This document shows, piece by piece, positions 1-64,000 of a DNA stretch of 64,000 bases. The notes beneath the pieces were generated by a model. That model searched no databases. It was not told where the DNA came from and saw only the letters and a list, made by a program, of their open reading frames with translations. Source of the stretch: Lepidodermella squamata (Eukaryota > Animalia > Gastrotricha); NCBI GenBank assembly GCA_047495785.1, contig JBLDXI010000059.1, positions 248,001-312,000 on the forward strand, read 5' to 3'. The position numbers were made by a program, and so were the translations under genes. Position 1 is the stretch's first letter, and each line of letters starts with the position of its first letter.

Positions 1-299
1 GCTTTTCTCTGCCCAATGATTGAATTTGCTTCCTTGGGGACCTCAGGTATGAGGGCAGGCAGGAAAATCAGCAAGCCCAGGAACCCAAGAAACCCGGCCA
101 AGGAGAAGTCAGCGCCATGCGCCATAATGGGTACTGCTGTTGGATGAACTTTCCCTCATCTAGTTATTCCAATTTATTTGAACAATTATTTTGCAGAACT
201 AAGCACGAAGCACGAAGTACTAAATAAGAACTAAGCAGTGGCTTGGTTTTAGTAGTTGATTGTGTCAGATTCTGGGGTCAAAGTTAATGCCTGGGTAGA

Positions 300-685
300 T
301 CTCACCTTCCTCTCTATTCTCCACGAAAAAGTCTCCACTACGTATTGACAAAAGTCTTACCTTCTCGGATCAATGGGTCGCGTTAGCTATGAATTTCCAA
401 AAGATTGATTATTTTATCTGAAATCCTGCGCCTCAAAGCGTCTAAATCGTACATATTATCTTGCCTCATAGCATAACATAACATATTCAAAGTCTCAGCC
501 TCGGTTTTTGTCTCTCTATCTACTCACCCTACCTTCTCACCGATATTGAAAAACTAGAGGCTATTCAAGCTCGCTTCTCAAAACACTTGCCATACCAAAG
601 TTCTTACTACTTGTCAGTTGAAGATTCGTCCTACGATGAAAGGCTTAGAAAACTTGGATTATGCAAAATTGAAATGAGAAATGGT
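300..685 (+). mobile_element. Degenerate CR1/L2-like LINE, 3' fragment of ORF2
   Basis: Manual translation of about 515-680 gives SIYSPYLLTDIEKLEAIQARFSKHL...SYDERLRKLGLCKIEMR, matching the post-RT motif WSPY...DI..LE.VQRRFTK...SY.ERL..LGL..LE.RR; upstream part has stops and frameshifts. Confidence 0.75.
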
Positions 686-719
686 ATTTCTTCTTTGATT
701 TGTTCTCTAGATTCGATAT

Positions 720-1233
720 CATTGCAGCCGTAATTCTTGCGGCGCATTCAACAATTTATAACGTCTGAATGGATTGGTTAATTTTAGGATGATCTAATCG
801 AAGCGGTTGTCTGTAAATGTTTGCTTAATAATTCATGGGTGAACGTAGCATGTGGTTATAGATCGCCTTTTGCAAACGATGATGCTAATGAGCTCTGCGA
901 CTTCCTCTCAAACTATTTAGACTCTACTTCAATTGTAGTCTGATTTCGAGTGGAGCTCTAGATTCTAGATCAATCGTTGGCGACAGCTTTAGCAACTTTT
1001 TTCTCGTTGTCTAATGATCCATCTCGGTTATTTTCTTCTGCAAATTCACGTACAATAAGCAACCGTCTTCATTGACGAAACCTGCCTTAGCCTTGAGCCT
1101 AATCGGGATAAAACTTAGTTGTTTTCTGTCCAGTCCTGTCCAGGAATTTCAGGAAAATAGACATATTATGAATAGTTAGGTAAAAAGTACCACAGAACCA
1201 CCGCGAACTTTTTTCAATGATTTTATATCTTCT
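720..1233 (+). repeat. Dispersed repeat, with copies at about 20518-20730 (near-identical) and 22100-22430 (diverged)
   Basis: ttttcttctgcaaattcacgtacaataagcaaccgtc...tttatatcttct is shared almost base for base with 20518-20730. Confidence 0.85.
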
Positions 1234-1681
1234 GTGTTTATGTAGCGTATTAATCGGCCCCCCTCAGTAACTGTTCCCCTTTACGAACAAACATACAGCA
1301 GCAACAGGTGTTAATGGCCTACCCAGCCGATAAGGCCCTTCCCCCCAGAACGATCTATCCCCCTACATTCAGGTGAATGATGCAGGTGTAAAAGTTGACA
1401 CGTTTTTACGAAAAACAATGAACAAATAAATGAGTGAATGCGCGCGTAATTTTGACGGTGTCACCTGATAAGCGCCAACTTGTCGCGTTGAGAGACGAGG
1501 GCGGCGGTAGGCGCGCGCGAATGATCAAAGCGTTACCTTTGCGTGACAACTAAGTCGCGCTTGTCTCGTGCGCGGTGGATCCCGCGCTTGTCTCGGGTGC
1601 GGTGGATCCCGCGTTTATTCTTCTCGCCAATTTTGACGTTTAATTTCACGACTAATCTTGAAACAACAACCTACAACTGCT

Positions 1682-4600
1682 ATGTCTGTCTCAATTTCGT
1701 CGTCGAGCGATGTTGAGCCGCTCGATCAAGTCTCGCCCGAGCCTACCCCCGCGTCTAAACGTGGTAAATGTGGTAAGTAACCGTCGAAGAGCGAGGGCAG
1801 TGGCGATGAGGGTGACAAGATGGAAGACAAGAAGAAGGGCGAGCATTGGTCGTTCGCCGATCTGAAGATGTTTCTGTCCGAAGGGCGTTATCCTGCTTGG
1901 ATTTTGGCAATACCTGAAGCTCAAAAACGTAAAGGTAGGCGTTTTTAATTTAATATTGTGCCATCTACGTGTAGAATTTGTAATTGTTTTCGTATTTAAT
2001 CGAATATTAGTATTTTTTCCGAGTTCGAAAATTGAAAAATAGTGAAAAATCGAGCAATCATTCCAGTAGGCGAATTCCGGTAAATTATAGGGAGGCAATT
2101 ATTAACACGTCGTATCATCACTTTAATCAAGCCGATAGGTTGGTATGAGCAGCCTTGAAAAGGCAAGCCGTACTACGTAAAATTTCGATTCAGTATCGAT
2201 TCAGTTTCCCCCAGTCCACGTGATTCTCGATTCTCCTGGTTTCGCCCTGCTTATTTTCAGCCGCTATTATTCGAGGCGGGTTGTTATTGACCAACTACCC
2301 GGGTGGGTTATTGGCACTGTTATTCTAGGGGTTATTATTTGAGTTAGGATATAGGATTCGATTTAGGATTTCAGTTAGGAATTGATTTTGCACGTATAAG
2401 CGATGTGGTTATATTTAATTTGTGTTGTATTTTTATGATTTTAGACCGGAAAAGATCTGCGTCAAGGCAGATGGTCACTTGTACCATAGGAGGCGCGGTA
2501 CTTCGCAAAGCGACGGCGAAGAATGGTGCCGCTGCATTGAAGATGACCACGAAAAACTCGATTTGATCAAGCTCGTTCACCAAGGTAAGTAAGCTACGTT
2601 ACAAGGTTAGAACTAGGGAATTGACATGCTAATAATTGAGCCGTAAAAAGATTTTTTTAATTTAATGTGCGTTTTGAATATTTAGTAAAATTAAGTATTT
2701 CTCAAGTTTCCGTTCTATAAGGGTAAGGCGGTTACCTAACTATGCATAATTTTCTAATTTTCAAATATTTAAGGAGGAGATGATGGTGCCGATAGTCACG
2801 CCGTAACGCTCGCTGGTCACCGAGGTGCAGGTTTGACTAGTGATAAACTCGCAGCCAGCGTTTATTGGCACGCACTGTGGGGCGATGTTGGCGCCTTCGT
2901 CAAGGAGTGCGACAAGTGCCAAAAGACCAACCCTGGTCCGAAGGACAGGCCCGAAATGAAATCGATCGAAGTTCCTGACCGGCCTATGGTTATGGTGGGA
3001 GCAGACATTGCCATCATGCCTAAATCGACCGAGGATGGCTTCATCGGCTTCGTGTCCGTTGGCGACTACAACAGCAAATGGCCGCACGCCTATCCGATCA
3101 AGGATAAATCGGCGCTATCAGTCGCCGAAGCCCTGCTGGAGTTCATGCGTCAATACGGTTGCTATCGAGTGCAGATTAACGATCAGGGCAGGGAGTTCAT
3201 CAACGCCGTTGTTCAGATTCTGTTCGAGCGGACCGGTGTCGACGTGATCGACGTGAAGATGGGTGCGCTGGGACCACCTCTGGACCCGACTGAATTGCCA
3301 GACTCGAATCCCAACGGCGACAGCGGCAACAACAACGGCCGAGATGGCGATCTAAGCAGCGACGAGGAAGAGATTGAGAAGGCTATGAATAAGGAGTTCG
3401 ACTTCGATGATATTATCACAACAATGCGGCAAGAAGTTACCGTCCAAACTAAAATAAGAGCCAAAGCGGCTAAGAATACTGCTCGAGCTCAGGCTAAGCA
3501 GCAACGGGACTACAACCGTCGCCACAATACCGGCAAACCCTTTAAAGTCCGTCAATTGGTCATGTTGGCCAACATGAGGCGGGCCGATCGAAAAGGTGGC
3601 AAGGTTCGAACGATGCGATATATCGGACCGTATCGAATCGTTTATCTAGTCAACGACGGCCGAAATGCGGTGCTGGCGCGAGTTGACCCCGTAAACATGG
3701 AAAGTAAGACGACGCTGAGCTACAAGCCTCCTGTTCTTCAACTGAAACATTACGTTGCCAAAGGTACATTTTTAAATTTAAAATTAATTAGACCTATATT
3801 TCTTAGATTCACTCTAGGGTGGGATGGTAATTTTTTTAGAAATTAGTAGTAGTAGTAGTAGTAGTAGTAGTTGTGGGCAAAAAAACCACTCTTTACGAAT
3901 AAATTTGATAAAATTAAGGAATAATTAAAAAAATATGTCTTTCCATCCATTTCAAATTTGCCTAATTTTTTTAGGACAAAGCAGCAAGCTCGTTGCTCGT
4001 CTACTGGAATGCGAAGCTGAGGAAAAGCGAAGCCTCGGCTTAGACGTAGAGTCGCCTCAACCGCCTGCGAAATCCTCGAAAAAATCCTCGAAGCCGAGGA
4101 AGCCGCGACAACAACCGATGAAGAAGCAAGCTGTGAAATCGATCGCCTTAAAATCCCGGTTGAAAAACGGCCTTACTCTCGAATCGTCAACATCGCCTAC
4201 AACGCCAGTCGCCGAATCACCCGTGTTCATCGCTACTACGTCAACACTAGCAAGTCCGCCCAGCCTGTCCACTGCGCTGAAGAATCGCGCGGCTGCTGTT
4301 AGCAGCAGACCTCCGCCGATGGGCTTGTTCAATTCACCGCCAATTATCAACCGCCTCGCAACCGCCCCGAAACATTGTCTCGCACCAGCAGCAAGGCAGC
4401 CGTCACCGGGCCTTTTCGCTGATTCACCGCTAAATTCGAGCGATGTACCCGAAATCGAGCCACGAGCGGTAACGAATCAGGCCGGCATTGACCTGAAGAC
4501 GCCCGAAAAAAGTGCATTTAAAACTTTTCGACCCTGGGAAGATGAGCGGCAATCAGCATCCGCAACGGTTAACGGCAATACCACCCTGAATTACGACCAT

Positions 4601-5554
4601 TACTGCTCCTCTCCCATCACCGGGATCTACGACTTCCTGGCTAATTTCGGCGATCGCAGAATATCGCGAATTTCGCCGCCGAACGAGGATTCGCCTCAAA
4701 CATTTGCTCAACTTCGGCCTACAACCGCCAGCTCAAAAAAGCGTCTGTTATCTCCGGACGATCTTGGCATCGATTCGCCAAAGCAAGCCCGCCTGAGCGA
4801 TGCGCCTCAATTACCCGTTCCGCAGCACTTCGAGCAAATATCAATCAAAAACTGGGACTTTTTGCGAAGAGACATGCTGAAAGAAGGTAAATTGAAGAGT
4901 TATGCGATGAATTTGTTAAAAATGTTTTTAATATCAGGTACCTGGATGCCTGATGATGTCGTCACGGCTGTCATAAAAATCTATGGCCGTGACTTCATGC
5001 CCCTGCATGCCGATGAATCAGAATTTGCCGAAATCATGCCGAACCAGCCAGCTGCAGCAGAAGTCAACCGCTATTTGGCCGAACCTGTACACACGGCCAC
5101 CAGGTTCGCCACCATACATCCCCATCATATCGGCGATCACTGGATACTGTCTTCGACAATCCACAGTTTCGACAACGACAAGAACAACAAGAATGACGGG
5201 AAGAAGGTCATCCGGGTCTACGACAGCTTGACGCCGAAGGGCAACAGGCTAAGCAATTCTTATCGCGCCGCCCTTGTGGACCGATACTTCGCTTATTGGA
5301 GCGACGCGAAAAGTCGCCTCACCATCGAGTTCGTCGCCTGTCCGCAACAACAAAATGGCAGCGATTGCGGCTTCCACCTGGTTGCCAACCTGGCCGAAAT
5401 TCTTAATGGCGGGGATCCGGCCACCGTCGACTACGACGTCGAACAACTGCGTCCATGGGCCGTTCACTGCCTTGAACAGCAGCAGCTCTTGCGCTTTCCG
5501 TCCACTAAACTTACCAAAGCTCGGAAATCACGTTTATTTCACCTTCCTATTTAG
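1682..5554 (+). mobile_element. Ginger1-like DNA transposon gene: Gypsy-type integrase fused to a Ulp1/C48 protease, defective. Predicted exons 1682-1934, 2070-2079, 2445-2584, 2774-3763, 3975-4886, 4938-5554
   Basis: N-terminal GRYP motif, HHCC finger (H..GHRG...CDKCQK), integrase D (GADI) and D (INDQGREF), GPY motif (YIGPYRI), Ulp1 triad (DHWI, VYDSL, QQQNGSDCG). GT-AG introns have consistent phases. No RT, RNase H or gag seen. Premature TAA at 1778-1780 and the catalytic E segment is missing. Confidence 0.85.
3844..3870. repeat. (TAG)n microsatellite in a Ginger intron
   Basis: tagtagtag... about 9 units. Confidence 0.95.
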
Positions 5555-5749
5555 CCTAGTTTTATATTAAATCTCGCCGCGATTTCTATATTTTCCAAAC
5601 TGATAATGCCGCACCTATAATTTAATTCGTTCATTTTGGCCAATTTTATGTCCTACTTCGTTTGTCCCATTTTTTGAATTGATGTAAATCTGGAAAATAA
5701 TCGCTGAATATCAATCTCTGATCTCTTTCCTACGATAAGATTGCGTCTG

Positions 5750-6620
5750 GTGATTGCGTCTCTTGCAATGCGATAATAAGAAACAGCGAGCTAAACTGTG
5801 GCTCGTTGATGGAATCGTTGATACTCGTCTCCGCACTCGTTGCCTCGCTCCACTCTTGTACAGCAGTACCATCTTACTCTGCGCATTTAAACCGAACTGT
5901 ATCCTCGTGATTGGATTCACTATCACGCTAGGCGGCGGCATTTAATCTTCTCAAAGCTCTGTAGATCAATAGTTGCTTGAAGCACTGGTTGCAGAAAAAT
6001 TTAGCTCGGTGCAGGAAATTGGCCCCACCTTACTCTTAATTTAAAGAGAAATCGTTAATGTTTTTGCTCATGAAATATGAACGAATAGTTTCGAAAGCTG
6101 TCATGACAGCATAACGCCTTCATTTGTTTATTGAACATTGATCCCATAGAGGTATCAGCAGACTATAATCTTCTTTCGTGACTGAAAAATCGTGATTGAA
6201 TAGGTATTACTTTTTTAAGGTTTTCCTTTAACGGTTAATATTGCTGTGATCGTTTGTGCTAATCAGCGACACATTACTTACTGATCATACGGCTAACCGC
6301 GGCAGAATGTCTTCCATCGGACACCGGCGAGAAAAAGTCGAAAGTCGGGCGTGCCACCGCCGTCTGACGACGAAGCTGCCGAAGGAGCTCACTGCGAAGG
6401 GCCTATCAGCGAGGTTCAGGCTCTCATCCTCCAGCTTCGCAGCACCGCCCTCGTCCATTGGCGACCTTGCCGAAGGCGATTTTCTGGTACTCCAAGCGTC
6501 GTCGTCAATCCCGCCGGTCAACAATCTGTAACGGTCTCCGACCCCTCGTTGTGCTCCTGGCGACCCGTCACGCCATGCATCAGCCCCCTCAATCCCTGTC
6601 AGCAAGCGTGTGGTTATTAT
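5750..6620 (+). repeat. Dispersed repeat with a decayed ORF of unknown function, copy 1 (homolog at 22880-23540)
   Basis: Shared DNA such as tgtgctaatcagcgacacattacttact and shared peptides KLP..LT.KGLS, EGDFLVL, PAGQQS, PP.SLSASVW; this copy is frameshifted. Confidence 0.85.
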
Positions 6621-7073
6621 TGATAATAAGAAGATTATTGAAGATACGTACGTCTCTGGAATGTTTCGAAGCGAACTCGAGCCCGAGCCAGTTAGATAAA
6701 GGAGCACGTGTTCCTTGGTGTTTTACGGCTTGTCAGTGCGGGCGTTGTTTCGTTGGCGATCTGTCGACTTAGGACTAGCTGGCTATCGCCCAATTTCTCA
6801 AAATGCACTTTCAATTCAGGAACAGCGGAAACACTCGATGATTGGGGATCATGTCATGCCATCAAGTTCAACGTTGGTGTGATGATCATAATTTGAGTCT
6901 CGGGCTCATTTCAACGAGACAGAGGCAGAATGTTTTCCGCCTGGAATCAACAGGATGTTGCCGTCCGCTGCCGTCGGCGAGAAGCAGGAAATTGGCAAAG
7001 TTCTAATTGCGAGAGCGGGTTCAAAAACAAGTTAGATCTTCATTTTTATAGCTCTTTATGTTATTCGGAATGT

Positions 7074-7484
7074 CTATTCGTACATGGTATGTACGCGAAA
7101 ATTGCTATCCGTACATAGTTTCGACATGTTTTTTTGTAAGATCAACGACTTGCTCAATTTTCATCCTATCAATCTAATTTTTTGTGCGCTGATAGCTGTC
7201 CATCAGGCCTATCTCCCCTCAAAAAATCACCACTGGACCCCCTACGGGAGAGTCGCAAAATGACATTATTTGAATTGTTTTTTATGACCCTGGAGTGAAT
7301 ACTTTGGAAGATAATCTGCCGAAATTTGGGCACTAGATAGGCCTAACTTTGCGGCATCTACCTGTGAAATTCCACGTAATCATCGTCAAATTTCGAATTT
7401 CCACACCCCTTTGAATAACTCTGAAAAATCTCGAAAAACTATGTGCGAATAGCAATTTTTGCGTATATAGTTATGTACGAATAG
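7074..7484. mobile_element. MITE with about 55-bp imperfect TIRs
   Basis: ctattcgtacatggtatgtacgcgaaaattgctatccgtacatagttt at left pairs with aaactatgtgcgaatagcaatttttgcgtatatagttatgtacgaatag at right. Confidence 0.75.
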
Positions 7485-7880
7485 CTTGACCCTATGTTAT
7501 TTTGGGATTTTCAGAGAATGTGGCGTTGTCATCTGTACCTATGGAGAAATCAGCTGATCAACCGGTTACCTCTGCCATCCAACCAGCAGTAATTGGTAAT
7601 CCCGAACTTCGAACCAAGCTCAATATTGCTGTGACTGCAAATCGGCCGAGGGTGCGTTTCTTTATTCTCAAAATTTTGCGTTAAAATCAAGGCAAAAAAC
7701 AACGACCATTTCGTTATTTAGTTTTGTTAAACAAAACCAGCAGTGATTTATTTGTTTGAAAGCTCATACGCCCAAGAGAGGGCAGCTTGGCAATGTTAGG
7801 GAAGTTGCGTGTTGACAAGTTATGATGAGCCCATATTCAGAAAATTAAGCAGAATTTTATCGTAATTAATTTGATTTATT

Positions 7881-8257
7881 GGGTCCCCCACAGAGCAGCA
7901 GGCTTCAAAGCAGGGAAAACGCACTAAACAGTCCTCTCAGCAGGCGCTCAGGCTTAGCCTCTGATTTTCAACCAATGGACTAACATGATGGTCAGCTATT
8001 CTAGCTTTTCACACCAAAAATTGAGGAACATAAGTCATCAAAACTCCGTAATGTGACTCAGACCTCACTTTGGTCGAAAAAGTCGTTTTTCGAAATTTTT
8101 TCAAAATTCATAAGCCGGACTACTAAAGTTATGATGAGTCCATATTCAGAAAACTACGCCGAATTTTATCGTAATTAATTCGATTTATTGTTGCGTGACG
8201 TTTGCACCGCTTTTCGAGTTTATCTTGCTTTGAAGCCTGCTGCTCTGTAGGGGACCC
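7881..8257. mobile_element. MITE with GGGTCCCC termini and an 8-bp TSD, inserted into an older copy of itself
   Basis: TIR gggtcccccacagagcagcaggcttcaaagca / tgctttgaagcctgctgctctgtaggggaccc; TSD gatttatt at 7873-7880 and 8258-8265. Confidence 0.85.
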
Positions 8258-8731
8258 GATTTATTGTTACGTGGCGTGTGCACCGCTTTTTGGGTTTATC
8301 CTGCTTTGAAGCCTTCTGTTTTGTGGGGACCCTATAATTGCAGGACAGGTTCAGCTTTAGCGCAGGAAAAGTGTAGTAGGAGAAAACGAAGTTATAGAGC
8401 AGACACTCGGTCAGTTATGTTCTGATGATACCGTATTTCATCAAATAATAGCCATGGCAACTATTTTTTCCGACAATCCAAAAATGGTCCAAAAAAGAGG
8501 CAATTATTCCGAAGAACGGTAGCTGTGCTACGGGAGTTGCGCTAACAATACCTGCGCAAAGGTACGAGTTGTGAAAATTATTCTTGCGCAAAAGCTGACT
8601 TGTGCATAGATTACTTGAGCAAATAACAACTTGTGCAAAAATTATTTGTGCACACTATTTATTATTTAGCACCAGATGGCAGTCGAGCTTTTATTTGATG
8701 GCATTAATTACACACGATAATCACGAAGATA

Positions 8732-11700
8732 CCGTAAAAACCGAAATTGGGTGCCGTTGTTTTATAGTTTCAAACCAAGAAAAAAGTGAGGGTTTATTAC
8801 AGGCGAGGTACAATTGTAGGCTGTGGTATTATTTATTTGAATCTATCTTCATGAGATTAAAATGAATTGAAAAAAAGAGTTTAAAAATGAAACAACTGTC
8901 AAATGTCCTCTTGGCTTTCCCCCAGATCAGCAATTCTCACTTGAGCAACTCTCACTTGCGCAACGATTATCAGCTTTATTATAAGCACACGCGCTAATTA
9001 ACGTTTAATACGTAATAGAAAACAACAAGTCTTATTTATATAGTTTTGATAAAGAGAGCATGTTAACCGACAGTTTGTCCAGCGTCGCGTAAATGAGCTG
9101 TTTGTCTTTGTTGGGTTTGGCAACGAAAACGTCAACAATTTTAGCAATTTTTTCATTATTGCTAATCTTTTGGTATTTCTTTGACCGTTTGGCCATCAAG
9201 CCCGGTTCGGCAGCCATGGTGACCTTGGCCGCCGCCTCCGACTCCTCCCGCAACAGCTCGATTAATCGCCACACGTTGATGTGGTATGACTTGGCCCGCC
9301 GGTTCGCCTTCGCGTTCCAGCCTTCAGCGGCGTTGTTGGTGCGGGTGTCGAGGCCGTAAACGTTCCACTCGGCCAGTTTGACTGTTCTAGTCCATTGCTT
9401 GACCCAGTATTTTTTGAATCGCGCAAGAGAAGGAGGGCAGTCGGCAAGTAGCATTGGGTAATAATTTTCAACAACGTCGAGGGGGAGTAGGGCGAGCGTC
9501 ATAAATCGTCGAATAAAGCGCCGAACATTCGGCAGTTTGACGTAGTGTCGCCAGAGCCCATTTTCGCGCACCCAGGAAAGAATGGCTTTGCAATAGTGAA
9601 AAAAACCTAGAAACAAAACAACAACAGTCGTTGGTCGAATATCGAAACAAAACTAGCTGACTTACATCCGATCATATCCTTGAAAAATTTCCGGATAACC
9701 GGTATGAAGCCAGTTTCGAAGTCAACCGTTGCGCTTTTTTCGCTCAGATCGACTCGACTCTGAATCGTCTGGAACAACTTTTCATAGGTTTTTTCCGACT
9801 TTGACGTCAGAAAAGCGAAGACGCCCGGCAGGAGAAGCTGTTCGTCCTCGCTGGTTTCGATGGCCGAGTGTATCACGAATAACGGCTGAAAAATTCGCGG
9901 CACAATTTTGAACGTGCCATCGGCGTAAATTCGATCGGCCGATTCGAGACGCTGAAGACCCCGGTCGGAACCGAAAATTGCCGCCACGCCGCCGTCTTCC
10001 GCGACAACGATGTCGATAAGGAATTCTTGATCGTCTAGGGTTTGGATGAAACGACCGAGGAGCGGTTCAAATTCTTCGCTATAGGCACTTTCCATGTTCG
10101 ATATGAAGTCGGCGACCGAGGTTGGGTTTTTCGGAACATGTCTTCCTCGAACACGATATAGTGTACTTTGAACAGCTGGGTATTTCGGAATAAGGCGGAC
10201 TTTTGCCTCGTCAGACTGTTTGACCTCGCCCAAGACAAGATTATGCAGCTCAGGCACAGGTACGCGCTTGTTATTTTCGACTTTTGTTTCATTTCTCCGA
10301 AAATGTGGTATTTAATAAACTCGTCCGCACTCATTGTGTGCCAAGGCAAGTGGCTCGGCGTCTCCAGTTGACCTCGAAGTTTCACCTCGCCGTCGACGAT
10401 TGAAGCTTTAACTTTACAACCGACGATGAGTTCGGCGCTTAGTGATTCCCAGGCCTGAATGATCCAGTAGCAGACCACTTCCAGAGGTGGCGCTTTCGGA
10501 TTGCCGCCCTTGGTCAGTTCCTGCTTGCCACTGCTCAACCATTCGGCATAGAGCTCGCGAATCTTCGCCTTAAAGGGCGCGTTCCAGCAGAGGTCCGGTG
10601 CCTGAATAAATTTGGTGCACCCGCCCGGCACCACTGCTGGATCGATTTTCAGAGAAGCAAGCACCTTTCGAGTCGCGGCAGAGATATGCGATCGGAACGC
10701 GTCCCAGGCCAGCAACCGACGCCTACCGAAAACTTCTTGGCCAATGACTTCCTTGAGGTACAACTCGGTCGTAAGGTCATTCATCCAGATCGTTCCTGGA
10801 ATTGTGGGTGAAATGAAAAAAATTCTTTAGAAAATATAAAATATTAGCTACCTTTGTATAAGATGTGCAGTTTCGAGCTGAATTTCTCCAAAAGTTTTCA
10901 TTGGCCGTTTTCTGTTCAGCAAAACCATAGGCTTCAGTTTCGTGCCGTCAGCACGTGCACTCAGCATGACGGTTATTCTTGCCTTGTCGTGACCAGTTGT
11001 TAAAATTGGCACCTCCTTGGCCCCAGTGTTTTCGACTGTAGTTCAAGGGCTTGAATCGAGCCATACTGCAGTTTCATCAGCAGCAATCATGTTCTTCGTT
11101 GAGTAGTCGTTCCTTCTTCGCAGCTGTCGAATGAAGAGGACGAATGACACCAGCTTATCCAGGAAGAAAGCCGGGAGATTTTGACATTGCGTTGTTTTTC
11201 GACGAAGACTCAAGTTGTTCCGCTGAAGAAATCGACTCAACCATGAATGAATGAATGACTGAACCTTTGAAATTGGCAAGCAGCTGTTGACCTTTCAACA
11301 AGATACGGCGACGTGAAACTGGCCTCTTCGCGGCGCGTTCAGCCAAAATTCATTCCAGGAGTTCGTGCTCCAGCCCTTCGAAGCCAAGTTTGCGACCTGC
11401 ACCCGGAAGAGAGCCCGCTTGGCGAAACCAGCGAATGCCATGGCATTTAGTTCGAGATGTTTTCGAATCCATTGACCGATGCATCTTCGATCGATTTTGT
11501 ATCTTCTTGCTGAAGCCGCGATGGTGTTTTCCTTCGCGAAGTCAACCGCTCGAAGCTTGAAGGCAAGAGTAAACGCACGTTATCGCCTGGCTTTTCTTCC
11601 AGCCTCATTCCTTGACGAGGTTTCAGCTTCGACGCTTTCGGGAATGCTTTCCACAGAAGAGGAGGGTGTGATGAAGAAGTTCAGGATGAAAATAATGAAA

Positions 11701-11998
11701 CTCAACATGTTTTAGGTTGTTCTTGACGGGAAATGATGAAAAATCATCTCAACTAAGAGGCATTTATACCCACCAAATCAGATTTCAGCTTCGCATCAAT
11801 TTAATCGAACTTTTGTTAAAACGAACTCGGAAATGCAATTAGTAATTTTCAGTCATGTGACAAGTGCAAAATATTTATTAAGAAACGAAGACACTAATTT
11901 AGGCCTGAGGTATTATTCGTTCAAACATCGCTCAGACTGGGGGCTTAAACCAGGCGATGCACTATTATAGACCTAGGACCCAATTTCGGTTTTTACGG
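8732..11998 (-). mobile_element. pogo/Tigger-like element with a defective transposase (Brinker-like DBD, CENP-B HTH, DDE_1) at about 11709-10425
   Basis: TIR ccgtaaaaaccgaaattgggt at both ends with TA TSDs (8730-8731, 11999-12000); peptides FKLRAVDFAK, WLSRFLQRNNLSLRRKT, AADETAVW, LLAWDAFRSH, PGGCTKFIQAPD. Confidence 0.9.
9032..10422 (-). pseudogene. MULE transposase, 5'-truncated and frameshifted, lying inside the pogo element; intron about 9608-9663
   Basis: IYADGTFK, TVDFETG, G-C-FFHYC across the intron, RTNNAAEGWN; its own cacttgcgca-type terminal repeats at about 8915-8965. Confidence 0.85.
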
Positions 11999-12277
11999 TA
12001 ATAATCGAAAGAGCTAGCAAATCTTGTCATTTATTCGTCATTTATTCATCATATGAGGATGAATCGTCGTCTTCGCTATCGCTTTCTTCATCATGGCTGT
12101 CATCATCTTCTTCCTCATCATAGACTACTGCTTCCGCCGCCGCGCCAGGCGCTGGATCAGGAGTCGGCAGCATCTCCCGAATTTCGCCCAAATTAAATTG
12201 AACGACGTCTAGGTAGTCGATTAAAGCACTTTGACCGCTGACGTAGCGCTTTTTTGAAATGTCGAGGCTTTTAGATA

Positions 12278-12326
12278 ATATAGAATATAGAATATAGAAT
12301 ATAGAATATAGAATATAGAATATAGA
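12278..12326. repeat. (TAGAATA)n heptamer tandem repeat
   Basis: About 6-7 exact units interrupting the MULE C-terminal coding remnant. Confidence 0.9.
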
Positions 12327-14210
12327 GTTCATATTTCTTGCGATTTTTGCGGATGTCCTCTCCGTAATGTTTTTGAATCACGCTTCCTCGCGTGTTCCGT
12401 TCTTCATTTTGGAGGACAGTAATCAGCCGCCACTACCAAATGCTGCTTGCGAGTGATGCGATTTAGCCGACGATTCCATCCTAAGAAAATTCAAGAAAAC
12501 CATGAATTCGTGGCCTTCAAATACCGGTACGTGTGGCCGTTATAATAGCGACAAGCGTTTCCCCTGTAAACTCTAAGTACTTCGCACTGAAAAAAATATT
12601 TGAAAATAGGAAAAATCTCATAATGGAAATCGCAAAATTAACCTGACGCCCGCCGATTGTTGTTGTAGTGGTTCCGGCTGGGGTTCCAGCTGTGGAGGTT
12701 CTTCTTCGGAGCTTGACCCACTCAACGGTTCTATTTCCGACTCTTCTTGGACAACAAGCTGTTCGAAGGCTTGAGGTTGAACAAACTGGTCTTGCGATTG
12801 ATAGAACTGATGCTGTGGTTGAGGCGGAGGCGGCGGCTGAGCCTGAGGCGCAGGCCGAGGCGGGAATCCGGGCATAAAATTGATGCTTGGCATGAAATGA
12901 TAAGCTTGATGGTTGTAAGGTTGTTCTGCTTTGGCAGTGATCTAGGAGTAGTAGGCGGAAGCTGCGTCGTTGATGGCTCCTCCGGGATTACAGCCGTTGC
13001 TTTTGGAGGCCTACCACGCTTCTTTGGCGCAGGTATCGGCGCCCCCACGACGGTATTAGCGGTCGAGACAGGCTCCTGCTGAGTTTCATCGCCCTTGCTC
13101 TTCGTCCTCGAACGTGTGTTTGCTGGCATTTTATTAAGCAAATACGCGTGTGCGGATGATAAAATTGTTGAATGAATGTTAATGTGAAAAAGCCAGACCC
13201 AAATTAAGGTGGCATCATGGTGTCCTCGCTGACTATCATTATTTGCAGCCACTCTTTTAGCGCGGAAAATATATAATCCGGGCGACACGGGTTGGCACAA
13301 CTTGTCTTTGCACAACTAACGTCTTTGCACAAGTCTATTTTGCTCATTTTACTGCGCAAATGATTTTGCACAACTCCACCTTAGCACAAGTCTATTTTGC
13401 ACATAACTGGGTGCACAGATACCACCAACTCAATTATTCGAGGGGGCTAATATTTATTGGCAATTTTCATCATTGCAAGTCGTTTGCGCTTATGAATTCT
13501 TTGTTTTCTGACCCACGCTGCTAATTAATCCTCGACATCCACAAACTTGTTTTCGTTTTCAACTTGCTAACTTTGGTCGTAGCTGGGACTTGGTCGGCAT
13601 GAGCCCATGAACTTTTTCGTCGTCGACGTTGTTGGGAACTTGAATGTAATGGTTATCGGTGGAAAATAGAGGCCTAGTCAAGGCAAATGACGCAGTAACT
13701 GAGCGGTGCATCTACAGTTCTTGCTGTTTAAAATACCGAAAAAATTTCAAATACACACCGATGATACACACGGTTTATCCACGGCCCTTTTAATTCTCGA
13801 CGGCCGTGATCTCGCTCGACTGAATCTTTGGAGTCCGAAATCCCGTGTATGTTTAATCGAAATCGCTGTGGTTCATCATGATAACAAACACTCAGATGAG
13901 CTATGTTCTATGTTACTTGTCAGCGCGAGAGCAAATTATTCGCTTTTTAGCATGGAATGCTAAATTCAACCATTCGCGTAGGAAAATTACTAAAATAGTG
14001 CAGTGCGCAGAAATCACAGCATTTATTTCCAACGATTTTCATTTGCTAAAGTCACAAATCAACACAACAAAACAAATTACGTGTTTACTTTTTTGATGAA
14101 ATGATATGCTGGGTGAGCTGCTGAACTGACGTGGCGAAAATCTCGCGGCGAGATTTAGTCATGCTCCATTTTCTGCTTCAGTAGATTGAACATCGCATCC
14201 TTTGAGTTTT

Positions 14211-14616
14211 TCAACCGCCTTTGATGATGATTAGCCAAATCAACATCGAGGATTGAGCGCTTTGCGGCGCGTAGTTGGGATTCTCGCCACCAGTGCCTGA
14301 TTCCCTATCGACCGTAACTGACGGGAAACTGACCCCTAGTTGCCTAGCTAGGTCGATGTTATATGTCCATCCATCATCATCGTATTGATCGTAATTCGCT
14401 GCCGTCGCCTGATTCATCACCGGCCGTTAGCTGACGGTACATGGCCTTCAATTCGCTGTACTTATTTCGCAGCGCTTGTGCGTTAGTCATGTTAAATTTC
14501 AAGAGGCCCTGAATGTTTTCGAGAATGTTCCACAATGAAACTTGATAAATAATATATTTACGAGCCACGCATTCCGTGAGATATTCTCTTCCTTTCGAAA
14601 CCATTTCATTCGTCAC
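14211..14616 (-). pseudogene. Myb/SANT-like DNA-binding gene remnant, probably a Harbinger second ORF
   Basis: AQALRNKYSELKAMYRQL....ESGDG...W resembles the Myb/SANT helix-3 pattern; frameshifted. Confidence 0.5.
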
Positions 14617-14619
14617 TCA

Positions 14620-14872
14620 TGCGATTTGTAGTCAATAATATTGTCCGGTTTCGAAAACTCATCTTTAGCAACGGCATCGTCAGGGTGCATGGTTGAAAGC
14701 ACGATGACAGACTTGTTCGGTTTCGGAACGTAGCTGACCTTCGCTTGATCATCGAAGCAGAATCGACTCGGTTAGTAACGTTACCACCTTCTTGTCTGCC
14801 AAGGCTCACTTCACCGGCCTGAGGACACGAGGTTTCGGCACCACAATACCAGAAAATCTTGACGCCTTTCAC
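14620..14872 (-). mobile_element. piggyBac transposase fragment
   Basis: GVKIFWYCGAETSCPQAGEVSLG and, in another frame, VSYVPKPNKSVIVLSTMH...KPDNIIDY, both PGBD-type motifs. Confidence 0.8.
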
Positions 14873-15844
14873 GCACTGGAGACAAATCTACGAGGGCTTT
14901 GTTCGATCCGGCTTGGCTAGAGGTTTTGCGACGTCAGCTTTAAGGAAACGCATGGAGACCAGCTCTAACCGGCGGCGCCGTTACCGCCTCGTGCAGCATG
15001 GTCGACAAAGCGGCCAGCTGCTGGAATTTCGGAATCGCGCAGGGACAATTAGAGGCGCGATGCCCTTGTTGCCGATACTATGCGTGAAACGGCATTTGAT
15101 GACAAATCAAACTTTCGAAATAAGTGCATCTATTAGCAGTGCGAAGAGTTTTCTAGAAGAGAAAGTCCGCTTGTGTCAAATATCAGGTCTGGGTTTAATT
15201 ATTTGAAGAAAATGAGCCAATATTACTGCTCCCTCTCTTGGGCGTATGAGCTTTCAAATGCTCGTTACTGGTAGCAATGTGCTAATCATTCAATGTTTTA
15301 TGGGCTATCTTCTTTCAATTGCTGCCGGTGGTAAATTATAAAAATGTTGATAATATTTTCGAGGAAAAAAATATAATTGATTTGATGATGAAATTGATAG
15401 TTAACTATATAGATTATGTCGGGGTTAGCCCCAGGTTTTTCGAGGCAGGATTGTGATAGGTCGTCGTGGAAATCTATACGAGCGAAATCAGTCAGTTCCG
15501 AAACGGAGATGATCGAGCTGCAAGCATTACCGACATGTTTTTTCTTGAGTGTAAAAAATGCATCTATAATATAATTACGAATACGGAATAAGTTTGCTTG
15601 AAAAAAAGTCGAAACAAAAAATAATCGGGTAGCTTATGCTGCAGATGCCACCTACTTTTTCCTACCTACTATGTATTATTAATATTTATTTATTATTTCA
15701 CAGAAATATAGCGCGAATAAAGCCTGGCACGACGTAGCAGGTCTAACGAAGCTGATGGGCAATTGTTCAACAAAGCGAGTCGTGAGCCGGCGCCGGTAAG
15801 CAATGCCGGTAAGAACTTGAGGTTGATTTCTTGTTTTATCGGTT

Positions 15845-16165
15845 TTTTGCGCTTTGGGGTTTTTCAATAATGATCGCTTCGAGGTAAAAACTCGACTTCA
15901 CGCCTGTTGTTCTTGCTGCTAGTACTGTTGGCGTTAGCGAGTTATGTTTATTCGTTCGATCACTCGATGCTCCGAAATGTGTCGCCATTGAGCCTGAGTT
16001 GGCGCCTTTAGGGCCTTCCGAATTCCGAATTACCATCAGGTTGTTACTCACGATGTAAGAAACCGTTAGGTGGCCTAGGTGAAAATCTCTAGCTATTTCT
16101 AGCATTTTAGAACCCTGAGCCCGGTACTTCAGGGTTACAGCAAGCTTCATCTGCTGTGTGATCAC
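15845..16165 (-). mobile_element. Harbinger (HARBI1-like) nuclease remnant, second copy at about 21795-22050
   Basis: KLAVTLKYRAQGSKMLEIARDFHLGHLTVSYIV matches the HARBI1 N-terminal helix-turn-helix pattern; DNA is shared with 21795-22050. Confidence 0.7.
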
Positions 16166-16643
16166 TCTACGGCAGTGCTCCGCAAACTCGGCGGGGCAGT
16201 TAATCGCGGTCAGAAAGCTTGTCTTGAATGATGGCTGGATTGCGGCCGGCTGCTCCGTTTCCTTCGATCAGACCCGAAATCATCCTATTTTAGACTATTT
16301 TCAGCCCAAATCTATGTAAAATACCGTTAGCTAAAGTTCGCTTCGCTCGCCTGTAGTTTTTTAGCCTCTTGTTGCTGAGACCAATGCGGCAATCTTGAGA
16401 AGTTTTCCTCATATTTAAGTATGTTCAAGTAGGAAACAGGAGGGCCAAAATAATGTATGTGATTTGAAGCCGAGACCACCAGCAGGAGCCCTGTGGGGTA
16501 ACCTGCGGATCACAATTGTGGCCCGTTCAGGTAAAAAATATGTACCGCAAAGGATCGCTTAGAAAGTAACGCTGAAGGAATCGCTTCTGTTGACTCAAGT
16601 TGTGGGGAAGCAGTCGGCTCAGGTTGTTGAACTTTGTTTCTAA

Positions 16644-17037
16644 GGCCTGTGAAATTGACATGCTTATGTCGTAGGCTATAGTGAAATATAGGCCAACAAT
16701 ACATTGCAGTAATCAAATTTGAAATATCACCATAGCCATAAGCTATCGTGAAATCTCAACTGTCGCACTAAGTTATCACCTGTGCGACACGATTACGGTC
16801 ATGGACTGGAGCCGTCTATCGTGAAATGCCACCGTCACGCTCATGCGCACATCATTGCGGTCATGGATTATTTGAGCTATCGTGAAGTGTCACCTTCAAA
16901 TTACTTTTTTGCCGATAATTACCATCCATGGTGAGATTTCACGGTAGCTTATGGCTATAGTGATATTTCAAATTTGATTACTCCAATGTATTATTGGCCA
17001 ATATTTCGCCATTGCCTATGACATTTACAAAGGCCCC
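16644..17037. mobile_element. MITE with about 100-bp TIRs
   Basis: gtaatcaaatttgaaatatcaccatagccataagctatcgtgaaatctca at left and tgagatttcacggtagcttatggctatagtgatatttcaaatttgattac at right. Confidence 0.85.
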
Positions 17038-17504
17038 TGTTAATTAAACAACTCGGCTAAGCGCAATAGAACTCGCGGAAGAAAATTAGTCAAGAAAATT
17101 GCATGAAGCAAAAAAAATTGCGGCCGATGAAAGAGCATTACCAATGTTGGTACGGCCGGGGAAGGGTCTGATTGTATCTGCGGCCGAAGCCAAGGCTCTC
17201 CGGCCGCCAAAAATGCCGGCGGTGAAAAAAGTTTGCGGAGCACTGCTCTACAGCCTTGAACCATTTGCCTTCTAGATGGCATTCGAGCCGCAACAAGGTG
17301 GTGAAGACGGTCGACCTGACACTTCATTCGATAGTCGCGGAAGAACAGCTCAGGGTTTTGGGACTTGGCGTAGAGAAACTTCCGGCGAAAAGCGCCGGAT
17401 TCCGCATCGTCGAACCGAGGCTCTTCATGTGGCGGCAGCGAACCCAGTGCAACAAGAGGAGCTTTTCTGCTGTTGTAACCATTTTCAAACGATTTAATAC
17501 GAGT

Positions 17505-18000
17505 TAAGAGGTAAACGTAGCAGAAACCTGAGCGAGCGTAGCAGAATTAAGGCGACGTCGCACGGTGCGCGTGAAAACTGAGTATTATGTAGCGATAATC
17601 CTGTACCCTAGCAAAATTCAGAGTGAATGTAGCAACTCGGAATACTGTTTATTATAGCTGAATTCAATTAAAGACAAAATTAGTTCAACAATTAGTTTCG
17701 GCTGTCGGCGAAAAGGTTCGACTTCTTAGCCGGCTCGCCCCCACTTTTCGTAGGTTGACGAACAAGCGCAGAGGCAGTATTAGCCGGGCGGCCCCGTTTT
17801 CGCTTCTTTTCAACCAACTGCCCCAGCCTAGTCGTGTCCGGGCAGCTTTCGAATTTGAGGCGAATTGCCATACCTAGGCTGTGACAGCAAGTGTGTTCCT
17901 TAGCGTAGGTGGAGCAAGAGCGCTGACAAACTTCGGCTAGCTTTTTTTGATAGGTTTCGCATTCTTCGGGGCAAGCGAGCTCGTTTTAGCGGGTAACATG
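17505..18000 (-). mobile_element. MULE 3' end with SWIM finger, AT-hook and subterminal repeats; related copy at 23805-24300
   Basis: SCSTYAKEHTCCHSLGMA...KRKRGRPANTASAL on the minus strand; gagtgaacgtagca-type repeats at 17505-17640. Confidence 0.7.
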
Positions 18001-18089
18001 TATTATCTTGCGAGAAAAGTCTGAAAATTCGTCAAATTTCGCCCAATCCATAGTCCGAATTTGGCTTCGATAGCTGTTGGCAACAGAAA

Positions 18090-18735
18090 TTAAGGCTGAA
18101 GGTAATTGTAGTTGTAGCCGTTAATCGAGTTTTGGCTAGCCTGAAAAGCGTGGTAGGAACCAGGCAGAGGAGCAATCGTGGAACTTCTACACCGTGGAGC
18201 CTGGAAGAAACCTATAGGAACTTGGCATTGTCCCAGAGGAAGAGGGCACCCAATTTTGAGATGATTGAGACGATTGTTGTTGTTGCTCGTGCTGGTCGAT
18301 GTCCAGCATGACCTGATGGATTGCGATTTGGGCCCCACGTGGAAGGCCGCCATGCAGAGTTTTTAATTGAGCAGCTAATTCTTTCCCGAAATAAACTTCG
18401 GCTGTGTCCTCGTTCTCATAGATTTTCATAACTTTCGCAGTGACAGACGAAAATTCAGTAGACTCAACTTTCGACCGTTGACGGCGTCTTCTCAGCCATT
18501 TCCACGCGCATTAGTCCTCGCGTTAGGTGTATATTTCTATGCAGAGAAGATTTGTCGCCTATTTTAGCCGCAGCAATTTTGCTAAGCCCACTGTTCCGGT
18601 GACTTGTAACTCGCCATCTTCTGTCAGCTTACTCAACGCCATTCAAACGAGTTCTTGATTAAAAGTTCTATGTGCGAAAAATATATCATTCGATTTCCAC
18701 GATTTCCGCGGCGCTACTTCGATAGGTTGTTAATA
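18090..18735 (-). pseudogene. Decayed Harbinger-type MADF/Myb companion gene, duplicated at about 28620-29200
   Basis: EDTAEVYFGKELAAQLKTL...AQIAIHQVMLD C-terminal motif; both copies align along about 600 bp. Confidence 0.55.
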
Positions 18736-19274
18736 ACATGGCCGGGTACATTTTCAAATACGCATCCGTCTTTTACCGGATTCAACTGCTACAAATAAAA
18801 AATATGCATGCCACCGAACGGCTGCTCGATCCATGGCGCCGCAGTCGCGAATTTCTCGGAGGGTTAAGCTCGTGGCGTGTTGTTTGTTTCACAACCCTGT
18901 GTATACTGTACACCACGTACCCTATATTCCGAAATAGCGGCAGGGGTCGTAGTAAATTCAAAGAAAGAAATCAAAATAGGGTCTTATTCAGGACGTGCCC
19001 TTGTAAACGACGGTTCAAATGAACAAAAATTGAAAAATATCGAATTGAGGGCGTCGTAATATGCCACTCATCAACGTAGAGTTCATTTTCTTTTTTCTCA
19101 CTTTCGTCTTGATCTTCTTCAATGATGAGAGAGATTTTTTTCGCCGGGTTTGAACATGTGATCAAGCAACTCGCGCCCGGCCTCGCATGCCTCCCTGTGT
19201 TAAGGGATTCCCAAGCGATGATAATCCACTCGCACACCAAAGTGAGGGGTGGCGCCTTCGGCGTAATACAATTA

Positions 19275-20390
19275 CAGTAAAAGTTGTGTAAACCGGAATT
19301 TCTCTAAACCGGACGGATTTCAGTGGCTCTTGCAGAAAATGTGCATTTTACATTATAAATTTGTCGTCTAAACCGGACTTTTCCTAATTCGGAGCGATTT
19401 TTATACGTGGGAAGGTTAAAAAGTCCGGTTTAGACCATTTTTTCCTTGTTCTTAGTCATTTTCAAAGCGGTTGGAACCCGGCTTTTCCGAGGCGTAAACG
19501 TTGGTGTTGCTTTTGAATCACCACCAAAAGCTGAGATGAACCACTGCGCCACATCCGCTTATGAAATATGATGAGGATTAACTCCAGAGAGAATGATTAA
19601 CTATGATTAACTATGATTAACTCCTACTTGACTATTTTTTGTGAATAGTTTTGGAAACCACATTTGCATTGGATAGATACTTGGTGCTATACGATATCAC
19701 TTTACAAGATCTAATTGATCAGTAAATACCTATATCAAGTTTATGGATTGGGATTTTCGAGAGTTTCAGAAATTTTCGCGAAATCCATTTAAATAAAAAA
19801 TGCCGGCTAAACCTAGCCGAAACGTTTTCTTCGACATAGTTCGGCCAGGATTTAAAAATATCGACGAAAAAACGAGTCCTAAAAAGTGCGGACTCTGACA
19901 GGTTCTGATATGAGGTTCTGACTCTTACAGGTTCGGCCAAGTACGACCATTTCAAAATTATGTTCGATCAGGTTCGACTAACTGGTGCCGATATGGGCTG
20001 GTTATCTCAATGGGCTCTCAAACTGGCTAAGTCCAGTCGAACATTCCTTATTTCTTTTATTCACTTTTTCACTTCATTCACAAATCAAAACGCTCTCAAT
20101 AATTTTCCGCCATCAAAATGATGACAACTTTTTATTATGAATTGAAAAAGTGAATGAAATATAAAGACGGAATGTTCGACTGGACTTCGCAGTTTGGGCT
20201 GGGGCAGGAAATATAATTTGATTTTCATTTCTTAAATCTGATATGAACCATACCACAAATCTAAGCGCAAATAATGTTTACTTCGATTTCCTAAGCCGGA
20301 CTTAGTCCGGTGGTCGTTTAGACCGGATTTGCTCTAAACCGGACGATTTTGCCTGGCGCGCTGCTAGTCCGGTTGACACGACTTTTACTG
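19275..20390. mobile_element. pogo/Tigger-type non-autonomous element containing a small foldback MITE (about 20019-20196)
   Basis: TA+cagtaaaagttgtgtaaaccgga ... tccggttgacacgacttttactg+TA; internal TIR aagtccagtcgaacattcc. Confidence 0.85.
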
Positions 20391-20895
20391 TATGTTGACC
20401 AGCAAAATTAAGCGATGCAGCATTAAAAATAATAGCATGAGTTTTAAGTTTGGTCATGAGCCACTATTAATTCAACGGGGCCCTCGGGGAATCCGAATCT
20501 AATATCTTAAATCTCATTTTTCTTCTGCAAATTCACGTACAATAAGCAACCGTCTTAATTGATGAAACCTGCCTTAGCCTTGAGCCTAATCGGGATAAAA
20601 CTTAGTTGTTTTCTGTCCAGTCCTGTCCTGTCCTGTCCAGGAATTTCAGGAAAATAGACATATTATGAATAGTTAGGTAAAAAGTACCACAGAACCACCG
20701 CGAACTTTTTTCAATGATTTTATATCTTCTTAGTGGAACCAGTGAATCCACAATTTCCTGATTGGTCAGGGGGTTTAAAGCCTGCGATTGGTTGGTTCAA
20801 AAAGCACGCGGCAAGCACTATTTAATTTTTTCTGCGATTGCGCTATCCAAGATATGCCTATGGTGTTATGGATTCCATTGTTTTAAAGTGAAGGT

Positions 20896-20968
20896 GGGGT
20901 TGTGGCGCGATGGACGAAACGTCTGATTAAGGATCAGAAGGACCCAGGTTCGTCTCTTGGCAGCTTCG
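20896..20968 (+). pseudogene. tRNA-Arg(ACG)-derived pseudogene; anticodon now reads AAG
   Basis: gtggcgcgatgga...gtctgattaaggatcagaag..ccaggttcg follows the Arg-ACG body with several stem mismatches; followed by a T-run. Confidence 0.75.
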
Positions 20969-21039
20969 AATTTTTTTAATCATTATACCAGTAAGGAAAT
21001 ATGAAATGTAGCGGAAAGTGATTACCCTTCTGCCATCAA

Positions 21040-21112
21040 GCCGAGATAGCTCAGTTGGGAGAGCGTTAGACTGAATATCTAAAGGTCCCTGGTTCGATCC
21101 CGCGTCTCGGCG
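21040..21112 (+). tRNA. tRNA-Phe(GAA), variant or young pseudogene
   Basis: Near-canonical eukaryotic Phe sequence, but position 37 is T (gaaTa) and the T-stem has a mismatch (ccgcg). Confidence 0.85.
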
Positions 21113-21181
21113 TACCTTTCTGCGTCGTCTCTGGCTTATTCTAATTGCCATGCTAGTAGCGTGCGAAGGTTTTATATCGCA

Positions 21182-21253
21182 GGCCCGTTGGTCTAGGAGT
21201 ATGATTCTCGCTTCGGGTGCGAGAGGTCTCTGGTTCAATTCCCGAACGGTCCC
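21182..21253 (+). tRNA. tRNA-Pro(CGG), probably a pseudogene
   Basis: ggcccgttggtctaggagtatgattctcgcttcgggtgcgagagg...; D-loop GG changed and T-stem and acceptor mismatches; T-run downstream. Confidence 0.8.
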
Positions 21254-21319
21254 ACTTCTTTTTTCTTATATGAATTTCAGCACGCTATTGAAAAATTGAT
21301 CACATAATCTGGGCATATC

Positions 21320-21389
21320 TCCCTGATGGTCTAGTGGTTAGGATTCCGCGCTTTCACCGGCGGCCCGGGTTCGATTCCCGGCCAGTGAA
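21320..21389 (+). pseudogene. tRNA-Glu(TTC) pseudogene
   Basis: tccctgatggtctagtggttaggattccgcgctttcaccggcggcccgggttcgattcccggccagtgaa has about a 2-nt deletion in the 3' anticodon stem and acceptor mismatches. Confidence 0.8.
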
Positions 21390-22879
21390 AGTTTTGCCTC
21401 TGAAATGAGTTTTTTTTGCAAAAATCACTGCTTATGCTTATCGCAAAACCCTCAATCGTCTGCTTACTAGGCAGACGCTCTATCACTAAGCTAATTTCCT
21501 CTTGGCTGAGATGACCATTCAGTCCCAAATATTTAAGCTGCCGAGAGCTAATGATTCGGGCAGTCCGTCTTCTGCGGCAAAAAATCTCTCGTACGTTATC
21601 CATGAATACGCTGTAGAAGGGATGTAGGGATCTGAAGGTGCGTCGTGCGACCCAGGATAGCGCCATGTGAGCGCGGTCCTCCCTTAACACTTACGCGTAG
21701 CAAGGCGAACAGCGAGCCTCGGCCTAGTTTTCATGAGGTGAAGTTATATGCCGACGTTAAATGCATATAAGATGATGTAATGTAATATAATGTCTTTGCG
21801 CTTTTGGGTTTTCCAATAATGATCGCTTCGAGGTAAAAGCTCGACTTGACGCCTGTTACTGCTGCTGCGAGTACTAATAGTGTTAGCGAGTTACGTTTAT
21901 TCGTTCGATCACTCGAGGTATCGATGCTCCGTCAGTGTTGCCATTGAGCCTGAGTTGGCGCCTTCAGGGCCTTCCGAATTACCATCAGGGTGTTGCTCAC
22001 GATGTAAGAAACCGCTGGGTGGCCTAGGTGAAAAATCTCTAGCTATTTCTGAATAATGGCTATAACATCATATCGCTAAGATAGGCCGACGTTGAAGGCT
22101 GATCGGCAGCCGTAATGCTTGCGACAGTGCTTTCAAATATTTATAACGTCTGAATTGATTCGTGAAGTTCAGGATGATCTAATCAATTGATATTGCCAAC
22201 ACCGCATTTAGGAAAAACACTTGATAAAAATATTGATAACTTCTTCGAGAAAGGGTTCTAATGATCCCAATCGGCTATTTTCTTATGCAACTTCACGCTT
22301 AAAAAGCAATTGCTCTACGTAACGTCTTAGCGGATGAAGCTGGCCACTGCGTTAAGCCTAATCGGGATAAAGCTAGTTTGAATATAATTTTTCCAGGAAT
22401 TTCAAGAAAATAGACAAAGTACACCGCCAACTTCTCGCCTGCTTGAGGAACGTAGATTCATTCACATCTCGCAATCTTGTTGATGGATGTTTTACTGACT
22501 TTTTCGAATCGTCGTAATCGAAATATCACACCGATTCGCCTGAGGCTGTGTAAACCGCTATGTGAGTTGAACTACAGGACTTTCTTTAACCGCAGAGAAA
22601 ACGCTCATGCTTGTTGATGACAATCCAAGCAGCTGGTTTCGGCGAATTTGCTTGATCTTCTATATCTATATCTATATCTATTAAGAGTTCTATATCTTAA
22701 TTAAGTCCTGCCACGCTTCATCCGCTAGGCGAGGCGTGTCTGAAGTCACAAATAGTAAGTTTGAAAACGTGGCTACGCAGGTCGGAACAACGTGGGACGA
22801 TTTATTATTATTTAAGTTATTGCTTTCATTTGCCTAGTGTGTGTGCGTTTTATTGAGGGCAATAATTTTTACTCGCCGC

Positions 22880-23651
22880 CTGATTATTGAGTCTCTTGTA
22901 ATGCGATGATAAGATGATGCAGGACATTGGCCCCACATAGCTGATAATGTGAAGGGAAATTAATTATTTTTCTCATGAAATAAGAACGAATTGTTTCGAA
23001 AGCCTACCATGACAGAGTAACGGCTTTGTATATTTAATGAGCATTGATCCCATATATGTATCAACAGAATACAATCTTCTTTTATAATATCGCTATTGAA
23101 TATTTCTTTTTTAAGGTTGTTCTTTTACGATAATATTGTTAGTGATCGTTTGTGCTAATCAGCGACACATTACTTACTAATCATATGGCTGACCGCCTTC
23201 CATCGGTCGCCGCCGAGACGGCGTTGAGCAGAAGTCAAAAGCAGGCGCGCCGCCGCTCCCCGCTCCTGATGGCACGAAGCTGCCGAGGCAACTCACTTTC
23301 AAGGGCCTATCGGCCGCAGCCATCAGCGAGGTTGTGGCGCTCATCCGGCAGCATCGCAGCACCGATGTCTCGCTCTCCGGCGACCGTATCGAAGGCGATT
23401 TTCTGGTACTCGCAGGTGTCGTAGTCGATCCCGCCGGTCAACAATCGGCAACCTTCTCCGACCCCTCGTGGCTCTCCTGTCTCGTGGGTCTCGCCAAGCA
23501 ACAGCCCCCTCGATCCCTGTCAGCAAGCGTGTGGGTACTTCTCCCATCCGTCCAGCAGGAATGTGCATCAGGAAGAATCGAATCAAGAACCGAGCTCAAC
23601 ATTTGCTGTGAGATTTTCTTGAGTATTTCTTTATCCTGCCTTATTTATTAA
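22880..23651 (+). repeat. Dispersed repeat with an unknown ORF, copy 2 (frame open about 23195-23651)
   Basis: Homologous to 5750-6620; reading frame SIGRRRDGVEQK...LSASVWVLLPS is uninterrupted but has lost the ATG seen in copy 1. Confidence 0.8.
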
Positions 23652-23804
23652 CACTCTAACTTTACCGTCGTCGTCGGCACTAAATTTCGTTACTTAACGG
23701 CATTTAACGGCATTTTTCTTGTTACAAAATACCGTTGTCGGTAATTTGTAACGAAACGGAATAAATAAGTCAACTAATGAGCACTGTATTTAGTAAAGAG
23801 TTGA

Positions 23805-24300
23805 ATGGTGAGCGCTGCGTAATCCTGAGTGAGTTTAGCAGAAGTAGGAGAAGCGCTATAATCTGTGAGAGTGTAGCACCACCCGGTGTTATGTAGCAAA
23901 TCTGAAGTACCGTAGAGCAAAAATCTGAGTGAACGTAGCAGGTCGAAATGTTTTAATTATTTCAATCATGAATTTAAATCATTCAAAATTCAAAAAAAAT
24001 TGAATTAGTGATTTTTGGATACAACACGACGCGGTTTCGGTTCAATCTCGACCTGCTCAGCCGTGGGCTTCTTACTTCTGCGCGTTTTTGGCTGAGGCTC
24101 AGCTTCGACCTCTTCGACCGCCACCTCGGCTACGACTTGAACCTCTGCGGGTTGTCGGTGTAAAGCAGACCGTGTCTCGGCCGGACGGCCTCTCTTCCGC
24201 TTTTTTCCAACCAGCTGACTTAGTGACTGAGCCGGCCCGTAGCTGCAATGGGCTCTAGTTTGAGGTGGATTGACATACCCAGTGAGTGGCAGCACGTATG
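23805..24300 (-). mobile_element. MULE 3' end, same family as 17505-18000
   Basis: QLVGKKRKRGRPAETRSAL plus gagtgaacgtagca subterminal repeats. Confidence 0.7.
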
Positions 24301-24649
24301 CTCGAACCTTAGCTGTTGGCTAATTCTTTAGTCATCGGAGAGTGATCGGCGTAGAAGACATAGCTGAGGAGGCTGCTATTCTTGGCCTTGTGGTACTTCG
24401 GCAAATGCGTTTCAGCCTGTGATAGCAACTTTTGTGGTCAGTGCTTGATCGAAAAAAATGTATTCTTCACCCTAAATTTAAGTCAGGCTTCTTCCTGCTT
24501 AATAGTAAAACTATTGCTCGAGGTTACTTACGAGGGCGGCGCTTCGACGAAAATGAAACCAGCTCTCGCAATTCTTAATCCGGCTCTGAGCCTAAAATTG
24601 CATTTTACTGAGTTTTTAGCTTTCGCACCATTCTATCGCTAATATTACA

Positions 24650-25015
24650 TGTCCTGACACTGCATTTTTCCGAATCTTTGCGGTTTTGACTAGTTCGACA
24701 CAGATGCTCTCCCTGGTCCTGTCATATTGATTGTAGCTACATGTTGCCCTACACTTACTAGGAAAATTATTGATGCTGTGTTCCAAGATTGGTTGAAAAT
24801 CGAATAATCACTGATTCGTGAAATCGATACTTGGAATCGGCTCTGATTTCTTAAGTATAAGTGACCGTTCATAGTGCAAAATACTTGTAATAGGAAGGTC
24901 CAGCGGTTAGGCATGATATCAAAAAAATCTATATTCTAATAAAGAAGACGTGAAACTCTAGAAACCATAATTCGGTAAAATTTAGTGCCGGAGTCTACAA
25001 TTTAGTACACTTGGC
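24650..25015 (-). repeat. Non-autonomous repeat homologous to 36576-36990 (MACPF intron)
   Basis: Shared blocks such as gattccaagtatcgattt.ac.aatcagtgatt and gcaaag...gaaaaatg.agtg.caggac in opposite orientation. Confidence 0.75.
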
Positions 25016-26777
25016 AATCGAATGAAGAAACCAGCTTCGAAAAATTCCAATTATATAATTTCAGCTCGTAAAGAAATGCTCCTTTGTCCTTGGTCAGAAT
25101 AATGGAACCCTTGTTACTACCGATCTTAGCTTTGCTCCTTTTTGTAAAAAAAATATTAAGAAAAGTCATTGTTACTCACTTCCCGATTGCATCCTTCAAC
25201 GCCTCTCAACAGTATTGCAGTGCCACAGTTAATTAAGATCAATCTATCCGAAAATCACATTTGTAGCATAATCGCATCACGCTTTCCGCCTTCGCATTCA
25301 CTTTGGCTGCCAGCGCCATGTTGGTGTTTATAGTTGAAGCGGTTGATGATTTTCGTTTTCAAGCAACATTTTATGTAGAAAAAGCGATGCGCCGATGAGC
25401 AGCGTATCGGTGATTGAAACACTCGCAACAGTTCATTCTAAAGAGATCGTCACCCGTGCATTTTATAATTAACTATGCGCCCGAGCTAATTGAGCGATGA
25501 TCCTTGTGTTAACTTCAAGTCAAAGTATCTTATATCTTATTTTACACGAATAATTTCATCTGAAATTCAGTACTGGGAATCGATTCACCTGAATAGTGAA
25601 TATAGTCTATAGAGGTATAGTGAATAGGTTATGTTATTATACTGCCAACACTGCATGTTTTATGTGAAGTTAAAAAGTCCAAAGTCTACAATCATCGAAA
25701 AGTGGGCCTCTTCTATTCCTATTGGAACGAGCATATAAACCACAATGTCGAAAATCATCATTTCATTTCAAGCTGAAAATACTTTTTTCCAATCAAGTCA
25801 GCGATTGCTATCCTTAGTGCAACCGCTGAATCCACACTATTGGGTGGACTAAAAAATTGTTGAAGCCCGCGATTGAGTAGATTTTCCAGCATCTCAGTTT
25901 GAAAAGAAAGAAAATTCTGAATTTCCCGCGGATTCGATTCGAGCTGGCCAAGCATCGTTTTTTCGAAGATTTATCCACTTTTGAAGAAATAAAATGCTAA
26001 GATGTTGGACAATCTACCCATCCGCGTGCTTCAGCAATCTTTGGTGCTTTTTTGTCTGGGTTCGATCGGTTTCGGTAGACGGTATATGTATACCTGGGGA
26101 TAAGAACTAATTTCACTTCTGTTTGAATTGAGGTATTTGGCTAAGCTCGATTCTTTATCAGTCTAATACGGGGCGATTCCAGCCCTTCTGAAGAAGAAAT
26201 TAGGCATTTGTCGGAAAGAATACTCCATGTCATATTGAAAAAAATTAGGCGTCCATAATAATTGGCATAGGTATGCTCTGTCTTTCTGTTCTCGCCCTAC
26301 TGACCTACTTACCATGGTTCATTGTTCAAGCTGTCGAGTGAACCTTTCGTGTGAGGTGGGATACTGATAACCCCTGAGCTTCTAATCCATCACAATTGAT
26401 TAATAAGACTATTATATCGGGTTACAAACGGCTAAACGTTATGTCACCGATACGCTCATATTGAAACAAGCATCTCTTCTGACTAATTTACGCATATTTT
26501 CATATAGTCCACCCTTAAAAGCAAGACCCTTGTCACTTAAAGTGTCTTCAGTACACTTTTACCGTGATTTGTATTACAGCTTATAGATTAAATAAATGTT
26601 GAGCTAAAAAGTGTGATAATTCGGGCTATCTCTGGCTATATAGAGAGCAAATAAACTAGTTTCTTCCTCTCCTGTCGACGGCCTGGTGTCAAAGTGTCAC
26701 TCGGGGCTTGTTGGTAATCCTCATTTTCCTACAAGGAAATGCGTTAAAATACAGCGAAAATAACAACAGCTCCAAAA

Positions 26778-26893
26778 AGTGGATCTAATTCTTGGATCCA
26801 AAATCTGGATCCAGAATCTGGGGCTGATATTTAGATCCAATTCTTAGAGCCAGAATCTGGGTCTAAAATCTGGATCCAATATTTGGATCTAAA
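26778..26893. repeat. Tandem repeat of about 13-14 bp (tggatccaaaatc) next to a piggyBac-type MITE end at 26929
   Basis: About 8 degenerate units, then ggcagttaaagtg+TTAA. Confidence 0.75.
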
Positions 26894-27188
26894 TGTCGTT
26901 TTTTGACCCTTATTTGGGCAGTTAAAGTGTTAACCAAGCATCATTTGAGGTTTTTACGCCCCTCGGGTGGCTCTCAGGTTTTTCGAGGCAGTATTGCGAA
27001 AGCCTGTCGTGGAAATCTATACCAGCGATATCGGTCAGTTCCCAATCAGAGATGACCGGGTTACAGCATTACCGGACGTGTAGTTTTTTCTTGTGTGTAA
27101 AAAAAAATACATCTACATAATATTATTTACGAAAACCGAATAAAAATCATTAAGGCCATGCAGTTTGCTTCGATACTGAGAAATTTAA

Positions 27189-27665
27189 CACTTTAACTGC
27201 CAAAAATAGACTGCGAGGTCCGATATTTGGGTCTAATTCCTGGGTCTGTCAAAAAGTCATTTTTTTCGGGTCAACGATGCGTCGAGGGGCAAAATGCCTG
27301 GCGGCAAAGTGTAGGCCATGACCTGGCGGTTCTTTTGACACCGAATTCGGGGCCACAAGGTCTGAGCAGGTCATTGAAAATGACAGTGAAATAACGTCGA
27401 AATTTTGGATTAGAGCCAAAAATCAGACCCAGATTATGGCGCAACAATCGAAATTTCACTGTGTTTCAAGTTTGATTTCAGTGCGTTCCTTGATGTCTTT
27501 GGCCCCAAATTTGGTGTCAAAAGTACCGCCAGGTAATGGCCTACACTTTGCCGTCAGGCATTTTGCCCCTTGACGCATCGTTGACCCGAAAAAATGACTT
27601 TTTGACAGACCCAGGAATTAGACCCAAATATCGGACCTCGCAGTTTATTTTTGGCAGTTAAAGTG
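27189..27665. mobile_element. piggyBac-type foldback MITE with TTAA TSD and about 170-bp TIRs
   Basis: TTAA+cactttaactgccaaaaat ... atttttggcagttaaagtg+TTAA. Confidence 0.9.
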
Positions 27666-27732
27666 TTAATGAATGTAGCTGCTAATTTATAATTTATTCA
27701 TTAGTCAGATTGAATGCAAGTCGATTGGTTAA

Positions 27733-27930
27733 CACTTCAACTGCCAAAATTAGACTGCGAGATCCGATATTTGGATCTAAATCCTGGGTCTGTCGAAAAG
27801 TCCTCTTTTCTGGTCAACGAAGCGCCGTAGGGCAAAATGGCCGACGGCAAAGTGTAGGACCATGACCCGGCAGACCGAGGATTTGGATCCAATTATCGGA
27901 TCTCGCAGTCTAATTTTGGCAGTTAAAGTG
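27733..27930. mobile_element. Shorter copy of the same piggyBac-type MITE
   Basis: TTAA+cacttcaactgccaaaatt ... aattttggcagttaaagtg+TTAA. Confidence 0.88.
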
Positions 27931-27936
27931 TTAATA

Positions 27937-28572
27937 GGGTTGCCCCCACTTGCGCATTTCTCGCTTGCGCATCTGCCACTTGCGCATTTAATTTTTATCA
28001 CTTGCGCATTAATTTCAGAATTTTCAGTACTTTATCGTGAGTTGGGCAGATAATTATATCTTTTTTACCAGAACTATTCAAAAAATGTTTCAAGAGTAAA
28101 TGTTGGTGCTGGGAAATACCACAATAAACAATAAAGACTACAGGTAATGGAATAACGTGACGATCTAAGGAAATGGCGAGAACTGGATTCGATCTCACAC
28201 TTTGAACTGCAACTCAGATGTCATTTTCATTTTCGGAGAAAAGGTCCCACCATCACTAACAATCTGCGCGCCTTGATCTGCTCGACATCAGCCTCGACAA
28301 TCGGCGTTTCAGCCGAAGTTGAAACCGAAGCCGTTATTACACTACCTACCCCTCTCTTATTACACTAGTCTCTGGTGTGGCATTTCCTAGCACCAAAATG
28401 GCCAAGAAAGTATAGTGACGTTTTTGAATAATTCTGGTATTAAAAGATAATATAATTATCCGCCAAATTCACGATATAGCGTTGCAAATTCAACAATAAA
28501 TGCGCAAGTGATAAAAATTTGATGCGCAAGTGGCAGATGCGCAAGCGAGAAATGCGCAAGTGGGGGTAATCC
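27937..28572. mobile_element. MULE-type MITE with an 8-bp TSD
   Basis: About 80-bp TIRs with cttgcgcat repeats; TSD tgttaata at 27929-27936 and 28573-28580. Confidence 0.88.
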
Positions 28573-30390
28573 TGTTAATAATCCTAGTCCCCATAGTCGC
28601 TAAGGACACATAAGGCAAGAAATCAAGGCTGAAGGTCATTGTAGTTGTAGCCGGTAGTCGAGTTTTGGTTAGCCTGATAAGCGTTGTAGGAACCAGACAG
28701 TGGAGTTTGACAAGCCTGGTAGGAACCTTGTTAGGAACTTGGCATTGTTCCAAAGAAAGAGTGCGCCCATTTTCGAGATGGTTGAGATGGTTATTGTTGT
28801 TGCTCGGGCGTCGATGAATACCAGCATGGTAGATTGCGATTTTGGCCCCAGCTCGAAGGTCGAAGGCCAGAAGGTAGAGTTTTTAATTGAGCAGCAATTT
28901 CTATCCCGAAATGAACTTCGGCTGTGTCCTCGCTGTCACAGATTTTCATAACTTTCGCAGATAAATTCAGTTGACTCAACCTTCGATCGTTTGCGGCCCT
29001 TCACGGCGTCTTCTCAGCCATTTCCACACGCATTAGTCCACGCGTACGGTATATATTGCTATGCAGAGAAAATTTAGCGAGAAAATTTAGCATCATCTTC
29101 TGTCAGCTTATTCAACGGCTTTCCAGCGAGTTCTTGATTAAAGCTGATCTGTGCGAAAATATACCATTCGATTTCAACGATTTCCGCGGCGCTACTTCGA
29201 TAGGGGACACGTCATGTTAATAATGGGTCGAATGGCACCGTGAGCCTTCGAGATAGCATGTTTTACTGTATCGTAAAATGTACAATTTATAGCTATCATA
29301 CACATTAAAAAAGTAAGACTTTCGATGATCGATGTCGATTGATTATCGATGTTTAGCGAATTGCATCCCGCAATTGTTCCAATAGCAGCCCGGGCCATTA
29401 AATATGCACCTGCACGTTCCTTTCTTTCGCTAAAGCTTTTATTTCTGCATTTTTCAGCTCTCCAGAGCAGCTGCTGATCTCGACGAGCTCTGTCAAATGC
29501 AACGGAAACGACTGACAACAACGAAAACCAGGCCGAATTGAGCTACCAGCGACGATCTGAGGTTGAAGTTGTGCATTTTACTTGATTTCAGTCTCGAATT
29601 TCAGTCTTCTTGTAACACATGTTTGGGCGCCCACTTTGCACTATCGTCGTGTAACAACTGAATATATTTCTCTTGGAATATAACATGGCCTTGCTCGAAA
29701 TTCGGTCGAACCGACCCTGCAAGGCAGCTTGTCGTCTCCATAACGGACGGGCTCGCCTGGGAAAAACCAGGCCCCTCGTTCTCCCTCCTCCCTCCTCCCT
29801 CCTCCACCGACCTCACGGGTTCTAAAATTTGGAATGGATGGCTTTGTTTCGGGCTATCCGCTACTATGCGGTTTGCCCATGGAAATCTTAACTCTCGAGG
29901 AAACGCCCCATAATTTTATTTTTATTTACACTCTATAATGGTATATTTCCCTTCGGCTGCGGCGATCTGATTTCGAGATTTCGAGATTTTACGATATAAA
30001 AATATTTGTATTTGATCAAATTTTCTCTTTTCATTAATAATCAAGTCTATACAGCAATAAAGGTGTTGCGCAATCACCGCGAACAATAAAAAACGGCTAT
30101 GCCAAATGTTATGCGCCTGTGTAAAAGCTGCTACTATCGAAAGAGTAATTTGCTTATAATTGAAATCGAAAGAGTAATTTGCTCTCAATGACAATGCGCC
30201 ATCATTTGTCTCTAACATCAATCATAATTAACCTTTGGAATCGCTGATTGCGTAGGAAATCGCATGGTGTAGTAACGCTTCTATTTATATTTTATATGTA
30301 TCCAAGGAGATACATTTTGACTGGTCCATAGTCGTTAATAGATGTGTAATTTGTCCAATAATTTACCTATAGACCATAGATAGAAGTTTA

Positions 30391-32964
30391 ATGTTGCAAG
30401 GGTCCACCGACGACTGGATAATATGCCGCTTGTTTCTGTCGTCGACCTTCAAAGATTTTAACAGTGAACGCGAGCTATTGATTAAAAAGGTAGTTCCAGA
30501 ACTATGTGAGTTTGCTAATCAATACGGCATCCATATTGTCGATGTCGATCTGAGGTGGGGTGTGCCAAAGGATTCATCATCCGTATATACTATCGAAGCA
30601 TGCCTTGGAGAGCTCGACCGTTCTATTCAGGAAGCCCCTAACGGGCAACCTTTATTCCTATGTTTATTGGGCGAACGCTATGGCTGGGTGCCAAATCCCA
30701 CGGAACTTCCTACTGATCTGCTTGAGCGCTATCAATGGCCGGTTGATGCCGATCCGTTGCCTTCTATTACCCATATGGAAGTTCTTTACGGCGCCCTTAA
30801 CCGCGGAAATCGAAATGCGCTCTTCTGCTTTCGCTCTCCATCATTTCTATCTGCAGTGGATGAGAGGATTTCTCAGTCTTCATTTGTCGATGATCTATCC
30901 ACCCAACGCGTCTTGTTGAAGAAAGAGATATTTGCAAGAGTTGTCGATCCCGACTCTCAGATACTGGACAATTATCCTGTTTCGATCGTAGGGGAGACTG
31001 AGAATCAGGTCGAGTTGGGTTTCAATGAGGAGTTAAGCGCATACATTGTCGATTTCTTTAAGCGAGCACTACAAAGACAATACCCTGAGCGTTTTGAACG
31101 GCGTTTCACAGCAGCGAACCATACCAGTCTTGAAAATCACCACCAGACACAATTTTTGCGTCGCCAGAATCAGCTGCTGTTCGCAATGGATAGTCTTTGC
31201 TCGTGGTTGACTGAAGAGATTTTCGATAATAACTCGCCTGAATTAGACTTAAATGAACTAACTGAGCTGCTAAACAAGGCAGCCATTTCAAGTGGAGATT
31301 TGGAAATAAATCTTGGGCACTGGTCTGGCGCTGAATCTTGGCCGTCACGGTTGATTTGCCTGGCGTCAGCGCCTGGCTACGGCAAAACCTCCTTACTGTG
31401 CGCCTTGGCTGATCACTTGGCTCGCTTGAAGCTGGAAGTCAATTTATTTTACCACTTCTGCGGATCTATAGTTTCTGACGATTCTACAAGCTACGCCTTA
31501 TTTCTTCGCCGATTGAACGTCTTTTTCGCTGATAGTTTATCGCGGATTAATACGGAATCTGAGAAAGCAGAAGCCCGTGGAAACCAGAGCTGTGCCGACG
31601 TCGTCGAACTCTCGGTTGAAATGGCTCGATTGAAAAGCTTGTTGAAACAGGTGGAAGATGCAGAAAATCACAAATTTGTGATTCTAATCGACGCTTTGGA
31701 GCATTTTCGAGAGCTGAGGGATTCATCTCAATGCACCTGGGTCAACTTTTTGCCTGTCCGCTTCCCTAAAAACTGTCGAGTGCTTTTCACACGAACTCTT
31801 ACAGAACCAGCTGAAATTTCAGCTCTAGATTATTCCCTTGCTTGGCTAGATAAATTCTGCTTGCTCGCCCAGGTCCATTTAATTAGAATGCCGGGCACTT
31901 CTGCTGAATTACGTAGCGCGATAGCGGAAAAATATTTTTCTACTTATAACAAAAAATTGGACCCTGAACAGATGAGCAAGTTGACTTCAAAACAGGGTGC
32001 TCAAGTTGCTTTGTGGCTGCGTCTTGCTTGCGAAGAACTGCGCGTTTTCGGCGATTTTAGCAGAGTAACGCAGCTTATTGTTGATTTAGAAGAAACTCTA
32101 TCAGGTTTAATCAGCCAAATACTGCTGCGACTTATTTCCGAGTCACCTCAATTGCCGATGAAACGCTTTTTAATGTTCATGGCCGCTTCGCCGAGAGCTT
32201 TGCCGGAATCAGAATTGCCTTCGCTTTTAGCCGACGAAATTACGGGTGATCCTCTGGCGTCGTTGGATTTAGCTAAGCTGTATCGCATGTTGAAACCCTA
32301 TTTGATTTTATCGAAGAATAAAGCTTGCCCCACCGTTGCTCCATTCCACAACGCATTTGTGAAAGCGTCTGCTAAATTAGGCAATGTTTTCGAAACTAAA
32401 GCAGAGTTAGCTCGCTTCTTTTTGAACAAAGCTGACAAGAGCTTGAAGGAAGATTGGATTGTAACTATCATGGATCTGCTTTGGGAAAGCAATCATCGGG
32501 AAGAATTGTTGGATAATTTGCAAAATAATGACTTGTTCCGTCTTCCCAATAAGAAGTTCCATCGACAACTCTATCTAGAGAGATATCGTTGTAAAATGAT
32601 GGTTATGACGGCTACTTTAGGCATTAAGCTGGAAGCTTGTATGGGCTGTGCTAATAAATTCGACCACGCGCGGCGCGTACCACTCGCTAATTGTTGCCTG
32701 CTTTGCAAAGACGTGCTGCCTATGCAATTCGCCGGCTTTCAACCTTTGAAGCCTGCTATTCTGTGCATGCATCACCCTCAGATGATGTTTAAACAAGGCT
32801 TTTGTTGGTTTTGTAAATCGTGGTGGGGCCCATTCTACAACATGTGGAAACCTCTTTATTTGTGCCAAACTTGTGATTTCGGAACAAGCTCTTTTGTTCC
32901 ACGGTGCTGCTTTGCTTCCACTGAGATTTCTATCAGAAATGTCGCGCTTAAAACCGAGAAATGA
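30391..32964 (+). CDS. DUF4062 plus NACHT P-loop NTPase (TEP1/NPHP3/TTC41-like) with a Cys-rich C-terminal module
   Basis: RLFLSSTFKDFNSERELL, VDLRWGV, LLGERYGW, SITHMEV (DUF4062); Walker A APGYGKT; Walker B ILIDALE; YNKKLD..QM and LWLRLACEELRVFG as in TEP1-like proteins; 857 aa open frame. Confidence 0.9.
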   Translation: MLQGSTDDWIICRLFLSSTFKDFNSERELLIKKVVPELCEFANQYGIHIVDVDLRWGVPKDSSSVYTIEACLGELDRSIQEAPNGQPLFLCLLGERYGWVPNPTELPTDLLERYQWPVDADPLPSITHMEVLYGALNRGNRNALFCFRSPSFLSAVDERISQSSFVDDLSTQRVLLKKEIFARVVDPDSQILDNYPVSIVGETENQVELGFNEELSAYIVDFFKRALQRQYPERFERRFTAANHTSLENHHQTQFLRRQNQLLFAMDSLCSWLTEEIFDNNSPELDLNELTELLNKAAISSGDLEINLGHWSGAESWPSRLICLASAPGYGKTSLLCALADHLARLKLEVNLFYHFCGSIVSDDSTSYALFLRRLNVFFADSLSRINTESEKAEARGNQSCADVVELSVEMARLKSLLKQVEDAENHKFVILIDALEHFRELRDSSQCTWVNFLPVRFPKNCRVLFTRTLTEPAEISALDYSLAWLDKFCLLAQVHLIRMPGTSAELRSAIAEKYFSTYNKKLDPEQMSKLTSKQGAQVALWLRLACEELRVFGDFSRVTQLIVDLEETLSGLISQILLRLISESPQLPMKRFLMFMAASPRALPESELPSLLADEITGDPLASLDLAKLYRMLKPYLILSKNKACPTVAPFHNAFVKASAKLGNVFETKAELARFFLNKADKSLKEDWIVTIMDLLWESNHREELLDNLQNNDLFRLPNKKFHRQLYLERYRCKMMVMTATLGIKLEACMGCANKFDHARRVPLANCCLLCKDVLPMQFAGFQPLKPAILCMHHPQMMFKQGFCWFCKSWWGPFYNMWKPLYLCQTCDFGTSSFVPRCCFASTEISIRNVALKTEK

Positions 32965-33080
32965 GATGGTTCTATAATTATTTTTTCTTTCAAATCAGCT
33001 TTAAATTTTGCAATCGATTTTATTATCCATGCTTTCGCTCAAATAAATTATCCTTTATTTAATTTTAGTTTTTTAAAACA

Positions 33081-35456
33081 ATGGCTAACGCCTATTTTCG
33101 CCTTCGAGCTGTTCTTACCGGCCACGAAAAAGACGTTCGATGTTTGTCGTCTGGTAGTGGACTCGCCGATGATCTCTCAACTTGTCTCATTTCCGGCTCT
33201 CGTGATCTAACGATTCGATTGTGGAAACCGAACGATTTCGACGTTTCCTTCATGGAAAATTTCTGTGCCGGTGGTCATTCAAGCTACGTTGCCTGCGTTT
33301 GTGTCGTGCCGTGTGGTACTCAGTCTTACGAAGCCGGTGCCATAGTTAGCGGGGCAGGCGATGGGACAATTCTTGTCCACAACTTCAGCTCACCCGAGCC
33401 TGTTGTTCGCATCAATAATGCGCATGAAAATACGGTATCGGCCTTATATACTGGAGCCTCAGGTTTCATGGTCTCCGGGTCGTGGGATCAAACCGCCAAG
33501 GTCTGGATGAATTTCAAACCGATTATGACGCTGAAAGGCCACGAAGCTGCTGTCTGGGCTGTTCTCGGCATCCAGCAAAGCGGCCAAATAATCACTGGAT
33601 CAGCCGATAAAACCATACGAATTTGGTCTGCGGGTCAGTGCCAAAAAGTGTTGAAAGGTCACACGGATTGCGTAAGGGGTCTAGCCTTACTACCCCCTAC
33701 CCCTGACCACCCTGAGCAGACCCTGCTGTCTTGCTCAAACGACGCGACAATTCGTCGTTGGAACTTGGTTACTGGTGAGTGTATCGCGACATACCAGGGT
33801 CATACGAATTTTATTTATTCAATCGCGAGCGGCATTGATTCAATCAGCGGCCAGCCGTTTTTCATCAGCGCCGGTGAAGATAGGACTGTTCGAATCTGGA
33901 ACCCGGCTGACAGCTCGGCGCCGGTTCAAACAATCCCGCACGCCGCTACATCAGTCTGGAGTGTCTGCATCCTCCCTAATGGCGATATTGCCAGCGGATC
34001 AAGCGACGGGCAAATCACGGTGTTCACCGTCGCGCCCGAACGCGTTGCCTCTGCTGAAGTTGTTGCTGAATTCGAAAAGGCGGTTTCGAAAACTGCTATG
34101 CCCGCGCAAACGTTTGGTGGCATCAAATTCGCCGACTTGCCTGGTCCGGATGTGTTAATGTACCCAGGCAAGCGTGACGGTCAAACCGTTATGGTCCGTT
34201 TTGGTGAAACAGAGAAAGACGGCCATGTCGAGTGTCACATGTGGTCGGGTGCTGAAGAGCGGTGGAATTTAGTTGGAACCGTGGTTGGTGCGAACGAAAC
34301 TGGTGGCTCTGGAGGCTCTGGTGGGAAAGTTTCGTACTTGGGTAAAGACTACGATTATGTTTTCGATGTTGATATTGACGGCCAGACGTTGAAATTGCCG
34401 TATAACGCAAACGAAAATCCGTGGGTTGCTGCGAATAATTTCATCGAGAAAAACGAGTTGAATCAAGCTTTTCTGGAGGAAGTCGCTAATTTCATCACTA
34501 AAAACACGCAATCCATCACAATTGGCGCGCCTGAGTGGAGTGGAAATGTCGACCCGTTTACAGGGGGTAGTAGCTACCATACGGGCGGCGGCAATCAACA
34601 GCCGCAAAATGGCGATAAAAACGGCCATCACCCACCTGAAGTCGAATATTACCCTGAGAAGAAATATTTATACTTCGAAACTGCTCCAAATTTAGCTGGT
34701 CTCAGGGCTAAATTGTTGGAATTTGACGCTGCCCATGCGCCGCATTCAGTCGGAGGTGACGTTCTGAACGGTTTAGTCGACGCAGTTGCTGGTCTCAGTG
34801 AAACGTTCGATGGTATGCTGAAAGAAGAAAATGTGCAATTACTCGGTGAGCTGATTTCTTGGCCCGATAGCCATCTCGTTCCTGTTTTGGACTTGACTCG
34901 AGTTGTTGCTAAAAATGAAGACATCATTGGGCTCTTGTTCAAGAACCCGCGCTTCCTCCCTGCCTTGCTCAAGCAACTGATGCCGGAAAAGCCTACTTCG
35001 AACCAATTTTTGACCCTTCGTATCCTATGCAATGTTTTCGCATCAGCCCCAGGTCGTATGATAATGCTGGCAAATGCGACTAAAATCATCGGTGGTCTCG
35101 AAGGTCTCATTGATTCAAATAATAAGAGCGTTCAAATCGCTCTTTCGACAATTCTACTAAATTACGCTGTGATTGGGTTTAACGAAAAACTCGCTGAGAT
35201 AAAATTACTGCAAAGCGTTGTGAATACAATTCGATTTACGCTGGAACGTGGCGCCAAGGTGGTTGATAGCGAGGCTATTTTCCGCCTTATTGTCGCTCTC
35301 GGTACGCTTGTCAGCATCGGCCAAGCCGCTGTGACGGAAGCTGTTAAACAGAACTGTTCCAATTTAGTGAAAACCGTTGGAAAAGACGTGCCTTCGGAAG
35401 AAAAACGAATTCGTGATAGCTGCAAATCGCTTTCATTGCTTCTTTCAGCATCTTGA
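33081..35456 (+). CDS. PLAA: Phospholipase A2-activating protein / Doa1-Ufd3 (WD40-PFU-PUL), intronless
   Basis: Seven WD40 repeats, PFU motif YLGKDYDYVFDVDIDG..LKLPYN..ENPW.AA..FI.KNEL...FLEEVANFI, DPFTG motif and a PUL domain ending EAIFRLIVALGTL. Confidence 0.97.
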   Translation: MANAYFRLRAVLTGHEKDVRCLSSGSGLADDLSTCLISGSRDLTIRLWKPNDFDVSFMENFCAGGHSSYVACVCVVPCGTQSYEAGAIVSGAGDGTILVHNFSSPEPVVRINNAHENTVSALYTGASGFMVSGSWDQTAKVWMNFKPIMTLKGHEAAVWAVLGIQQSGQIITGSADKTIRIWSAGQCQKVLKGHTDCVRGLALLPPTPDHPEQTLLSCSNDATIRRWNLVTGECIATYQGHTNFIYSIASGIDSISGQPFFISAGEDRTVRIWNPADSSAPVQTIPHAATSVWSVCILPNGDIASGSSDGQITVFTVAPERVASAEVVAEFEKAVSKTAMPAQTFGGIKFADLPGPDVLMYPGKRDGQTVMVRFGETEKDGHVECHMWSGAEERWNLVGTVVGANETGGSGGSGGKVSYLGKDYDYVFDVDIDGQTLKLPYNANENPWVAANNFIEKNELNQAFLEEVANFITKNTQSITIGAPEWSGNVDPFTGGSSYHTGGGNQQPQNGDKNGHHPPEVEYYPEKKYLYFETAPNLAGLRAKLLEFDAAHAPHSVGGDVLNGLVDAVAGLSETFDGMLKEENVQLLGELISWPDSHLVPVLDLTRVVAKNEDIIGLLFKNPRFLPALLKQLMPEKPTSNQFLTLRILCNVFASAPGRMIMLANATKIIGGLEGLIDSNNKSVQIALSTILLNYAVIGFNEKLAEIKLLQSVVNTIRFTLERGAKVVDSEAIFRLIVALGTLVSIGQAAVTEAVKQNCSNLVKTVGKDVPSEEKRIRDSCKSLSLLLSAS

Positions 35457-35648
35457 ATTTCTGTGAAAAAATCTGCTTCGTGTCTTTTTCTTATTCAATA
35501 ATCCGCGTTTGAACTATAATTTTGGAATGGAATTCGAAGACTTGTGTAACAAGTGGTTCTATCATCTGTCTTGACTTTCAATAATTATTCGAGTAAAACT
35601 TGAAATACGAGCGTTATTCATGTTGCTTTGTTCTGTTTCAAGTAATAG

Positions 35649-38600
35649 ATGCCGTCTATTATTCGATTTGAACCATTTTCTGGGGCGAGAGATGAAGGGC
35701 CCCTGTGTTACATGCTGCAGGTGGATGAATTCAAGTTCCTGCTTGATTGCGGCTGGGATGAATCGTTTTCAATGTCCTATCTCGATAATCTGAAGCCCTA
35801 CATTCAGGATATTGATGCTGTACTGCTGTCGTACCCGGATATGTACCATTTAGGCGCGCTGCCGTATTTGGTGGGAAAATGCGGCTTGGACTGTCCGATT
35901 TTTGCTACGATTCCCGTGCATAAAATGGGTCAAATGTTCATGTACGACTTGTATCAGGTTAGATTCTTCTTTTATTTTACCTTAAATCTACTATGCATAC
36001 TAATTATTCGGGGTAAAAAACGAGTTTCAATTGATGAATCTTTTCGTTATTTATGGTTGCGGTAGTGGAATTGAATCGCTACTTCATGAAAGTTATTTAT
36101 TATGGATAAAAAGTTCGAGTTCTTTCTTGTTACTGTCTAAAATCAATTGCGTGACGTATGAGTAATCTGTCTCAAACTGCTGAGGGCTTCCAAGAGGCTC
36201 GTTAATTGTTCCAAGTCACCACTTTTCTTGGTACCTTGCGGGCAGGAAGCTTCATCGCTATTGTCTGGACAGTCTTTCCAGCCGTCACAAATGTCTCTTT
36301 GGCGTAAGCATCGACCTGTTGTTGCACATGTCATCGTAGGGCATGCCATTTTTGCGTTTATGTCGGCTTCGCATAATGGGCGCGGATAACTTGCTTGATC
36401 AGACACGTCGTTCAAGGTTGTCCCGTCGGTCTAAAAAAGACTCGAAAATGTTATTCACCTCGATAAAAAACAAAAATTTGACGTTTCGCTTGAACAGGGC
36501 GAAGCTCAGTTGATTTTGGACTGAATACATATGCGACTAAGAAGAAATCCACTTTTCTTGAATTGAAAATAGGTGTGCCAAGTACGCACCCTAAACCTAG
36601 GGTTCCAGCACTAAATTTAAGACTCCAGCGCTAGATTTCCCTAAATATGGTTTTTCGAGTTTCTAGTCTTCACTAGAATCTCAAACTTTTTGTTATCATC
36701 CCTAACCTTCATATTCTGCATATTTCGCGCTATGAGCGGTCAGTTTGCGAATTAGGTATACTTCATTTATAGAGCTGATATCGATTCCAAGTATCGATTT
36801 TACAAATCAGTGATTTTCCGGATATCAGCCGTCTTGGAACCCAACATCGATAATTTTGGGTTCCAAGGCGCACCCCCAAGGCGCAATGTAGCTAAAATAA
36901 AATATCCTAGGTTCAGGGAGGGCATCACTATCGATCTAAAACGTTAACGCCAAAAATCGCAAAGTATCTGAAAAATGTAGTGCCAGGACGCTTAAATTTA
37001 GTGCAAATATTTTGACCCATTGAACATAAACGGTTGTCTCAATTGTCTTCAAAATTTGTCCTGAATTCCATTGGCAAAGCTTGAAAATTTAAATGACAAA
37101 ATGACCCACTTTTTGACAAAGCTCAGCCGTGCAGGTTTTAAATTTTCGAAAATATTTCCTCAATTTCCTCAAAATTTATAGGAAAATAACACCTTTGAAT
37201 CAAATTTCAAAGTGTAGCTGTAGTGAGGTGAAGTGTAGCTTCGAAAATACATTCTTTTGTCCAAAATTACCCTTTGTTACAATATCCGATAAATGAATGA
37301 AATTGCTTACGCTGTATGAGACATAATTTTCATTTCCGTTGCCGTCGCTAGGCTCACCCGGGTGCCAAACGGATTGGGGTAACGTGAGTTCTGTTCCGTC
37401 TCGCCACTTGAAAATGGAGCGATTATTTGGATCTCGTCTTAGGCCGATCCAATAATCTGCTAACCGAGACCTCATGCTCTGGATGTAAATACTTGCCGCG
37501 TTCAGTTCATCAGCGGTTTTAAACATGGCTAGCTTGAAGGCCTGGCCAAGTTTTTCAGTACAAGGGTCGACTGTTTCGCCAATTCTGTTTTGACTGCCGT
37601 GAAAGGCTAGCAGCTTACGGCCTTGAAATACGCACTGTTGACCAGTTTCATCCGACCAATCATGGCAATCATTCACCCCATCGCACATATCATAATATTT
37701 CACGATACGCCCGTTTTCGCAATGAAACTTATCACCGTCTCGCCGCGCAGGTACTCGGACCGCCGTTGTAGTTGTTGGTCTAGTGGTGGTAGTAGTGGTT
37801 GTGGTGGTGGTTGTTGTTGTTGTAGGTCTTGTTGGCTCCTCGCACGCTTGCAGCCTTCCATAAGGCAGCAAGAAGTTGCGGCAATATCGATCCAATGCCA
37901 ACCTCAGGCCGTATTGCCTTTGCTCAATGTAATGGTCGTACGGAAAGTTTCTGGCTTTCAGAAGTCGGACAATTGGTTGCAGGTAAACGCTAACCGGAAC
38001 CGGGTTGTCGAAGGCCAGTTGCGACCACGTGACCGGGTTCAGGTCTGGGGGAGGCCTTGAACCGATCGAATAAATTCTTCGGGATCTAGCCACTTGAATG
38101 TTGTTCGTTTCTGTCAATGTATGACTATCATCTCTAGTCGAGTTATTGGAATAAGTTCCGCCCAAAATGCTACCACCTCCATTGTGCATACCATTATTAC
38201 TCGATTCGACGATGCCCCCAACACTTTTTTGGATAGCGAGGCTGTCGCCGAACAACGCCCCCATCGCCACTGTTGTTGTTACATGGGTGCCGTAATCGGC
38301 GATAAAATCGCCATACTGGCTCTCATTTCCGTAGATCGAATTGATCGGTAGTCGCGACACTGCTCTGCGAAAAGCTGGCGTCAGCTCTGCATCGTTGAAG
38401 TCGAGCCGAGCCGTATAAACGGTGATCGAGCTGACCGTTTCACTGATTTGACGGTGTTCTAAATTCGTGACTTCCTTAACCCGGTTATAATCACTGCTGC
38501 CGACAAATGCTAGAGTGTGGCTCTCGCTATTCGTGCCGCCGTTTGACAAGTAGCCACTGCCGTGGATGTATTTGCTTCTCAAGGATTCGACGTAATCTTT

Positions 38601-41600
38601 AGCGTTTGACACGATTTCAACATTGGTTTGAATGCTGACTGCATCGCCGAGTTGAACGTGCACATATTCAGGCATTTGATAACGCTCATCTTCTGTCAAA
38701 TCGCCGCAGTAGCGATTCAAGTCAAAGACGGGCAGTTTCATGAGGAAACCCGGGTCCATGGACGCCGAGGTGGGGCGAGGATTCGCGAATACAATGTCGT
38801 AGCCCGATCCGAGACGGCCGATGTTAGGCATCCTGGGTTTAACGCCTCGCAGTGCGGCTGTTGCGGCTGCACATTGCTTATCGATGGCCGCTTTTTGCGC
38901 CTGTAATTGCTCGAAATAGCTGATAGTCGTATGCTGAGGGGCTGTGACTGGAAGCTGTCTTAAGGTCTGTTGTGGTGAAAAAGTGGTGGCTGGATATCGA
39001 ATTGTTGCAGCAGGTTGATTTGGTACACTGTTGCTTACTGTCAACAGAGAAAAAAGAGACCCGAAAAAATCCATTTGTTAGAATGTCGAGTTCCCCGTGT
39101 TTCTCATTTTATAACGCTAGGCATGGTATAGAACATTTGTTTTTTGTTTAAAATGAATAATCATATGATGTTACTTGCTGCTGTTATTGCGTCATCTCAG
39201 CTGGCCCAATAACGACCCGATTGACATTTGTTTCTCATTCACGGCAAAAAATATCTAATTAACATTTCAACAACGTTTAGATCTCGTTAGGTGTTTTTAA
39301 TCTATGCTAAATTTTTTGCAAGGGCCAAGCATTTTACCGCATCTAATCTACGCTTGTTGGAGATAAAATTCGAATATGGAGTGACTCCTTTTGCCAAGAA
39401 AAATGCTGAGTACCGTGTTTGGTTGACCGGGGATACCTTGACCGGAAACGTCGTCGAAGATTTTACATCAAACATTGATTTCCCCTAATTCTAAAGCAGA
39501 AACTTCAGCCTCAATTTTTAGAATTTGAAAAGCCGTCCTCCTTTCACATGGCTTGAAATTATTAATCGATAATATAATAATTAGTATAATATAAAATTAG
39601 TATGTAAGCTTGACAGCTACCGGCTAGCTTCGAAGTAATGTTTTTCGGCCAAGTTACCCCGCGCCACGGTGTTAACTAATAATTGTGTTGTGTATAAAAT
39701 GAAAGTAAATTTTTTGATTGGGTTGTCACATTATAGGCGAAAATGTTCCTTATAGGCCAAACCTTATTTCTCCGAAATGTTACAACAACGGATCTTTTAC
39801 AACACGTTCAACTCCAATCGTATTTAACCATTAATCGTAAAATCACGCCTCACTGTAAAAACTGCGAACTCTATAAAATTGAATTTCAGCCGGGGGCCAC
39901 GGCTGGCAAACCAAGCGTGGCAGCAAGTCTTGTTACGCAAGAGACCGATTATGACAGATTAGGAGCCGGTACCGAATGGTACCGGTTCCTAATCTGTCAT
40001 AATCTGTCGGCAAACAAGACTTGCTGCCACGCTCACAATAGGCATTGGGGTCGAATTTTTTCGACGGATTATCGAAGTCGAGACCTGAACCGAGGTCCCT
40101 GTCCAAAAAAATCAGACCGGGACCCATCAGGTGAGTAGATATGGGGCCTCAAAAAAAAGTAAGCGAAATTATGACACATTATGGCACATTACCCTAGTTG
40201 ATTAATTCAGTGTTTTCCCGATCAGACGATGACTGACTAACGATCCCTACTTGGTTTTTTTCAACTAAGCTCAGTCGTCATTGTGCTAGGGGTATTTCAT
40301 TTGCTCACTGAAAAAGGATTAAGAATTATTTTGCGACGAAATGCGATTTTTATTCTAAAAAATAACGCGAAACAGCCATATTAAAGGCGCTGAGTTTTTT
40401 CAAAAGAGAATTGTTTGTTCAACGGAGCAATTAGAAAGATTGTCATAAGTCGCACAGCGCTTCCAGGCGTTGTTGACGGCGTTACAAACGCCGCGAATCT
40501 TCATTATCACTTTCTTTCCCAACTTGAGCCAGCAGAGGGTCTTCGGCAATGATTTCTTCGAAAGCATTATCTTCGTATATCAGGCCGAAATTGTGGAGAA
40601 CACGCATAGCTTTTACAAATCGAACACTTCGCCTGATCGAAATTCGAAAGGCTAAACGATATAGCCGGCGCCATTTTTGTTTCACGAGGCCGAAAGCTTG
40701 CTCAATGACGATTCGAGCAGCGGAGTGCAGGTAATCCAACTGATTAGGGGGATGTTGCTGTGGTGTCGAGTTAGGTCGATTTAGGTACGCAGAATTGCCT
40801 GAAATTGTACTGAAAACAACGCCTAATTTCTGCAATCAAAGTTTCAACGGTAGCCATAGAAAATCGGAAAAATCGGCGGTATTACTGATCCATCATGAGG
40901 GGAGCTTCTTCTTCAAATAAATGATCGCTTTTGATTACTTCTTGCTCTTGATCGCGAGAACGGGGCAGAAAACCGGCTAGAGCAGCTGTGTTTAGCAGCT
41001 CGCCGAAAAAATCATCGTCATCATCGATAATTAGTTGCAGTAAAGCGATGCGCTGTTCCGGGGTCAGAGCTTCCATTTATCACTAAAGTAGAATTGAAAG
41101 ATGGAAAATTAAGTGGAAAATATTAAATCATCTGAAAATATCGAAATGAGCACGTCTTTGCATTTTATTGCCATCGAAAATTTCCGTTATCCACCTTAAC
41201 AATTGAAATCATCACTCATTTGTCAACTCCGAACATTTTCGCTAAGAATGACAATTTTTCTTTGTGCTGCTGCTTCCGATCTTCTCGTGTCATTAGGCGA
41301 CTTCGTATCCGAGTGAACTTTCTTGGAATGGGCGCTGCCACTTTTCGGCGTTGAAGTCAGATTTCAGCCTATTTTTGCTGAAACCATTTCGTCCAAGGCC
41401 AATCCATCGTTTTCGTCGCTTTCGCCTCGAAGGTGATGGAGGAGTTGGAGCTACCAGTGCATTCCTGGTAATCGGGGTCATCAAATCGCCGATCGGCAAA
41501 AATGGCGTCCCACATCGACATGAAACGAACTGTTTTTCTCGTCATGCCACTCTTTGTTGTTGTCCTTATTCTCTTCATTTCGGCCGGTAATTTCTCGAAT

Positions 41601-44600
41601 CCTTCCTTTAATCGCCTAGCACATCGATTCCAGATAATAGATCGCTGTACAGTGCGAGAATTCACCATTTCTTCTAGATTATCCATGTACCACAGAATCA
41701 CGGCGAGCTGAGCATCGGCGTTGAACTTAACGGCCGCCGTAGTCGATAAGGTCGAATCAGAAGCTTTCGGTTCAGCTTCAGAAATAAATCGAGACGTTGC
41801 GCTCGAAGCAGTAGTCGATTTCACTTCATAGTTCGCAGTTTTCGCAAGTGAGGACGCCGATGATTTTTCAGGAATATAACATGGAATATAAAGCAAATTC
41901 GAATTATTGAGCAATGCCGATTAAAACTGCAATTCTCAGTGTAAAAGATGGAAATTTGGGTTAAAACACCACTCATAATTGAAACCTGAACTGTGTGATT
42001 TCTTTCTTTCTTTCGCTGAAAAAAATTTCAGCACGATTTCCGGTTGCAGATCCGGAAATGGCGGCAAGTCACCGTCATCGATTGAGTTACCCATCGTTTC
42101 TTCAGCCGTAGGAAACGCGAAGCTCGAACGCGGGAAAAATTGAGGCAAATTGCTGGTTATTACAACAGCTGCCGCCGAGGTTGCGGGTGCCACAAACATT
42201 GAAGTTGACGGCGGCAATGGATACAGTCCAGGCGGATGCAAGGCCCCAAGTTACCTTCTCCCGAAGGAGGTATGGTGTTCATTAGACTCGGGACCTACAC
42301 AGGAAAAGGATTTGAGATTTCAGATGCTTTTCTCGCAAAGTCAGTTACCGAAAATGTCGATGGGAAATGACTCATCATCCGACCGTTTCAGCGAAAAAAT
42401 GTCGATAATCTAGCAATCAATTATTCGCATTTCACTTCTACTTATGGTAACGCCGGCAAGCTTCAGGAGGCGTGGGTGCCATCATCTGGTGTTAACTAGC
42501 GTAAACAAGTCTTTTTCATTTATATTTCATTTTACACGCTCGAAAAAATTGAAAATTAAATTTCACAATTGACGATTTAGTGTAAGTGGCTAGCTGTCAT
42601 GTGTCCGAATGAAAAACAACCGTATGCGGTGACATGTACCCGAAAGCACTTGCCCGAATGTACTAACACCCGAAAGCTAATTCCCGAAAGTCAAACACCC
42701 GAATATTTTTTTAGTTACGTAATCAAGGAAACTGGGTGGAAATTATCATTTGAAGCATCAGAGGCGGTTTTTAAATGGTTTATCAATGATTGCGAGTATA
42801 CTGTATAACCCAAAGCACAACTTGAGACTCAAAAGAAATAGAAATTGAGAGAATGAAATTGAAAACTCGACGAAAGTGACTAGAATACTCATTATTTTAT
42901 TGAAAGGCGATTTGTTGTTTTAAAAATCAGTCGCACGACTGCGATTTAAAAATTTAGAATGGCGATTTGAATAATTTTTAACAAGTATAAAATTGATTGC
43001 GATTATTCAATGGTCATCGTTAAGAGGCACCATGTGTGCTAAATACCTAAGGTACTGAAGTGGTGGCAGATTGTTTATGCTTGCCATGATGTTCATGATA
43101 CGACGATTCAAGTCGCGGTACCGCTGAGTTCCTACCGGTCGCCCGTTGCCGCCCAGTGCAGCCGCGATTTCGACGATTGCCCAATTGTGGCACTTCTTCA
43201 ATTTCACAAAAAACTTGTTGAAGGTTGGATGGTGAGTGTTAACAAGTTTGTTAAAAGCGCCATTCCAGGCTTCAGTGTCGTTGGTCGTGCGTGTTGAGCG
43301 GTTATGCCAATCCCATTTGGCAAGCGGCGTTGCGACCATCCACTGATTGGCAAAGTACCCAGCACCGAACCACACAACGGATTGGTAGCCCTGGGCCTGG
43401 AAATAGGCCATGGCGAGATTGTAGTACTGAACCTTCCGATCGGCAGGCACCAACCCCAACGCCACCAGCATCCGAAAAGCCAAACGACGATCTGCGTTTT
43501 CGCGGTATTCAACAACCAAGCCATTGGCCTGAATATTGGCCACACCGCCTAGAAAAGAAGAGTAGCGAAAATTAGAGCAATTTTTCAAGGCAAACCTGGC
43601 AAAAATGGAAATAACAACCGATGTGGGCCATATTGCCAGCAAAGAAGTTGGTAACGGCAGCAGCGAAGCCGGCTTCGAAGTCTGACAAAATGAGGCGCAG
43701 CCGGACGACAACATGGAGCTGTTGAAAACGTTGGAACAAGATGTAAAGTAGTCTTTGATAGGTTGGTTCGGCTTTGTTCGGTAGCAGGGCGTAATGCAGA
43801 GGAAACTGAATTCCCATGAGAAAGGCATGGATAGTATATACCTGGCAAAACCAAGGTACGAAAAGCATTAGGAAACGGAATTTTAAAAAAATTATTATAA
43901 TTTAACTTACTTGCGCAAACATAGATGGGCAGCTGCGAAAAGTGCCATCACAATACCATTCCTCACTGCTAGCCAATTGAGCAAGGCCGCGAATAGAGCC
44001 AAACACGATAATCCGGTTTTCATCGCCAGCACCGGTGTCCGCTAAAACAATCGACTGTTGGTTGACATCGTTGACATCTTACTGAGCCAGGTCAATCTCG
44101 TGGCGTTGCTGCGGATTTCGAGGCTCGGCTTCATGGCGCGCTCGATACATGGCTGAAAGTTGAAACAAAGCGTAATTGTATATCATGGGATGGCAATCTT
44201 ACTTCTGTAGATGCGATTGAAGTTGGGAAGACGCGCTGCGGTTTCTTCCCGCTCAATAGCCGTCGCTGCTGCCGCGACAACGTTGGCACTTGCATCGTTA
44301 AACAATGTTTGAACTGGGGCTTCCAAGACTTCTCGAGCCGCATTCACCGGGTCTGCGACAAATTGCAGCGATTGGAGATCGGGCTTTGCATGGTTGTGGT
44401 TGCTGTGGCGCGGATCTTCGCTCAAATGAAGCTGATCGATCCCGTGAATGTATTTCGCGGTAGCCGGGCAACCACTGCTTGCATTTCTCTGGCAAACGAG
44501 ATAAGTTACCCGCTGATTGTCAGCATTCACCCAGTGCCTGTCGGTGCCGTAAAGCCAACCATCAACTTCGAACGCGAATTTGTTCCGCTGAACTTGAACC

Positions 44601-47600
44601 CTTCGGTACGGCCTGATGACGCCAAAAGCAACAATAGCTATCACTAACAGCAACAAAATCGTGAATAAAATTGAGTGCTCGCGGAATAAAATATCAAAGA
44701 GCATTTTAGCGATTAAAATTTGAAATTTGAGCTGGAAATGTTAGTGAAGGGACTGGTTTATTGGGGCTTAAATGGGATCTTGAAACGGTATTACTCACTT
44801 GCAGCAGCGTGATCCAAGCATAACAGAATGCGTAATATCTGCGATCGATTCAACATTTCACAGATTTTCTGTTTTATTTTAAATTTTAGATTGATTTTTT
44901 TCACAAACATTTTCTTCATGTTATCACTTGTGAAAGATCCGGATATTTTATTCGCCTGAATCATTTTTCATATTTTTGATGTTAATTTACTATCAGTTTC
45001 GGTGATTACGTAACTAAAATAATTTTCGGGTGTTTGACATTCGGGTGTTTGTCATTAGGGAATTCGCGTTCGGGTGTTTGTCCTTTCGGGTATTAGCGTT
45101 CGGCAACGTGGCTTTCGGGTGATTGACATTCGGTCATCTGCCTTCGGGTACCTGACAATACACCGTGTAAGTTCGTACCCGCAAATTCATAACGTGGTTA
45201 TTTCGTAGCAATACAAATTCATATCATCCCTAAATTCGTGTTTGTGACCATTTCATACCAAAGTAGTGACCATTTCGTATCAAGTCTGCACGCGTAATAA
45301 ACTAATCAAAAGTGGTGCCATTTTCGTACCAAATCACGGAATAAGCTTGTTTACACCAATAAAATGGTGATCGAATGCACTGCAATGACACAGAAGTTGC
45401 TAGCAAAATCGCCGTGAAGCCATTTCTTCGGATTTATTCAGTGAAAATGCTTTGCAATATTTGCAACAAGACTTGCAAAAATCAAGTCGGCCTGAACATC
45501 CATACGGCCAGAATGTATGGCAAGGCCGCTGCTGAGCCGTCTAGCGTGGAAAGTTCCAGCGTATCATCGTCGTTGCCGAGCATGACCTACCTGGAAACCT
45601 CGATAAATGACGCTACTCCACGAGAGTCTTCGACTCCGAAACCAGCCACGACAGGCTCTTGGCAAAACCTGTCTTCTAATCCGCCTCAGGCCTTCGCAAC
45701 GCCTCAGCCCTATGCGACTCCTCGAGCAATAGCCGCGCCCCAGGCTGGGGTCTTTCCTCTGGGATTCGCACCTGATCCGAGTTGGTCATTCCAACAATGG
45801 CAGCAGCACCAGTGGAAACAATTTCAACACTGGCAGCAATTACAACAAGAAAAGGCGCAGATTCAAGCCACGCCACAAGCCGTGGTTCAACCGCAGAACG
45901 TGATGGTCCAAGCTGCGCCCAGGCCAGCTTTACCCAACCCGCTGGTTATTCCATACCGCTTCTATACCTCCTCACGAAACAATAAAGCGATAGGTGCCAA
46001 AGGTTTCTGCTATTACTGGGTCGAAAATCGGCAGCATTACCGCTGCAAAGATTGCTTCGTGGTGCCTATTTTGAATGCCGACAATACCGCGGTTATCGGT
46101 GTTGCATCTCAGCACAAACACTCGCCTGACTACTATCAAGTTGAAGTCGCGATAGCAGCTTCGAAAATACGAGAACGTGTCGCTGCTGAAACTGGGCTCG
46201 GTATACCAGAAATTGCCAGAAATGCCGCTTCTTCCTAAGGATAACATCGATGATGCGTACAACATCATTAAAAAAGAGGCCCCGCCGGTCGCAAAGCTGT
46301 CTTTGCTTTTCGATTACTACGACACCTTCTGGTTCCGGCAAGGAGTGTTGGTGTGTGCACAGCCTCGATATCCGAACAAACAACTTTGCTGAGGGCGGCA
46401 ACAATCGAATCAACAAAAAAGTGCGCGTGCCTCACCCGCATGTTTGGCGATTTAGCAGTGTGATGCTGGAACTAGAAAGTGAGAATCGCGCTGTGATCGA
46501 TCAAATTGTGGCTAAAAACTACAAAACTTCGGTACCGCGGGTGTATGAAAGACTGAACAAGCGCTTCTTTGAATTTTGGGCCGACCTGGCTAAAGGTCGA
46601 ATCGGTTATATGGCGTTCTTAGACGACGCAGCCCATCAGCTCTCCGAACTCAAAGAAAAGAAACCGGTGGTTGATCGCATAGGGCTTGATGAGGAAGAAG
46701 GTTCTGAAGATCTTGATGTTATCATTGAAGAAGGCGATAGTGACCATGAAAATGATGTTGATGTTGAAGAGTATTGATGATGCGATCGCGTCAATAAAGC
46801 CTGTTACGAAATGGCCACTACTTTGTTTTGAATTGGTACGTAAAAATCAAATTATAATTTTAGTATGAATAATCCACTTAAATTGTTACGAAAATATCAC
46901 CACTTTGTTACGAAATGACAGCGGTACGAAATTGCGGGTACGAACTTACACTTTGGCAATTGACAATGATTTTCCAGTGGCCGGATGAAAGAGACCCCTA
47001 GACTCAAAAATTGAGTCAATGTGAGCTCGATTATACTTTAAAAATTGATGATTAGATTGCGGGAAATTTTCATAGCTCGATGGAATACGACCGCCGTTTG
47101 ATCTTGCATCTAGTGTACGGTTGTACGGTTGGCAGGTATAGACGCCGAGGCGGTGATTTCTCCTTGACGATAGTGCTCTTTTGCTCCCAACCTGACTGAC
47201 ACAGAGTACCCTGCGTGTAGGTCAAACAGTCAAAAGCTTGACTTATGTTCATAATCACCGCGTATTCTCTACCTCGCGTGCCTCGCATCACATTTTTACT
47301 GCATTTTTTCTCTTATTCGAATCGACGGAAGCAACCCAGATTTGACCCCAAGCCAGGAAGAATCCGAAACTTTTTCGAAGCAATTGTTGAACCTTGTGTT
47401 GAAACTGGTAGCATTCTTTGTATAACCGATCAGATGCTTCAGGTGTAATGGCGAAGGGAACCGAATCTAAGACCTAATAATGATCAGTTTCGACGTCAGA
47501 TCGACGTCATCTGTTTCGAGAGAAATGTCTGTTCAGCCTGTACCACTGAGTACTTGGAAGAAGTCTTCGTAAACGTCCTCATTAGGACTCGCCCTAAGCT

Positions 47601-50600
47601 CATCCGCGATCGTGAGATATAGCTATTTTGTGGCGTTAAAATTCATTGCAAATTAAACGTAAAGATATAATCAGGAAATGAAAACATTTTTGTTGTTATC
47701 AGAGTATCGGTATATTATTCTGCACCGTGTTATTCTTTGATAATTTGTGTTCATTTTTTAATTTAATCTTGATTTTTCGACCCATTTATGAAGGCACACG
47801 TCACAGTGGAAGATTTCGATCTCTTCGATTTGAACGATGTCGACGCGGCTTTCGAAAAGATGACCCTGGTCAAATACTCTCAGACGATCAATCTGACCGG
47901 AAAGGGCCGCGGGCTGCAAATCGTTGCGTTGTACGCAGGTCACATGGTCGGCGGTACTGTCTGGAAAATTGTCAAAGAGGGCGAGGAGGAAATTGTCTAT
48001 ATGGTTGATATTAATCACAAGAAAGATCGTCACCTCAACGGATGTCACTTTGAGTCCATTGTGCGGCCACACATTTTGATAACGGACTGTTATAACGCAA
48101 ATTACATTCAGCCGAGACGTAAACAGCGCGATGAATTACTGATGAGTAAGTTTTATATCAGCGTGGCTAATCAGTGCAAATTCTAATATAGGCACTTCCG
48201 TTTTTTTTCATATTAGCTGAGATTCACCACACGTTGCGTGGGGGTGGAAATGTCCTGATCGCGACGGACACAGCTGGGAGAGTGCTGGAACTCGCGCAAA
48301 TGATGGATCACGTCTGGCATCAGCCCGAATCAGGTCTCCTCGCCTACTCCCTCGTCATGCTGAGCAATTTATCGTACAACGTGGTTGAATTTGCGAAATC
48401 TATGGTTGAATGGATGTCTGACCAAACACTGCGAGGCTTTGAAGGTCAACGCGTCAACCCGTTCGCATTCCGCCACGTCATTCTATGCCATACTATGGCT
48501 GAGTTCAAAAAAATTCCAGATCCCAAGGTTTGTGTTTTATTGCTTTTCCAAAGCTTTTAAGAGATCCAAGATCAAGCACAAAATAAGTATATATTTCAAG
48601 AGTTGATAAAAATGTCATCAGACGCATCTTTCTCGTCGTCTGCTGGCATGGAAACGATGGTTTTGCGTGAAAACTCCGAATGACGGCCCTGGGACATGTA
48701 GCTAGGGGAAGAAGCCCGTCGTAGCACGCCTTTCACCGAACTCATTCGTCTAAGCGAGACGTTGATAACTTGGCGTACATCGCGGTTGAAAAAGCTGTAT
48801 AACAGCGGGTTAATGCAGGCCTGAGCCATGGTCAACAGTTTCAAACTGTGAATGAGGATAGGATTACTTAGAAAATCCGGCGGCCCTTCTTTGAATAAAC
48901 CGCTGGTTTTAATATTGACGATTAACGCTACGATTTGATATGGGGTCCAGCAGATTGCGAATGTAATTAAAACAGCTACTAGGAGGGCGGTTGTTTTGCC
49001 GACATACCGCCTTCCGCGAGCCAGATTCGGCGTTTTACCGGCTATGTGGGTGATCACTCGGGAGTGAATGATGAAAGTCAAAATCAGCGGTAGCACGAAT
49101 GAAAAGGCGAAGACGGAACTTGAATAAATCACGAAGAGTATTGGCGAGCTCCAGCTTTGAATGCAATACGACCCAACAATGTATTCTGATTAGAAAAATT
49201 CAAAAAAATTTGAATATTAAGGTGGAATTTTGTTGAATTACCTCGCACATTTTGCACGTGTTTTTCGTCGAGTTTAAATATAGGCAGATAAATTTTTGCG
49301 TGATGCAAACCGCCGTGTATAACTGCGGGTATTGATAACAAGCCGTGAGCGATGACTATGGCGAGCACAATTCCGATGGTTTTCAGAACTAATTTGCCAG
49401 CCTCTCCGGAATTGTCGTGAGTTATAGTCATCCTCCGAATAGATGCTCGCATGTTAGTTACACGGTGGTAGCGAATGCTTGCGATTATTGTCATTAGGGT
49501 ACAGGAAACACCGACTAGAGCCATGATGACCGGGTCGCGAAATTTGCACATAATTTCACCAAACTGCCATTCGCTTTCTTTCAACGTGGACGTGATTATC
49601 ATTCCGATATTTAAGGAGGCCATTAATATGTCGTCGACTGCTAGAACAGCGACTAAAATTGTGATTAAATCGCGAGTTTTGCCGTCATTTATCATATTAG
49701 GCTTGAAGCCGCGCTTCGTTTTGAGCAGACCTGTAATAAAACGGCGAAAAAATCAAACCATATGGTAGAAGATGTGAAATCTTACTTGCAATGACAAAAA
49801 TATTGCCAATAATTGCGATTAGAACTTCGACAGCCGCAATCACAACCAGCGCAATTTTGATGTCGCGCGATATCATTGCTGTTTCATCAATCAGCGATTC
49901 GATGTCTCGAGTAGTTTGCTGGGGCGTGAAATCTGTCACGCTTGGTCGCGTTACCATATGCGACAAGGTGATGGCAGCTGTTCGCATTTGCTTTCGGCGA
50001 CTTAACAGACTTTTTGTGGTCTTCAACTGCTTCGTCGCGTTTAGAGCCCATTGGGCTGTCGTCGTCATAATCATCGCATATTTTATACAAAAAATCTAGA
50101 ATTTCTGGAATCATAAATTTGCGTGTAATCAAGTATGTTCTAATTTTTTTGCGTTGATTAGGTTGTGCTAGCAAGCATGCCAGATCTGGAGAGTGGGTTC
50201 TCTCGGACCCTTTTCACAAATTGGGTGAGCGATTCGCGAAATACGATAATTTTAACTACGAGGACGACGCCCAACACGCTAGCCAGGCGGCTTATCGACG
50301 ACAATCAATCGCTGGAACGAATGTCTCTCGAAATAAAGCGACGCGTGCGACTTGAAGGCGAAGAGCTGGAAGAATTCATGCGTAGGCAACGCGAGAAGCA
50401 GCTCGAAGAAGAAAATACGAAAAAGTGAGTGAGACATCGTTAATTTGATAATTAAAATGTGTTATACTTAATATTAGGGAGGAGGAGTCTGGATCTGAAG
50501 AGGAGAGTGATGATGAATTAGGTGCGAATGCGTTGGCTGTGCCTGGCGCGACCACGCCCGGCGCCCCTGGCCCGCAGGCGGGATCGATGGTTTTCGATCG

Positions 50601-52908
50601 CATGAACTCTGTCCCAACGGGTGACAGCAAGTTTGGCGCGAAGGGTCACAGTAAATTGATGAAACACCTTCAGCGATACGCCCACCCAACATATCCTCTC
50701 GTTGAGAAAAAGCTGAAATGGGACGACTACGGCGAAATTATCAAGTGAGTTTTTGTGCAGCTTTCTAAATACAAATGAGACACATCAAAGGAAACCCGAC
50801 CCTTTTTCGTGAAATCTAGTAGCTCAAGCGATAACAGCACCCAATTTAGAGCAAGCCGCCCTACATTTGGCCACTTCGAATTTTTGTTAATTTTCAAGCG
50901 GGATGAATTTTTAGGAAGAAAATAAGCAGAAGCAGAAGCTCTTGGGTTATCGGATGCCGAACTCCGCAGGTCCGGACGATTTTACCTAGATTTTTTAGGC
51001 TAATTTTTTAGTCACATGTACGTTTATAAATGGCGTTCTGTGAGGTTGCTTGACATTGGGGCTGGAGGCTTCTCAGCTGCGACTATTTAGCCCCGGCGGT
51101 TTTCACCAATTGAACTGGCATACAATTTAGCCTACGAAATTTCAGCATAAATCTGGAGGGTATACCAAGCGGCAATTTAGCGATTAGTTTGAAAAGCTGA
51201 CGTAGAGAACGTAGTTTTTCCTAGCGGTTCGGCGCGGAAATTTCTGGACGCGATTGATAGCGCTATACGTAAGCTATTGGTTAAACTAGGTGAAACTAGC
51301 CCTCAGTGAATTCAGGCCGGGAAGCTCTATTTGATTGAAAATAATGAAAGTGTCGGTTATCCTGTGCTGTCTCTCAAATATCAAAACCTCTATAATTTGT
51401 AAAGCAAAATTCAGGTTTTTATGTGGAATTTTATCGTATTACCCAAATTGAGCGAAATGTTCTTGATGGATAGCCTCATATGAAATCAGAGGCAGGCATT
51501 CGAGTAAATTGAAAATAAAGAAGAGCCCCGAAGCCTATGTCCGAAATAGGACAGCCTCAAATATGGGTGTAACTTTTTTCATCAGACATACGTCTTCTTT
51601 TATCGCAGACAAATGTCTTATTCATTCGGCAAACTAAAATGTGACTGGATACATCCGCCAATAAATTCTACTCCAAGCCGAGTTTCAATGAATTTTAGAA
51701 TCGAGCTAACTACATTTTTAGGTTCCTCGGCTTGGCGATTGGGCAGAGATGATCGAAAAAGTTCATAACTGAGTCTCGTAACTAATAAGGTGGATGTAAC
51801 TCCCATTATTTCATGAACAAAATCCTGACGGGGAATCTAGTTAGCTTGGCACTAAAATTCCATCTTTGGGTCAAATTAGCTCCTTAGTTTTCAGACCAGA
51901 ATTTCCAGGCGAATAGACGAAATATAGAATGCAATATTTTTCAGTAATTTATAAAAAATGTAAATTTCTCTATCTAGCCCGGCCGACTTCATGTTGGGTG
52001 ATACCCTGCTGCCCCGTCAATACGATACGACAGCCTCGGGTGAAGTTGTCCCGTCCGAAGATATGGACCGGACGATATCTCCGAATCCTCACGGTGGGGG
52101 CGGTTATGGCGATGGAGATGCGATGGACCAGTACCCGGCTATTCAACCGCCTCCGCCGGCTGTCGACCCCGAAATCTCACTGGCATCACTGCCGACGAAA
52201 CCAGTCGTAACAACGCAGGTTTACGACGTTCGAGCCAACATCCTATTCATCGATTTCGAGGGGCGAAGTGACGGCGAGTCGATCAAAAAAATCATCCAGC
52301 AAATCAAGCCAACCAAATTAGTCCTAGTGCACGGCGATGAAGAGTCGACCCGGCTAATGAACGACTATTGCCGATCGACAATGACGCCTAGGACCAGTGT
52401 AATAGCCCCGCGTTGCTACGAACGCCTCGATTTGTCATCCGATCGCCACATGTACCAAGTGCGGTTGACGGATCAACTCGCGAGCGGCCTGCGGTTCTTC
52501 AAAGCTGGCGATTTCGAAGTGGCCTGGGTCGACGGTATCATTAACGCCGGCCGGAGCGATCAACAGGTCGCTGTTCCCGGCGTCGAGTCAGTCCCTGGTA
52601 GCAGATCGGCGCCAATGGATGCGAATATGACAACTTTGCATGAATTGACGCCGTTGCTCGACGTGTTGCCGCAAGATGAAGTGCCGTATCATGACAGCCT
52701 GTTTGTATCGGAGCCGCGCCTCTCCGACCTCAAGCAGGTGCTGCAACGCGAAAATATCAAGGCGGAATTTACGGGCGGTATTCTGGTTTGCGAGGAGAAA
52801 ATCGCAATAAAGCGCACTGAAGCCGGACGTTTTCAACTCGAGGGCCCAATTTGCGAGGCCTACTTTCGCGTGCGTGACGTCCTTTACCAGCAATTTGCCA
52901 TTTTGTAA
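35649..52908 (+). CDS. CPSF2: Cleavage and polyadenylation specificity factor 100 kDa subunit. Exons 35649-35957, 47794-48145, 48217-48527, 50162-50424, 50478-50744, 51978-52908
   Basis: [78 protein letters not shown] and C-terminal LYQQFAIL; all junctions are GT-AG with matching phases; AATAAA at 52929. Confidence 0.96.
36143..39074 (-). CDS. MACPF - Thr-rich linker - LDLa - C-type lectin-like - LDLa protein nested in CPSF2 intron 1. Exons 39074-37311 and 36430-36143
   Basis: [12 protein letters not shown]...DPGF and FIADYGTHV....MGA (MACPF signature); two LDLa modules (CENGR...[13 protein letters not shown]; [16 protein letters not shown]); CTL motifs YWIGL, FKWRDG, WHPGEPS; a phase-0 splice agc|gtaagc...ag|acc completes the CTL (LNDVSD...PLCE). 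Confidence 0.9.
39914..40033. repeat. Near-perfect 120-bp palindrome
   Basis: agcgtggcagcaagtcttgtt..gattatgacagattaggagccggtacc-gaat-ggtaccggttcctaatctgtcataatc..aacaagacttgctgccacgct. Confidence 0.92.
40482..42410 (-). mobile_element. Internally deleted PIF/Harbinger element: nuclease remnant (41076-40482) and Myb/SANT-like gene (about 42410-41230)
   Basis: [22 protein letters not shown]...LHNF (DDE_Tnp_4 C-terminus); [11 protein letters not shown]...[10 protein letters not shown]....FMSMWDAIF (Myb/SANT-like). Confidence 0.8.
42574..46956 (+). mobile_element. Outer MULE with an internally deleted transposase at about 45447-46777
   Basis: TSD caattgac at 42566-42573 and 46957-46964; TIR agtgtaagttcgtacccgc; C2H2-like CNIC..H, FLYWCH-like segment and [11 protein letters not shown]; the DDE core is absent. 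Confidence 0.85.
42588..45164 (-). mobile_element. Inner MULE with a near-complete but disrupted transposase (44704-43007), inserted in the left TIR of the outer MULE
   Basis: TSD gtgtaagt at 42580-42587 and 45165-45172; cccgaa subterminal repeats; FLYWCH-like domain, [27 protein letters not shown]; two short introns, an in-frame stop and frameshifts. Confidence 0.9.
48596..50074 (-). CDS. Rhodopsin-class, peptide-receptor-like GPCR nested in CPSF2 intron 3. Exons 50074-49786, 49730-49242, 49185-48596
   Basis: TM1 IIGN, TM2 [17 protein letters not shown] in place of DRY, ECL2 Cys, TM6 ICWTPY, TM7 CINPLLY; two short GT-AG introns with matching phase. Confidence 0.92.
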
Positions 52909-54731
52909 CGATGGGACTCGCGGCCGGAAATAAAGCTCATTCTTAGAATTCCGCAATTTTGATCAATCACTTTTGTTTTTACAGGAAAAAATAATAATAA
53001 AACGATATATTGTGATGTGTACGTATTTTACCTATTTCAGCCGCTGTGATTATCTCGACTCGGATGCTACAAAAAAATTAGCCCGGAAGAAGAGTGGATA
53101 TTTTTGAGAAGAATTCATAACGAAATAAAAGTGTCCGGTTTGCGGGAACAATTGAAAAATGAAGTTTGCTTTAGATTTGACACCATGCTGGCCGGAGCAA
53201 AAGAGTTGATGGTTTGCGGGTCCTCCAGGGATTGCGAACGCTTGCCGATAAAACTGCGTAGACATAACAACAGCGAAAAATGCAATAAAACCGCGCCCTC
53301 AGCTACTGAATAACGTTAATATTGATGCGATGTTTTTTACGAAATCATCAAATAATGTTCGCAGTTCATCATCCATCACCGTTCGTATATTAAATGGCTG
53401 AACGTGAAAAAAACGAAGAAACGCCGTTAAATGGAGTTATTATCACGTTGAAAGCTGGAATGTTCTATTTTAGATTGCTAGCATTTTTGAGAACGCATCA
53501 ATTTTAGATGAAATTCGAAGTAATTATGCGAAATGCATTGTGGGTATACGGTGTTGTTTGAACCCAGACACTAGCAGAAAAAACAGTGTTAAGCACAGAC
53601 ATCGTAGGCGAGTTGAAATCAGTCTAAGCGGTTTAAAACAGCAACATAACAAGAACGGGTAACTCAGGTGTTTTATAACAAAAAAGAACACATTGATGGA
53701 TTATCTGAATAAAAATAGTTACGCGCTCATTGTATGGCTTGTTGTGTACTCGATGTTGAGAAAACGGGTAGATTTACCTAAGGCAAGTCAATACTATATG
53801 TATAAGCGACAATTTGCCTTGCCCTAGGCCAGTCTTATACCCGAACCAGATGAGACATCACAGGTTAGGTATAGAGCCTGTGCTCGCGTACGAAAATCTA
53901 TCAATCGCATCTCGGGAATTTGTTCGCTCTTATAAAATAATAATTAAGAACGACGTTGTTTTTGTATACACAATTTATATCGATATGAAATAACTATATT
54001 AGATGGGGGAAAAAAAACAGAAAAGCACTTAGGCCACCAGCGATAGACGATTCGATTCGGTAAATAAATCATCGCACTTACCACTTACCGCTGTAAGAAA
54101 AATATAAATGATGGAGTGCAGCACGACACGATGAAAACTGCATCTCTGACGTACGCTGCATGGAGTCCAATATGTTTCGAAAGGCTTTGCGCCAAGTGGT
54201 CACCCTAAATGTATATAGTAAGCTAAAATTGAGACTGCATGATTTTTCCGAAATATGGTTTTTGAGTTTCACGTACTGCTTTGGATCTCAATTGTTATTA
54301 CCAAGAGTAGTCGATATATCTTTCAATTTTCGTATTTTCCGCTATTATAGAGCCGATTTACGGTATAAGCAGCCTGGGAAGCCTTGTCATTTACCTGAAG
54401 GTGAGGATACCAGCTAGCTAATGCGGCAAATGCCATGCTAAATTTTGCGCGTGGTGATCAATAAAGAAAAGTCGAAACCGCAAAAGAAAGATGTTTCGAT
54501 TCAGTTTTCAAATTAGAACGCCTAATTTTGCTATTGCAGACATTCAAAAACTAACGAAGTTCTGAACTAGTTTTTGCCTATATATCATACATCGGTTCAT
54601 ATCGGTCAAAACTCAATTATTCGGCAAGCAAAATTCAATAGAATTGTGATAGCAAATCATGATATATTATAGCACAAAATAATGTTATCTAGCGTAATAC
54701 CATTGATATTTATTTATTATTTATTTATTGA

Positions 54732-57473
54732 GACTGAAACCCAAAACGTCGCGCAATTTAATTCAATAAGCGCGCAAAGTAAACAATAACGCGCGCAACA
54801 TAATTTAAGGTGTCGCGCAAGAGACCGTCGCGCAGAAGAAATTAATCCGTGCGCACATCACTTGAAAAGCCGCGCATTTGTAATCACCACGTCGCGAAAT
54901 TTAATAAATTTGTCGCAGACCTAAAACAGGACGTAGCAAACCCAATTTTATTGAAAATCACAACAAAGTAATTTAAAAAAAGATGCGAAAACAAAAAAGT
55001 CACAAAATAGGTCAAATTTCAAATCTATTTGTTGCAACAATTAGAGCACGAGCAAGCCGAGCCGCATTTAGAATTCGATGCTAGACAAGAACATTTACGG
55101 CCTCGGCTGCCAGTTTTACAGCCGTTAGAACAACCGCACCGTGATTGCGAAGGGGCAGCAGAAGTTGTTTGAATTTCAGACCGTGTTTCGACGAAGTCAG
55201 GCGTGTCATCGAAAATCCTGGCTTCGACTCGGCGCACTTTTGCCAACGGTGCCACAGCTGGAACGTCAACTTGTAAAGCTGTCTTGTCTCTCGGGGGGCG
55301 CCCGGGCTTGTTGCGCCTTTCCAGCTTTGAAAGCTCCAACTGAACCCAGATGGGTCTCGGCTTCTTAAGAAACTGAATTTCGAAGCCCAACGAATGGCCG
55401 CAAACGTACTGCTTTTGAAAGTATCGACAGTGGCACCTGAAACCGGGCCCGGCGCGTTGAGCAAAATGATAGGAAGCGTGCCAGTCGCGGAACTCATCGA
55501 GAGATGTCCAGTTGTAGTTTCGAAATCGGTCAACGGCTCTGGCTGCCTCGAGTTCTCCGATCTCAGTTTCGTCCCGCCGCCATACATAGACCCCATGATA
55601 GCGTCGAACCGATATGTCTTTAGCGAGAAAATCATTTGCTGCTTGCCAAATTGTCAAATTTCCAGGCAACTTCTCATCAATTTTCACAGATTCATGAAAC
55701 CCGTTCTTCTTGAAATCAACACCATCAGGCCGCCGGAGAGTAGACCAGAATGGCATCACTTCTTCGTCATTTTTAATCAACACTTTGAGCACTTTCTTCT
55801 GTTGAAATAGAGTGAACAGTCGTTTGTACGTTGAATTCCCCGACTCGTTGGGGTTATTAGTTGCCGGGCAGTCGGGCGCGGCTCCCTCATACCACTTATT
55901 CATAACCCGCCAATAACCCGCAAACAGGCCACTGCTCGCCTCAAACATTTCGCCGCAGTGGGACAGCTGAACTAAGCTGACGTCGCTAGCCAGTTGCTGC
56001 TTCAGCTTCCGCACTTCGGCCACTTCTTCCTTGTTCTTGCGGTCGTTCGGCTTAACTTCCTTATCCAGGCGCTTGTCGTAGTTGCGCGTCACGTGGGCCC
56101 AGCAGTTGACCTGGACCATATCCGGACCCCATACAGTTTCAATTGCGTCGGCGATCGCTTTCGCACCGTCGCGCACACACGCAGCTGGGCGCGGCATTTC
56201 TTTACCGGTCACGCGTCTAAATCAGATAAGTAAACAGTGAAACTCTCAAAGAGGGTAAACAAGGCCAACCTGTAAGTGTTCTTCAAGCCAAACAGAACAG
56301 CAGCATAATCCTCCTTCGTCTCGCCCTTCGTCAAAGCGATGCCAGTGGGGTGAAACTTGCGCCTCCAATCGCTGGTCCCCATCAAAATGAAAGGGAAGCC
56401 CATGTGCGTTGTGCCAAACGAGGCGTCGACGTGTAATGGCCGGCCATGCTTGTGATGGTCAATCAAGCGAGGCGTGGTCTGCAGAATGCGGAATTGTTGG
56501 GCGCAGTGGACCGTCTCGGGTATGACCTCGCACAGGCCGACGAAGCACGTGTCGAGATTTTCAGGCACTTGCAGCTTATTTTCGCAAAAACGCTCCAGGT
56601 CAGCCAAGGTGACCGGCGAATCGTCGGGTAGCAGCGCCCGCTCCTTCTGTTTCAGGTAGGCGACGATAGCCTTCTCGGGAATCATGGCGATGTCGAAATT
56701 TCGGCGAGATAAATAGACCTGGACCGCCCGTAAAGTTGTTTTCTATAAAAATTTTAAGGTGGATGACTAGTGGATAAATGATAAATGAGAAATTAACTCA
56801 CATCAGCCACCCAAGCATCGTCGATTGCCTGCATGACCTCGGGTGTCAAAGGCGCCAGTTCTTCAGGGTGCCGGTGAGGGATGTCGTTGTCGTAAATTTT
56901 GGTTGCTTCGCCGTGAACAACCTTAACTTCAGCCCGGCAAATTCGCCGGCCATTTTTACGCCGACGCCCTCCCTTCGCACAGCCGTAGTACTCAACATAG
57001 CAGCCTCTCCTCTCCTCGCCGCCTCGTTGCCGAAACAATGGGCCCCTATTACCTAGGAAGGCCTACTGGGCTTCCTCGTACGACCCGGAAAAAATAGGTA
57101 GCCAGTTGTTTTTCAACTTTTCGTAGTCATCGAAAATTCCACCTGTTGGTAGCTGCGATTCTAAATCATCGGCTTCAATGCTATCGCCATCGATGCTTTG
57201 AAGAAGTGGCGGCTGATCAGGTGGCTGTTGAAGCTCATTAATCAATTCTTCAACTTCGTCAAGAAATCTCATGTTTGAATGCTGAGAAATAATGAAATAA
57301 GGGCATGCTACGTGATTTATATTTTGCGCGACACGTGGTATTATTCTGCGCGACGGGTGTTATTATTCTGCGCGACACATTCTGCTAGTGCGCGACGCTT
57401 TTGTTTACTTTGCTCACATCTGTTTGTTTTGCGCGTTTACTGAATTTATTTGCGCGACGCCTGTCGAAGACCC
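54732..57473 (-). mobile_element. MULE with a near-complete transposase (57272-55025; exons 57272-56802, 56742-56270, 56216-55025)
   Basis: TSD atttattga at 54723-54731 and 57474-57482; cgcgca subterminal repeats; LHVDASF, VRDGAKAI, CWAH, TNNPNES, SWIM CHC...CGH, AT-hook and Cys-rich tail; one in-frame TAG at 57063-57065. Confidence 0.9.
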
Positions 57474-59596
57474 ATTTATTGAGCGGGTCAAAATCCAATA
57501 AGGAAGCTCGAGCGAAGGTTAAAAAGGAAAAATGGGCATTTCAGAATTATTGTCCGTTCTGAATCTAGTCAGTATTTCAAGTTCCATTTCTATGTCCGGT
57601 GATAAAAAGAAACATGAAAGAAAAGATTCGCGCGCGCCGTTGGCTGTTGATACCTACACTCTTAATTTATCAACGGTCCAGACCATTAGAAAACACACCG
57701 CTGGAACAGATTCATATTTAACGCTGAAACTTTTCGGACCGATCTCACAAATTTTAGCGGTAGATATTTTGAAGAAAATCTTGAAACGCTGAATTTTTCA
57801 AAATAATTCATGCGCTGAATATTTATAATAATTATGAGCGTTGAATATTATATATTTTTCTCCTGCCCCCTCCCTCCCTCCGGTTCAAACTCAAATTCAA
57901 AATCGAGCAATTTCAGGTTTTTTACTAAGTCCGAAAATATGAATTATAGTCAAATGAAGTATTATTTACGTTTAGGTAGAACTACGAACTCAATAGCATT
58001 ATTAGCAGAGCGAATTTCAATGGCCTCGGTTGTCCGTGCCAATTTTTTCGTGCCGAGAAAATGAGAACTTAATTTACGAAAGTCTGAACAATAAATGCAC
58101 ACGTGACCATCAAGGCTTTGAAATTTGCTCTGCGAATCAATGAACACGCAAATCAAAAAGGTGTAGTTAGGCAGAAAACGAAAACAATGAGACTATTATC
58201 ATGTTTGAGACGTTTTGGTTCGGTCAATTTTGATGTTCGAAGTTTTATAGCTTCATTAGCCCCAGTTGGCTTGCGATGATTGCAATCTTCATCGAATTTG
58301 AAATAATCGATATCGGCTGCAGTGCAAGGCAAATTCAGCGCCCTTCATGCTTCATTCTTCTTCGCCGATTGACAGTAAACGAGCCATAAATGAGCGCAAA
58401 ATTTGAGCCAAATCGACCGAAATCAAAAGAAATTAGGTTAAAATTCATAAATTCAGTAATTAACCTGAAGCGAAATCAGCGCGCACTGCGGTATTAACTG
58501 AATGCACCTTGAAATCCCCATCACCACGCCAATTGCCGAAAAATCAGAGGTTAGAGCAACAAAATCTCAAATTCAGATCTCAAGAAAAATATCTCCTCGA
58601 TTTTAGAGACAAAAATTAAGTAATGAGAAGGAATGATGAGGCGACGTGGTCTTGAGTCCAGCTTTGTTTCGTAACAATAGGTGTCCCTTTCTCTCCCTAG
58701 GAATTTTTATTTTACAGCGTTAGATCTCTTAATAGGACTTGAGTCTCAGAAATTTTCCCAAGTACTTATTAACGCCAAGCGTTAAAATTTATTTTTGTGG
58801 ATATTCAACGCCCTGATTTATTTGTTTCAGCGCTTGAAATTATCAGTTACAGCGGCGTCAAGGGAGAGGTGAAATTCCTAGGCTGAGTTCTCCGTTGACG
58901 AAATATAACTAAATTCGTCTACGGGCCTGAGTATTTGAATGGAAAAGGACCGCTCTCTCCGCGGTCAGGACCGTTGATTTCATAAGAGTGTATTAGCATC
59001 GCATTTAATTAGGTATATAAAGCCTTCCGCACAAACTCGTTCGGTTTTTCGCTAAATTATGAAAATATGCATATGCAATATGGAAAATATAGGGCAGTCT
59101 GAAGATGCCGCGGAAACTGCCGGAATTACTGGGGTTATTAGGGTTTCAGCTAAAAATGACACGTCGATAGATACAATGATAGAAAAGAGCCCACAAACCA
59201 GTAATAAGCCAATTGCTAATCAGATGCGTAAGTTTCCTCTACCTTAGAGAAGCACACGCGGCGCGGGCTCGCAATCCGACTCGCCGTTTTTTGCGACTTT
59301 TCGCAATGTTTTATTGAGCTGTGCTTTGACTATGTACTATTGCTCAAGTCTTCTCGGCTTCGAGTAACGGCTGTAACGACTGTAACGACGAGATAACAAG
59401 CAATCACTCGGAGATAGACGCGTAGTTTTCAACGAATATGAGCAGATGATCATGTATATCGGTGGTGCGCAAACTCGTTTTTTTGACCGCATGCACAGCT
59501 CACATGTCTAGTTTATCACTTGCTACAAGTATGAGCACTCTTCGCGCTTATTCGAAAAGCCATAGCAGCATCGAAAACTTATCCAGACAGAAATCA

Positions 59597-60049
59597 CCTG
59601 GAAACAGGTCGGGTTGACCGGCCGGTGAGTTGACCGGTTGCCGGTTGGGTCAGGTCGCCGGTTGGGTATGGGTCGACTTGTTTCCAGCCTGTTGGCCAGT
59701 AAACTGGGCTTTTCCGCATGAAAGCAAAACATATAGCGAATTGAACGCGGCTGTGATGAGACTGCCGCGAAAAATTCTGAGTGGCACGCGTAGAAAGGAA
59801 GCTTTTATCAACAATCAGTGGCCTGCGCTATAATCGATTACTTGATATTTGGTGATTCATAGTGGTTGAAAGACATTTTGAATTATAATAAAGAGAGCCA
59901 TTGCATGATTCATGCCCTGTGGGAAACGTGCTCTTGAAACCGGTAAAATACCGGTAAACCGGCTTCGGTACACCGGCTTTCCACCGGCTTAGGTTGCCGG
60001 TGGGTGACATGGGTGCCGGTTGGGTCGTCCCGACCTGTTTCCACCTCTG
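59597..60049. mobile_element. hAT-like MITE with ccggt subterminal repeats
   Basis: tggaaacaggtcggg at left and cccgacctgtttccacctctg at right; no TSD resolved. Confidence 0.55.
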
Positions 60050-60245
60050 CTGTCTTCATGATGTCAGAAGAATGAAACGAGACGAGCGAAGCGAGCAAAC
60101 ATTATCGTTATTTTGCACTCTAAAATCAGTCTAAATATGATGATTTTGCTCTGATTTTTTAGGCGACCAAAATTGCCGCCAGTGCGCAAGCAGTGTGCGA
60201 CTTCGATGTCTCGAAATGCGCCAAAAATGCGCATGCAGGTGCGCC

Positions 60246-63200
60246 CTTGGAGGAATAGTAATGGAGTGAGCACTGCCCTATTAACGAGATCGTATCGCGC
60301 GCACGACGGGGGGCGCGCCGCTCGCCTCGCACACGTGTCGCAGCGCACGAGTTTTGGTAGCTTTTTAGCCTCCGCATCTCGCAATGTTAAACTAATTTTA
60401 ATTTTTTAGCAGTAACCATAAATCGGACGACGATGAGGTTTTTTTTAATGGAAAGAGGACGCCGCGGGCTATAAATGTAATGTTTCACATTTCTCACAAT
60501 AATTACGGTTCACGAGTTGTTTAGCCATAACAACAATTTTAGCGTCTCACGAAACGAATTAAATCTGGAGTTATGTAATTTTGCCATTAATGCGGCTTAT
60601 ACCAGTGGATAGCCCGTAAAACGTTTCACAAATGTAATGAATTAAATTTCCATTTCAATGTACAGCCCGTGTAAAAAACGCGATTGCGCGCGGTCGGTTT
60701 TTGCTCATGTCAGGTGCGAACACGCAGGTGTGTGTGTCGCGCGCCTCCTTAATCCTTAAACCAGAAGGTCCTTCTAATCCCTGCTAATCCTACTTATGTA
60801 ATGAGTATAAGGAAACGAATCACTTCACCAGATAGCGGTTGAAAAGCAGAATAATTCTTCGGCGGCCTTGTTGAAGAGTAAAAGGGTAAAATTTCAAAGA
60901 AACCGACCGATAGTAAAAGGTTAACAGATGCATGGTGGCCGTCAGCTGACGGCTGTTGAAGAACCAATTGACATAGGGGGTTCAGCCCTAAAACAGTAAT
61001 AATGCAATAGTAACACATTTTCGCTCAAAAATGCACGATTTTACACCTGCGAAACAAAAAGTCAGAAATAACAAGCGCAAACCCGACGAACAACGCAAGC
61101 CAGGTCGTCCACCGAAGCGATTTCGAGGCCACAAGCGACCCCCAGATCCGTCTGAATCGCCTGAACCCGTCGATGAAGTCGATGAAGTCGATGAACTACC
61201 GCCCCCTTGCCCATGTGGTCGGGCTCCACCGCCGCTCATGGTCGATTCATCGTCCCAAACTGACTCAATAACTACAGCTTCAGTTTCTGTGCAAGTTCGG
61301 CCGTCGACTAGCCATGTTTCTGTCCTGGTCCGGCCATCGGTTGTTAACTCAAGCGTAGGTACTGACCCGCTACCTAACGAGACTTTTCACGAACATCGCG
61401 CCTTTTCGACACCTTCGACTTCGAGGCCGTCAACTTCGACGCCGTCTACTACAGAAGGAAGCTGATCAGCCCTTTCGCTTCTTCCACTTCAGCGAAGCTG
61501 ACTACAAGCAAATAATGCGGGAAATTCCAGTTTTGCAGCGGCAAAAACCTCAAGGAAGAAAGTGAGTTTGAATTTTAATTATTTTTTCTAGCCTTATAAC
61601 CTTGAATTTTTAATTTTAATGCTAATTATTCCACTTGTTTTCCAGATATTCCGACTTGTACAAAACGATGGCGCTGTCTTTTCTTCTCAAAAGCCCATCG
61701 GCCTACGACTTTATTCGTCTTGGCGGCTTCATCCCGCTTCCTCATCGAACTACTCTAAACAAGATTGTACCTTACGAGTACAAGGCTGGCGTTCACAAAT
61801 CGGCCATGGCCGCGCTGGTCGGCGAAATCGACGACAATCCCGCACCTTTCCGCTTTTTCGGCGTCGAAATCGACGAGGTCTCAGTCAACGGCAAAACCGA
61901 AGTCGTAGGCGACGGTATGGTTGTAGGCCGAGCTGCTGACAACCCGGACGAGGCTGCAACCAAGGCGCTGTGCATCATGTTGCGGTTTGTCGAGTCGCCG
62001 TTGGCCATTTGCGTTGGGTCATTTCCGGTCGATTCTGGCATGCCGTCGGAAGAAATCGCCTCTTGCATCGACGAAATCGTGTCCGAACTAGCTCAGCACG
62101 ACAGTCACGGCATGTGGCTAACTTTCGATGGCGATGGGAAAAATCGTGAACTTCGAAATTATCTCGAAGAAAATCCGATTCTAAACGCCCGCGGCGAAGC
62201 TCTCGAGGTCATTTTCGACGTTCCTCATCTGCTCAAGGTAATATTTCATAATATTTCTCAATTTTTTTTAAATTTTTCCGAATTTTGTTGGATTATTTTG
62301 AAATTTGAATTAATAAAATATTATTAATTTTTCAGACTCTTCGCAACAATCTAACAAAGAAATCTTGGGAATTAGACGACCATGGCTCGCGGTTTCTGTG
62401 GCAAGTTTTCGACGCCATCCTCAACATCGATTCGCGCCGAATTTTGCGACTCTATAAGAAATTCAATCCGACCAACATCCGGAAAATTCTATCGAATAAC
62501 TCGCTGAAAATGAGCGTTGCTCGAGCGGCCGAAGTTCTCAGCGAATCCATGGCCCAGGCCTGCCGATCCGAGTTCCAGCCCGGTCATCCTCTTTATCAAC
62601 ATGCCCAAGCCATGGCGCCAGTGATTTCGATGATCAACAAGTGGTTCGACATCCTCAACATCAATTCCTGCTACGGGTTTCTTGGCAAGCGCAACAACAA
62701 CCTCGCCCCGTTTCGCAGCGTCAATGACCCTCGCTTGACCTGGCTCCGAGATTTCTGCACCTGGCTCCGCGACCGACAGGGTGCCCAGAAAAATCCGGAG
62801 AACAAGTTGTCGACCCAAACCTTCGACGGCATTCTCACTTCGACCGAAGCCATCGTTCGTTTGACGGAGAAGTTGCTGGGCGAAGGTGTTGAATACGTCT
62901 TAACGGCACGCTTCAACAGCGACCCTCTAGAACAGCTATTCAGCCAAGTCCGGTGTGGGTTGGGCGGAGCTCGTCACCCTACGATGGCTCGGCTGCTTCA
63001 GCGAATCGCGGTTCTACGGTACGTTGGGTCAAATTTCGGTATTTCGAAAGGCGCGAATGTGCAACGGCACAAAATCAAGAGCCTCAAAATCGCTACTGCT
63101 CGAAAACTGAAACAACTCTCGAAAATCGATAATCGAATCGAGCCGCTTTTGCGCGTCGAATTGCCAGCCGAACTCGTCACCGACGATCGCTCTACGGCCA

Positions 63201-63800
63201 GCGTCGCCGGTTATATCACCCGCCAGCTGAAACTGGAGCCGGACAACAGTCAACCCGAAGTATGGCTGAGCCGCGGCGGCCTTGTCAAGCCGAACGTGCA
63301 CGTGCTAGCTCTTGTTCGCGAGGCGATTTCGGCGCCCTACCGCCAAATCTGGTATCAAAAAGAGTTCGCAGATATTTTGCACGAGGCTTTAATTGTAAAA
63401 AATCCTTCTTATCCACCAAATCTGGAATTTGTACAGCCAATTGTGAAAATTTTGCAAAATATGTTATCTAAAAGAATAACTTTATTAGATCGCGACAATA
63501 ATAATCCTACTTCTATTAATCTTCGCGCTGGTCTGAACAGCGATTTTAAACGTGCTAAAGGTGCCAAGCGTTCGCCTTCTGAAGAAATGATTAGTGACTC
63601 GGCGCCTTTTTAAATAAAGTTATGTTTTCGTAAATGCGTGTGTTACATAGCAACAACTAGGGACGCTAGAGAGCTGATTGGCTGTTAAAGTGTGTCACGT
63701 GATCGAGGCGAGCGGGCACCCTGCTGCGCCACTCGGCCTTTGTCAGACGATAGTGCGCGTTGATACGAGGCAGTGCTCACTCCATCTCTATTCCTCCAAG
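60246..63800 (+). mobile_element. P-element superfamily transposon. Transposase exons about 61031-61562, 61646-62237, 62336-63613, with one frameshift near 61455
   Basis: About 32-bp TIR cttggaggaatag..atggagtgagcactgcc; 8-bp TSD ggtgcgcc at 60238-60245 and 63801-63808; SPSAYDFIR..LPHRTTL, IDEV, FDGDGKN, FDVPHLLK, KMSVARAAEVLS, NKWFDILN, SDPLEQLFSQVR. Confidence 0.93.
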
Positions 63801-64000
63801 GGTGCGCCTCTTTGCAAACTGCTGTGGACATGGTGAGACACAAGGTCGCTTTCAACCTGGTTCAAAACCATAGCCTGGCCTCTCCCGTGAAATCAGCTGT
63901 TAACTGGCTAGGTAGGTAGGTTAGAATTTCTAAATCGTCGCTCGTCCTAGGAAATAGTGCCAAGTTCTGCCTAGACCTCCTAAGATTTCAGATCTTGAAT

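What the first reader, a model, noticed from the sequence alone, without database searches (positions are those of the whole stretch)
32580..32915. PHF5A/Rds3-like zinc-knot module as the tail of a TEP1-like NACHT NTPase
Seen: where TEP1, NPHP3 and TTC41 have WD40 or TPR repeats, this protein ends in C...CMGC...CLLC...CMHH...CWFC...CQTC...C. Established: PHF5A/Rds3 has five CxxC pairs flanked by single cysteines, with the segment RICDECNYGSYQGRC, echoed here by YLCQTCDFGTSSFVPRC. Inference: a STAND-type NTPase with a TIR/NDT-like DUF4062 effector and a three-zinc sensor or decoy resembling a spliceosome subunit, a candidate uncharacterised innate-immune or RNA-surveillance receptor.
Basis: partly seen in the sequence, partly recalled or inferred. 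Interest (0 to 1): 0.75.

Follow-up and report, generated by a model that had tools for sequence, protein, structure and literature searches.

The report
NAD-cutting switch protein with PHF5-like zinc tail
An intact animal gene encodes an immune-receptor-like protein (NAD-cleaving head, ATP-driven switch) whose tail, instead of the usual repeats, is a conserved module with twelve zinc-binding residues; its predicted shape resembles, weakly, only the knotted spliceosome protein PHF5A among solved structures.

The parts
30391..32964 (+). Complete 857-codon gene without introns (ATG to TAA) for the NIR-NACHT-zinc-tail protein
   Evidence: Single ORF. A second copy on contig C17 is 97.3% identical with dN/dS 0.15. 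Public-run contigs cross it without joints.
30415..30897 (+). DUF4062 / NIR TIR-like NADase domain (aa 9-169)
   Evidence: Pfam PF13271 scores 30.8 bits against a cut-off of 24.7. PDB 11gz_A, the human TEP1 domain, matches at E 2.8e-21 over aa 9-169.
30778..30780 (+). Codon of E130 in the invariant S-I-T-H-M-E motif, the predicted catalytic glutamate
   Evidence: It aligns with Glu115 of chain 11gz_A, which is TEP1 E1008 if the chain is offset by 893 residues. I inferred that offset because chain R15, R61 and R83 then fall on the paper's R908, R954 and R976. E130 is invariant in 7 homologs.
31342..31797 (+). NPHP3_N / NACHT STAND P-loop NTPase (aa 318-469), with Walker A S326-T333 (31366-31389) and Walker B D434
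   Evidence: PF24883 scores 32.7 bits against a cut-off of 24.8. NACHT, AAA_16 and other P-loop models match weakly. G329, G331, K332 and D434 are invariant.
31798..32586 (+). Region after the NTPase (aa 470-732) with the invariant motif ...LACEELRVFG...; I take it to be helical/winged-helix, but only aa 723-732 were modelled
   Evidence: W542 and G554 are invariant, and E548/E549/R551/F556 nearly so, in 38 homologs. No Pfam repeat hit. The model shows a helix at aa 723-732 leading into the tail.
32587..32910 (+). Cys-rich tail, probably three zinc sites (aa 733-840): R733-C734, C750xxC753, C769xxC772, C792xxH795, C805xxC808, C825xxC828, C839-C840

Best explanation
The gene encodes a member of an old holozoan family of NLR-like STAND proteins. 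The N-terminal NIR/DUF4062 domain is a TIR-like NAD(P)+ hydrolase and would be the effector. The NACHT-type P-loop NTPase with its following region would be the nucleotide-driven oligomerisation switch. The C-terminal 110 residues form a compact, basic module with 12 conserved ligands (11 Cys and 1 His), enough for three zincs, and take the place that WD40 or TPR repeats hold in TEP1, NWD1/2, NPHP3 and TTC41. The module most likely adopts the PHF5A/Rds3 type of interleaved topology. By analogy with PHF5A, Zn1 would be held by C750/C753 + C805/C808, Zn2 by C769/C772 + C825/C828, and Zn3 by C792/H795 + C734 + C839. I propose that it is the ligand-binding or autoinhibitory end of the switch: binding of a polyanionic or protein ligand would release NACHT oligomerisation, which would bring the NIR domains together and turn on NAD+ hydrolysis. 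Shown here: the ORF, the domains, the conservation, purifying selection, and the fold prediction with its unique but weak PDB match. Inferred: zinc binding, the zinc pairing and knot, NADase activity, the sensor role and the ligand.
Confidence: 0.5

Rival explanations
1. The tail is a real zinc-binding module, but its topology is unrelated to PHF5A. It could be tandem zinc ribbons or treble clefs, or a RING/PHD-like cross-brace with an extra site. The PHF5A resemblance would then be a by-product of the same count of CxxC motifs. Its role would be generic, such as a structural cap or an oligomerisation or docking module.
Confidence: 0.3
2. The tail is an integrated decoy of PHF5A. It would mimic the spliceosomal subunit so that a pathogen factor aimed at SF3b trips the receptor.
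For: It has the same ligand formula and the closest fold. Integrated decoys are known in plant NLRs (established knowledge).
Against: PHF5A is 87% conserved per column across eukaryotes. The tail shares only 12-17% identity with it in structural alignments, and the 12 ligand positions alone would account for most of that. The tail family's own surface is free to vary, at 25% mean identity. The genome keeps a normal, separate PHF5A gene. The fusion dates back to choanoflagellates, which fits an old dedicated domain better than a recently captured decoy.
Confidence: 0.04
3. The ORF is a decaying or silent gene copy and the tail has no present function in this organism.
For: No run on record as RNA holds it. 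There are at least five loci with this tail in the genome.
Against: The 857-codon frame is intact in both copies. dN/dS is 0.15, there are no ligand changes, and third codon positions dominate the differences. Coverage in run X1 (guessed to be RNA) starts about 50 bases before the ATG and stops about 100 bases after the stop codon.
Confidence: 0.05

Closest known systems
PHF5A / Rds3 (SF3b14b; Pfam PF03660), the knotted three-zinc protein of the U2 snRNP
   Different: The tail is not a free-standing 110-aa spliceosome subunit but the C-terminal domain of an 857-aa STAND protein. The third motif is CxxH. The loops are longer, above all between motifs 1 and 2 (15 residues against 3). The window's tail gets no Pfam hit. 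PHF5A's conserved surface (SF3B1 and RNA contacts) is not shared. The tail is much more basic and its sequence varies widely. The knot is unverified.
Eukaryotic NIR(DUF4062)-NACHT NLR-like proteins: TEP1, NWD1, NWD2, NPHP3, TTC41
   Same: The N-terminal TIR-like NIR domain keeps the catalytic Glu (E 2.8e-21 to the TEP1 crystal chain). Next to it is a NACHT/NPHP3_N NTPase followed by a further conserved region. Databases name the homologs 'telomerase protein component 1-like'.
   Different: It has no TROVE domain and no WD40 or TPR repeats. The C-terminal end is the 110-residue zinc module. None of the three 2026 preprints on DUF4062 contains 'zinc' or 'PHF5' in its main text.
Bacterial NIR-Avs / NLR-like anti-phage proteins (PsAvs2, and the NIR systems Vulcan, Vesta, Swarozyc, Evangelion)
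   Same: The logic is the same three-part one: NADase effector, STAND switch, C-terminal sensor. Bacterial DUF4062-NACHT-TPR/WD40 proteins are significant full-length hits.
   Different: The bacterial sensors are repeats or helical auxiliary domains that recognise phage proteins. No bacterial hit was seen to carry the zinc tail. All named tail-bearing proteins are from holozoans.
Cross-braced binuclear treble-clef fingers (RING, PHD, LIM, C1)
   Same: They are small Cys/His-rich eukaryotic zinc modules. They give weak single-sequence and language-model hits.

Membership tests
PHF5 (Pfam PF03660; PHF5A/Rds3) | Match to the family HMM at or above the curated cut-off (26.7 bits) | tested here: not met
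   The window's tail gives no PHF5 hit even at E<=10. Seven of 78 homologs give sub-threshold hits (best E 5.8e-4). In my own HMM test the highest score was 17 bits and the match was out of register. The genome's true PHF5A scores 94.6 bits.
PHF5 (Pfam PF03660; PHF5A/Rds3) | Twelve zinc ligands arranged as a single Cys, five CxxC motifs and a single Cys | tested here: met
   The ligands are C734; 750/753; 769/772; 792/H795; 805/808; 825/828; C839. Eleven are invariant and the last is 99% conserved in 78 sequences. The PHF5A formula is taken from PMC5458519. One ligand is His instead of Cys.
PHF5 (Pfam PF03660; PHF5A/Rds3) | Three-dimensional similarity to solved PHF5A/Rds3 structures | tested here: inconclusive
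PHF5 (Pfam PF03660; PHF5A/Rds3) | Interleaved zinc pairing (motifs 1+4, 2+5, 3+two single Cys) that gives a left-handed trefoil knot | not testable with these tools
   Model coordinates are not returned, so Cys-Cys distances and knotting could not be computed. Only the secondary structure at each motif could be compared, and it agrees.
PHF5 (Pfam PF03660; PHF5A/Rds3) | Highly conserved non-ligand surface and a free-standing protein of about 110 aa in SF3b | tested here: not met
   PHF5 column identity is 87% against 25% in the tail family. Identity to PHF5A in structural alignments is 12-17%. In the long hits the domain is the C-terminal end of proteins of 600-1100 aa.
DUF4062 / NIR TIR-like NADase (Pfam PF13271) | HMM match above the cut-off and similarity to a solved member | tested here: met
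   30.8 bits against a cut-off of 24.7. PDB 11gz_A (TEP1) matches at E 2.8e-21 over aa 9-169.
DUF4062 / NIR TIR-like NADase (Pfam PF13271) | Catalytic glutamate (TEP1 E1008; PsAvs2 E108) | tested here: met
   E130 aligns with chain Glu115, which is E1008 under an offset I inferred from the positions of R908, R954 and R976. E130 is invariant in 7 homologs.
DUF4062 / NIR TIR-like NADase (Pfam PF13271) | NAD(P)+ hydrolase activity | not testable with these tools
   This needs an enzyme assay. [quoted passage not shown]
STAND / NACHT NTPase (NLR-like) | P-loop NTPase of the NACHT/NPHP3_N type with Walker A GK[ST] and a Walker B Asp | tested here: met
   PF24883 scores 32.7 bits against a cut-off of 24.8. 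NACHT itself scores 20.3 bits, below its cut-off of 26.7. G329, G331, K332 and D434 are invariant.
STAND / NACHT NTPase (NLR-like) | C-terminal repeat sensor (WD40, TPR or LRR) | tested here: not met
   No repeat family was found at E<=1. The 38 tail-bearing homologs also lack repeat hits at E<=0.001.

The most novel reading that the evidence does not exclude
The tail is a true, very distant relative of PHF5A. That would make it the second family with the knotted 'triquetra' three-zinc fold, recruited before the origin of animals as the ligand sensor of an NAD+-depleting NLR-like switch. Given its uniformly basic surface, it may recognise RNA or another polyanion. This would give a first handle on what eukaryotic NIR-NACHT proteins sense.
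Probability: 0.2. Interest if true: 0.75.

Novelty: new variant of a known kind. Interest (0 to 1): 0.55.

Why it matters
In 2026 NIR/DUF4062 domains were shown to be NADases in bacterial anti-phage systems and in human TEP1, but what the many eukaryotic NIR-NACHT proteins sense is still open. This family replaces the large repeat sensor with a small, expressible 110-residue zinc module. The family runs from choanoflagellates to amphibians. That makes the module a tractable object for structural work, metal analysis and ligand fishing. Separately, PHF5A/Rds3 was reported as the only protein with its fold in the PDB (PMC5458519). A second family with the same topology would interest people who study zinc fingers and knotted proteins, and it would show how such a fold can change its partners.

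Tried and rejected
1. A word-index homolog search restricted to the tail (aa 690-857) gave nothing. The full-length search and the exhaustive profile search did find the family.

2. phmmer and a profile search of the tail against PDB sequences gave only insignificant RING, Spt4 and GATA hits and no PHF5A.

3. The ESM Atlas shape search gave TM <=0.28. The language-model search gave PHD-like clusters at 0.83, below the trust level. Neither is informative.

4. I first took the weak Pfam PHF5 hits in 7 of 78 members as support. Inspection shows they fall in a different register from hhalign's, and real sequences barely beat reversed ones. I therefore do not count them as evidence of homology.

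5. I reject the decoy hypothesis for lack of shared surface.

6. I first thought E95 (in GERYGW) was the catalytic Glu. The alignment to the TEP1 crystal chain points to E130 instead.

7. The RNA evidence is weak. No holder is on record as RNA and only contigs could be laid, so expression is suggested but not shown.

9. Following the operators' rule, this genome's spliced PHF5A gene was searched by its second exon alone, by reference (L001:1504-1695). The joined coding sequence was not built.

Full report
THE SEQUENCE. The finding lies inside one uninterrupted open reading frame, window 30391-32964 on the + strand, 857 codons. Pfam places DUF4062 at aa 13-102 (30.8 bits, cut-off 24.7) and NPHP3_N at aa 318-469 (32.7 bits, cut-off 24.8). 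NACHT, AAA_16 and other P-loop models match the same stretch more weakly. There are no WD40, TPR or LRR hits. The last 127 residues give no Pfam hit even at E<=10. The next gene, 116 bases downstream, is an ORF without introns for a PLAA/Doa1-type protein with WD40, PFU and PUL domains.

IS IT REAL? The genome (121 Mb, 151 contigs) holds a second copy on contig C17 that is 97.3% identical. It has the same 857-codon frame, 70 nucleotide and 23 amino-acid differences, and dN/dS 0.15. Only one change falls in the tail (E730D) and none at a ligand. Contigs of two public runs cross the ORF without any joint. Among the listed differences, 24 of 40 fall on third codon positions. In run X1 (guessed to be RNA, not on record as such) coverage starts about 50 bases before the ATG and ends about 100 bases after the stop. 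I take the gene as intact and under selection. Expression is suggested but not shown.

THE FAMILY. A full-length search gave 334 hits. Most are bacterial and eukaryotic DUF4062-NACHT proteins with TPR or WD40 ends. The best few cover 96-99% of the query and end in the same Cys pattern. A profile of nine tails, searched against 1.84 billion cluster representatives, gave 106 hits, 31 of them at E<=1e-10. In the long hits (600-1100 aa) the domain sits at the C-terminal end. The other hits are short ORFs that look like isolated last exons. Of 38 longer members, 25 carry DUF4062 and 26 carry a STAND/AAA_16 NTPase at E<=0.001. The only other domain family found is PH, in two choanoflagellate-type sequences. 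Named members come from these groups:
- choanoflagellates: Monosiga, Choanoeca, Didymoeca
- cnidarians: Hydra, Rhopilema, Sanderia
- echinoderms, hemichordates and amphioxus
- a snail: Lymnaea
- bichirs and amphibians: Polypterus, Erpetoichthys, Pelobates, Lissotriton

They are annotated 'telomerase protein component 1-like' or 'TPR repeat-containing protein DDB_G0287407-like'. In 78 aligned tails, 11 ligand positions are invariant and the last Cys is 99% conserved, while mean column identity is 25%. Besides the ligands only R733, a Gly after the second CxxC and an Ala before the CxxH stand out. Spacings vary within limits (for example 13-19 residues between motifs 1 and 2), and the CxxC/H spacing is always 2. 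This genome has at least three further loci with the tail, two in tandem on C45 and one on C48. There the tail lies on its own last exon.

THE HEAD AND THE SWITCH. Three 2026 preprints show that DUF4062 ('NIR') is a TIR-like NADase. It acts in bacterial anti-phage systems and in human TEP1, it has a catalytic Glu, and most eukaryotic NIR proteins are NLR-like with NIR at the N-terminus. The N-terminal 250 residues match PDB 11gz_A (TEP1) at E 2.8e-21. If the chain is offset by 893 residues from TEP1 numbering, its Arg15, Arg61 and Arg83 fall on the paper's R908, R954 and R976. That supports the offset. Chain Glu115 is then E1008, and it aligns with our E130 in the invariant motif S-I-T-H-M-E. 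R976 aligns with R96 and R908 with K21. Walker A (G329, G331, K332) and Walker B (D434) are invariant. None of the three preprints contains 'zinc' or 'PHF5' in its main text. A full-text search for PHF5 together with NACHT returned only unrelated titles.

THE PHF5A QUESTION: EVIDENCE FOR.
(a) The ligand formula is the same. PHF5A has 12 ligands as a single Cys, five CXXC motifs and a single Cys. Its ZnF1 uses motifs 1+4, ZnF2 uses 2+5, and ZnF3 uses motif 3 plus the two single Cys. Together they form a left-handed trefoil knot. In 2017 its authors found no other protein with this fold in the PDB except Rds3 (PMC5458519).
(b) AF2 on the 9-sequence alignment gave pLDDT 76.6 and pTM 0.74. On the 78-sequence alignment it gave 85.2 and 0.79.
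(c) Foldseek against 350,542 PDB chains found nothing significant. With the second model PHF5A rows dominate again, with TM by target up to 0.49.
(f) The model's secondary structure at the five motifs is helical turn, knuckle, helix, knuckle, helix. That is the order described for the PHF5A crystal.
(g) I compared the 78-tail profile with a profile of 11 clean PHF5A/Rds3 sequences. Those were collected with exon 2 of this genome's own PHF5A gene. hhalign gives score 23.8, P 5.4e-4 and probability 30%. It aligns C769xxC772 with C30xxC33, C792xxH795 with C46xxC49, C805xxC808 with C58xxC61, and C825xxC828 with C72xxC75. At low stringency C839 aligns with C85. One hundred full column shuffles of the PHF5 alignment gave mean 11.0, sd 2.4, max 20.4. 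One hundred shuffles that keep the Cys columns gave mean 13.3, sd 2.3, max 19.1. The reversed profile gave 11.5.

FUNCTION. The tail is basic in every one of the 78 homologs. K+R minus D+E is +8.6 +/- 2.1 over about 109 residues, against +1 for the PHF5A core. Its surface is free to vary, whereas PHF5A is 87% conserved per column. That argues against a PHF5A decoy. It is compatible with a small ligand-binding or autoinhibitory end of a STAND switch, and the ligand may be a polyanion. The mechanism I propose is ligand binding at the tail, then NACHT oligomerisation, then NIR clustering, then NAD+ hydrolysis. It rests on analogy with Avs and NLR proteins and with TEP1.

EARLIER NOTES OF THIS SCAN. 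The same family had been noted on two other pieces of this genome. One follow-up (s1-422683) reached the same view as mine. The other (s1-394001) could not tie the tail to PHF5A. My tests explain the split: the tie exists only at the level of predicted fold and profile-profile comparison, and it is weak. Other notes suggest the genome is from a rotifer. I did not test that. The 50-55-base introns in its PHF5A gene and the 97%-identical gene pair are compatible with it.

VERDICT. This is a new variant of a known kind: a NIR-NACHT NLR-like protein with an undescribed C-terminal domain of 12 conserved zinc ligands, whose closest and only structural neighbour is PHF5A/Rds3. Membership in the PHF5 family is not established. 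'Works like an NLR' is a reasonable inference, and the ligand is unknown.

Noticed in passing
window 33081-35456 (+): A 791-codon ORF without introns for a PLAA/Doa1/Ufd3-type protein (WD40 propeller, PFU and PUL domains). It starts only 116 bases after the stop codon of the NIR-NACHT gene, on the same strand.
   Followed up: partly
G000:C45:270500-280499 (L010; also L005, L007) and G000:C48:285500-289500 (L009, L006): Three more genes of the same family, two in tandem on C45 and one on C48. They have short introns, and the zinc tail lies on its own last exon. The in-frame TAG reported at C48 lies just upstream of the tail exon and is probably intronic. P0001 (ENA) looks like the orthologue of the C45 type in a related organism.
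   Followed up: partly
G000:C17:2051434-2054010 (L008:635-3211): A second copy of the whole gene, 97.3% identical in nucleotides, with dN/dS 0.15. It is either an allele or a homeologous copy assembled separately. The X1 and X2 contigs carry many of the same kinds of difference, so they may derive from this copy or from another strain.
   Followed up: yes
L001:1399-1842 (G000:C7, about 390530-390973): This genome's genuine PHF5A gene has three exons separated by two introns of about 50-55 bases (GT..AG). Several database 'proteins' in the PHF5 search are read-throughs of such introns.
   Followed up: partly
window 30340-30381: A low-depth contig of run X1 (109 letters) carries 28-39 unmatched letters on both sides of a 42-base match just upstream of the ATG (TATGGATATCTTGAGCGCTAT...). 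It could be a 5' leader, a repeat or an assembly artefact.
   Followed up: no
P0135 (2668 aa) and P0136 (1084 aa), hits: Two long proteins match the tail profile in 33 and 14 separate stretches. They are probably unrelated arrays of Cys-rich repeats, not members of the family.
   Followed up: no
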